Source: Lama glama (taxonomy: Eukaryota). From it: DNA of 64,000 bases. The translations under genes were made by a program, and so were the position numbers. A model generated the notes under the pieces. It had not been told where the DNA came from and made no database searches. It saw only the letters and a program-made list of their open reading frames with translations. Below, in pieces: positions 1-64,000 of this stretch. The stretch is taken from positions 28,956,001 to 29,020,000 of the forward strand of contig CM052816.1 in NCBI GenBank assembly GCA_028534125.1. The letters are read 5' to 3'. The stretch's first letter is position 1; each line of letters opens with the position of its first letter.

Positions 1-306
1 TATTATTCAACCATAAAAAGAAGGAAATCTTGCCATTTCTGACAACATTGATGAACCTAGAGATCATTATGCTAAGTGAAATAAGCAAGACAGAGAAAGA
101 CAGATGCTGTATGAACTCATATGTGGAACCAAAACAAACTCATAGGAAAGAATAGATTGGTGGTTGCCTGGAGGTTGAAGGGATGGCAGGAATGAAGGTG
201 GTCACAGGATGCAAACTTTCAGTTACGTTCTGAGGATGTAATGGTCAGCATGGTGACTATCTAACAATATTCCATCATATATTTGAGACTTGCTAAGAGT
301 AGATCA

Positions 307-346
<40 letters not shown>

Positions 347-450
347 TAACTACATGAGGTGACAGATGTGTTAACTAATCTTATTATGGCAATCATTCTG
401 CAAGATAGATAAAGTCATTACATTATACATTTTGAACGTAAAAAGTGTCA
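1..450 (+). mobile_element. L1 3' end (ORF2 tail and 3' UTR, L1MA-like), cut by the window start
   Basis: Typical L1 3' motifs 'ccataaaaagaaggaaatcttgccattt', 'attatgctaagtgaaataagc', 'cagcatggtgactat', 'atgtgttaactaatctt'. Confidence 0.9.
308..341. repeat. (CA)17 microsatellite inside the L1 3' UTR
   Basis: Read directly. Confidence 0.97.
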
Positions 451-1289
451 TTTTAATACTAAATATTTTTTATGTTTTGCTATTTATAAAGTTAGTATTT
501 GAAAGAGAAAACATACATTTGTTTGGGAAAATGCATTAACTGTTGACACCCCACACATTTGGAGCCTATCCAGCAGGTAATCTGGGATGCTGGTGTGGAC
601 TCCATACTGTGGTACTCAACCCAAGAAAGCCCCATTAGAGCTGTGGTCTCCTTCCAAGCTAGTGATAAGCACAGCCTCTTAAACCAGTAAGTCATAGCCT
701 GAATATCATCAGCTTACCCAAATTTCAGGGTAACCAATTACCCAAATTGTAGGTCATGGTACTCCAAGTAAACAAACAGCCTCAGTAGCATAATTTAGTA
801 AACACAAATGTAGAAAATTACAGTAAATTACACTAGTAATCTTGAATTATTTTACATAACATGCAAACTTACTGAGTGCCTCATGGGAATAAACCCCAGG
901 AAGAGAGTCCTGATCTTCTAACGGCCAGGCTGTGACCTCTTGGGAAGAGGGGCCAAACCCTCCTTTCTGCTCTGAAGCAGGATTTCAAGCATGTTAAGAT
1001 TCTAGTGAAGCATTAGTCATTCTGTTTGACAAAGAGTAAAGCCTAGTCACAAACCCAAAGCATATAATGATTTTAAGAGTGGATGGCTTGGCAACAGAAT
1101 GACGGCAAATGATGAAAGATGAGAGTTAGAAAGTTGAGACTTGACTTAACCCAGGAACAAGGCTGGGTTGTTTACACTGTTACAAAGACTGCCCCGGAAA
1201 TTGAAGAGTGGTACTAATCTGTTAGGGGCTAAAGATGTATCATTTCTGTATGTCTGTTTTCCCCCAAAACAATCATTTCCTACCCAGAT

Positions 1290-1455
1290 TAACTCAACAA
1301 CCTCCTATTCTTGCCTCCAGTCCTGTCCTGCTGTAATATATTTTCCACACTTCAGACAGTGAACTTTCTGAAATGTAAATCGGATCACATCTTTCCACTG
1401 CTTTAAAATTCATAATTGGCTCCCTGTAGCCTGGAGGATCAAGTCCACACTTTAT
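1290..1455 (+). mobile_element. L2 fragment
   Basis: 'gtgaactttctgaaatgtaaatcggatcacatc...ctgctttaaaattc...tggctccc' resembles the L2 3' region. Confidence 0.65.
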
Positions 1456-1456
1456 T

Positions 1457-1910
1457 GTGTCTTAGTTTGAAACAAGTACCTGAGTGCAGTCTGGTTTTTT
1501 GGAGGTAATTCCTAGAGGCATACATAATTGAATCAAAGAAGTGAGACAGGGAAGGGAGAAAAGTCTATAAAGGGATGTGGCAGGTAACAAGCAGGTTAGC
1601 TCTGTAGACAACTGGGGCTCAGTTCCACTGCAGACACTTTGTATGTGGACATCTTAAAACTGTATAGGGACTAGGGCATTTACTCATTAACTACCACACT
1701 CATTTGCTGAGAGGGCTCCAAGACATAGCAACCCCCTTCCCAATTTGTACTGTTTGAAAGGGAGCCCTCTTCCTTGGTAGAGACAAAGATCTCAGGCACA
1801 AAAGAGAGAAGCAGATATTTCTATGATTGAAAGGCATCAATGTTCCAGACATTGTCTCATTTTTCAGCTGCAGGGTGAACTCAGGAAAGCTGAGCAGAGA
1901 TGGGTGAGAC
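1457..1910 (-). mobile_element. Ancient ERVL-class LTR (LTR16/LTR33-like)
   Basis: Reverse complement ends '...aattacctccaaaaaacc...tgcactcagg...aaactaagacaca', matching the ERVL LTR 3' terminus; far boundary approximate. Confidence 0.55.
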
Positions 1911-3789
1911 ACTCACGACTTTGCTTCCCAGGGCACAGCAGACCCTCATGTTCTGGCATGGAACTCAGCCAACTTATCTCTGGCTACTTGATCCTGTAAT
2001 TCACCTACCCAAAACTATCTGCAGTTTCTTAAATGGACTGCACCTTTCCAAAATTCCCAATTCACAGTTGTTCAACCTGGATCACTTCTCTCTGTGCCCC
2101 CTTCAGCTGGTTCATATTTTACGAGAGTGCTTATCTAGCATCATGTGGCAGTAACAATTTACATACCAAGTCTATCACAGCAAGTGGCATAGAAGGAGCA
2201 CTCGCGTGTTTATTGAAGAAAAACAAAAAGAACAAAACAATCCCTGGATGGTGGTGACATTGCTGATAACAAATGAACATGCTTACCCTGATGGGATCTT
2301 GTAGAATAGTCCCATCTGCAAGGGAGGCAGACAAAGTACTAGTGTATTGAAATACAATGTTTCAATATTGCTGGATGATACTGTGACAGGTAGACAAACC
2401 AAATCCTTAAATATGGTTAAGAGAAACAAGTTTGGACATTTTTGAGCTCAAGTTGGAGGTTTGCTCTGAGTCTGAGGTTCTTAGAAGGACCCGAATGATT
2501 TGTTTCTTTCATTTACTGTCTAAAGAGATACTGTTAAATACCCGCCCAACTGGATGTATTCTCCCCTGGGAGATTTGGAGAGTGGTCCAGGGAGCCCCAC
2601 TGCTACTACTACTTGGCAAAGTTATCACTTCTGCCTTCATAAACATACAGTGAATTAGGGGGGAAAAAAACCCTATCAAGAGAATTAAATGCTCAGATTC
2701 ACTGAAATGTCACAGAGGCAGGATGTTGGGTGAGATCTGTAGGGGACTCAAGAACCTGTTGACCTTGCTTCTAAATCTAGGGGCAGGCTTTGTTTGAGCT
2801 CATCTGCATCTTATAATTGGCCTAATCCCTTTAGGCTGGTGATAGATCTTGGTAGGATACTCATCTGGGAATCAAAAGTTGTCACAGGACCCATCTATTA
2901 CCATTTGACCTACTCAGGAGGCATGCTATAAATCTGTAGGAATAGGATATGTGGGTATCACTGTTTTGTGAGGGTAAAGACAGATTTTAGAATTGATGTA
3001 TCTTACATATACCTTCAGCAGAAGTGAAGGCAAGCTGTCAAAGCCAGGCTGTTTAGGCAAAAAAGTGGATTTCTTTTTTTAATTTTCTATTTGGAACTAA
3101 AACACCCTTTTGCCACATAGGTATTGGTGTGTTCACAAGTAGATAAATTGGGGTCAGGGTCCTGAGTTATCCCCTGGAAAGGTGAATCCAAGATTTCTTT
3201 GAGCAAACAGAAGAATAGCACCTGGACTCTTTGCAATGGTACATGTGAAATACGAGTTAACTAATGAAATACTCTGCTGAAAATAAACTCCCAATGCAAA
3301 GCACCCACAAGCAAAACAGAGCAGATGAAGGTGACAAGGAGATTCATGGATGGCTGAAGAGCCAGGCCCAGGTCTTCACACAAAATGAAATCTTTTATTC
3401 AGACACAGCCTGGATCAGAAGGTAAAAGAGGAACCAATAATCTATTGTTTGTGCTAACAAATGACAGAACACATTTTAAAAAAAAATTCAATGATTACTT
3501 TTTCAGCTATGGAATGTTTGAGAGCTATAGTCCAAAGGCCAACACAGAAAATTGTTCTAGCAATATGCCTCTTACCAAACGAATGTTAATCATCCTCATT
3601 TATAGAGTCTCATAAATGCATACAACCAAAAAGAACAGAAGGTGTTAATGACTAAACTCTGACTCATTTCTTTCACTCTGTACATGAAGTCTATTGCCAA
3701 AACCTATTGTTCCTTAAATATCTCCTGCAATTATACCTTTCATATTTACTATCTGTGTGGTTTACAACACACATACATGATGTTAGTGG

Positions 3790-3935
3790 AGCCACAACAG
3801 CACCACGACACCATTTTACAGATGCAAAAAACCGGCCACCAGCAGTATTAGGGAACTGGTTCAATGTCACCCAAATAGTAAAAGGTACAATCTCAATTCC
3901 TCAGCTGGACAGTTGTCTTTAAGGCCCCATCTAGC
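3790..3935 (-). mobile_element. MIR SINE
   Basis: 'ccattttacagatgcaaaaa...ggttcaatgtcacccaaatagtaa' MIR core. Confidence 0.7.
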
Positions 3936-5199
3936 TCTAAAATCCTTCTCTTCATTTGTCTGCCCCTGTCTCTAGCATCAGAATTGACCATCTCTTACCT
4001 ACTCAACTACGATTTCTTTTTTGTCTGACAGCAGTAACCTCGGGGAGCAAATCTTCTTTATTTAAGCCTCTCAGCCTGTCACACTACTCTCTAAGGCATC
4101 AAATAGCTCTTTTGGGTCTTGAGTTCATAGTCAAGATGTTCAGCCAGTAAAGACTGGATTATATGTCTGGTGTCACCCAACTTGGGCCTGGCCACTCCTA
4201 CACAGTTTATCACGGTTCCATCTACAGATTCCCCCCTTCCTGATCCCCCACTGTGAGGTTTCCCAAAGCTGATTTACAAACGTATGCATTTGACTTCATT
4301 CCACCTAACTGCCTACAGCTTCCTCTGCTTCTGTTTCCATTTAATCAACACTGAAAGTCTCCCTCAAAACAGCAGTTATGCCAGCTCCTGGCCTGGCGTG
4401 GCCTAGTCCTGTGTGAAAGTGGAAATAGCATGTTACTGCTATCTGCCTCAGACACAAACTCCTGCAGGGCAGGGACAATGCTTAATCATCTGCACTTTGT
4501 AGAAATCAGAAAATAAGCCCTAAAAATGTGTTAAAGAGAGGAAAACAAACACTTTTATTTTTGTTGCCATTTGATATTTCTGTATGTCATGTTTTGAAAT
4601 TATTTTGTTTAAAATACAAACCGGAACAAATCTCAAGAGGCTGTTACAAAAGTCACCCTAAAAACCATCCCCATTCCCAGAAAACGAAGCCTCTGGATAT
4701 TTTACTTTGATGACTCAATATTTAAGGGAAATTTGTAGAAAGCGATGTTATTTTTTTAACATGTTCATACATGTCCTTTCCATTTTGCATTGTGGGTTTG
4801 TGTATCACAAAATACAAAGCACAAACAATCTTCCATTGTAAAAGTACAGTTACATGATTTTTTCCCCCACCATTATATCCCTGGCACCTCGACGACTTAC
4901 AATAAATATGAAATTGAATTTTAATAAAATTGCATTTTTATTTCTAAGTCATGAGCACAATCCAAGGTTTAACTGTGTAATCTCAATTCCATGCATGATA
5001 CATTTTCAAAGGTTGGGGTGCTAATTTGAAGGTGGTTGGTTCAGACAACTAGGTTCAGCCCTGCATAAGTTTACTCAACTCCTGGAAACAGAACTGAAGT
5101 GACTCATGTTTAAGGTCATACAAAAGATCCCACAGCTGTCTTAGGGATACACTTCTGATTCATTTCTCATTTCCAGTAAGCTTCAAAAGACAGAAAGTT

Positions 5200-6460
5200 C
5201 CTTCACAGCCATTCTCTCCTTTCTAATCCCACAATCATCTGCCTGACCCAAGCCCCCAGCTCCTCAGAGTCACAGCAGCAGACTTCACAGACTTCCCTGA
5301 CTCTCAGATTTAGCAATTTGGAAACATTATTCCCAGTACTGCCAAACACATGGTTCTTAATAAGCATACTCTGTCACTACACTTCCCCAAACTATTATGC
5401 TCCATGAATCTCCTCTCCATAAACTCAAACCCCCTCCTCTGACTTTTAGTACTTTCTGTAACCCAGCTGAAGGAATTCAGGTAGAATTCTCAACTTCATC
5501 CTTCTCTTGCCAGCTCCCCTCCTAAATTAAGTTCTGACCTACCACCGAGTCCTGTCTCTTCTACTCTCAAGTCCAAGCTAGTAGCATCTCTCTCTCTTTC
5601 TCAGACTACAGCAAGCCTGTATCATTTCCTGGTTTTTACTTACAGGACAACACAGTGATTAAGGGCTGTTGCAGTGTCTAGTGTCTTCCTACCTTTATCT
5701 CTAAATTGGGGATAGTAACAGTACCTACCTCAGTGGGCTTTTATGTGTAGAGTGCTTAGAATACTGTATGACACATAGTAAGTGCTATGTAGGTAGTAGC
5801 TTGGTGATGATGGTGATGAGTGATCTGCCCAATTTACTGTATAAAAATCAGAATAATCTTACAGATATATATCATATGTGATAATAATTTTGCTTAAAAC
5901 TCTCCATAGAATTTCCATTAATGACTCTAAGAACAAAATCCAAATTCTCTACTCTGACTACCAAATGTCCATCATGATCTGGGTCCTTTCTATCTGTCTA
6001 ATTCATCTTGAGCCACTCACCCCTTCCTTACTTGACTCCAGGATCTAAATTCCTGTTAGGTTTTAGAACCCATCAATCTCCTTCTGTGTTATCTTTCCTC
6101 TCCTCACCCCTTTACCTACCTGGTTCCATCTCAACATTTAGATCTTGGCTTGAAAGTCAACTCCTTAGAGATGTTTTCTGTCACCACCCCTCTAAAATAT
6201 CCTCCCATCGCCAATGCTCACTGCTACAGCAACTAGCTTCTACCTTCTTCATCATATTAGTAGTATTAGTACTACAATTACTTACCACAAACTTGTTTCT
6301 TGTATTTGATTACTTGTGGTTTTGGGGTTTTTGCTTGTTGTACCCAACTAGAACGTGAGTCACATGAGGGCAGTGTATCACATCTGACTTGTCCACAACT
6401 GACTCACCGGCACTGGCTAGAACCTATTACACAGTGTGCATACCATCATTAATTGTGGAA
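5200..6460 (+). mobile_element. L2 3' region, interrupted by a MIR (~5645-5800)
   Basis: L2 tail 'actagaacgtgagtcacatgagggcag...ctagaacct'; MIR core 'ctctaaattggggatagtaacagtacctacctca...agtgcttagaa'. Confidence 0.7.
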
Positions 6461-7649
6461 TATACTATTGATGGCTTTAACATTATTCAACTATTTGTCT
6501 CTACTCCCAGATTCTTGCTCTCCACTGTGTTCAGTACAACTGCCTCCTCTTTGTATCAAGGTACACTATTTCCATCTCTGAGATTTCACTCTGCTCTCTT
6601 GACAGGAATACTCAACCCTTCCAGTTTGGTCTGTCAAAACTCTGATGATATCATCTTGCCCTTACAGAGCTTTTGCTCCTTAGCATTTCTATATCACTTA
6701 AAATTTCTCCACAAATTATAATCCTTATCTATACACAACAATATTCTAATTTTTTAATATGTATGACCATAATTTCTTCAACAAAACTCTGAATATATAT
6801 ATTTGTATATATACTTACTTATCCCTAGAGTTACAAAGTCAAAAAACAGAACATTGATAAAGATTTAGAATTAGGTAATTTTATATTTATTAGATTTATT
6901 AGATATCTTTGATAACTTTAAAAGGATCTTAAAGAAAGCTAAGACCCATCTGTGTATACTAAAATTCCAAATATCCACCCCCAACAAAGCTTTCATCTTT
7001 AACACCTTAACATATATTTTTTTTAAAAAATAAATGTATTTCTCCAACCCAAAAGATACTTTTGTAAGTTTTATAAGAATTTGGTTTTGCTTGGGTGGTG
7101 ATGACACCTAAGCTTCCCAAAGTATTCCAGGCTCTAAAAATTGCAGGAACAAAACATACTGGAGACCATATGGAAATAAGTTCTGCAAGAATTCTGTGTA
7201 GTTAGCATCTGCTTCTGTCAAAATTGGAGCAGAAAATGATAAACCTGGCTTTTGATTTCTTCTCTTAGGCTAATGCTTCAAGGATAGTTTAATCAAAGAA
7301 TACTACTAGAAAGTGTTTTGCCATTTGCCACGATCTTAATAGCTGAGTCATTTATTTTTTAAAGTTCAATGATCACTCATGCTTGGTTCTCATTTAATTC
7401 AAACTGGTTAATTTCTTTCATCAAGGCCTCAGTTTCAGTACAAACACCTGTAATTCTGAGTATCAGTGCTACTGACTCATGCATCTTTGTTTACCAAACT
7501 CAGAGATCAAGTGTAACAGTAACCTTCATAAACGTTCTTAACCCTCAAAGCCAAAGGAAGGCTTAAATTTGTGACCAGGACTGTTTCTGAATCTCTGCAT
7601 AGCCTCAGCTTCTCCTACGTACCAGTTTTGCTCTAGGGACCACTTATCC

Positions 7650-7760
7650 TCACACTCAACAAAAACACGGGCAGCCAGCTCTTTGCCAGGCATTGTTCTG
7701 GGTGCTACTGACACTGAGGTAAAAGACAGGCAAGGTCAGTGTTCTCCAAGGAGCTTTGTT
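7650..7760 (-). mobile_element. L2 3' terminus
   Basis: 'cactcaacaaa...gccaggcattgttctgggtgct...aagacaggcaaggtc'. Confidence 0.6.
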
Positions 7761-8199
7761 GCATTCCACTGGTGATCTTAGCTCTTTCTTCTCTGACTGA
7801 CAATCATACTACAAGATCTCAATGTCTTTTTCTCATTCTTTACCTCTCTCAATGCTGAAAGACAAAATAAAATCTCCTTTTTTGCTATCATTTACCTCCT
7901 TTATTCTCTTTTTAATTTATAATTTTTTCTTCTAAATTGTCAAATCTTTCTCATCAAACCATGTTTATAACTCTAAGATGTCATGAATTATGAGAACATG
8001 CCATTTCATGTACCACTAAGAGCAAAAATGTCTGACAATTAAATTATGTCACAATTTTTTATCACTTACAATTTTATGTTTACTTTTATTTTTATTGAAG
8101 TATCATTGATTTATGATATTCATTTGCAATTTTATATTTCAAAAAGAGTTCATTTGAAATTATTTAGATATAAATGTTTAATAAATCACTGATGTTTAT

Positions 8200-8570
8200 A
8201 TGAAAATATAAACATAACAAATTATCTCTAAATTTTCTTTACATTCATTCCTAATTACTAATCAATTCAGTCATTAAGGTCTATAATTTTCCATATAGAA
8301 CAGTCCTCTCTGTCATCAAGATCCATGGTGAAACAGCGTTTTTTAATTGTGCTTCATTATTGTCTTCAGGATTCTCTTGCAAGTCGCAGATCAGATGAGC
8401 ATCAGTATCACTATACAGATATATATCTGTATATATACAAATTTATGCCTATGTATAAGCAGTAACAAATACATCACAATTGTTGCCTAAGTGACAGCAA
8501 TTTCATGACACATTTTGACCTCACACATCAAAATGTAAAAAGAAATGTGGTTCTTAGAAATGGTGAAATA
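8200..8570 (-). mobile_element. TcMar-Tc2 (Kanga1-like) DNA transposon fragment
   Basis: Minus strand reads 'gaatcctgaagacaataatgaagcac...aaacgctgtttcacc...tcttgatgacagagaggac' (Kanga transposase tail); TIR-like 'aaaatgtaaaaagaaatgtggttcttagaaatggtgaaata'. Confidence 0.55.
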
Positions 8571-9312
8571 TATATAACACTAAAAATGTAAGCCAATTTG
8601 TTTAAAATGTGCATTATAGCTACAAACTTTACAAGAAAAATACTCCTGCTGCTCCACATTGAAGAGCAATGTTTGTCTCATGCAGGTAAGCAATAAACAA
8701 AGGGTGAGTTCCAAAGCTATGTTAAAAACTGCCCAAATGAGATCATTCCCATCAATTCCAAAGGTAGAAACAAGAAATGTGTTCGCCTTCCTAAGTGTCT
8801 GCTGTTTGCTGCCTGAGGAAATGGCTCACAAGTGAAATGAAGATCTGAGACTGCCTACAGAATCAGCTTTGCCAAGAACCTGAATTTAGCACTGTAAAAT
8901 CCTAGAGCTGGTAGAGCATTTGTAGGATGTCTGGTCCCAGTATCTTCCCTTGGCACTGAGGAGACCCCAGCCTGCAGTCAGAGAGACAGACACGAGATCT
9001 CAAGCTCCCTGGGTCTTGTGCCATTCCTCCTTCTCCCACACACTGCAGGCCTTCTCGGGAAGTAATTCAAGCACTTCCAGAAGAGAAGTGGTACCCCATT
9101 CACCCTCCTCATGTGATACTGTTTGGCATTGGAAGGACACTGCAATATTGCTCTTCTGGGCATGACTGTAAAGGACTGAAAGCAGCTTTTCAAACATTCT
9201 TAAAGCAGAATTTGAAACGATCTAAGGACCTCTAGGAAAGATAGAGCTGACTGATACTTTACCATGTACATCCTGCAGACTGATAGTAGGAATCACAAAT
9301 GTGGAGCAACAG

Positions 9313-9517
9313 ACAGGGAAACTGGATCAAACTTTACCTGCCACCTGTTTTTGAGAATAAAGTTTTGTCGGAACATTCACATCCATTTGTCTCTGTACTG
9401 TCTGTGGCCGTTTTCAAGCTATGACAACACTTGAGTAGTTACAATGGAGACCACATGGCCCAGAAAGCCACAATTATTTACTATGTGACTTTTACAGAAA
9501 AAGTTGGCCGTCTCCTT
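9313..9517 (-). mobile_element. MER58A-like hAT-Charlie MITE
   Basis: 'ccacctgtttttg...aataaagtttt...ttgagtagttacaatggagaccacatggccc...ctttacagaaaaagttgg'. Confidence 0.85.
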
Positions 9518-9700
9518 AACTAGAAGAGAGATTTTTAAGAACAGAGGGCAGGTGTAACAACAGGCTGCAGCTTCAGGCTCCAGAATAGATTTTATGGGTT
9601 GACAATATGGCAACATACAAGGAACCAGGGCACTCACTGCCCATACCTCATATTCATAATTCATCACCCCACAGAACAGAATTCGCACACACATAACATA

Positions 9701-9722
9701 CACACACACACACACACACACA
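9701..9722. repeat. (CA)11 microsatellite
   Basis: Read directly. Confidence 0.95.
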
Positions 9723-10333
9723 AGCACACTTTCAGGAAAAAAGGAGTGGCTTTCATTCAGTTATCTGCCATGGCCAACCTTGTTGTCACACTCTAATTAA
9801 ATGATACATTTATTTCTTCAGGTAAAAAGAATTCTTCAGTTAGCCTCTTGATTCATTTACATGTTTCCCAAAACCCTTTTCCAGGTAGGTTAAGCTCTGA
9901 CTCCAAACTTCCAGTGCTCCCACTGCTGAGTCCTCCAAAACTGCCATCTGTACCTCTGCCTTACTTCTACAATAAAATTCAACATCGACAGACATCGATA
10001 CTTTACCATGTACATCCTGCAGACAGCAAATCCCTATAAACATAAACAGGCTACAGAAGTTCTATTAATAAAAAATATTATAAATTAAAAATACTGCTTT
10101 TATTTTCATCCAAAAACTTATGAATATGTATGACTTTTTAGAATATAATCTTAATGGTTATCAAGAGCTGAGGCTTTTGGTATAACTGTGCTCCTGACAT
10201 AGCATACAAATACCCACTAATGTTAAGCAAATCAAGGAATCGCCTTGATGGTGAAAACTCAACAGGACTCTTTGAGCATTATCAATATAAATGAATCAAG
10301 AATTTAGCTCACAAAAGAAGAATCACTGGATTT

Positions 10334-10519
10334 TTTTAATTGACATATAGTCAGTTTACAATGTGATAATTTCTAGTGTACAGCATAATGTTTCAGTCAT
10401 ACATATAAATATATATATTTGTTTTCATATTTTCATTATAGGTTACTACAAGATACTATAGTTCCCTGTGCTATACAGAAGAAACTTGTTGTTTATCTGT
10501 TTTATATATACTAGTTAAT
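10334..10519 (-). mobile_element. 5'-truncated L1 3' end with 19-bp TSD
   Basis: 'tagttccctgtgctatacag' L1 3' UTR in reverse; identical flanks aagaagaatcactggattt at 10315-10333 and 10520-10538. Confidence 0.92.
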
Positions 10520-13500
10520 AAGAAGAATCACTGGATTTATTAGTAAATCAATGCAGAGAGCAGCTATAAATAAAAAGTAAAGATTATTCCTTAGAAAATA
10601 TTGTGGGACTTGCAGAATTAGAATTTGGGAAATGGTGCAACCTCTAAACTGATGGGGTAATCAGCTAGATGGAAAATACATACCTAAATAAACGCCTCTT
10701 TAAGTGCACAATTTCCCATGGCCTTACTGTGCCACCTGCTAATATTTCACAGGCAGTCCCTACAAGGCAATTCATTAAATGAGTCCCTCAACCACACTTT
10801 AAAAAAAAATATTCTGAACTCTAATTGATTCTGTAAACTTTCCAACAGAGAGCTTCATGTATGCTAATAGTATTGGCCAGCAAACATCCCTAACAATTTC
10901 GCCTGGGTAAGTAAACCTAAGAGAGGTTGGCAGTCAGCCCCACTGAGGTTCTCCTAAGCCTGAAAGAATGCCTTTAAATCCAGCAATTGGTGAAAATACC
11001 CCTTTGGATATTCACACTTTCCAATCCCTCATTTTTCCTCCCAGCTTGATTTAGAGCATTTTGGTTCACTTGCTCTCAATCCAAATGAAAATAAACTTAT
11101 TGAGGATTTAGAAGAAGATATAAAAAACCTGGGGATGCTAAGGAGAAATACAAGAAAAAGAAATACGGCAGTGGGACATAAGACAGAAACCTGCAAGAGT
11201 TGCAGAACGAAGGAAAACATACTTACTTGAATAAAGAAAAATAGTATCTGAAAAGTAAGAAGCCGGATGGAGCAGAAGACGAGAGGGTGGGGAACAGAGG
11301 AATGAGTAAATACCACGCTCATATGGAGAACCCAGAACTGTGAGAGCCTGTAAACATTGGAATGATTTCACAGTCTCGTTGGGGGAGTTGTAAAATGTTT
11401 TGTTCCGGGAAATGTTTACACAAAAGGTAGGTAAATTGATGCAGAGAAGTAATTTCGTTGACATCTCTAGATGTCCTTCCAACTCTGATTCTATAAATTT
11501 GTAACTTAAGAATGACTAAGGTGATGCCAAAAAATAAAAACAAAAGAACCCATGCTTATGTGAAGCACACGCACAAGATTTATGGTATGCCTCAGAACTT
11601 TTTTTCCAGAGTAACATGGAGTGAATTTCAAATGCATTGTCCTCTGCTGGTAATCATTTGTTTAAGTGCTAAGAGTGACTCAGTGCAATTGTGTCACAAT
11701 ATTCAGTCTAGACACGTAATTGCCCTTTTGGCTTTCTTCATATTCTAGGTCCAATTTGCTTCAACTCCAAATAGATGCCTCATCAGCTTTCCAACAGTCT
11801 TCTTAAAAATATCACAATTTCTACAAACTCTACAGATTATTTCCATATTCTTAATGACAGGCCTAGCCCATGTGAAACCAGATAAAGAACTTTTTTTTCC
11901 AAATTTCCCAAAGTGCTCATCCACTCTAACGCAATTTCATTCTACATTATGAGGTATGCCTTCCTGCGAAGCAGCAGCAGACATAGATTTTCATTTCCAT
12001 GCGATATAATCAGTTAAATTTGGTGAACGTGGGATTATTCTGCATTTTATCTCATTTATCCGAGTTAGTATATGTACCTATTTTCCTTTCGGTCTGTCAC
12101 ACAAACAAACAAAAAAGTTCATGTTAATTTCTCATGATGCAAATCAAAGTGAGGCTCTAATAACCAACATGCTTCACAGTAACCACATTCCTCAGAATCT
12201 CATCCTTTATTACTTCCCAATTTATAGGTGTCTTTTATTAGAGGTAACATTTGTATTTTGAAGGCTGACTTTCAATCACACATGGTATGCAAAAGCTTTG
12301 TAGGATTCAAACCTGGCTGAAATTTCTACCAGGATTATATTTAGACTACTGTTTCCCACTATCATTTTAAGTGAGCTTGTAAGTGAGCTTTTTTTTTTTT
12401 TTTTTCCCACTCTGAATGGTACTGAACTACCCAGTCATTATTTCTTTGGGCAACCTCTGCTATTTTCTGTTCCCCTTTTCCTTTTACTCCAGTAATTACT
12501 TGCTTTCAATTCTTTTTATAGGCCAAACAATTCATCACATATATTCAGTATTTTCTCATAATTTTCACTCTAAATACTGTCTCTGACAACTCGCCAATAT
12601 CCCATTGGGTCCCACTATTTCTGCTTTTATTTAAATGCTAATTATTGCAGTCTTGGGCATTTTGGAAGGATTAATCAGTACATGGGAAAACTGATGGTCC
12701 CAAAATTTTAAGGTCATTAACCCAGCTAGTCATTAACTCTCAAAAAATGTCCTTATAGGAAAGGTGATTATTGTTCTTTGTAGCATCTTTAATTAAAAAA
12801 ATAAAAAAGAACCTATTTCCCTGGTACAACTGGTTTTCAGACGTAATAGGATTCATGAATTTAAAACAAATTTAAGAAATGTCAAAGAATAATTTTAAGA
12901 TATTATGTCAGAGAGCCATTTTAATTTTATGCAAGGGAAACCAATAAACATTAACTACTGACAGAAGCAGAAGAGAAGGAGAAAACATAATCGTTTGAGA
13001 AGAGTAAACCTTGTTTCCCCTCCCCTCCACCTTGGGTAGGCAGTAAGTAACAAAGAGCCAATCAAAATACAAAGAAACAGTTTCACCCATTTATGGATGC
13101 TCTGAAAATTAGGGCGAGTTTTGCAGTGAGGTACATGCAACCCATCCCTGTGCAATGGCTCTGGGCTCTTCATCATATAAGAATTCCTCAGTTCCCCCCA
13201 ATTTGATCAAACTCAGCTCCCAAGTCCAATTGGCCATCAGGCCCTCCTACACAGAATGTTGAACTGAACACTGCTTGGGGCAAAGTGGCTTTCTATTAGC
13301 ACGTAAACATGTGAACATAAATCGCAAAGTTGGACAAAAAGCTTATGGATGTACCCTCTTGTGTCATCATCATCTTGATGTGACTCCATGAGTTCTTGAG
13401 CAGTTTCTTACATCTGGCATAAGACATGATAGGATCTCCTTATAATTTCCTGCCCAGACCCAAGTCAGCCATTTCTCTAGGGACCCTCCTTCCTTTCTGT

Positions 13501-13638
13501 TGCAGAATTTATTTAGAAAATAAATTCTGGGCACTAGGTGTGTTCACTGCTATAAGGGTATTCTTATTTCTAGACCTTTCCAGTTTATAGAGCAAGAAAA
13601 TACACTATGCTTTCAAGTCAAAGTCAAAACCACCAGAT

Positions 13639-13778
13639 CAGATAAAGATTTACTGTGAAGCTAATAAGCTCCTTCTAATGTTCTATACATAATTTTATAT
13701 TTCTAATTTTTCTTAGAGGGATTCTCCACAATTGTATAAGCTTCAAGGCTCACAAAAACTGTATACCTGTACCCCCAT
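13639..13778 (+). mobile_element. Arthur1-like hAT-Tip100 MITE
   Basis: Starts 'cagataaagatttactgtgaagctaa' and ends 'aattgtataagcttcaaggctcacaaaaactg', resembling Arthur1 termini. Confidence 0.6.
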
Positions 13779-14199
13779 GCTCCAACACAAGGTCTTTCTC
13801 ATAATCCATACCATTTTTGTAGTCTGTCTTCTTTCACAGTGAAAATCCTGATTCCCTGAAGAATTAATTTATTCACTCACTTACTTCATCTTCCGATATA
13901 CATAAAGTAGCTTTGGAATTGCCACACCAGTAGCAATACCTACAACAAACCTGCTAAGTGAAATTTAAGATTTCATTGCCATTCTGCCCTGTGAGAGCAT
14001 TCTACAAAGGGTTGTTTAAAGTTTCTTAAATTTTTACTTTGCATGGTTGTTATCAATTTCATAACATATTAGGTTCATTTATACATGATTCTATTTATTA
14101 GAGTTTTTAACTATGGTAATTTACTTTTATTTTAAGTAAGTAAGATATTCACATGACTCAAAAGTCAAAATGATAAAAACTAGAGATAGCATTTTTATC

Positions 14200-14510
14200 C
14201 TTAACCCCTCCAGTCTGTTCCTACCCATCTTCAAGCCTCTGCTCTCAAATGTCCCATTATCCCTGACTCCCGTGGGGAAGAGCAGCCATACTCCCTGTTT
14301 CTCTTTATCATACTTAACCTGCTTTATTGGCCTTAATACCATCTATCACTACAGGATGTGATTATTTATTTTTATTATCTGCCTCAACTAGAATATAAAT
14401 TCCATGAGAATACTTTGTTTCATTCACTGCTACACCCCAAGCACCTAGAATAATCCTATGCATAGTAGGTACACAACACACATTTGTTGTATGAATTTCA
14501 TGAATGAATA
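14200..14510 (+). mobile_element. L2 3' end
   Basis: 'ctagaatataaattccatgag...ttcactgct...gcacctagaa...catagtagg...atttgttg...tgaatgaat'. Confidence 0.8.
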
Positions 14511-17414
14511 ACATTTATTTGTACAAATAAGAGTCATGTTATAAAGACTGTTCCAAACCTTGTCGTTTTTACACAATACCTCCTGAAAATCATTCTACAT
14601 AAATCTTCCCCTTATTTGTAGGAGGCTACATAATATTCCTGGTAAGGCTACAGTTCATGTAACCTGTCCTCTACTGAATGGCATCCAAGTTGTTCCCAGT
14701 CTTCCCCTGCTACAGACCCTGCTGTGAGGAACACTCATTCACTGATACATGAGTTTAGTTTTATATTTAATATATTTTAAATATTAATCATCAAAAGTTG
14801 GTGTATTATGGAGAAGAAAGAAAACTGTAGATGTATTTTACAAGATAAATATGATCTCAAAGACATTTCCTACTTATGGTAGCTTCAGATTAAGCTGCAG
14901 ACTTACAGAGAGATATATTAGTTTTGTACCTTAAAAGTGGTACTGTATTTGGGTGCACATGCATGAGAAGAATAAAGTGACTTCCAAGGTCCTATGTAAT
15001 CCCAGTACTCCATGGTATCTTACGCTTTTTTGGCTCCTAGAATACACCAGATTTATTTTAACCAATTCTTTCCTGATCTTTTAAGATGTTAATGCATAAC
15101 ATGATAGAAATCTTTTGAAATTATTAGAGTATTATGGTTCTTTAATTCACTTACATAGTCACAGAAAAAAATCATGACAGTAATGGATAACATATTGAAT
15201 TCTCTAAAAAAAAAACCTACGCAAGAAAATGAGAGACAGAGAAGAGGACAAGCTGTAGGTGAGTAAAGTGAAAGTCCAAAATGCGAACAATTTGGAAATC
15301 TAGAAGAAAGGTACGCATGTGTTCTTTAGAATTTTTCAAAAAAAAAAATGGCGAAACGGAAGCAAATCACAAAGATGAGTCTGAAAAGCAAGGAGCAGGT
15401 ACACAGTAAGACAGAAACATCTCCTACCTCTCCCTCATCCTTTTTTCCTCACCCTACATTTCCTCTAAAAAAAGTAATAATTTGCGGTAAATTGCCGCTC
15501 TAACGAAAGCAAACATAACTCCATATATAGCTGGCTACAGATAATGCATTCTAAAGAACTATTTTATTTTAAAATACAAAATGTTCCATTTGAGGATTTC
15601 CATGGGAAGTGGAGTTGACATTTGATACTAATTCAAACATAAATGTAAATATTATAAAAGCAAGATATTTTACATGACTATTTGATGGGCAAACTGAAAT
15701 ACAATCCTAATTAAAAGCAGTCTCTATAGAAATGCATAGTGAACACACAATAGGAATAACTTTAACATTAGCATTCATTCCAAATCCAAAGGTGATTTAG
15801 GTAATATTACGTAACAGACATTTCAGGAACATGTCCAATTAAACTAAACAGGGCTGGCCTGTTTATCCTTCATTCGCAGGCTCCTCTCCTCACTGTTAGA
15901 TGATTCCCACAGCTCCAGTGGGTTGCCATCCAAAGCAGGTGTTATTTATTCACTCAATTTGTTTCTCCTCACCATGGAAAGCTTATCTCTGCCTTGTGTC
16001 TGCTCTACTCAGCCCTCGGCTCCCTGATCCCCACAGCACTGCAGAGAAACCCACTTTCTGTATTCCTTTCCTTCATCGTCCACACTGTTTGCTGGTGAGC
16101 ATTATAAATCATTCCTGCTAAGCGTGTTAATTAGGAGAACTAGTTGACTGCTCCATAAGTGTGCTAACTGCAGCCTTCAAAGATAATACCACAGCTTTCT
16201 AACACCTCCATTACATCCAAGTTATTCTTTAAATTCCCCTGTGAACCTGCAGCCCTGTGCACATCTTTGTAAAACACATTACTTAATAGTGAAACTATTT
16301 CTCTAGGTCTTTATCTTACCACAATTAGACCAAGTTCCTTAAGGGCAGATATCCTATCTTGAACATTTTTGTATCCCTACACGTAGTCCAATACTTAGCA
16401 TATTATAAATGCTCAGTAAAAGACTATGGAACTTAATTATCAAATTGAAAACAATTTATTTCTGGAAACACTTCAGCCCGGATGTAGACAATGCATTTCA
16501 GAGAGAATTCTTTGTTTTGGGAAAGACCAAACTAATAAGAGGAATAACAAGCAGGGAGGCCAAAGACCAGAAGCCTTTCCCAGTTCCTGGAAAAACTCCC
16601 TGTTGTTGAGAACAGACAGACTCAAAACAGCCTGTTAGTTGAAACTAGGGTATACTTACCGTAGGAGCATGCTTAGTGCCCAAACTTGAGATAGTCCAAC
16701 AAAGAATCCATTTCCAAAGAACAGAATTTGAGCCATTTCTGTTAAGCCCTCACTTTTACCCAGGTGATTATTGTTAAACTCAGGGGAAAAAAGAAACTTT
16801 ATCCAACACAATTTTCAAGGAAAAAAAAGTACAATAAATGATAAATGACCACCAATTTCCTCCTGGAACTTAAAACCTTCATCTACTTAACTATCCTGAT
16901 CCTACAAAATGCAACAATGCCTCTAGAAAATAAGGGAAAAAGAAGAAATTGACTTTGGAGGCACATAGCAATCACGGGGCTGTCATTCATAGTACACTGC
17001 AGTAGGAACCAGATTCTAAACCTTTCAACTATGGAAAACAACTTACAATGTTACAGTTCTCTAAACTTGACAGATTCTAAGTGTGAAAGAACACTGGGGT
17101 GAAGGCCCAGGACCTGAACTCTAGACCTGGCATCAGCTCTTCTGTGCCCCCAAGCAAAGAACATGAATTATCGCACCTCTGATTCTTGATCTGAAAATCG
17201 AATATATTGAATTTAATGTGCTTTTTAGGGCTCTTCCATGGCATATTATTAAATAATTCCATGTTAGGTTTGTTCTTTTTTTTGGAATAGAAGTACATGG
17301 GGTGAAACAGCCCATAAACTGCATTAGTATGTACAAGTTTTGAGAGATTCCTGTGATGCGTTGCCCTGATCTCACTTTCAAGACCCAAACTGAGACCTCG
17401 CTGCTTTATTCTCA

Positions 17415-18590
17415 GCTGGTGGGCGTGCTAGCCACAGATGGCTCACAGCTGAGTCTCTCTGCAGACCTTAACTTCAGTGCAGAGGGGTGACTGACAACAA
17501 AGACTTCTCCTCAAGGAAGAAGTAGCCTCCAGCTACCGATCAATGCTCAGCCCTCTTGCCTCAATTTGGGACAGGTTAGAATCTACAACCCTTGCTGGTT
17601 TCTACTGATGCACTTTAGAAATTCAAGGATAATCTGATGGGGATTAATCTCAAATTTAAAACTAAGTACAAAAGTCAAAGGGCCTCCTTGGAAGGTAAAG
17701 AGATTCTTATCTATTGCAGCCAGAGGGTAGAAAAAGCTTAAGATCAGGTTCAACACTGAACTATAAGGAAAGCAGAGGTCCAGAGAAGAGAAACTGAATT
17801 CTCAACCCCAGAAGGTAAGCCACTCAAGGAGAGACCATGAGTTTTGGCATGGGGACACCTGGGTTGAAATACTTGAGAATCCTGACCCCTCAGAACCATC
17901 TAGCCCTGTAGAAGTGGCTTACTCTTCTCAAAGCTTAGTGTTCTACCCTTGCTTTTAGACAATGCAGAACCCTGAAAGAGAACACACATACTGCTCAGAT
18001 TCTACTCCACTGCCACTCCCAGCTACAAAACTAGTAAGTGAGATCAAATCACAGCATAACCCAGCCAAGCAGGTTCTAGGATTGCTAAGGGAGAAAAGGG
18101 ATGCAGAAGGAGCTCCAGGACCTGGTGAATGTGATTCAGCAGTAGCCAGGAGGGTATGTAAGGGGCTGGATCCTGAGGGTGCTGGATCAGTGCATGTGGA
18201 GCATCAAGTTGGGTAAGGGAGACTATATCAATGCAGGTAACTCTCCTATGACACAGGAGTTAATAATCTGGCAAGAACCCTGGGATGTGGTGTTAACACA
18301 CTGCTAAAAGGGCACAAAATGATCACAAGAGGTAATATGCCAGGCAGGACATTCTAATATAAGAGAAAAAAAACTACTCGCTGGCCAACTGTGCTCCATG
18401 GATGGGCTTAAAGGGCAACCCTGTTCACTGAAGCCATAAGGAATATGTTGGTGAAAGAAGCACCAGAAACAGTCAGAAGCTTATTGGTAGCTATTCTCTC
18501 TAATACAGGGGTAATTATAGGAGATGCTGTACTGACATACTGGATAGTAACAGTAATTTTACGATCTTAAAATAATACAGGCCAGGATGC
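17415..18590 (+). mobile_element. ERVL relic (LTR16-like LTR followed by ERV3-16A3-like internal fragment)
   Basis: 'ctcttgcctcaatttgggaca' LTR16-like; 'tgcagccagagggtagaaaaagcttaagatcag' ERVL internal-like. Confidence 0.5.
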
Positions 18591-18593
18591 AAT

Positions 18594-19162
18594 TGATGGA
18601 ATTCAGAGCAGGCTACCCCAAAATATGCCAGTCAAGCACGTGGATCATTCTGAGCAAAACCCAACAAGGTCCAAAAGACACAGGAAGAACCTTTGAACTT
18701 TCCCCTAACTGCCTAAAAGCATGTAAGGTGGAAGGCCTGTTTCAGGAACGAGGTATCCCGATGGATAACTATAGTAAAGTACAGACTTGGTGTGGTAGAC
18801 AGGAGGAGCCTAGCAAGGCCTCTTTGAAGAAAGCCCTCTCTGTGTTCATTCTATTGTCTCTAGAAGGCCCAGCAAATATTTATTTACCAACATTAACTCT
18901 TGTCTTCTTCCTGTGAATTACCTTACCTCCGTTTGAAGTCCCAAACTTCAAATTACTTTTCCTCAGTACAGACTGACCTATATACCATATACTCTATACT
19001 CTATCTTGATTTACTGCCTTTGGAATTCTTCATGTTTATGTGAATTCCCATACACACATAATAAATTTGATTTTCTCTTGTTAATCTGCCTTATGTCATT
19101 TAATTATTTGATTAGCCAAAAGAACATTAGGGAAAGGGGGAGAATAGTCCCCCTTCTGAATA
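18594..19162 (+). mobile_element. ERV1 solo LTR, MER34-like
   Basis: 'tgatggaattcagagcaggctaccccaaaatatgcc' start; 'aataaatttgattttctcttgttaatctgccttatgtc...agccaaaagaac' end. Confidence 0.8.
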
Positions 19163-19209
19163 CTTCAGAAATAAGTGGTATGCAATTACCAAAATGAGTG
19201 GCAAGTTGG

Positions 19210-19690
19210 AGTTGTCAGGTGCCAGCAATTTTTAAAAGATTTCTTGATTTCTATTCTGAGATGCAATTAAATTGCTTTAAAATGTTTGATCTTCATAAGG
19301 ATTTCTTTTAAACTTTGTTAGGAGGGACCAAAGCAGCCTTTAGTCTAGAGTTAATTTTGCTTCACTAATGAAGCAACAAATACCCTTCTGAGTAACTCAT
19401 CTCACCCCACCCCCACCCCAATGTGGCTGACGGGAATTCCAACAATTTCTGGCCCTCTCTGTGCTGAGGGGATTGTTTTGACTGCTTCTTTTTGGTGGTT
19501 CCTTTCCCAGCCTTGAGAAGTCAGCTGAAGATCCCAGATTCTCAAAGATGTCTAGATACCTCTCTCTCTCTCTTCTCCTCTCCCTCCCTCCCTCCCTTTG
19601 GCTCTCTCGAGTACAGTACTCTTCCCTGAAAACTCTAACCATATCAGCCCTCCCAAACTCCCAAATCTGTCTCCTCAGCTCAAAATATTT
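19210..19690 (-). mobile_element. Old L1 5' region (L1MD/L1MEc-like)
   Basis: 'ctttgttaggagggaccaaagcagcctttagtctagagttaattttgc...acccttctgagtaactc'. Confidence 0.65.
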
Positions 19691-20149
19691 ACAGGTAAGA
19701 AAATAAGACTATATTAAGAAAATGAAGCATCATGATCAAATTGATCAAGTTTATGTATCAATCCATGCAAATCTGTGTGAATTTTCTCAGAGAATTACTA
19801 GTTGGTGTGTTCCCCTTTCCCAGAAATCCCAGACATATCTGAAATATAGAACAAGTACCCTTCCCAGGAAGTTTTATGAAGATATTTAACTAACAGAGTA
19901 TACTATAAAACACATACATATAACTGTAAAATTTTCTGAGATGATTTCAAACTGCTAAACCCAATACTCTTAACACCCTAGATAAACTGCCAATACCTCA
20001 GGTCCCAGCATTCTTTCTGTGGTCTCTCTATGGCATGTATTTGCAGTAAACAAAGATGGAATTCCTGGCCAACAAACATCCCTATTCTCAGAGGGCTGTT
20101 GCTCTCCTACAATTGTAGGTCCCTGAAGTCATGTTGGAATCACACACCC

Positions 20150-20500
20150 TTGTGCCCACAGGAGTAGTTATAAGTCAAGATAAGCCCAGGGAATTCTCTA
20201 CCTACCAGAAATTTGGAATCAAACCAAGAAATACCAGTTAATCTCTTTGGTGCCTGAACTGAAAAGACCTTTACAATTGCCTGCAGCTGTCACGTGGAAA
20301 AGCAGAAAAAGTTGGTCTACAGAGAGGAGAAAAGATGAGATGCAAAGAGATACAGATGATTTGAGAGAGAGTAAACTAGGTTATAATAGCTTTACAATTC
20401 TCAGTAATCTCCCTGTATGAGATGTAGCTCTGTTGCCTGACGCTGAGTTACAATAAGAAACCATTTTTAATAAATTCTCCTTTTTCACTTAAAATAGTTT
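20150..20500 (+). mobile_element. MaLR LTR (MLT1-like)
   Basis: 3' end 'aataaattctcctttttcacttaaaatagttt'; diverged. Confidence 0.45.
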
Positions 20501-21604
20501 AGCAGAAAAACTGACCTAGCCTGCCTTGTGGGATGTAATCAAAATGCAACTTTGTCTACCATTATCCCTTGAAAATTTATTGAGTGAAAGAAAAATTTTT
20601 CCCTTGCCCTTGGATGAAATTCTTTCTCTTGTAAACTCCCTAAGATTTTGTTCTCATTTAAAGTATAAAATGCCCTCCAGTCACTTCAAAGCCCCAAAAC
20701 TGCCTCAGTTCTCTAAATTATCCAGGGCTAGAGAATCATCTAAACTCAACTTTCCTCTCAGGCTATTACTGAAGGTCGGCAACTTGCAAGTGGAAAGGAG
20801 GAGAAGCTAAGGGGAGACATTATCTTTCTTTCTCTATTCCCCTGCCATGTCTCATCTGCCAACTGCAGTTTCTGATATCCCCACGGTTGGATCCAGGTGG
20901 GAGAGAGGGCTTGGGGTCAAGACCAGCCACAGACAGAAAGCACAGGGATCATCTGGCAATGGGCCCTCTCAGTGACAGATGTACAGATGCTGGCCTATCT
21001 CATCAGAACCTTTAAGAACTTTCCAGAGGAATATCCCTCTTACCCCCTGCTTCATTCCTCTGGCCTCAATTCCTGCAGTGTGACAAATACACATATTTTG
21101 GGGAGTCCTTTCCTCTTAGATTCCCAGGAATCCAGGTAATCCACACCACCCAAAACTCTCTCTTGGAAAACCCAAACCCTCTAGGAGGTTCTCTTGGGCA
21201 GAACTATAAATGGCTTCACCAACTGTGTCTTTCCTGTGAGGTCTACCCTTGGTGCATGGGAAGAACACGTTATCTGCACAGCTGCCACTGGAAGAGGGTT
21301 ACATTTCAAACAGTCCTCTGTTCCTTTCTTTGCCCTGCGACCACCAGGTGACAGCAACAGCCTCTCATCCAGACCAGGAAATTTAGTTTATGTTTTCTGA
21401 GCTGTCCTGTCGAGGCAGCACCACCCTCAACTCTTTCTCAGAGAGAAGTGGGAATCAAGGCAAGAGTTCACAAATCCCTTCTTTTTTCTTCCCTGGATCC
21501 TTTTATGCAACTGGCCTGGGTCATGGTCCCTGACCATGGAGCCCTGAGAGAGCTCCAAGAGTCCAAAGATAAATCTGCCCATTTTTTCATTTCAGTATAG
21601 AACC

Positions 21605-22077
21605 TGTAGTAGGGAAGAACAAATCTGACTCTATATTGGATCTGTTTCTTTAATTTTTGTTTCTATTATTTTTGCTATTGGTTAATCACTAAAGGGAGAT
21701 TGCCTATAAGCTTAAATTATGCATAATGACTCATCTCTGGGAACCCTGTTTCCCAGGTAATGAATGTTGAGCTAAAATACCTTTGATTAGCTCACAGGAA
21801 ACATCCTGAGCAGGCCCATCTGTGAATGACTACAGAAAGGGAGAAATTAACACAGCCCTTCTGGAGGCTGACTGGAAACAGGAAATGTTTGACTTTATTC
21901 CCTCCCCTTTTAGCATAAAAGGAGCCTGAATTCTAACTCAGGCAAGACAGTTCTTTGCGACACTAGTCCACCACCTCCTCAGTCTTCTGGCTTTCCAAAT
22001 AAAGTCGATATTCCTTGCCCCAGCAACTCTTACTGGCCTGTTGTGCAGCAAGCAGTACAAGCCTGGACGTGGTAACA
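21605..22077 (+). mobile_element. ERV1 solo LTR, MER41-like (artiodactyl type)
   Basis: TG...CA termini ('tgtagtagggaagaacaaatctgactctatattgg' ... 'ggtaaca'); TATA-like 'cataaaagg' and 'aataaagtcg' poly(A) signal. Confidence 0.85.
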
Positions 22078-22549
22078 GATCTCTTTGTGTGTAGCTCCCA
22101 TTGTATCCTGGTGCCACGGGTAAAGTTAAGTTTTATCCTGTAACATTACCATTAGTTGTTTTCTGTTACCATCCCTCTCACCCCTGCCAAAGAACCATTA
22201 ATAAAGCACTCCCAGTGTTCATAGTAAATAACTACATTATAGGCTTTATGAACCTGAAGGTAAATTTCACTGTTGAATGACTGTGAATATTCATGGAATG
22301 TAACAATTTGCTGAGTCGAGAATTTGAATCACATTAGCTTAACAAATGAGCTAGCAAACCATTCCACATCCTTATCCATATGTGATCTTGATTTTCCTTA
22401 CCCTGAGTAGAAAAGAAAGTAAATCTGGTGAAATGGTTTAAGGAAAAGATCATTCTTATTTAGAAAACAGAAGTTGTGAAAGTATCAAAGGCTGGGAGTG
22501 TGGAATATGACTGTGGCTTAAATCTATGATTATTAGACCTAACCAAATA

Positions 22550-22670
22550 ATTCATTCATTGAATAAACATTAATTGGGCACCTGGCATGTGCAAGCCATT
22601 GTGATGGGTGTTAAGTATAAACGCTGAATAAAATGGGCATGTTTCCTGCTCCTTTGAAGCTTACTATCTA
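22550..22670 (-). mobile_element. L2 3' terminus
   Basis: 'ttcattcattgaataaacattaattgggcacctggcatgtgcaagc'. Confidence 0.7.
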
Positions 22671-24594
22671 TATTTGCTCTAGCTAAGAACAAGAAAAAAA
22701 AGAAAGGATTCCTGAAATTATGTCCGCCAATGCCCTACTTACTCATCAAGGGAAGAAGAAAATTGTGATGAAAGGTAAAATCTGCTTAATTTATGGTGTG
22801 AAAATATGCACAGGAAACATGTGCCTTTAGTCAAAAATGTGAACCCTCAGAAAGCCAGGTGCCTGTACAAGTTATTTTCATGAGGCAAACAGAAATGAAC
22901 TGACCTTTAACAGAGTAATGGTAAAGAAAGTTAAAGACATATTTTTGCTGTGCATAACATGATGTTAACAGGAAAAAGAATAAGGCAACCACCCTTCTGC
23001 AGAATTGTTCTCCCCAATCTGAAGAAACTAAAGGAAGATGAAGGTTGTAGCCTAGAACAAGTACTCAGTGTCTCTGAGGAAAATGCCTGCAGATAAACAC
23101 ACACACACATACACACGTCATATGCAGTGCACAGAACAGCCCTCCTCACTGATCAGCACAGCTTTCATCTGCTTTTGTTCAAGGGGGATGAAGGTTGATA
23201 GTATAGTAACGATGAATGTAAGATACTATAGGGTTTATTTTGCTAGTAGAAATCTGATTTAAAATTTTATAAACTACCTTATTCCTCTATTTATGGGGTG
23301 ACTTGGACATTTCATTTACATTTTGCTTTATCAGATATATATAGGACAGGGACTATGAAGAATTAGCCCTAAGATTGTCACGAAGCCTACTAGTCGTACA
23401 TAAAGTCAGCTGACACATAGTCCTGGCTTCCCCCTGTGCTGAGACCTAGGACAAACCTATAAATCATGAAGATTTAGAAATCTGCTTTAAAATGCTTTAT
23501 CAAAAATGAGTGCTGGTAACCTGCACTGTTATTTCTGGATACTTTGCATGCACTTTGCCAGGGTCCACTATGATTTAGTACTAACTGGCAATTCTTTTCT
23601 AGATTTTGGGAACCAGAACAGTCTCTTGAGGAACAGCTCCCTATCAGGTCTAGTTTATAATCCATCACAGGACACTCTTGAAATCAAAAGGAGGGGCTAT
23701 TAACAAATGTGCCATAAGTTCTAAACCAGCAAGCAACAACTCATGGTCACCCTAGCTGAGTTTTCAGACTACTCAAATACAAGATGACGATATTTGCTTT
23801 TCTTGAATAGATGAACAAAAATGCAACTCGAAAGGAAGCAGAGATGTCACAGTGTGAAGAGACACATACAACGTGCGGAGGCTCATGGCTAAGCCATGTG
23901 CATCCTCAGCTGCTTAAACTGCTAAAGATAGTAGCAACGGAAAAGGGGAAAAAGACTTGATCTGACACCTCACTGCCCACACAGTGTCCACCTCCCCCAG
24001 ATAGTGGCCAACGCACAGGCTCTCTCAATTAATAACGAGAGTGTTCAGGGTGAGTGGGTATGACATCAACTCATGAAACATGCAATCCCACAGTATGAAC
24101 AATCGGACCATGTGGGAGCAAGAGCAGATCCCAAAGAGCAAATTTTGCCAACTCACTTATCTAGAAATTATGACTTTACAGGATTGTTCTGGGGAAATTT
24201 AGACTAGTAGAGTTTGCCAATTATTTGTCTTTAAATATAATTTGTTTTCTATATTACTATCTCTATGACAAAATCTTTTATGTCACCAGGACTCAGACAT
24301 TAGTGTTATTTATGTAACTCAAGGTAATCTCTCTGATATACCCAGCAGGATCTTAGATCACCTCCCATAACCAGACTGTTATAAATAAATGCAATTTTCT
24401 CACTAGTGACCTCTCAGAAATTGCTAGGTTATGCCAAGTATTGGTGTTTCTTCCAGAGACAGAAAGGCATACTGTATTTGAATAAATAATTTCTGGGAAT
24501 TATCTTTGCCACTGATCCACTCTCAAATGGAAAATCCTCAATTCATAACACAATCTTTGAAAAATCATGAATTTATAACACATTTTTTCTACCT

Positions 24595-24765
24595 TTTCAT
24601 TCATTTGTTCATTCATTCACTTATTCAATCAACATCCATGCCGACTGTGCTCAGTACTGTGCTTGGTTGTAAGGACATAATGATAAGGAAAGCACAGCAT
24701 GGTTTCTGCCTTTATGAAGTTTTCCACTTAGTGAAGGAGACAGACCACAAACAAGTAAACAAACC
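24595..24765 (-). mobile_element. L2 3' terminus
   Basis: 'cattcattcacttattcaa...ctgtgctcagtactgtgct...ctgcctttatgaag...ggagacagac'. Confidence 0.75.
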
Positions 24766-26928
24766 AACAGGTCAAGGCTACAGTCTGAGTCACCAGAAAA
24801 AAAAAAGGGGGATAGATGGAGTGGTTAAAAGAGGCCCTTGGGGAAAGCACCATTCTTTGTTACTACCTTTAGATTCTCTCTCTCTTCATTTTCTCAAATT
24901 TCTAATCTTAAGTGACATACCCTTATGCATTTGTTTTGCTTCTCACCCATATTTATTTGGTTTCCTTATTCATTTATTCTACGCTTTTACGCCCTCTTAT
25001 CTCATGCATGTGGTCTATCAGAAAGGAATTCTTAAGGAAATTCACCATTTTTTCTCTGGTATACAGACATTTAAAGCAAAACTTTACTCATCATTAACCT
25101 CATGTTCACAACTTTCTCACGTTATACTAGAAAATACTGTTAAAGATGTGAAACAGGGTCAGATCATATTCCGTTACCTTTTATTTGAAATTTCTTCTAT
25201 GATCAGAATTGTTTTTGCTAGAAAAAATAACTGAATCAGTTAGTGAGGCTACTTGTCCCATGAATGTAACAGGTTCTTTTCTTCCTCCCTCTGGCTCAAA
25301 ATTGTTACAGGAGACTTCTACACACTGACAAAGCCTCTGCCACATCAGGTCAAGGTATAAGAAGCTATTTCTAATTATTTTATGTAACCAATTCAACAAA
25401 TTCATTAAACTGCATGCAGTGGGGAACAGAAGCATTGCTTTGGCCCTCTGAGCTCATGGGCCAGCAGAGCAGAAAAATTTGCTTTCATTACTATGTAACA
25501 CAAATTTATCCAAGTTTCATTCATCTATTGGTAATAAATGAAGTTCGTATTAACCATAACAACTAATTATTTCACTAATTCTTATCTGATTGCTGAAGCA
25601 TGATCTTCACCTCCATGCTGAGCCCCTACTAACATTTCTGGTGTCTGCCAGGTACTCTGTTCTGTCCCCTCCAGGTGGCACTGGTGTTCTGCAGTTTCTG
25701 ACAGGTACTGCAGCTCTCACACCTGCAACATGGTACCTTCAATGTTTGTTTATAGCCTGCTCTCCTCCTAGCACATTGTTATTGACCTGGCTTATTGTGC
25801 CTGGATCCATCTTTCCTCAGCATATGTCCTCTCCAAAGGGGCACCTAAGGCCCCATGTAAGCAGCTATGGGCTCTCAGGTCATCTACTCAGTTGACTAAA
25901 TCCAGCATAGATGGTCTCTGTTTATTTGGACCACAGCACCCCTGGGCCTTTTACAGCTGTCATCTGGAATTAAGAGAGGGCAGGGCAGAGTGATACTCAC
26001 CTTCCTCAGTTATTAATCTCATCAAAGGGGTTAAGGGAAAGCCTCCAAATTGGGTATAAATTTGTTCCCCAACTAAATGACTGGAATTTACTATGTCTCC
26101 TCTAGATCTCCTACCCACTTTACCAGAGGTCAAGAGGAAGTCTATGTTATGAGACTAAGACTGCATCTCAAGATGGCTTTAAATACAAACAACCACCTAC
26201 AGAATGGGAGAAAATATGTGCAAATGATGTGACTGACAAAGTCTTAATTTCCAGAATATATAAACAGCTCATACAATTTAATGACAAAAAAAATCAAACA
26301 ACCCAATCCAAAAATGGGCAGACGACCTAAACAAGCAATTCTCCAGTGAAAACATACAAATGGCCCCAGGCACATGAAAAAATGCTCAATACCGCTAATT
26401 ATCAGAAAAACACAAATTAAAACTATGAGTATCACCTCACACCAGTCAGAATGGCCATCATTCAAAAGTCCATGAATGATAAATGCTGGAGAGGCTGTGG
26501 AGAAAAGGGAACCCACCTAACTTTTGCTGGGAATGTAGTTTGGGGCAGCCATTATGGAAAACAGTATGGAGGGCCCTCAAAAAACTAAAAACAGACTTAC
26601 CACATGATTCAGCGATCTTACTTCTGGGTATATATCCGGAAGAAACTCTAATTCGAAAAGATAGGCCATGCGCGGGAGCCCCTGGCCCCATGGCGCGGCC
26701 TCAGGCGAAGACGTGTGAGGGTCCAGGTCCAGCCGTCGGCGGCGCCATAAGGTGGCCCTGCTCCCGCAGCCCTAAGGGACGGCGGCCGCGCGGCTCAGGA
26801 CGCCGGCGCAGAAAGGGCACCCAGCCCACACCTCCTCCAGGCCTCAGCCTCAGACTCCCAGGCCCAGGCGCCCACGACGCCTATGCTGACGGCCGCCTGG
26901 ACGCCGCCACCTCCACAAACTAGCGCCG

Positions 26929-27391
26929 GTGCCTGTCATGCCCGTCATGCCCGTCCCCGGTGTGCGCTCTTTCCACCACAGCCCACACACCACCTGTCGC
27001 ACGCAGCCTGCAGGCCGGCACGCGCCTCCCACTTGCCAGGCACCTGTACGTGTACGTGTACGTGTACGTGTACGTGTACGTGCACGTGCACGTGCACGTG
27101 CACGACGTCCGGGCGCGCTGGCCCTACGGCTTCATCCGCTTCCTGCTGTACTTCAGCGGCAGCCTCTTCACGGCTGCGCTGTGGAGCGCGCTGCCGGCAC
27201 TTTTCCGTCTGCAGCACCTGTGTGTGCCCGTCCTGCTGCCCTTGTAGCTCCAGCTGTCCTCTGCTGCTGCTGCTGCTGCTCGGCCTCCAGCGTGTGGGCT
27301 TCCGCCTCCTGAATGAGCTACTCATCTATGGCATCCAGGTGACCATGCTGCTGGTGGCAGGGCTGGGCTCATGGCCTTGGTGGACATGTGA
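26929..27391 (+). pseudogene. TMEM250: Disabled TMEM250 coding region
   Basis: At least three frameshifts, in-frame TAG at 27245-27247, hexamer expansion at 27047-27100, small deletion before the final GTG GAC ATG TGA (27380-27391). Confidence 0.88.
27047..27100. repeat. (TACGTG)6(CACGTG)3 hexamer array
   Basis: Read directly; appears as (YV)6(HV)3 in ORF 26960..27247. Confidence 0.97.
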
Positions 27392-29649
27392 GGGCGCTGG
27401 TCCTGGCCCCGGGGTGGATTATTGTGTCAAAGCACCTGTGTTCTGTGTGTGTGTTTTAGGTCCAGTGTCTCCTGGTCACCTGCTTATGGTTCTAGCCTGC
27501 ACTTTTCCAAGATATGCTGCCGGGTGAGGCCCATTGGTCCAGTATGCACTTCAAGGGCCTGTGTCCCTGTCCCCTCTCCAGGACATTGGCATCACCAGTG
27601 GTGTGGGAGGCCCCTAGGAGGGGTGCTGCCCAGGTGCAAGTCTGGAGGACGGTTCTGGACACACAGCCCAATTGGGTGCACCCCCAGCTCCTGCCCCAGT
27701 CTTAGGGAATGTCCACCAGCTGATGCACTGCATTGGCACAAAGCTGTTCACTCCTCCCTGGGCCACCCGAGTCCGGGCTGAAGCCACAGACCCTCCTCCA
27801 TCTGTCTGTGAGGCTTTCGGGTCCTGAGTCCCACGCTGGGCTTCAGTGTCACCTTGGTCTGCTTGGCAGGTTCCTAGATCAGAGGCTAGCCCAGGGGAGG
27901 GTTCAGGGCACACCTGTCTTCCTCCTGGGCAGGTCTGTTGAGAATGTCGGCCGGATGCTGTCATCTCTTCACATGTGGGTTTCTGGGGAGGCACCTCAGT
28001 TTCTTTCTGGCTTTGGGGTGACTTTCAGTCCCTTCCTGTGAGGGAATATCCAGGACTGAGTCATGTGTGTCGGGAGCAGAGTCAGAGGAGGCCCAAGTGC
28101 AGAGAAGCCCCTCTTGGAGTCAGGGGTGCTCCAGGGCTGCACCTCTGAGGGAGGGGCTCCACTGCCCCTCTGTTCCTGCCTCTGCAGCTATTAGAGCAGC
28201 TGGGAGTGAAAAGCAGAAATGAATGTGGGCCAGGAAGCAACCCTGGTCTGGGGGACTTTCAGTTGTAGAGAGAAGAACACACCAGGGGGCCAGCGTCTCA
28301 CCCAGACCGCTCACCATGTCCTTCTCTGTCAGAGGGGGACAGGCAGCCGCGGGCCTCACCAGCAGGTGAGAGACACTCTGAATGATTGTGCTGGGACAGC
28401 AGAGTAATGTATGGGACATAGGGCTCCATACTGGAGTGACAGGCTGATACTGCTTCACCCCAAGTTGTGTCCCCACATGCCCTGGGCATGGGCAGGGGTC
28501 CCTTCAACCTGTCTTGGCCAGGCAGCCCCATGGCTAGGGGAGCTGTTGGGACAGCTGTGTGCCACTGGACGGAAACCCAAATCAGAGAAAGAACGCAAAA
28601 AAATACTTGGCTATAAACCATGCTCTTTAACTTGTAGCCAGCTTGTGTCCGACGATGGTGCACTTGAGGTCCAGGGGACTGCTCAGAGGAGGAGGCCTGG
28701 GGTGGGTCTGTCTGAGTTGCCAGGAGCCAACCAGAGTAGACCCACTTCTTGGTACTGCAGAAAATCTTTTGCACTAAATCATGCTGTTTCCTAAAAGCTT
28801 TGTTTTGTGTTAATTGATTCATGTTACTCAGACCCTCCGAGGCGCCCCCCACCATGAGATGGACACGTGTCCACAGGGCTGCGGTGGCTGGAGGGGTCAT
28901 GGTTGTGCGGACACAAAGCTGCTCGGTGTCTTGAGTGCCTGTGAAATTCTTTATGAAACAAGCCACCTGCATTAAATTTATTTTTTTAACATGAAAAAAA
29001 AGAGGAGATGTATGCACCCCAAAGTTCATAGCAGCACTATATACAATATAGCCAAGACATGGAAGTAACCTAAGTGTCCATCAACGGATGACTGCATAAA
29101 GCAATTGTGGTATATTTATATTGGTGGTATATTTATACAATGGAATACTACTCAGCCATAAAAAGAATAAAATAATGCCATTTGCAGCAAGATGGATGGA
29201 CCTAGAGATTGTTATTCTAAGTAAAGTAAACCAGAAAGAGAAAGAAAAATACCATATGATAAAACTCTTATGTGGAATCTAAAAAAATAAAATAAAATAA
29301 AAAATGGACAGTATGAACTCACTTAAAAATATAAACAGACTTGCATAGTAAACAATCTTGTGGCTACCAGGGAAAGGGGGTGGGAAGGGATAAATTTGGG
29401 GGTTTGAGATTTACAAATGTTGGCCACTATATATAAAAATAGATTTTTTTAAAAAGTTTCTTCTGTATAGCACAGGGAACTGTGTTCAATATCTTGTAAT
29501 AAACTTTAATGAAAAAATATTAAAATGAATTAATGTATGTATATGCATTACTGTGACACTGTGCTGTACACCAGAAGCTGATATATTATAACTGACTGTA
29601 CTTCAATTTAAAAAAATTTAAGCAGAAAAAATATGTATATCATCTTGAC

Positions 29650-31430
29650 CCTTTATCAGTGGGTCCAAGAAAGAACCCCAAAATCTAAACACTTTCTGTC
29701 CCCCAAACTCACATCCTTTCCACAATCTTTATTAATTCCAGCAGGACTAATCTCACTATTCCCTTTAGTTTTTATAATGTTACCATAAGAAGCAGAATCC
29801 CAGGATATCATCCATTACCTGAACTCTAATCTCCACAAATCACATCTCTTAATTCTTTCCCCCGCCTCCACCCAGTCTTCACAAACTCTTCCACTGTGTC
29901 CTGTGAAATTCACCATCCATCAACAAAATCTGCCATCTTAGTATTTCTGGACACTTACTTCATTTTCCAACTCTAACAAAAGACTGATTATCCCCTTAGG
30001 ATACTCCTTCCCTTGTAACCTTGTAAGCATTTCAAGTGTTGGAGTTTTTTTTCTTTTTTCTTTTTTTTTTTTGTTTCCCCCAGTCTTTACAGTACTGGAC
30101 TTGGAGATTCTCCTGGTTCTTACTGCCGCTTCTACATTATTCTCCCTGTGACATCCATATTAGTAAATCTAGCACTTAGGTTTCATCTCATGTCACCTCT
30201 CAGCCACACTTGATGGAGTGAATTACTTCCACTCCCTCAATGTACTTGTTTCACTTGGCATCCAAGATGTCATCCTCCATTGGTTTTCCTCCAGCATCAC
30301 TGATCACTTCTTCCCCATTTCCTGTGATAATTCCCTTTCTTCTCACAGATCTCTTAAAGTAGAAGAGGTGCAAGCTCTCATGGTGATTTCACTGAGTTTC
30401 ATGGCTCTACACTGTTTATGTGAGATATATGTATCTCTAGCTCAGCTCAGGTCTCTCTCCTGAATTCCAATCTCAGATATTCAATAATCCTCTCAACAGC
30501 TTCACCTGGTTGTCTAACAGATATCTCAAAATTACCATATCCAAAATTGAACCATTAATCTTACCCTCCATACTTGCTCTATGTGCAGCTTTCTCAAGTG
30601 AGGACTCTTCTATACTTTTGGTTGCTCAGGTCAAAATTCTTGGACTCATAGTTGATTTCTTCCTTTCTCTCACACCCAATATCCCAAATACATGGTAGTC
30701 CTATTGGCTCTACCCTCAGAATATAATTAGAACCTGACCATTTCTGAACTCATTCATTGTTACCACCCTAATTCCATTTTGTATCATTCCTACCATGGAT
30801 TTCTGTTTATCCTTTGCTCTCCTACTGTCTGTTCTCAACACAGCCATCAGAAAGATCCTTGTAAAATGTAAGTCATATAATATGTCACTCCTCTGCTCCA
30901 AATCCTCCAATGGTTGCCTTTTTTTCCTCAAAGCAAAAGCCACTGTCCCTGAGGGCATATAGGGCCTTACATGTTACAGCCTCTGCTCTCTCGCTGACTT
31001 CATCTCCTAGTTTTCTCCCCTTTGTTATAAGCCAGGCACACTCAAAACTAGGGTCTTGGACTAACTGTGTCCTTTCCTTAGAAGTTCATTCTCCAGATTG
31101 TCATGTGGCTGGCCCCCTCACTATGTTCATGATTTTTGCTCAAATTATCTCCTCAATGAGGTCTATCTTACTCATTCTGTTTCTCATTTAATCTGTGCCC
31201 CAGCACCAGCCCAGATTCCTGCTTTCATTGTTTTATCTTTCTCATACCTTATCATCTCCTAACATACCACATAACTAACTAATTTATGGTGTATTATTAC
31301 TTATTATCTGTCTTCCCTCCCAGAAGGGCAGGGATTTTTGTTTTGTTCACTGATAACATTCAAAATCCTCAGCACAGTGCCTGACATATAGCACATGCTC
31401 AACAAATATCTGTTCAATTGAATTAAATCT
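29650..31430 (+). mobile_element. L2 (L2a-like) long 3' fragment
   Basis: 'tcacttggcatccaagat...ctccattggttttcctcc', 'gttgctcaggtcaaaa', tail 'gcacagtgcctgacatatagcacatgctcaacaaatatctgttcaattgaat'. Confidence 0.85.
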
Positions 31431-31529
31431 GGGACCCAAGGAAAGTACAGTAAAATGTGATATGTATTTTCAAAAAAGGGTAAGAAAGAATATTCCAAGG
31501 AAAAGAATGGAGATTTTATTTCTCCGAGA

Positions 31530-32580
31530 AGCACTGAATAACACTTTATAAAGAGGTAGAATATAAGATGGAGTTTGATGGATAGGTCAGATATTTTGTA
31601 AGTGGTGACGATGGGAGAAGGACATTCCAGAATAAGAAAAAAGATTCATCAAAAATTGGAAAACAAAAAACACAGAATATCTATATGAGGTGGAAAGTAT
31701 TTAGGGTTGGCTAGAGTATAGATTTTGAGTGTAGTAAAAATGAGACATACAGCTGGAAAAATAGAATAGGATTTAATAGTCAATGGATTTTAATATCATG
31801 AAGTTTAGACAATATTCTATATATATCAATATGGAACTAATAAAGGATTTTAAACAGGAAAAGAATAAAATTGGAATGGGATTATGTATTGGAATATGGA
31901 AAAAAAGAGAAACAAAGAGACTATTCTGGAAAGTTGTTGCAACTTTCCATATGAGAGATTATGAGGTACTTAACAGGAGGGAGAAAAGGCTATAAGCTTG
32001 ATTCATTCAGAGAAAGTAGAATTAACAAGTCTGGGTTATAGAATAAAAAAATTAGAAAGTATGAGAGAAATGAAGATGGCAATTATTCTATTCTGAATGA
32101 CAATGTATAGTCAAGAATGCAAGGTAGAGAAGAGGTATGTATGTAAGATCTCTGATTTGAAAGCATATTTGAGAAATCCAGGAAACATGTTAGAAATATG
32201 TGTTTGTAGCTCAGGAGAGAAGTTTGAACTGGAACTATTTATTTGTGATTTTATCGTTAACAAGCACATCTATGAAGTATCTGACCACTAAGTTCAGAAT
32301 TTACAAAGAGAAACAAATAATAACAGAAGGAAATGTCTTGGAAACATTCCGAGAGGTGAGGGGAATGATGCCATAATGCACGTGAAGAACAGGAGGAAGA
32401 AAACAGAAGTAAGAGAAAGATAAGAGTGGCCAGAGATGTAGTGTCAGTGTTCCAGATCTTTGGTTAAGTCGAATCTGAACTATAGACAAGTTCACTATGC
32501 GGAATAAAGAATAGATCAAGATCATTAGAGAAGAAGACATAAAAGATTGATGAGATCAGAGTGATCGTGAGTCACTACCA
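31530..32580 (-). mobile_element. Degraded L2
   Basis: 'taaaggattttaaacaggaa', 'gtagctcaggagagaagtttgaactgga'. Confidence 0.6.
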
Positions 32581-33460
32581 TGAATGCTGAAGTCTGAAGG
32601 AACAATGGTGGAGGTTTAGCTGAACAGAAACCTACATATTCGCAATGTATTAGGGGCTACAAATGCAGAAGTTACCAAGCAAAGTGATAGAAAAATGTGA
32701 TTTATTAATGTGTAATTACTTAAGCAGATGACACAAGAGTGTCAAACAGCTTTTACATTTTTAATGATCTGACTAATAACTGGTGGACCTCTGAAAGGGT
32801 TGCAGGGCCCTATAAAAGTACATGAGAAAATAATAAATTAGCTACCTATAGAATCAGAAGGAGAAATTACCATCCACTGCCCTTAGGGTGATGATATAGT
32901 CAAAAGTCAGTTTTGTTTCATATGATTTAATACTTTTTATGTGGTGTTTTATTTCTATGAAATAGTTAGACTTCCTTAGTGGGATAGCAATAACTGATAT
33001 GACTATTACTATAAAAATAAAACAATAAACTTGATAGTGATCAATACCTTCCAATACATTCAGAACTTAGGTTCAGTTGCTGGCTCAGGAGACAGAAGCA
33101 TACAAGGTCTACAAAAAATGAACAAACATTTTAATATGTTTTAGAAGTCCTAGATTTGCATTTTATGAGCATTTCACTGGTACTTCACTTCTCTATATCT
33201 ATTACAAATTAGTGGGTCCTTTTTCTATAAAGATTTTTTAAAAATCTTTCACCATTGTTCTCTATGTAAGTCACCGGCTAAGGTTGGTTTTTTTTTTTTT
33301 TCCTATCATAAGTCTATTTTCTATTTGATGTCTTGGGGTTCAACCACATGATTCCCTATACAATGAATGATAATTTTATAGCTGAAGCTTGGAACCATCT
33401 CTCCAAAACACATCTCAACGTTAAATATTAAGACATCACATCACATTAAAAAGGTAAGGG

Positions 33461-34579
33461 GGTCAGAAGAGGTAAGATGGCGGAGTAGAAGGACGCTTGT
33501 AAGTCACCCTCTCCCACAAATACACCAAGATGCACATCTACAGACTCACTCAGCCAACCAGAGCACCTGCGGAACTCCGACAGATCATCGCCCTCTTCAA
33601 AAGATAAAGACGCCGAAAATCTGGTAGGAGAAAAGGAAAAAAGAAAGAACAAAAGGCAAAGTAGCGCGCGGGACGGGTCCCGCGGGGAGGGAGCGGCAAA
33701 GGAGGACTGGCGCTCGCTCGCTGGGTCTCCCCTCTCCAACTGAGAGGCCAGCGGGACGGAGGGGGAGCCTCCGAGGTTCGGATCTGTACAGAGCAGCCCT
33801 TGTCTGACAGAACTAAGTTAAATGGGCACAGAGCGTCCCCCCGACACCCAGCCTGAGACGTGGGCCGGCAGGGGCGGGCAGGGCCAGGCTGCACAAGCTG
33901 GGCAGAGGACGGGGGCGGCTGCACGGAGGCAGCCCCGGGGGACTGCAAGGGGCTGGGCGCCGTGGCTGTGGGTGTACAGGACAGAACAACCTGGGCCCTC
34001 CATAAAACAGCAAGGTTGATGTGCTCTTGGGGGAAGGGTGCATACCCCCATCTCTGAAAAACCCTTGGAAACTTTTCAGGGGAAGAGAGGCGGGGCCCAG
34101 GCACAGCCGCCATATTCTCCGGTGCTGAGCACCCAGGCGGGGGCAGGGGCGAAACCTGCATCCGCACAGAAGGGCTCAGCAGCCTCAAGGGCCAGACTGA
34201 GACGGGCCTACAGCCCGGGGCAGGTGGGGTCCTTCCATCCTGGTCCCTCAGAGAACTTGCTCCACAAAGACAAACAAGGAGCTGGGTCTTGGCTCGGAGC
34301 AGCGACGAGGCTGCCCCTCCGTCTTCCCCGAGCCCACCCGCGGAGCGCGGCCAGGGCGGAGCGCGCAGCTGCACAGAGCAGCAGAGCTACCAGCAGCGCA
34401 GGCAGAGGGAGAGCGGCACCCCCCCCCACCGCCTGTCAGGCAGGAACACAGCCCCTGACCGAGGTGCTGGGAGGGGGCACGACCCGCCCTCCTGCCTGGC
34501 CAGTCTGCAACATCTGACTACAGCATCCGGAGGGGCAGTGACCCGCCCACCCGCAGCAGAGGAGAGCTGCATCTGACCC
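33461..34579 (+). promoter_or_regulatory. L1 5' UTR internal promoter / CpG island with YY1 motif
   Basis: AAGATGGCGG YY1 consensus about 13 bp from the element start; dense undecayed CpGs. Confidence 0.75.
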
Positions 34580-35079
34580 NNNNNNNNNNNNNNNNNNNNN
34601 NNNNNNNNNNNNNNNNNNNNNNNNNNNNNNNNNNNNNNNNNNNNNNNNNNNNNNNNNNNNNNNNNNNNNNNNNNNNNNNNNNNNNNNNNNNNNNNNNNNN
34701 NNNNNNNNNNNNNNNNNNNNNNNNNNNNNNNNNNNNNNNNNNNNNNNNNNNNNNNNNNNNNNNNNNNNNNNNNNNNNNNNNNNNNNNNNNNNNNNNNNNN
34801 NNNNNNNNNNNNNNNNNNNNNNNNNNNNNNNNNNNNNNNNNNNNNNNNNNNNNNNNNNNNNNNNNNNNNNNNNNNNNNNNNNNNNNNNNNNNNNNNNNNN
34901 NNNNNNNNNNNNNNNNNNNNNNNNNNNNNNNNNNNNNNNNNNNNNNNNNNNNNNNNNNNNNNNNNNNNNNNNNNNNNNNNNNNNNNNNNNNNNNNNNNNN
35001 NNNNNNNNNNNNNNNNNNNNNNNNNNNNNNNNNNNNNNNNNNNNNNNNNNNNNNNNNNNNNNNNNNNNNNNNNNNNNNN
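34580..35079. other. Assembly gap (500 N)
   Basis: Read directly. Confidence 1.
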
Positions 35080-37190
35080 GTATATGTCCATGAATGACTG
35101 AAAAATTGTGCTGAACACTGGAATTTGACACAACATTGTAAAACGATTATAAATCAATAAAAAATGTTAAAAAAAAAGGTAAGGGACACATGCAGCAGCA
35201 AAGATAATTAATGTGACAAGGAAAGAACTAGACAGGAAAATAAGTGATCAGAGAATGATTCAGAGTTGTCAGGAATTTTTTTTAAATCTCAAAGAATAAG
35301 AAAATCCAGGTCTTTTTTGGCACTCATTTCTCTCTCCCTTTACTCTGTTGATCTAATATCTGCTACCAGTCCCTTGCACTCAAGGCAATCCTTATACCTC
35401 AAATGAAGGTGTACAAAAGTTCTTTAAAACTTCCGTCTGTGATTACCTTGCCTTCAGAATAGAGGAAATGGAAGTTGCCAGTTGTCAAGTATGTTTGTAT
35501 AGCAAATGTTTTGTTTGTGAATATCTTGCCTTAAGAAAAGAAGAGATGGGCGTTTTGAGTTATCATGCTGATTTTCGCATTGAATATACGGCTTTAAGAA
35601 AACAAGCATAAGCTTGCACTTGTTAGCAATTGCTAATAATAAAAACACGTCTGTTTCTAGCAGGGCTGTATTTTGTTTCACTAAGAAGTCAAAAGTTAAA
35701 GACCTGATTGAAATAAATCTCCTACTTTTGGTGACTGGAAAAGAAAAAGGCACTCAAAGAAGATCAAAATCAATGAGACGAACAAAACCTCACCAAAGGG
35801 CCCATCCTGTTGTTCTGGAGCTTGTTGGAAACTCAACACAACTCCCTTACCCTTGGGTGAATACCATGACCCACTAAGACAGGTCCAGTCCAATGAAATC
35901 ACTGACCATCACATCCACTGCCATCCACCCAGATGCAGACCACTGACCCCTGCTTGAAACCAGATTCGCTCCTGTAGGGGAAAGAGCAAAGTAGATAATC
36001 CAACCTTGAACTCTGTATATTAACATCCATACTCCAGTAGGAAAGGGTCTTATTCAAATATTAAGAAAACTGAGTGAGCTTGAATTTGCCTAAATCCCTT
36101 AGTTAAGGGAGATTTAAAGAAAAGAGGCTTCAATGATTGGAATATTCACTGGGGTACCCTCTAAACTCCTTATCAAGACTGTGACTTAATTTTTAGTAGT
36201 ACCCCTCAGAGAGGTCAGCAGTACATTTAGTTCCCTTAGTCTAACAGATGGCAAGTGACCACTAAAGAGCCCTGTATTCCCCAAGGGGTTTCTATTGGTG
36301 CATAAGGCTCTGTAAGTAATAGGGGCTAACTTCAGAGATTGCAGAAACTATTCCTATCTTTGGCATGTCTGGAGGCTCTCTTGGATCAGCCTCTGACTCT
36401 TATTTACAGACTGGCTTCATGTTCTGACAGAAATCCCTTCGTTTACATAATTTATTCTTGAAATCTAACCAGGTGAAGGGGCAACTCCAACAACCAAGTT
36501 CTGTCATTAACAAGAATTTTTATTAATCCCTTCTGTCTGCTCTTGCTAAAGTTAGAAATCATATTCAACTGAGAATTTAACACTTTTTTCTAATTATGAA
36601 AAAAATGAAGTATTCGTAAATCCACAGAATTAAGAACTCTTTCAAAGGGAGAGGACACAATGTTTCATATCTGAACATTATTTCATTACACAGCAGTGTT
36701 ATTAATCTTTCTTGCTGCTTCACCAAACTTGAGTGATCGGGCATCCTGTCTGTTGCTTCATTATAATGTGTTCTTCTATAGTGAGCCAAAGATAGATGTC
36801 AAGCTTAAAGGAGAGGTTCATTTACCTTCATGTACTTTGCGAGGAAAGCTTCTGATGATTATTTAAGATGCCATCAGAATTAATTATCAAATGGATGAAT
36901 GAATTTTAAAATGTTATAATTCATTGACCAGAGTCTTGTTCACCATTCTTCAATTAGGGTGGGCCAACTCTATCTTGGATTAACATTCTTCTTTCTCCTT
37001 AATTGATCTCTTATCTTCCTTGAACAAAAAGTCATTTGTTAGTGTAGGAAACAAAGTTAAACAAGGAGCCCACTGATGTTGAAGGATGCGTCTCATAGAA
37101 AACATGGCATGCAGGGTGCTTGCAATGGATAGAAATGGATCACACACACACATACACACACAAACACACCATGTTGGAATTATGTTAATT

Positions 37191-37330
37191 GGGGTTGATA
37201 CTCAAAATATGTAACAACTGGTATAGTATAGACCCAACCACCAGAATGAATGAAATGCCTAATCAGAATGAACATGGCATAACCCACTGGTACAGCCATA
37301 TTTATACATTTTGATTGAATATTAGCTTTA
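37191..37330. mobile_element. Possible small ancient hAT-type MITE
   Basis: Imperfect inverted ends 'ggggttgatactcaa' ... 'ttgaatattagcttt'. Confidence 0.35.
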
Positions 37331-38202
37331 GAGGATATGATTTATCCTCCTTATCTTTAATTTACTTTAAAATTAAAATGTCATTTATAACTCTCAAGCA
37401 GAAAATTCTGTAATTGAGTAATCTTCATTGATATATGCAGTATAAACTAGGAAATGCAACCTCATATGCTAAGGGCAAAGCAGGAATTAAAAGCCAGGAC
37501 GTACACAGATAGCTGAGAGCTGAGAGGGAGTGGCAAAGCATAAAACAGGAGCGTGCATTCCCCAACCCAAAATACCCAAATTCAAATGTTTATAAAACTT
37601 CTGGCCAAAAAAACATGGTCAGATTCTGTCACATGTTCAGACTTACGAACATTCTTGAGTCTAATATCTTCAAATGCTATAATGTTTTCCAGTCTAACCA
37701 TCTGTTTCTGAAATACATTGCATTCTTCATGGTGGACTATGTCTTTTTGTCAAGAAAGTAGAACCATTTATAATAAAAATAAATAAAAATCAAAGATAAA
37801 AGTTTCCTTAATGTATCTCTTCGACTATGAACTGGGAGGTGAGGAACCAACTCTTACATCATCCTTACACCTAACACGGTGTTCCTCATTTTATATGTTA
37901 TCCAATGCAGAATGAATGAAAATTTTTTATTAGTTCTTTTAATATTTTAAAATAAGAAGGTTTTCATTTTTCCAAATGAATGATAATATAGTAGAAATAT
38001 AAAACAACTTCACAAAGGTCAATATAAATTCTGAAGGGTAACAGAAAATTGTGCAACACTGTTACTAAGTTATAGGTCAAGTTATTCAATACTTATAAAG
38101 GCTAGATGGAGAAAATAAATATGACCACAAATACAACCCACAATTTCTTTAACCTCTCAGAAGACTGCCAGCTTCATATGACAAAAAGCCTCCGAGAGCA
38201 TC

Positions 38203-38323
38203 TTTTTTTGGAAGGGATGGTAATTAGGTTTATTTATTTATTTAATTTTTTTAAGGCAACACTGGGGATTGAACCCAGGACATGCTAAGCATGCACTCTA
38301 CCATTTGAGCTATACCCTTCCCC
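38203..38323 (-). mobile_element. Camelid tRNA-derived SINE (Vic-1-like)
   Basis: Minus strand 'ggggaagggtatagctcaaatggtagagtgcatgcttagcatg..tcctgggttcaatccccag...aaataaataaacctaattacc' with A/B boxes; degenerate TSD tccgagagcatctt / tccagaagcatctt. Confidence 0.88.
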
Positions 38324-38631
38324 ATCCAGAAGCATCTTGAAACCTACAAAGTTATATGGAATTGGCAAAGCAACATATTATTCATCTATTCAGTAGGTTT
38401 CATGAGAACCACAGCAAATTTGTAAGAGCACCATGGAATCAATGCAGAAATTCCTTGACTATGCTTCCATCTTAAAGGGACTTAAGGAAATCCTTTCAAT
38501 TACAGAATGCAGGTGAAGAAACCACAGTTCAAGAGTGACCACAGGAATAGAATACAGCATCCAGTTTTCCCTAGGCTTAGTAATTCTCCAGCAAACCCTG
38601 TACAATGGGGTCACTCCTCAAGATTATGTCG

Positions 38632-38953
38632 ACAGTCTTCCCTTTGTCTCCTCATCCTTGGTGTTTGGCCGCAGGATCCCCAGTGATACCAAAATTCACT
38701 GTTGCTCAAGTCCCTTATATAAAATGACATAGCATTTGCACATAACCTATGCAACCCTCCCATATACTTTAAATCATTTCTAGATTATTTGTGGTATCTA
38801 ACACAAGGTAAAAGATATATAAATAGCTACTAGACCACGGAAATTTTAAGTTTTGTTTTTTAAAACTTTCTGGAAACTTTTCCTCAGATATTTTTGATCC
38901 ACCAGTTGACTGAACCCATGGTTGCAGAACCTGCACACACAGCAGGCTGACTG
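38632..38953 (+). mobile_element. MER2-like TcMar-Tigger MITE
   Basis: 'gataccaaaattcactgttgctcaagtcccttatataaaatg...tatactttaaatcatttctagatta'; ends 'ggctgactg|ta'. Confidence 0.88.
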
Positions 38954-40169
38954 TATTCAGAAAAAAAGACAATGCATATCGTATATATACCAAGTTCTCA
39001 AATCCAGAAGTCTTTTATTCATTTGCTCCGAATGTCCCACTCTGTGTATCTCAAACCTCAATATTCTAATTCTGTGGCTAAAAATTAATTCAAGAATTTG
39101 AAGAAGGTAGGGTGGGAGAAATAGACATAAAAAAGACAAGAGAATTAAGTTAGCATAACACAGTGACATTCATACTTGATGACCACACCTAAAGGTCCTT
39201 GGGCAAATGATAAAAATAAAATGCAGACCACTAATGGGAGATTTCTCCAAGGCAACAGCAATTAGAACACTGACCTCATATCAAGAAAATGCATCAAATA
39301 ACACACTTTGTAAATCTTGATGGCACAGAATGAGAAACTATACCATATATTACTTAGAGTTCACGTTTTAAAATGTATTTTGAGATAACACTTTTCTGTC
39401 ACACTAACAGATGACAGTTCATTTCTTGCTGCTATGGCAGCTTATATGTGTGCAAGGTGATTAAAGAACAGCATCCTGCTGTTTTGACATTTGATGGAGT
39501 CTGAAAAATATTACTTAAACAGACTGTGTAATAGCAACATTAATCAGCTTTTTAAATCAGTTGGTTCTCAAGATGATACCACAGTTTTTTATCTTTCCCT
39601 TGACTATTAATTTCTTAATGAGAAGAATGCCATATAATGAGCAAAATGTATGTTTATTTATGTTTCTACTCTTAAATAGCTTCCAACTTTTAAATGCCTT
39701 GATATAAGAGAAATTATTAATTGCTTCAAGAAAATCTATCTCAAAGATAAACTTCCAGCTAATAAAATGCAGGATAAATCAGAGAATAAATATATATATT
39801 CCAAAAATATTAACAAAAATCTACTGAGAAGTCCTGTCATATCCTGAAATAGATATACATACCTATCTTCATAAAAATCATTACTCAGATTTATTTTTAT
39901 TGATGTCAATGAATTCTGTGCTTAGAAAAAAATCTTCACATACATTCTTCATTTTAAGCTATCCAGAATGTGATTCTATCTCTGTTATTTAAACTAAACA
40001 ATAACATGATAATTCTGGTATAACCAAAGATTTTACAGTCAATCCTATTTAATCTCTTGAACATCTGTGGATTGAGTAAAGCAAAGATTTCTACTATCTA
40101 GACAAATGCAACACTGAAAGCAATTTTTACAGACAGACTACCATCTAAAGCTTCTAAATGAAAATGCAT

Positions 40170-40288
40170 CCAGCCAGCCATGAATGTTAGATAGCCTTGT
40201 GAGCCCCTAAACTGAGGACCCACTTAAGAAATGCCCAGATTTCTGACCCACAAACATTGTTAGACTAAAATGTGTGTAGTTGTAAGCT
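40170..40288 (+). mobile_element. MLT1 (MaLR) LTR 3' portion, truncated by L1
   Basis: 'gccttgtgag...gaggacccacttaag...tgcccagatttctgacccaca...aaatgtgtgtagttgtaagct'. Confidence 0.75.
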
Positions 40289-43200
40289 TACCTCAAGAAA
40301 CAAGAAAAATGTCAAATAAGCAACCTAACCTTAAACCTAAAGGAAGTAGAGAAGAACAAACAAAATCCAACATTAGTTGTAGGAAAGAAATCATAAAGAT
40401 CAGAGCAGAAATAAATAAAATAGAGACAAAAAATAGAAAAGATCAATGAAACCAAAAGCTGGTGATTTGAAAAGATAAACAAAATTGATAAACCTTTAGC
40501 CAGACTCATAAAGAAAAAAAGGGAGAGGGTCCAAATTAATAAAATCAGAAATGAAAAAGGAGAAGTTACAATATGCCAATAAAATGGACAACCAAGAAAC
40601 AATGGAGAAATTCTTAGAAATATACAATCTCACAAAACTGAACAAGGAATATTTAGAAAACAAAAATAGGCTAATTCCAGTAATGAAGTTGAATCAGTAA
40701 TTTTAAAACTCCCAACAAGCACAAATCCAGAGCCAGATGGCTGCACAGGTGAATTCTACCAAACACTTAGAGAAGAGTTAACACCCATCTTTCTCAAACT
40801 ATTCCAAAAAATTGCAGGGGAAGGAACACTTCTGAAATCATTCTGTAAAGCCAGTATCACCCTGATACTAAAACCAGACAAAGATATCACAAAAAAAGAA
40901 AATTATAGGCAACTATTATTGAAGAACATAGATGCAAAAGTCCTCAACAAAATACTAGCAAACTGAATCTAACAACACATTAAAAGAATAATCAAGTGGC
41001 ATTTATCCCAAGGATGCAAAGACTTTTCAATACCCACAAATCAATCAGTATGTTACATCACATTGACAAACTGAAGAATAAAAATCATTTGATAGATGCA
41101 GAAAAAGCTTTTGACAAAATTCAGCATCCATTTATGATAAAAACTCTCCAGAAAGCAGGCATAGAGGGAACATACCCCAACATAATAAAGGCCATATATG
41201 ACAAACCCACAGTTAACATCATACTCAACGGTGAAAAGCTGAAAGCATTTTCTCTAAGATCAGACACAAGATAAAAGATTTCCACTTTTATTGAACATAG
41301 TATTGAAGGTCCTAGCCACAATAATCAGAGTAGAAAAAGGAATAAAAGGTCCCTGAATTGGAAGGGAAGAAGTAAAATTGTCATTGTATGCAGATGACAT
41401 GATACTATATATAGAAAACTGTAAAGACTCTACACAAAAATTATTAGAACTGATAAACAAATTCAGCAAGATAGCAGGATAAAAGACTAACATGAAGAAA
41501 TCTGTTGCATTTCTTTACACTAACAATGAAATATCAAAAATGGAAAGTAAAGGAAAAAAAGCCCTTTTAAAAATCACATCCAAACAATAAAATATTTAGT
41601 AAGAAACCCAAAGAAAAGTAGGTGAAAGGCTTATATGCTGAGAACTATGTAACACTGATAAAGGAAACTGAAGATAATTTAAAGAAATGGAAAGCTATCC
41701 CATACTCTTGGATTGGAAGAATTCATATTGTTAAAATGGCCACACTACCCAAAGCAATCTACAGATTTGATACAATCCCTATCAAATTACCCGGGACATT
41801 TTTTCACAGAACTAGGACAAGTAATCCTCAAATTTATATGGAATCATAAAAGACACAGAATTGCTAAAGCAATCCTGAGGGAAAAGAACAAAGCTAAAGA
41901 TATAACCCTCCCAGATTTCAGACAATACTACAGAGCTCCAGTAATAAAAACAGCATGGTATTAGCACAAAAAGACATATAGATCAATGGATCAGAATAGA
42001 GAGCCCAGAAATAAATCCACACACCTATGGTCAATTAATCTTCAGCAAAGGAGGCAACAATGTACAATGTGAAAATGTCTCTTCAGCAAGTGGTGTTGGG
42101 AAAGCTGGACAGCCACATGCAAATTAATGAAGTAAGAACACTCCCTCACACCATACACAGAAATAAACTCAAAATGACTTAATGACTTAAATATAAGACA
42201 TGACACCATACAATTCCTAGAAGAAAACATAGGCAAAATATTTTCTAATGTAAATCATAGCAATGTTTTCTTAGGTCAGTCTCCCAAAGTAAATAAAAGC
42301 AAAAACAGACAAATAGGACCTAATCAAATGTAAGCTCCTGCAAAGCAAAGAAAACCATAAACAAAACAAAAAGACAACCTACAGGCTGGGAGAAAGTATT
42401 TGCCAATGATGTAACTGACAAGGGCTGAATTTCCAAAATACACAAATAGTTCATATAACTTAGTAACAAAAAAACCAACCTAATTAAAAAATGGGCAGAA
42501 GACGTAAATAGACATTTCTCCAAAGAAGATATACAGATGATCAACAGGCACACGAAAAGATGCTCAATGTCATTATTAGAACAATGTAAATCAAAACTAC
42601 AATGAGTTATGACCACACACCAGTCAGAATGGCTGTCATTAAAAAGTCTACAAATACCAAACACTGGAGAAGATGAGGAGAAAAAGGAACCCTCCTATAC
42701 TGTTGGTGGGAATGTAAGCTGATGCACTCACTATGGAAAACAGTATGTTTCCTTAAAAAACTTAAAATAGAGTTACCTTATGATCCAGCAATACCATTCC
42801 TGGGCATATATCCAGAGAAAACTCTAATCTGAAAAGATGCACGCATCTCAATGTTCACAGCAGCAATATTTACAGTAGCTAAGAAATGGAAGCAACCTAA
42901 ATGTCCATCAACAGATGAATGGATAAAGATGATGTGGTATATTTACATAAAGAAATATTACTCAGCCATAAAAAATAATTCCTTTTGTAGCAACATGGAT
43001 GTACCTGGAGATTATCATACTAAGTAAAATAAATCAGAGAAAGACAAATATACGATATAACTTATACATGGAATCTAAAATATGATACAAATGAACTTTA
43101 CAGAAACAGACTCCACATAGAAAACAAACTTATGGTTACCAAAGGGGAAAGTTTGGGAGTGGGTATAAATTAGGTGTTTGGGATTAGCAGATTCAAACTA

Positions 43201-43399
43201 CTATGAATAAAATAGATAAGCAAGTTTATATTATAAACACAGGGAACTGTATTCAATATTTTGTGATAAACTATGATGGAAAAGAATATGAAAAAGAATA
43301 TATATATTCTGAATCACTTTGCTGTACATCAGAAACTAAAGACAACATTGTAAATCAACTATACTTCAATTTTAAAAAAAAAAGAAGAAAAAGAAAAAA
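40289..43399 (+). mobile_element. 5'-truncated L1 (~3.1 kb, disrupted ORF2 RT region and 3' UTR)
   Basis: ORF fragments '[19 protein letters not shown]', '[20 protein letters not shown]', '[19 protein letters not shown]'; 'ttgtatgcagatgacatg' (YADD); A-rich tail 43374-43399. Confidence 0.96.
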
Positions 43400-43419
43400 T
43401 ACATGGAATTACACCTCTT

Positions 43420-43623
43420 AGGAGAGGTTTGGAGGCTAGAAAGCTTCACTGTCAAATATAACCAGAGGCAGTTCAGGTAAGAGGAACAAAATACTTGTGT
43501 GATAGTGCCACCTACCAGAAAATCAAGGAAAGAACTCTAACTCTTAGCCTGTCATTTAATTTGAAATGCTCCAGCAGAGGAACAATTTATCAAGCAGCAT
43601 GAAGAACCACAGTAACACTATAT

Positions 43624-43661
<38 letters not shown>

Positions 43662-46600
43662 GACAGTTCTCCAAAAACCAAATATAAAATCATGGAAGAC
43701 TGCAGTCTAACTGCTAGGGAATTCAAAATAGGTGTCATGAAGAAACTCAATGAGAAAAAGAAACTTTAGGTGAGCAGTTTAATGAGCTCAGAAATAAAAT
43801 TAACGAACAAAAGGGATACTTTACCAAAGAGATTAAAACTCTAAAACAGAACCAAACAAATTCTGGAGTTGAGGAGCAAAATCAATGAGAAGAAGAATGC
43901 ACTAGAGAGCATTAGAAATACAGTAGACCATATTAGAGAATTAGTAAGCCCGAAGATAGAAATCTAGAAATGATACAAGTAGAAGAGGAAAGAGAAATAA
44001 GATATTTAATAAATGAAGAAATCCTCAAGAGCTATCTGAACCTTTCAGGAAGGCAACATTAGGATAATGGGTATCCCATAAGGAGAAGTGATTCTTTAAA
44101 GAAATAATAGCTGACAACTTTCCAGGCTGGAAAAAGAAACTGCATTTACAAGACCATGAAGCTAAGAGAACACCTAATTACCTCAATCCAAAAAGACCTT
44201 TTCCAAGACACATAATACTAAAATTGTCAAAAGTTGATAACAAAAAAAGAATTTTAAAGGCAGCAAGATACAAAGAAGGGTAACCTACAAAAGAACCCTC
44301 ATTAGGCTATCAGCAGATTTCTCAGCAGAAGCCCTATAGGCCAAAAGGGCATGGAATGACATTCTCAAAACACTGAAAGAGAAAAACTGTCACCCAAGAA
44401 TACTGTTTGCAACAAAATTATCATTCACATGTAAAAGAAAAAAAAAAGATTTTCTCAAACAAAAGCTGAGGGAATTCATCAACACTAGACCTGCTTTACA
44501 AGAGATGTTGAAAAAAGCATTTTTTTACCAGAAATAAAACAGCAAAAAACACAGAAAACTTTGAGAAAGTTGATAAATAGACAAAACCATAAAATTGTAA
44601 CTCTCTATCAGAATAGGTTTTTAAACAGTTTATTATAGTATAAAGTTTAAAGGAAGGAACAAAGAAAGCAGAAAAATAGCTATAGCTATCTCAGTTTGGT
44701 AACAAACTCACAAGATAAAATAGATAATAATTTAAGACAACAAAAACAAAAGGGAAAAGGAAAAGAATGAAACCCATACAGGTAATTGAAGATAAGATAC
44801 TTTCAGCAGAAAAAGGACTATTTTAGGTATGAGACATTTATACAAACCTCATGGTAACCACATTATATAAATCTAGAGCAGAGACATGAAACATAAAAAA
44901 AGGAAGCTGAGAGAAACATAAAAAAACACAAACCAAAATGGCAGACAGAAACATAAGGAAAAAGAAACAACAGAGACAGAGCAACCAAAAAACAAAATAT
45001 AAAATGGCAGTACCAGGTTCTAACTTACTGATAATAATCCTAATGTCAGTGGATTGAACTCACCCATCAAAGGCACAGAGTGGCTAGATGGATTAAAAAA
45101 ACAAGACCTAACCATGTGCTAACTCCAGAAGACATACTTCAGCTCTAAATGCAAATACTGGCTCAAAGGAAAAGGACAGAAGAGGATTCTCCAAACAAAT
45201 AGCAGCCAAAAAAGTGAGTCTAGCCATACCCATATGAGACAAAATAGTCTTCAAGCCAAAAAAAGATAAAGGAGACAAAAGAGGACGGAATATAATAATA
45301 AATGGGACAATTCATCAAGAAGATTTAACAGTGATTAATATATGAACTTAACATAGGAACACCAAAATATATAAAACAATTATTACAGACCTAATTGTGT
45401 TGTGATAGCAACACAGTAATAGTAGGGGACTTTAACACTCTACTTAGACCATTCAGACAGAAAGTCAACAAGAAAACGGCAGCCTTAAGTGAAACATTAG
45501 ACCAGATGGATTTGATATATTTGTACAGAACATTCCACCCAAATGCAGCATTATTCTCAAGTGCACATGGAATTTTCTCAAGGATAAACCATATGTTGGG
45601 ACACAAGATGTCTCAGTAAATTTAAGAAGACTGAAATCATCTTCTTCAAACACGATGGAAAGAAACTAGAAATCAGCAGCAAGAGAGTAACTGGAAAAAT
45701 CAAAAATACGTGGAGACTGAACAACATGCTACTGAACAACTCTTGGGACAATGGAGAAATCAAAGGAGAAATCAAAAATTACCTAAAAACAAATTAAAAT
45801 AAAAATAGAATATATCAAAATCTATAGGATACAGCAAAAGCAGTACTAAGAGGGAAATATACAGCGTATACAAGCTCACCTCAAGAAACAAGAAAAATCG
45901 CAAATAAACAATTTAACTTCACACCAAAAGGAACTAGAAAAAGAAGAAAAAATAAAGCTAATAAAGCAAAGTTAGTAGAAGGAAGGAAAAAAGATCAGAG
46001 CAGAAAAAAGTGAAATAAAGACCAAAAAGACAATAGAAAAGATCAGTGACACTAAGAACTGGTTCATTGAAGAGACAGACAAAATTGGCAAACCATCAAT
46101 AAAATAGAAAGACAGCCTACCAAATGGGAGAGAGATTTGCTGATGATGTATCTGATAAGGGTTAATACACAAAATATATAAAAACTCGTATAGCTCAACA
46201 GCCCAAAAACCAAACAATCCAATTAAAACATGGGAAGAGGAGCTGAATAGACATGTTTCCAAAGAAGACATACAAATGGCCAACAGGCACATGAAAAGAT
46301 GTTCAGCATCTCTAATTATTAGGGAAATGCACATCAAAACCACAGTGAGATATCTCACACTTGCCAGAAGGGCTATTATCAAAAAAGCAAGAAATAACAA
46401 GTGTTGGTGAGTATGTTGGGAAGAGGGAACCCTCACCTCATGTACTATTGGTGGGAATGTAAATTGGTGTAGCCACTATGGAAGACAGTATGGAGATTTC
46501 TCAAAAAATTGGGAATATAACTACCATACAATCCATAAATTCCACTTCTGGATATTTATACAAAGAGTACAAAAACACTCTAAAAAGCTATCTGCACCCC

Positions 46601-47090
46601 CATGTTCATCTCAGCATTATTTGCAATAGCATATATATATATAAACAACCTAAATGAATGAAACAACAGATGAATGGATAAGGAAGATGTGAGATATATA
46701 TAAAAAAGATGAAATCTTGTCATTTGGAACAACATGGATGGCCTTGAGGGACTTATGCTAAGTAAGATGGAGAAAGACAATACCATATGATTTCACACAT
46801 ATGTAGAATATAAAAAACTAATAAGCAAACAAATAAAAACAAAATAAATGAACAAACCTAAAAAACAGCAAACACTTACATACAGAGAACAGAGTAGTGG
46901 TTACCAGAGGGGAAGGGGTGAGGAAGAAGGCAAAATGGGTGAAGGGGATCAACTGTATGGTGATGAATGGAAAATAAATTTTTGGTGGTGAGCTCATGGT
47001 AGGCTATACAGAAGTAGATTTATAATGTACTTGTGAAACAATGTAATGTTATCAGTCTTACCTGAATAATTAATTAATTAATTTTTAAAA
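43420..47090 (+). mobile_element. Older L1 with ORF1, endonuclease region and 3' end, RT region deleted
   Basis: ORF1-like 'attaggctatcagcagatttctcagcagaa'; EN 'IVGDFNT', 'LDQMDL..LYRTFHP'; jumps at ~46092 to ORF2 C-terminus; 3' UTR 'ggggatcaactgtatggtgatg...tttggtggtgag' differs from the neighbouring L1. Confidence 0.93.
43626..43659. repeat. (CA)17 microsatellite at the start of L1 ORF1
   Basis: Read directly. Confidence 0.97.
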
Positions 47091-47669
47091 GAGTTGCAAC
47101 CCATGTGCAACTGATCTTAGGTAACTTTGAAAGTTTCAAAAGTCCGTTCTTTATATTTTACTAGGAATTGCTTCTGTCTGCAAAGTGAAGAGGCTCAGGA
47201 TCCATCCCAATGACATCTCTGATTCTTCCATCTTATTCCTACTGCTTCAAGGCTTAGATAAGTCAACTTTTATTTTTTCTGTTTTTGACATTTTTTTTCT
47301 TTTCTTGACTCATCTTCTCTCTGTCAGCGTACCTCTATTTCCTCTTCCATTGCCAAACTTGAGACTCTAATAATTTCACACCTGAATCACATCAATACTT
47401 CCTTACCTTCCCAAAGTCCTTTTTTCCTTCTAGAACATTTAACAGAGTACTGCCAGGTTAATATTTCTAAAATGCTATTTCTAAATATTAGCAAAACCAA
47501 ATTATGTATCAGCATTTTTCCCCAACCTGGGCTCTTACTCACTTTTTCACCCTTGGTGGTTTCCCATGCTCTGAATACCAGGAAATAGCCCAAAAAGCCT
47601 AGCTAGTTTCTCTGGGAGATATTTCTTAGAGGGAAATTCAATCCAACTCCATAGTTTTGGATTTAACTA

Positions 47670-48570
47670 AAATGTTGGAGTTTCCTAGTCAATGCCACAC
47701 ATCATGCTTGACACTGGAGAGCAGCAATTTGTAAGACATGGCCCTGCCCTTGAAGAGTTCACTATGGTCAGGAGGAGAGCTTAAAGCCCACTGCCACAAA
47801 ACAGGAGGCGATTACTAGAGAGGATTATGCATTAAATGCTGTTAAGAACACAAATGAGGGGAGTAGTGGATGTAAGATTAGAGAGAATGACCTAGGAAGA
47901 TGATGTAGTAGACAGTTCACTGGGTCATTTATTTATCATCCTGATTAGGAAATTAGGGTTTTCATTCCTAAATAATGTTCAAAGCAAGAAGGAGAAAAAA
48001 GGCTTCCTTATAGCATACATAAGGTGGTTTCAATTGGAAGATGATGGATACCTAAACTGGAGAAAGCAAAGAAGGAAAGGTGGAAGATAAACCTATGTAA
48101 CGAAGAAATACAAGACTGTGAATAACAATACAGGAGAGAGAATGAGAGAACAGGATTAAGTTGCGCTCCAAGTTCTCAGGTCTGAGTGCTGAAGGCAAAA
48201 TAAGATGATCAGTGACAAAACATTCAGAATAGAACCAGGGCTGGAGAGATGGGGAAGTGTGGCATTTGAGATAGACTAATTGGAGAGAGATCTCACTTGC
48301 AGCAGGCAGTTATAGGTGACATAGGAATACAGTGTTGGTGTGTATTTGGTAACATGAAAAAAACATTAAGGAAGTGGTGCAAAAAGAAAAGAGGCGAGCC
48401 AAGAATGGAATGTTAGGATTCATCTTACATTTGAAGTCAGCAGGATCTGGTGAAACCAAGTAAAGAAAATAAAAAGGAGGAAGTCAGAAAATTAAGAAGA
48501 GAAACTCAACCTCATCTAGGACCTATCAGTCTTTTTAGATACTGCTCTAAAATAAAGATTATGAATTGTC
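47670..48570 (-). mobile_element. Degraded L2
   Basis: 'taagacatggccctgcccttgaagagttcac', 'ctccaagttctcaggtctgagtgctg'. Confidence 0.6.
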
Positions 48571-49229
48571 CTCTGCTCTAGCAAATAAGACTGTTTTGGT
48601 CTTTATTTATTAGTGGTCATGGAAATTTGAGTTAGCTTTTGAAAATTTATTTCAAAATATGAAGCAGGGAATCTTTACAGTACGTACAAGGGTATGTTTT
48701 TAATTATGAAGTAACAATATGACAGAAAATCTAATGAAATAAACTACAAGTCACTGAGAAAAATGGAGACACATGGCTTCTCTCCAGCTAATTTGACTGC
48801 TCCCAATAGCCACTCTGCTGTAAACTGCCACCAGCAAGCCTCATACTTCAAAACCATCAAAATAAAAGAACATACAAAGTTCTACATAATAAATAGTAGC
48901 CTGTATTTAAAGCCAATGTGTTTTACATTTTTAGTCCTAAGCAGAGGTCTCTTACATTAACATTGAAAGGACCTACCAATAGTTCATAAATCCAAGCCTA
49001 TAAAACTACACGCCTCCCACTGATACTCAATATTGCAGGTTTTTATAAGCCCTCTCTGGGGTAGAGTCCTCAACTTCACAGGCCACAAAAGGATGCTGAC
49101 TAAAACTGGCCTATACCTAAGGGATAAAGAGTTCAAATAAATCTAAGCCAAAACATTAGTACTAAACAATTAAAATGTAATCTAACCAACCTACATATCA
49201 GACTATTTTATGACTTTTTTTCTTAAATG

Positions 49230-49450
49230 GGAACCAGTAGTATTTGGAGTCAGACAGATGGTTATCCAAATTCTAGTTCTGCTACCTAATAGTTATGTGA
49301 CCCTTGAAAATATTAGGGAATCTCACTTTCTTTACAAGAGAAATGGATGGTATGTATCACTTGTAGGGTCACTGAGAAGGTTAAATGAAGTAACATATAA
49401 ATTACCTAGAACAAGGCCTGGTGCATATCTGCACTATGTAATTGGATGAG
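49230..49450 (+). mobile_element. MIR SINE
   Basis: 'ttggagtcagacaga...aaattctagttctgctacctaatagttatgtgacc...aggttaaatgaagtaa'. Confidence 0.8.
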
Positions 49451-49904
49451 GTTAGTTTTAAAGAATAACATTAATTTTGTTTGATCTCCTTTCTCTACTG
49501 TAATTTGATCGACTGGTATTCATAAAAAAAGCAGTATTTTTGTAATCTGATTTTTTCAAGATTGCACATGATTTAACATTATTTCCAGCAAACTGTATTG
49601 TTAATTTCTCTAGCCTTTATGACAATCTATGATTAATGCTCTCTTAGCTAGTAATAAATGTGATGTTATGAGTTCTGTAACTTGAAGCATTATAAGTAGG
49701 GCAAAATGAGATGATTTGTGCAATCAAAGACAGGTGGGACGGTTCATACTTGACCCTCACTCAGGAAATATAAAATAATTTATGATAGGAGTACAGGACC
49801 ATTTAGGAGAGAAAAATACATCAGGCAAAGAAAAAGATATTGTATTTTTAAAAGATAGTATGAACCTTAAGTTAATTATGCAATACAGTATGATTATTAA
49901 CAAC

Positions 49905-50021
49905 TTGCCTTCTTTTAATCAGATGTGCCTTGGCTAAGTCACTGACGTTCTCTGTGCCTCAGTTTCCTTGTCTGTTAAATTTTTTACCTCATAGAGTCTA
50001 AAGGTTTAAATGAGTTAATAG
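49905..50021 (+). mobile_element. MIR SINE, interrupted by an LTR
   Basis: 'ttctctgtgcctcagtttccttgtctgttaaa...ttaaatgagttaata'. Confidence 0.8.
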
Positions 50022-50560
50022 TGTAGAAGGGCAGAATTTGCCACCACAAAATATGTCTTTTTGGCATAAGGATTATTTATGCTGATTATTTTTTAAGAAA
50101 CTGCAGACATAGGAAAAGCCCTGAAAACTGAAAAGAATTTACCCTTTCCTAAGGGACACTTGCATGTACAAAAGAAATTTTTATTTATAAGGAAATCTCC
50201 TTGCTATACCAGGAAGAGAAGGATGACTCCAAATCTCTAGAAATTCTATCATGCAGAAAGCAACAACTTAAATTTGCATAACAACTTTACCCTTATTTAC
50301 TGTGCTTTTCCTGGTAACCTCCATTAACTGACTCCCAATCTCAACATCTCCTTTTGTCTTTGACTGAAGATGGTATAAGATCTTCCTTCATTTCAAAGAG
50401 TTACTCAGTTTTTCTGGGTCTCTCCCATGTATTCAGGAGGTATACATGTTATTAAACTTTTATTTGTTTTTCTCGTATTAATCAGTCTTATATCAATTAA
50501 ATCATTAGAGCAGCCAAAGAACCGAGAAGGGAAGAAGAGAACGTTTTTCCACTTGTACTA
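50022..50560 (+). mobile_element. ERV1 solo LTR, MER34-like
   Basis: 'tgtagaagggcagaatttgccaccacaaaatatgtctttttggcataaggattattt' ... 'attaaacttt...gccaaagaaccgagaagggaagaag'. Confidence 0.85.
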
Positions 50561-50645
50561 TATATATATATATAGCACATACACGTATATGATATATACG
50601 TAGATATATATATATAGTACTATCTGGATATATGTGTATATATAT
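50559..50645. repeat. Compound (TA)n-rich microsatellite
   Basis: Read directly. Confidence 0.85.
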
Positions 50646-50709
50646 GGTGCAAAGCAGTCAAAAATACTTATTTTTCAATATTGATTGTCATTATTCTTTC
50701 TGGAATTCA

Positions 50710-51090
50710 TTAGAGTCCTGGAAATAAAGAGTAAACACACTCTGCTGGGATTATGAAAAGAACCTATTATTGGTATGATTTTCAGGGGTGTGGGCAGGGA
50801 TAGGAACAGTAAGAAACACTGAGGCACCCAGGGACTTGCAACAGTCAGAAGCCATTATCACAATGAGGCCTGCAGAGGCAAGCAGGGGGAGGACAGTGTT
50901 GGAAAGGGCAGGGGGGAACCATCTCTATTTTCAGCTGACCAAACTCAAGAGGAAACCAGAGGGCAGGGGGGTCAAGGTAGTCAAGGCAAGCGTAGTGCAG
51001 AGGAGTCAGCCCCCAGGGCTCCAACAGGGCACAGAAGGTCAGAGATAACCTTCCATGAGGATGAAGGTTAAACAGAAACTACCCAGCCCA
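50710..51090 (-). mobile_element. Ancient ERVL/MaLR-type LTR fragment
   Basis: 'gaccaaactcaagaggaaaccagagggcagggg...agtcagccccc' motif common in old MaLR/ERVL LTRs. Confidence 0.4.
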
Positions 51091-51612
51091 AACCATAATT
51101 AAATCATTGAAATAAACCCCTTATTCCTTAGAAATAGTTAGTCTCAGCCCAGAGCCTTTATTTTGCTCACTGCATTTCTTCCTCAGTTTCTCAACCATGT
51201 CAAGTCTGTTTTTAGCTTTAGGAGAGAGACCCACTGTGACAGCAGTGTCACATCTGATATCTTCTGGGGTCTGAATGGTGGAGTGTCAGCCTTTATTTTG
51301 AGACACATATTTCTCTTTTACTATTCTAATCCATAGTCAAAAGGAAGAAAATTATTGATAATTTTTAAAAAGCCATAAGTCTGATAAATTTAAATTGTCA
51401 ATTTGTGTGGAAGACAGAGGTGTCAAAAATCTAATAAGTCTGTTAACATTTTTGGTGACTTCTTAACAGAGCAATGGCTCACTTTATGTTTGGTTGTGTT
51501 CTATATTCTATTCTACAGAGATCATATTCATAATTATTAGACTCACTTTCAGCCAAAGATTTTACATTCAACCAGCAAACAGTCTAAATGAATCAGCCTA
51601 AATCTTGATATT

Positions 51613-51860
51613 TGACAGACTCTCTCCTTAACCAAATGTCAGCTGGGCTCCTTGAAGTTCTATTTTTGACTAGGACTTGCCCTTGAGCCCTATCCTTGGC
51701 CTGCTTAGTCCAGTTTATCAAGAATCAAGCATAGTTAGTTTAGCAAAAATTCCCTTCCTTTAATACCTGATAAAACTCCTCACCCTTGACCAGTGGTATC
51801 CAACCGCCCTTGATACTTGATCAGTTTCTTTATTCTCCACCCTGGCTGTCTTATCACTGT
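51613..51860 (+). mobile_element. MER31-like ERV1 LTR (5' part)
   Basis: 'tgacagactctctccttaaccaaa...gggctcc...gactagg...cctgcttagtccagttt'. Confidence 0.7.
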
Positions 51861-51869
51861 TGGAGTGTG

Positions 51870-52400
51870 TGTCAAAGGGATTTCCCCCTTCTCCTTCTGG
51901 AATTCTTTTGGCTAGTTTAATAATATGACATGAGACAGATTAACAAAAGAAAATCAAGGTTAATTTTGTATGTGTGGGGGTCTTACAGATATACGACCTA
52001 AAGAAATGACCAAAGCAGCCAGCTTTCATACTTTTTAGACAAAGAAACAATACATTTATGAGGTATTGACAAGGACAAAAAAATTTAGGCTTGGGTGCTT
52101 AATTAGTAAAGAACCTACACAAGATTTTGAGCTTGGAGTACTAAACTAGTAAAGGAGTAACAAGGTCTGTTACACAGGCCTCTTAGCCCCGGATTCCCTA
52201 TCCGTGGTTATTAGGTGTCTTCCTGCCCCCTGGTGCAGGGAGAGCACCTTTCACAAGGGAGATTTATTTTGTGATTTCAGGGAGGCAGAGAAGAGGGTCC
52301 AAGTGTTCTTACTGCACTGACTGTTCCTCAAGTAACTTTAACTTAAAATAGTTAGTATGTCACTTTGTCATATTTTGGGGAAGTCTGCCTTAAGACCTTC
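51870..52400 (-). mobile_element. ERV1 LTR (MER34/MER39 group)
   Basis: 'gacagattaacaaaagaaaa' and 'catattttgggg' are reverse complements of motifs in the LTRs at 18594 and 50022. Confidence 0.7.
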
Positions 52401-53065
52401 CTGTGAAATTTCACTGGAGGTTCCACATATTAAGATCTGAGCTGGTAGACTGCTCTATTATTTTATTCAATCAGTTTCTTAGTTCTGAGAATAGGTCAGT
52501 TCAGTTAAACTCATTTCAGGAGACTCCCAAACTCAGTCCCACATTACAAATGCAATCAGGTATTTAATAAGAGGCATGCCTAAGGAAACAAACAAACAAA
52601 CAAACAAATAACCCCAAAGGTTAATGATTGGAACAGACAATAAGCCAGTTTCTGAGCCCAGGGGGCAGCTAAACAAAAAAATTTCTAGATATCAGAGTCA
52701 AAGCTTGTTTTGTAGTTTGAAATGTCTCTGATGATGTCATCAGATGTTCAGGTAAACTTTTGAGTGGCCCATACAGCAACAGGCATGAAGATTGTTTAAA
52801 CATGAGCCGTTGTGGCAATTTCTCTGAAGTTTATATAAAGTCATCTAGCTTCACTTTGCAGGGCTTCTGTGAAAAGAGCAGATTTAGTTCTCGGTGATTC
52901 CAAATCAAAAGGATGTTAGAAAATTGGAAACACTAGTTTGGAGAGTCATAGGCAGGTATTAGAAGAAACTATAAAAATTGAGGATCCAGTCTAGTTTACA
53001 GGTAAATAACAAACTTCAAAGACAATTAATAGAAGCAGAGTCTGAGATCCACTTCTCAAAAACCT
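52400..53065 (-). mobile_element. ERV1 internal fragment (MER4-int group)
   Basis: 'gtgattccaaatcaaaagg...ctagtttggagagtc...aggatccagtctagtttacaggtaaataacaaac'. Confidence 0.6.
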
Positions 53066-53465
53066 CTCAAGGCAGATATTTAGGAAAAATTTGTAGAAGA
53101 CTTTGAAATGTACTGAAAAAAATTAGTGAAACCAAACATTTTTCTAGGGCACAGTATTCCCAGTTCTCTAATTCCATTGGATCTATGCCTTTCCTTGACT
53201 TTAAGCTTTTTACAACTCCGTAAGTTGTAAATAACTGACTGAAGTGAAAATGATTTTTGACCAGAGACATGTAAATGAATTCTTCCAGTAAGGGAACAAC
53301 TGACTTGCCCCCTCACTTGTGGAAAAAACTAACATTGCACCTATTTGTAAATTCATTGAAACATTCCTGGCTATGTATATCTGTGTGGTATTTTGAACCT
53401 ATTGTAGCATCTTTTAGGTTTCCTCAATAATGAATGAGTAAATAAAATCTTTGACATTTTATATC

Positions 53466-54266
53466 TGTCAAGTAAAAATTGACACTTGCCATCTACCTCT
53501 ACAAGGATTAAATTGTAGTAGAGAATAACCTTTGTTTTGTTGGAGGTTTACAGGGACACAGGACCTAGCCCCCGGGGATGGCTGCAAGAACAAAGAATGC
53601 CTGCAGCAAGAAGATTACAACAATCAACCACACCCCCTCCCCCATTTTTCCTCCCCCTCCCTTATTTTTTGTATAAAAGGAGCCTGTATTCTGACTGGAG
53701 CATGATGTTTCTCCAAGACATTAGCCTGCCATCCTCCCGGTCTGCTGGCTTTCCGAATAAAGTCGCTCTTCCTTGCCCCAACACCTCGTCTCCCAATTTA
53801 TTGGCCTGTCGTACAGCGAGCAGAATGAGTTTGGACTCAGTAACAAAATCATGAGCCACTGTAGTCACTGACCTTCAACCCTCTCTGAAAGGAGTTCAGG
53901 GTGGGGATCAGGAATGAGGCACTCTGTGCTCTGGGAAAAACTGGCAAAACAGGCCTTCAGATAGTTAGACATTTTCAGGAGAAGATTCATGAGCCCAAAG
54001 TCTTGCATCTCCTCATATTTGGAAAAACACTAAAATCATTAATGGTGACATCTGCTCCTCATGATGAGCAGCAAGCCACTGCCAAAATATGTGCATGACT
54101 TCACATCCCCTCTTCACTGAAATCGTTTATGATACTGATCTTCCCCGCACCTACCTCTTCAGAGCAGTTCCTCGGAGCTATCTGAGATGCTGTTTCCTGG
54201 GCTATAGTTCTCATTTTGCCCCAGATAAAACTTAACTCACATGTTGTACATTTTTTTCAGTTGACA
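53466..54266 (+). mobile_element. ERV1 solo LTR (outer), interrupted by a nested LTR
   Basis: Inverted termini TGTCAA...TTGACA; near-TSD tatc/tatt. Confidence 0.82.
53514..53845 (+). mobile_element. ERV1 solo LTR (inner), related to the LTR at 21605
   Basis: tgtagta...gtaaca termini, perfect 4-bp TSD aaat (53510-53513 and 53846-53849), 'tataaaagg' and 'aataaagtcg'. Confidence 0.9.
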
Positions 54267-54325
54267 TATTTGTACAAGACTCATGATTTTACCATTTTAG
54301 AAAAATTACTCTTTAACAGTTATTA

Positions 54326-55228
54326 CAGTCGGCTCTTAAACAACACGAGTTTGAACTGTGTAGGTCCACTTAAATGCAGATTTTTTTTCAATAGTAAATA
54401 CCAGCCTACTACACAGTCCACAATAGGTTTGAGACAGGATGGAAGGGGCAGGGCACAGCCATTCAAGGAATGACCGCAATTTAACACCAAAATGGTGGAA
54501 GATTCACCAAAATGGTGAAAGATTCACTCCCAGTTGGCCCTGAGGATTAAGAGGTCTGATTTCTAGTAGACCTTGAACTTCATTATATGCTCATGGTAAC
54601 AGCCTGATAAATAACATGCCTGCAGGCGCCATGACAGTCCCAAGGCCAACCGCAAAATGGCCAAAGAATGCGCGGTGGCCCAGTTCCTGGGAGTCTCAGC
54701 CCCTTCCCCAGGACAACTGGAATGGTCCCACTTGGAGGCGTGTGAAGCTACTGAGACCATAAAAACTGACACCATCACACCTAGTGGCCCTTTTCACTCC
54801 CTCCCCTTTGGAGATGGCCCGCACTCTATGAAGCGTGTACCTACTTTTACTTTAACCTGAGCACCCAATTCCCACACCTCTTTCCTTGCCTTTCTCTTGC
54901 CTTACACTCTATGCAGTATGTACCTCTCTAAATAAACCTACCTTTACTCAATGGTGGCTCACACTTGAATTTTTTCCTGCACGAAACCAAGGACGAACAC
55001 TTGGCGGGGCACATTCCAGGGGCTCAGTCGAGACTGGGACACGGCCCTCCTCACACCCTATCCATTTTCCTGCATCATCTTGAACCTATAGCTGTGGAGC
55101 TACAGTTTCAGAGGAACCATATACCCAGAGGAATGGCATACACACAGGGTGGATATAAGTTATACATGGATTTTCAACTGCACAAGAGGGTGGGCACCCC
55201 TGACTCCACAGTGTTCAAGGATCAGTTG
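54326..55228 (+). mobile_element. Tigger2a-like MITE, interrupted by an LTR
   Basis: TA|cagtcggctcttaaacaacac ... gtgttcaaggatcagttg|TA termini. Confidence 0.85.
54430..55077 (+). mobile_element. ERV1 solo LTR nested in the Tigger MITE
   Basis: tgagacagg...ttcctgcatca termini, 'cataaaaac' and 'aataaacc'. Confidence 0.82.
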
Positions 55229-55229
55229 T

Positions 55230-55350
55230 ATTGTTATTCCCAGTTTTAAGATGGAGAAACTGAGGCTCATTAAAGTTAGGTAACTAACCCACAGTGGCAC
55301 CACTAACAATCTGACTCATGATGGTTGAAGTCAAAGTACATACTTTTCTC
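55230..55350 (-). mobile_element. MIR SINE
   Basis: 'cccagttttaagatggagaaactgaggctc'. Confidence 0.75.
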
Positions 55351-57489
55351 CATACACTATAATTGTATTAATGTAAACAAAATCACATGGAGTTTGTATG
55401 CTGGAGCACTTCAAAGAACACTGAATCATATGCAGCATGAAAACTCAGCCAACTAATAATTACTACTGATTAGATAGTTAGTTACTAGAATTGCTAATTA
55501 CATTTCAACATAGTTGCTATATGGTAATAAAAACAAAAACAATAGCTTAGTGAAGCATACACAAAGTAGCATTACACAAACTAGCCATCAAACATGCCAG
55601 TAAATCATTTCAATTAGAACTTAAAGAAGTCTCAAGTATATTTTTCTTCTCCTCATTGATTCCTGGAATTAGCAGAGCTCATTAGCTGATTTTGAATGGT
55701 TTCTACATAATAAAAGAAAAAAAACAAAGAGGAAAAGAAAGCTGAGGAAGATGAGGAACAGCAGGTTTCAGCATGTGATAAGCTAAAAATTATTTATTTA
55801 TGAGACAGAAAACTGTTTCGCAATTCTGTGACACTGGGCAAGTTTTAATCTAAGTCAGGTCCTTCCTATATAACATGAGTTTAAGACTACCTACCATTAA
55901 GCTATTAAGATAAAATGAGATAGTTACTATCAACCATCTAGCACATAAATTAAGTCAATACATTTTAATTCCCTTTGCTCAATCCTAGCCCTACCCAGAT
56001 CATTCCATAACCCTCAAAACGCAGTAAAACAGTACACAAGAATTTAAAATCCACTTTACCACTGAGTAGTGCCAAAGGACACACAGAAAATCTAAATATT
56101 CAATAAGATTTTGTTTCCAAAGTGTACCTGTAAGATATAAATCATTAATGACAATTTACATAACAAGTAACTTCCAAGACTTACCTTATGAATGTAACGA
56201 AAAATGTGTTTGCTTTTAAAAAATGTAAGACAAGCAAATGCCATATGACTCAGAAGTTCTGATTGCCATCAAGTAACATCTGAGAGGAAAATTCATAGTG
56301 GTAGAAGTGTGACATCCTGGAGGGACAATTTTATCTCACAGTTATCTTTGTACACAGCTGAAGTGACAAGCTAATATATAGCCTTAAAGCCACTTAAGAT
56401 GATAAAATGCTCTGCGTTTCCTCACTCAGCTACAGTTTTTTGAGGAAGAAAAGGATGGGAGGGTGCTTGTTTGAAATCACATTCCCAGTTTAGTTCATGG
56501 AGGATAATTGGCAAAACACTGAAAATACCAGTTTTTATTTTGCCAGCTTTTTATATCTTCCTCAGTGACCTCTCTAATTTCTCCTTCCCTCAACTCTTCC
56601 AAAATGTTTCACCTTCATGAATCCTCTGAATTAAAAAAACACAGAAACTAAATATAACTCTAAACTTTCTACCAACAACCCAAAATGATCTTCATACTAT
56701 AACCTAAATATAAAATGTAACTGTAAATAAAAATACTAAGTAAACAATTTAATTTTTGAGTGGCATATTCATAATTTAAAAAAAAACCTTTATAAGGTAA
56801 ATCATAAAGAGGGAAAGAAAATTGCCTTAAAGAGAATACAGAGGGAGAGCATAGACAATGAGCCACTGTCTGGGTCTCTGGCAACCAATAACACATTAAA
56901 AAGCTATCTTCAACACTGAGATATTAAACATGGAACAGTTTCTTCTGAGCAGAGGTCTGCTTCAGGTTTGCTGTGATTCAACTGTTTGACACAAAACTGT
57001 GAGGCCGCCATAGGACAATCTACAGGTATGTACAGACAGAATGGCCTATATGTTATCTCTTTAGGCATTCTTGATCACCTGGAGAGTAAAGAGAATTAGT
57101 CATATAGTTTCATCATCATCAAATGCCAAGAGCCAATACTCTGTCACTGGCACCCCTTTCGTAAGTTACATTTAGTACCTCAGCAATTTCACATGGGCAC
57201 TTACCCTGATGCTGATTAAACTTATAATGTTTTTCATGCAATCAGTTGATTCAGATGAAACTATCCCATCTATACCCAAAGAGCTGTGTCCCATAGATGA
57301 AACTTACCACAGTAAGTAACTGAGATCAGAAAAACCAGAAGTCCAAGATTTAGAAAACAGCTGTATCTCCTAAGTGTGTTGTAACTCTCAGTTAACAAGG
57401 AACGGGTCAGTGGGTAGTCTGGTCATACATCATTCCTTTTGGGGTCTTTTGTTTCAACCCCAACTGGTCTAACATCAAGTAGTATACTG

Positions 57490-58158
57490 AAAATCACTTC
57501 TGACACTTACTGTCTAGAGTTTGTGTAGACCCCACAAGTTAAGGGCTCAGTCCTCTGAACACTGCCTCTACTTCAGATGCCAGCCACAAGTTCAAGTGAT
57601 TCCCAGGTCACCCACACCATTAACAAATTGCAAATTTGAGAGTTCCTATGACTCTTCTTGCATTTGATAATTTGTTAGAACTTACAGCATTCAGGAAAGC
57701 ACTATACTTACAATTACGGCTTTATTATGACGCATACAATTCAGGATCAGTCAAGTTAAGAAACACATAGGGCAAGGTCTGAGAGTGTCCACAACACAGA
57801 ATTTCCATGCCACAGAGTTTCACCAGCCAGGAAGCTCCACTGAGCCTCCTATCCAGAGTTTTTACTGAGGTTTCATTATATGCTTGGCCATGTGATTGAA
57901 ATCAATCTCAGTCATCCTCCTCTCCCCAGAGGTAAGGCTGGCTCCAAGTCCCAGCCCTCTACCTACCTGACTGCCTTATGACCAGCCTCCTTCCTGAAGC
58001 TCTCTTGGGGACCACTGAGTCTCCTTATTAGCAGGAATTCAGGAGTGATCCAAGGGGCTCATGAATGATAAAGATACTCTTATGACTCAGGAAATCCCAA
58101 AGATTTAGTCTCCCTCCCAGGATTCAGGGACAGAGGCCAGGCAAATTTTTATTACACA
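57490..58158 (-). mobile_element. MER21-like LTR
   Basis: 'agaccccacaagttaagggctcagtcc...acttcagatgccagccacaag', 'actcaggaaatcccaaagatttag', ending 'tttattacaca'. Confidence 0.8.
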
Positions 58159-58819
58159 AGACAGGGACAAGCATACATGTTGCAATATGAAATGAGCCAA
58201 ACACAAGGCCTGAATGTGGAACTGATGACTGAATAATGTCCTGGGAGACATAAGTGACTTGTCTCTCCTGCACCAGAACCACAGATCAGCTTCAGTGCTT
58301 AATTAAAACTGTCAGCTCTCTTGTTTCTTATCTTGTTTTCAGAAAATAATGGGCCTTGCAGCCTGAAATTGAACCACCCCAGGGGCACTGACACCATGTG
58401 GGTTAACCTGCATAATCTACAATGTTTAGCACTTTCATATTCCTATTAGGAGTATTTAGCCATGTAAAAAATTCTCGACATTTCCCAAAAAGCACTTCCT
58501 CCTTAGGTTCTGACACTCTTAAATGATGCTGTCTATTAGCATATCTACTCTGAAATAGCTGATGCTCATAGCAAACACCTCTAGATCAATGCAGCTACAA
58601 AATCTGCAACAGAGAGGTATCCAATCATCTGGTCTCTCACTGTACCGCAGGATGGACACGATGCCAATCCTTCTGAGCTATTACTGGTCTCAAGTGCTTT
58701 CAGTACCCATTCTGGAGATGAGTTCTGTGACAGTGTATCCTGTCCAGCCCTCCAGTTCAGACAGAACATAAAACACTGGTGCTGAAATTGGCCGAACTAA
58801 AAGCTAAGGATCAGCTAGA

Positions 58820-58960
58820 CCATTCACTTTGCAAATTTTACTTAACCTTTCTGTACTTTAGATTAATCATGTGTAAAATGAGGATAATGACAGTATCATA
58901 ATTATATAGTCATGATAAAATGGGGTAATACATGTATAACTTTAAGGCACTTTGGAAGAC
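58820..58960 (+). mobile_element. MIR SINE
   Basis: 'ttacttaacctttctgtac...tgtaaaatgaggataat'. Confidence 0.65.
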
Positions 58961-59889
58961 AAAGTTGTTAAAACAGGCAGAATTCTAATTTATGTTCTGA
59001 CATCATCTTATTCAACAAAATTTTCATTGGCTTTTTTTCTGACAGGCTGTGCTTTGGAAACAATGAACAATTACATGCACACCCACACAGAAACACACAT
59101 AAGCATATATTGATCTCTCTTGGTTCTAACAAAAGGCCACTTAGAGACCCAATGTGCATTCAGTAGTCACAGCATCATTTGGCAAGGTAGATAGAGATGA
59201 ACAATAACCTGAAAACATTTCAAAACCCTGCCAAAAGGAATTAAAATACTACACAATGCCCATATTTTGACCCTGCCTACAGCTCCTTTAGCTTAGATTT
59301 ATGCAAAGATGAGTGGCTCTCCATGGTAAGTCAGATCCTTCCATTTGCATTCTAAAAGTGCCAGATTTATCCCCCATTCCCCTGATAGCTAAAGGAAAAC
59401 ATTCAGCAACACCAAATACCTTTATTTAGAGCATTCTCCAAAGATTTCAAGCTAGCATTGACAGCCAGGTGGTTCCAATCAAAAGACTGGATTGGGCCAT
59501 TCATATATGAGAATGATTGTCAATCAGTGTGTTTTGATCTTCTTTAAATCATGCCTCTTTCTATGCTTTTCCCCATAATTTCTGTGTGTTCATACCTATC
59601 AAAGATAGTTACAGAAATCTTTGCTTTTTATTATTTGCAAATTATTTTCATTATATATTGAATAAGCTAGTTCAAACTGCACACACTGTCTCCAGATACT
59701 TCCTCTCAGAAGATAGGCTATTTTCCAAAACCATCTCATCTCCCACCATTTAAAATTCACTGGAGTCTCAAAATTTCAACTACCCTTTCATCAAATAATT
59801 CCTAAAGCATATGATTTTTATCTTCTAATGAAAATGCTTCCACAGATTTGTCTTTTAAGTTCTTATCCACAGTTTCTATGATTCTTGAA

Positions 59890-60118
59890 TTTTTGTTGTT
59901 GTTGTTGACGTATGGTAGATTTACAATGTTGTGTTAATTTCTGGTCTGCAGTATAGTGATTCACTTAAACATATCCATTCCTTTTCATATTTGTTTTTAT
60001 TATAGGCCATTACAATGTATGGAAAATAGTTCCCTGTGCTATACAGTAGGACCTTGTTGTTTATCTATTTCATATATAGTAGAAATCCCAAACTCCCAAT
60101 TTATCCCTCCCCACTCCC
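59890..60118 (-). mobile_element. 5'-truncated L1 3' end
   Basis: 'tagttccctgtgctatacagtaggaccttgttgtttatc...atcccaaactcccaatttatccctcccc'. Confidence 0.9.
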
Positions 60119-60159
60119 TAGAATGTATATTCTTATTCTAACAGTCATACTGCATATTT

Positions 60160-60990
60160 CTTCACTCCTTGAATACTGTGTGCCTAATAGTGACTGGCAC
60201 TCTGCTAGGCATCAGGGCGCCATGGTGAAAAGAAATGAATGTGGCACCTGCCTGCATGAACCCACTTTCTGTTGGTAAAGATATACAGGAAAGAAAGAAA
60301 GAAAAGAAAGAAAGAAAAGCAAGAAAAACAAGAAAAGCAAGAAAAGCAAGCAAGCAAAGAAAGGAAGAAAGGAAGGAAGAAGGAAAGGAAAGAAGGAAAG
60401 GAAAGAAGGAAAGAAGGAAAGCAAGCAAGCAACTGCTGTGATTTTTTTTTTTCCTAGGTTGGGGACAGTATGCCAGACATGAACGTCCACTGGAAAGGGC
60501 TGTCTCCAAGGTCCCTTAAGGCAACCCACACAGGCAACAGGCTGCATACACTACCGGGGAGAATACTGTTTGCAGCCATTGCACCCTGGGCCCCTTGAGG
60601 AAAAGAGCACAGTCAGCTTAATTGGCTGCAGTGAAATAATTTAATTCCAAAGAGGTACTATGAAGGAAACAAATGGGGCTGGAATAGAGAATAAGGAGGC
60701 ATGGAAGCTATCTTAGAAAGTGAAGTTCAGGAAAGGATTGTGTAAGGATGTGAAGTTTAGGCTGAAGAATAAAGGATGAGGAGGAGCTGCTACTGAAAAC
60801 TAGCCAAGAGAAACTGCCAGCAAGAAGGAACTGTATGTATAAGACTATGAGATAAGAAACAACTAGGGATGGTTTAAGGCTGGGGGAGTTCAGCGTGGTC
60901 AGGGAACAGGGATTGAAAGCAGAGTGATAGATAATGATCTGGAAGTGACAATGAGTGGTTAGATGTATAATGAAACTATTTTCAAGCCCA
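60160..60990 (-). mobile_element. L2 3' region, interrupted
   Basis: 'tggcactctgctaggc...cctgcctgcatgaac', 'aggctgaagaataaaggatgaggaggagct'. Confidence 0.6.
60289..60431. repeat. Compound purine-rich microsatellite (GAAA/GCAA/GGAA units)
   Basis: Read directly. Confidence 0.92.
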
Positions 60991-63873
60991 GAGATATGGG
61001 GATGTGAGAGGGGAAACTGCCTCTATTTACAAAAAAAAAAAAAAAAAAAAAAAAACCCAGCACACTCTGAAGATAGTCAGGTTTCATTTAGGAAAGGAAT
61101 GCTTTGTGACCAACTACCTGAGGATGAAGAGAACTTGTTGACTAGCAGGAAGGCGTTCCGGAGGCATTGTGGAAGTTTAGGTACCCAGTGGGGGTCAGAT
61201 CAGGGTTGTGCAGAGCAGTACAGGGAGAAGATTCCAGGTGGTGAGAGACGGCAGGAGGCTCGCACTTCTGTGGTAACTGGGATAAACAGGGATGTGAGGC
61301 AAGAGGGGTTTGTCCTTATAGAACTGGTGATGAGAGAGGACAATCAATATAGCTATTTCCCTCCATAGGGAACCTCCAAAGACAGCTGCGCACAAGACTG
61401 GACTGCTTCAGTGTGATGGGGCTGGGGGCTACAGCTACCCTCTGCAGGTTATACCATGTGGTGAAATAACACACCCTAGTGGCAGCTCCCAAAATGTACA
61501 ATGACCCTCAGTAGTGCTGAGATGGAGGAGGCAGGAGAATGGGGAGGTTCAGTCAGTGAAATGTGACTGACCAAAGGCTCACATTTTATGTGTCTTCCTT
61601 TGACTGCAGGCCAGATTTTAAAACTATTCCTGTAATTTGATGATATCAAATACATACAATAAAAACATAAATACTTTTGAACTAACAGAATTCATCTACC
61701 TGCATGCTTTCAACTGTGGACCAACAAAGAAATTAATAAAAATTCAGTGGGTTGGAAAAATTTACCACCTAAGAGCAGTATCAGTGGCCAATTTAAAGTC
61801 TGAGAAATGGTTATGAAATATAGTCATAATTGCAAATATCCCCATAGAAACAAAGAAAACACTCTGAAGTTATGGGGGAAAAATACAGTCAGAAACCATC
61901 ATGGTTGAGGGAAATGGTGAGGCTGTAGTTCTGGAAATTTCAGCTCCATTAGGATGAAAAATGTTTAACAGCACATATATCATTTGACAGTTATACTATA
62001 TAGGTCTCCTTAAAAAAAATATCATTCCGTTCCCATGACCCAGAACTTGTTTTAACATATGTTTCACACATGAAAGTCTCTACTCCATGATCAACTCTTC
62101 TCATCAGTTTTTTAATATTGAAAAAAATGGGAAAATATGTTTTCACTCTTTAATTTTGTGTATTTGTCAAGTTAGGGAACCTCCCACAACTTTATGTGTG
62201 TATAGGAGAGCCTACCTAGAGAACTAACTCATCAACCATAAACACGACATCATTGTGCAGCTCTTCTGTTGGCGTGGCACTTGGTGTTAAAAAGAGAGCA
62301 CAGGACACATTATGAGGTTCGACAGGGGCTAAGGATGCCCCACATAATTGAGGAAGTAATTCTCTGAACACCTTCCTCAGCAGTACACATTGCCTCTGCC
62401 CTATTTACATTAAGAAGCAAGATCTTCATGGCATTTACTTGGCTTGCCACTGTTGAGTATTATTCCTCCCCTGTCCAGTGCCCCATCCAAAACTTCATCA
62501 TCAGGGACTGAAGCAGTCAGCCTGGGCTAGTCTACACTAGAGAAGACCTACATGCAGCCAAAGAACTGCATGCACAGCACACAAGAAAAGATGCTGAGTT
62601 TGGCTACTAAAGCTGCACACTGACCAGATGGCGTTTGCATCATTCAAGAGGGAGAAAATTGAAACTAGAAGGCTGGTGTCTCTATAGAGAGATTGACAGG
62701 CATAACGTGGCTCCAATGTGGCAAGGGGCATCAAGACACACTCCAGAGTACAGGGCTCTGATAGTATCACTTCCTAATTACCTCTACATTGGTGAGACAT
62801 TCACCAGCTGCTTCCACAGAGAAATCTTCAAATATCAACTGGGGAAAGTAAGATCGTCTCCCACAGCAGGTCAGCCTTGCTGAAGGGATTGGTAATTAAA
62901 AGGAATCCTAACCTCTGAGCTGCATGTGGGCAAAGGGCAGGGAGAAAGAGAACACCATGGCAGCTGAGATACAACAAAATCAAATGGTGTAACTGCAAGA
63001 GGGGAGCAGAACTGATGCCCTGAAACATGGCTGAAGGGTTACTGGATAACCATGTCACCAACAGACTGTGCAACAGCCTCTAGAATGTGGGTGCCTCTTC
63101 CAAGACAAGCTTCAGGTCAGTTCAGAGCCTGAGCCTTAGAGTCACACACATATGGTAAGCAAGGCTTTAGGGACTGAGACATTTTAACCACAAAATAAGC
63201 TTCAGGTACACAGAGGGAGGAAGAACAAACAAAAGTAACCAGGAATCATTAACAGTAGCCTCGTCTTTGCAAATGAATGAGAGCAAAATGATCCAAAACA
63301 ATGCTGCTTTATGATGATCTGAAATGCTGCCAACGGCACCATCCAACAGAGATTAAAAAATAACTCTCACTTTCAAGAGTGCAATAATTAGATGAGGTTG
63401 TTGAATTGCAGAGGTTCAATTTTTAAAATATAGTTTCTATTACTCTAAAAGAAATTAATGTTGTTAGAAAAATTATAAAGTTCTGGTAAGTATAAAAAAA
63501 AAAACTTGTAATTCTACCTCTCAGAGGGCAACCACTATTATTTTGCCATTTTCTGTTCTCTTTTCTATACATATTTTGACATAGTTGAAATACTAAATAT
63601 GAAACATACCCGGCTTTTTCAGTTATGATAATAAATGTTTTCCAACTGACTATTTTTAAATATAACTGATTTACTTGTCACAGATTTTATCTTTTCTTTA
63701 AGGTCATATAATGTGTAATATAGCCTACCTTGCAGATGTAATACCGAGTGATAAATTTTAAAAATAGTTTATGGGTTCTTACTAGATTCAAATCACTGAG
63801 CTAAACAGAAAAATCTAATTTGAGTGGAATTTCTGCCAGCAGCAGAATCAGAAACATGAAACTCCAGTAACAC

Positions 63874-64000
63874 TGTTACCGAAAGCAAATTCCTGTGCCC
63901 CATGTACCGTGAGGCCAGAGAAACCAAAATGTTGGCATTTGGAGCACAAAAAGTTTATTGCAGGGCTGAGCAAGGAAGATGGGGTGGCTCATGCCCAAGA
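63874..64000 (-). mobile_element. ERV LTR 3' end (reverse), cut by the window end
   Basis: Begins 'tgttaccgaaa' (reverse of ...ggtaaca); contains reversed poly(A) signal 'tttattg'. Confidence 0.7.

Follow-up and report, generated by a model that had tools for sequence, protein, structure and literature searches.

Probable origin of a camelid compound microsatellite of HIF and E-box words from the codons of a dead TMEM250 retrocopy

Introduction

How does a tight row of binding-site words for HIF and E-box proteins come to stand inside a dead gene copy, and does it act there as an enhancer? The question is raised by a 66-base array within the window, the whole 64,000-nucleotide stretch of DNA that was analysed. 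The original prediction held that a D-V-Y-type seed in a TMEM250 pseudogene could have expanded by slippage into a length-tunable enhancer whose CpGs had escaped decay. Of this overall interpretation, the seed origin, the change in length and the identities of the motifs have found support, while the reading of CpG integrity as function and the enhancer role have not. Neutrality is the default and most likely reading: the array is very probably a compound microsatellite that evolves neutrally and arose from the D-V-Y-V codons of a dead TMEM250 copy.

Sequence of the array

The sequence re-read in the window is the one first described, CACCTG (TACGTG)6 (CACGTG)3 CACGAC at 27041-27106, with the TACGTG block at 27047-27082, the CACGTG block at 27083-27100 and ten CpGs spaced 6 bases apart from 27049 to 27103. 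Tandem Repeats Finder reports a period of 6 and 10.0 copies with 98% matches, no indels and a score of 92; units of 1-6 bases in head-to-tail copies define a short tandem repeat (STR), and such units are present here. The alternating purine-pyrimidine run is likewise as predicted, extending without a break over 60 bases (27045-27104). So are the HIF and E-box words, since RCGTG, the core of the HIF response element (HRE), occurs nine times on the plus strand and three times on the minus strand.

The array is not a chance product of random sequence. ACGTG occurs in it nine times, and the highest count in simulations of the surrounding island was three per 66 bases (7 of 5000), under a first-order Markov null that leaves out slippage, a process that readily yields such runs. 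The predicted hairpin is modest, with a folding energy of -29.6 kcal/mol over 91 nt and a z-score of -2.02; six of 200 shuffles were equally stable.

A TMEM250 retrocopy within an L1 element

The host was identified correctly as a TMEM250 pseudogene: Pfam PF17685 scored above its cut-off in two different frames, out of four tested. Intact TMEM250 proteins together with their upstream extensions match 26747-27626 by tblastn. Since the matches to extensions from other mammals begin as far 5' as 26747, the 5' untranslated region is part of the retrocopy. A frameshift-aware alignment to P0101, an intact mammalian TMEM250 of 139 residues, runs from the ATG at 26938 to codon 139 at 27386 and finds the same residue in 101 of 133 matched codons. 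The frame is disabled by frameshifts at four sites (near codons 21, 37-44, 96 and 131-133) and by a premature TAG at 27245-27247, which places a stop at codon 91. Downstream of the array, slippage affected this broken frame once more, at a CTG run.

Homology to an mRNA including its untranslated regions, a disabled frame and a polyadenylation signal followed by an A-tail (8 A at 28994-29001) are the marks of a processed pseudogene, and by these features the copy appears to be one made by L1 activity. It also seems to have landed in the middle of a single repeat, which we take to be an L1 from its translated peptide. Aligned to a reference copy elsewhere in the window, the left half reaches 42838 and the right half sets in at 42835, an exact 4-base overlap. 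No exact repeat longer than 7 bases was found at the flanks of the retrocopy; the 8-base candidate for a target-site duplication matches at six of eight positions (Table 1).

Table 1. Features of the retrocopy, its array and its insertion site (window coordinates)
Feature	Position	Strand	Evidence or remark
Host L1, 3' end of ORF2, left half	26182..26662	+	76% identical to L1 copy at 42363-42838
Probable degenerate target-site duplication, left copy GAAAAGAT	26655..26662	+	6/8 bases match right copy
TMEM250 (C9orf69) processed pseudogene: 5'UTR, broken CDS, 3'UTR, short A-tail	26663..29001	+	Pfam TM250; tblastn; paralogous DNA/RNA contigs over 3' part
CpG-island-like 5' part of retrocopy	26664..27260	+	GC 0.71, CpG o/e 0.78 without array; 3'UTR o/e 0.19
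Remnant of 139-codon TMEM250 reading frame	26938..27391	+	Frameshift-aware alignment to P0101
Compound hexanucleotide microsatellite	27041..27106	+	Stands in place of parent codons K37-Y44; net +38 nt, frameshift
(CTG) run from parent's leucine stretch, 4-nt insertion	27261..27280	+	Tandem Repeats Finder; alignment to P0101
ATTAAA polyadenylation signal	28971..28976	+	17 bases 5' of A-tail
Probable target-site duplication, right copy GAGGAGAT	29002..29009	+	Directly 3' of 8 A at 28994-29001
Host L1, right half	29006..29630	+	Matches 42835-43392

Origin of the array

The parental peptide given in the original prediction, KYNNFDVY, was confirmed in other mammals. TKYNNFDVY is present in 87 of 176 retrieved proteins, and another 86 (mostly fish, bird or reptile forms, or partial sequences) fall outside the search pattern, none of them with a YV/HV run. 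A run of three or more such dipeptides was found in two of the 176, both of them camel copies of the locus studied here, which argues that the array arose from a seed inside the pseudogene. The expansion was not a plain insertion as first supposed: 62 nt of array occupy the place of the parent's codons K37-Y44 (24 nt), which means a loss of parental bases and a shifted frame as well. Because 89 of the 101 unchanged codons end in G or C at the third position (window against P0101), the D-V-Y-V seed most likely read GAC GTG TAC GTC.

We propose a route in which these parental codons, two imperfect hexamers sharing ACGT if spelled as above, served as a proto-repeat that selection on the protein would have restrained in the parent gene. 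After the copy had died, the K-Y-N-N-F codons would have been lost in a short deletion beside the seed, and replication slippage would then have added 6-base units, possibly aided by fold-back of the self-complementary units. A single T/C change may have founded the CACGTG block beside the TACGTG one, after which the two could change length independently. Several equally short, indistinguishable routes would lead from seed to array. The HRE and E-box words would be a by-product of the seed; naked, unmethylated array DNA would probably be bound by bHLH proteins, which need not imply any effect in the animal.

Microsatellites are reported to arise from proto-repeats by substitution, indel and slippage (PMC3812793). 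The cases described there resemble the array in being born after an insertion and in varying in length among related species; they differ in that they concern L1 and Alu elements and mostly A-rich repeats, whereas here the unit contains a CpG and the seed would be former coding sequence within a processed pseudogene.

Could the array instead have been inherited through the RNA that was copied, its source being the camelid parent gene or a TMEM250 copy in between? We regard this as very improbable, since the net frameshift of 62 nt for 24 is impossible in an intact parent and whales, a bovid, horse, bats and carnivores all carry KYNNFDVY. What speaks for it is that no camelid parent TMEM250 was found among the matches listed (cluster P0029 has 100 members, of which 40 were read and 15 listed). 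In addition, at least two other sequences in the DNA runs are TMEM250-like, with an identity of about 86-89% (window 27446-28955; X10 records 5 and 6, over 28112-28244, are an example), and for this reason a sister copy, either a second retrocopy or a duplicate besides the parent, may exist. Birth within the dead copy remains the reading we prefer.

Orthologous arrays in Old World camels

A search with the YV/HV frame of the array returned two proteins, EPY87473.1 (P0001, Camelus ferus) and KAB1280873.1 (P0002, C. dromedarius). Both have odd N-termini that match the upstream flank of the window, P0001 at 15348 and 25677 and P0002 at 20856, and because these spurious first exons come from the flank, both gene models represent the orthologous locus. 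Between H-L and H-D, the two camel proteins read (YV)3(HV)1 and (YV)3(HV)2, and the window (YV)6(HV)3. The predicted difference in length between camelids is therefore borne out at one orthologous locus, with 3+1 and 3+2 units in the camels versus 6+3 in the window (totals of 4, 5 and 9, both blocks varying), where the camel counts are read from two predicted proteins rather than DNA and the nine units of the window from one sequence. By these protein counts, the camel alleles have the same frame offset as the window.

Old World camels and the lineage of the window separated about 16-17 million years ago. Since both camel orthologues carry a shorter version of the array, it predates that split. 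The comparison indicates that the compound microsatellite in this dead retrocopy occurs across camelids and varies in length. It is a neat example of a repeat born from coding sequence once that sequence was released, and it can serve as a camelid marker. It also carries a warning for annotation. KAB1280873.1 (named 'Transmembrane protein 250') and EPY87473.1 share locus and array with the window and are annotated as protein, but in them flank sequence is spliced onto one pseudogene frame and the arrays are shorter; both are spurious gene models and not real TMEM250 proteins.

The same two camel proteins bear on whether the array is an assembly artefact, an outcome that the original prediction itself had named as fatal to it. 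Two independent camel assemblies carry the same compound structure at the orthologous locus, and 83-97% of the retrocopy's sampled words are present in 16 DNA runs under five organism labels (one run being marked as a possible source). Contigs from four of the 24 listed runs were compared with the locus (X2, X5, X10 and X17, of which X17 is RNA and the other three DNA), and the three DNA runs confirm it from 27128 onward with 0-3 differences per contig, the repeat itself lying outside this comparison. All four runs are almost without contig cover over 26670-27110, the repeat and what lies to its left, and the exact unit number comes from the assembly alone, which is the one point in favour of an artefact; we hold that explanation to be barely credible.

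A DNA scan of metagenome contigs for the left junction of the array gave 15 loci, none with the retrocopy flanks, and a scan of the same kind of contigs with the P0001 protein gave 593 pattern matches, none of which was confirmed. A literature search, with camelid STR and selection-scan tables in supplements falling outside it, found nothing on this locus, and the accessible part of PMC7331169 does not mention it.

CpG content and germ-line methylation

The undecayed CpGs had been put forward as a sign of function. For ten independent CpGs, the probability of survival is about 0.03-0.006 at loss rates of 0.3-0.4 (0.17-0.08 for five). Because survival of all ten would be so improbable, recopying or protection must be invoked, and the low odds count against the neutral reading unless the units are recopied. 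The units are recopied, since the camel alleles show about half of them gained or lost since the split. Intact CpGs are weak functional evidence, then, because slippage recopies the units and the whole island is CpG-rich; their survival is what slippage would be expected to produce in an island with an observed/expected ratio of 0.78 outside the array. Moreover, CpG survival in the array informs on the germ line only.

CpG decay has nonetheless taken place in the dead frame, and the loss rates above reflect it: A or T is found at 8 of 21 third positions in CpG context versus 4 of 70 others (Fisher p 0.0006), a comparison in which the parent's synonymous state is not seen. Among 28 amino-acid-changing differences from a non-camelid proxy parent in the TMEM250 remnant (26938-27388), 10 are G/C-to-C/G transversions and 5 are CpG transitions. 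This transversion-rich, CpG-transition-poor pattern may hint at an island partly unmethylated in the germ line. As a check on GC-biased gene conversion, weak-to-strong changes number 8 on 109 A/T sites versus 10 strong-to-weak changes on 143 G/C sites, against the same kind of proxy. A reading of directional CpG decay from the contig change table was dropped, the table being simply transition-rich (A>G about 30, T>C about 31, C>T about 30, G>A about 15).

Processed pseudogenes that bring new CpG islands are known from PMC4509998, in which a retrotransposed island in mouse shows low methylation in male germ cells and high methylation in somatic tissue. The retrocopy resembles these cases in its CpG-rich 5' end, poly(A) signal, A-tail and probable target-site duplication, and is unlike them in its expanded hexamer run and in that its island status comes from sequence only. 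Methylation is reported to lower HIF affinity 15-fold (PMC7384226).

Does the array act as an enhancer?

The enhancer proposal can be stated as follows. A retrocopy island would have supplied the context and a slipped D-V-Y-V the sites; the row would then have doubled in the South American lineage (9 versus 4-5 units), so that HIF or USF/MAX would occupy it more and a distant gene, or a transcript of the germ line, would be tuned. The array would thereby be a working, length-tunable HIF/bHLH enhancer or promoter element, made from nothing in an orphan CpG island and lengthened in South American camelids. Twelve RCGTG cores over both strands in 66 bases, the CpG ratio of the island and a window allele about twice the length of the two camel alleles are in keeping with it. 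We nevertheless judge the proposal very improbable, for reasons of spacing, specificity, methylation and context.

In EPO-type enhancers, a TACGTG core is followed by a CAC element (HAS), as in the array, and PMC12154756 reports that the HIF dimer-of-heterodimers needs a spacer of 8 bp between HRE and HAS. Because the period of the array is 6 bp, this spacing is impossible there: a CAC lying 8 bp 3' of an HRE was not found within it, and its RCGTG-to-CAC spacers are 0, 6 or 12 bp. The same source also allows HRE-only sites bound by one heterodimer, and single-heterodimer HIF binding to the array is possible in principle. The absence of the cooperative spacing, together with an island whose CpG ratio already explains the CpGs, weighs against the hypoxia enhancer of the original prediction.

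Motif identity is a poor guide as well. Most RCGTG motifs are reported to be non-functional (PMC3454324). The RCGTG core is spelled by 8 of 350 hexamer repeat classes, and unrelated purine-pyrimidine repeats (L012, L014) likewise contain TACGTG units; selection is therefore not required to account for the motif match. The inserted CpG island described in PMC4509998 is methylated in mouse somatic tissue. Finally, the 64 kb offer no evident target. Apart from the pseudogene and GC-rich stretches derived from repeats, a crude codon-bias scan (best 75 frames) gave no candidate for a coding exon; short or AT-rich exons could be missed by it, and distal targets would lie beyond the window.

The repeat at TYMS has a unit of 28 bp. 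This E-box VNTR with USF1 sites acts on TYMS (PMC7712088), and STRs can serve MAX and Pho4 as direct binding sites and adjust their affinity (10.1101/2022.05.24.493321); they lend the enhancer proposal its closest precedents. As in the array, repeat number sets the number of E-box-type sites. The TYMS repeat differs in lying upstream of an expressed gene, with measured effects (PMC7712088). Its unit is also much longer, so that its sites do not abut. Were the array unmethylated and bound, the alleles of 4, 5 and 9 units found in nature would directly test whether abutting HIF/E-box sites scale with copy number, and would do so in animals adapted to altitude and desert.

Adaptation to hypoxia or aridity had also been suggested. 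Because lowland Old World camels carry the array too, its birth was not an Andean adaptation; only the longer allele, seen in one sequence, could be one.

Reading frames, transcription and other features of the window

Two open frames cross the array on the plus strand. In a frame of 124 codons that starts at the parental ATG (26938-27312), the array comes out as (VR)n(AR)n, a dipeptide run rich in arginine. A second frame, of 214 codons and opened by an upstream ATG (26883-27527), gives (TC)n at the array and continues into the C-terminal segment of TMEM250. Steps of six bases preserve both frames, and the array might conceivably matter as RNA or peptide if the retrocopy were transcribed. The RNA run X17 does contain low-depth contigs (4.3-7.2) that are 93-96% identical to 27479-28792, which could be another camelid's orthologous retrocopy. 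None of the seven X17 contigs reaches the 95% class, though, and none extends to the array; the parent-like X17 contigs, mostly about 85% identical, stand at a depth of 45-68, and long open frames are expected at 70% GC. Because this run holds 780 million letters of contigs, the low-depth pieces can be explained as DNA or background transcription. A role as RNA or peptide is extremely improbable on this evidence, and a neutral microsatellite remains the preferred reading.

Two other regions of the window stood out in passing. A second CpG-rich block at 33470-34579, with an observed/expected ratio of 0.54, resembles an L1 5'UTR and is cut off by a gap of 500 N (34580-35079). The segment 53500-55100 is slightly richer in CpG, and its translation has LTR-like wording.
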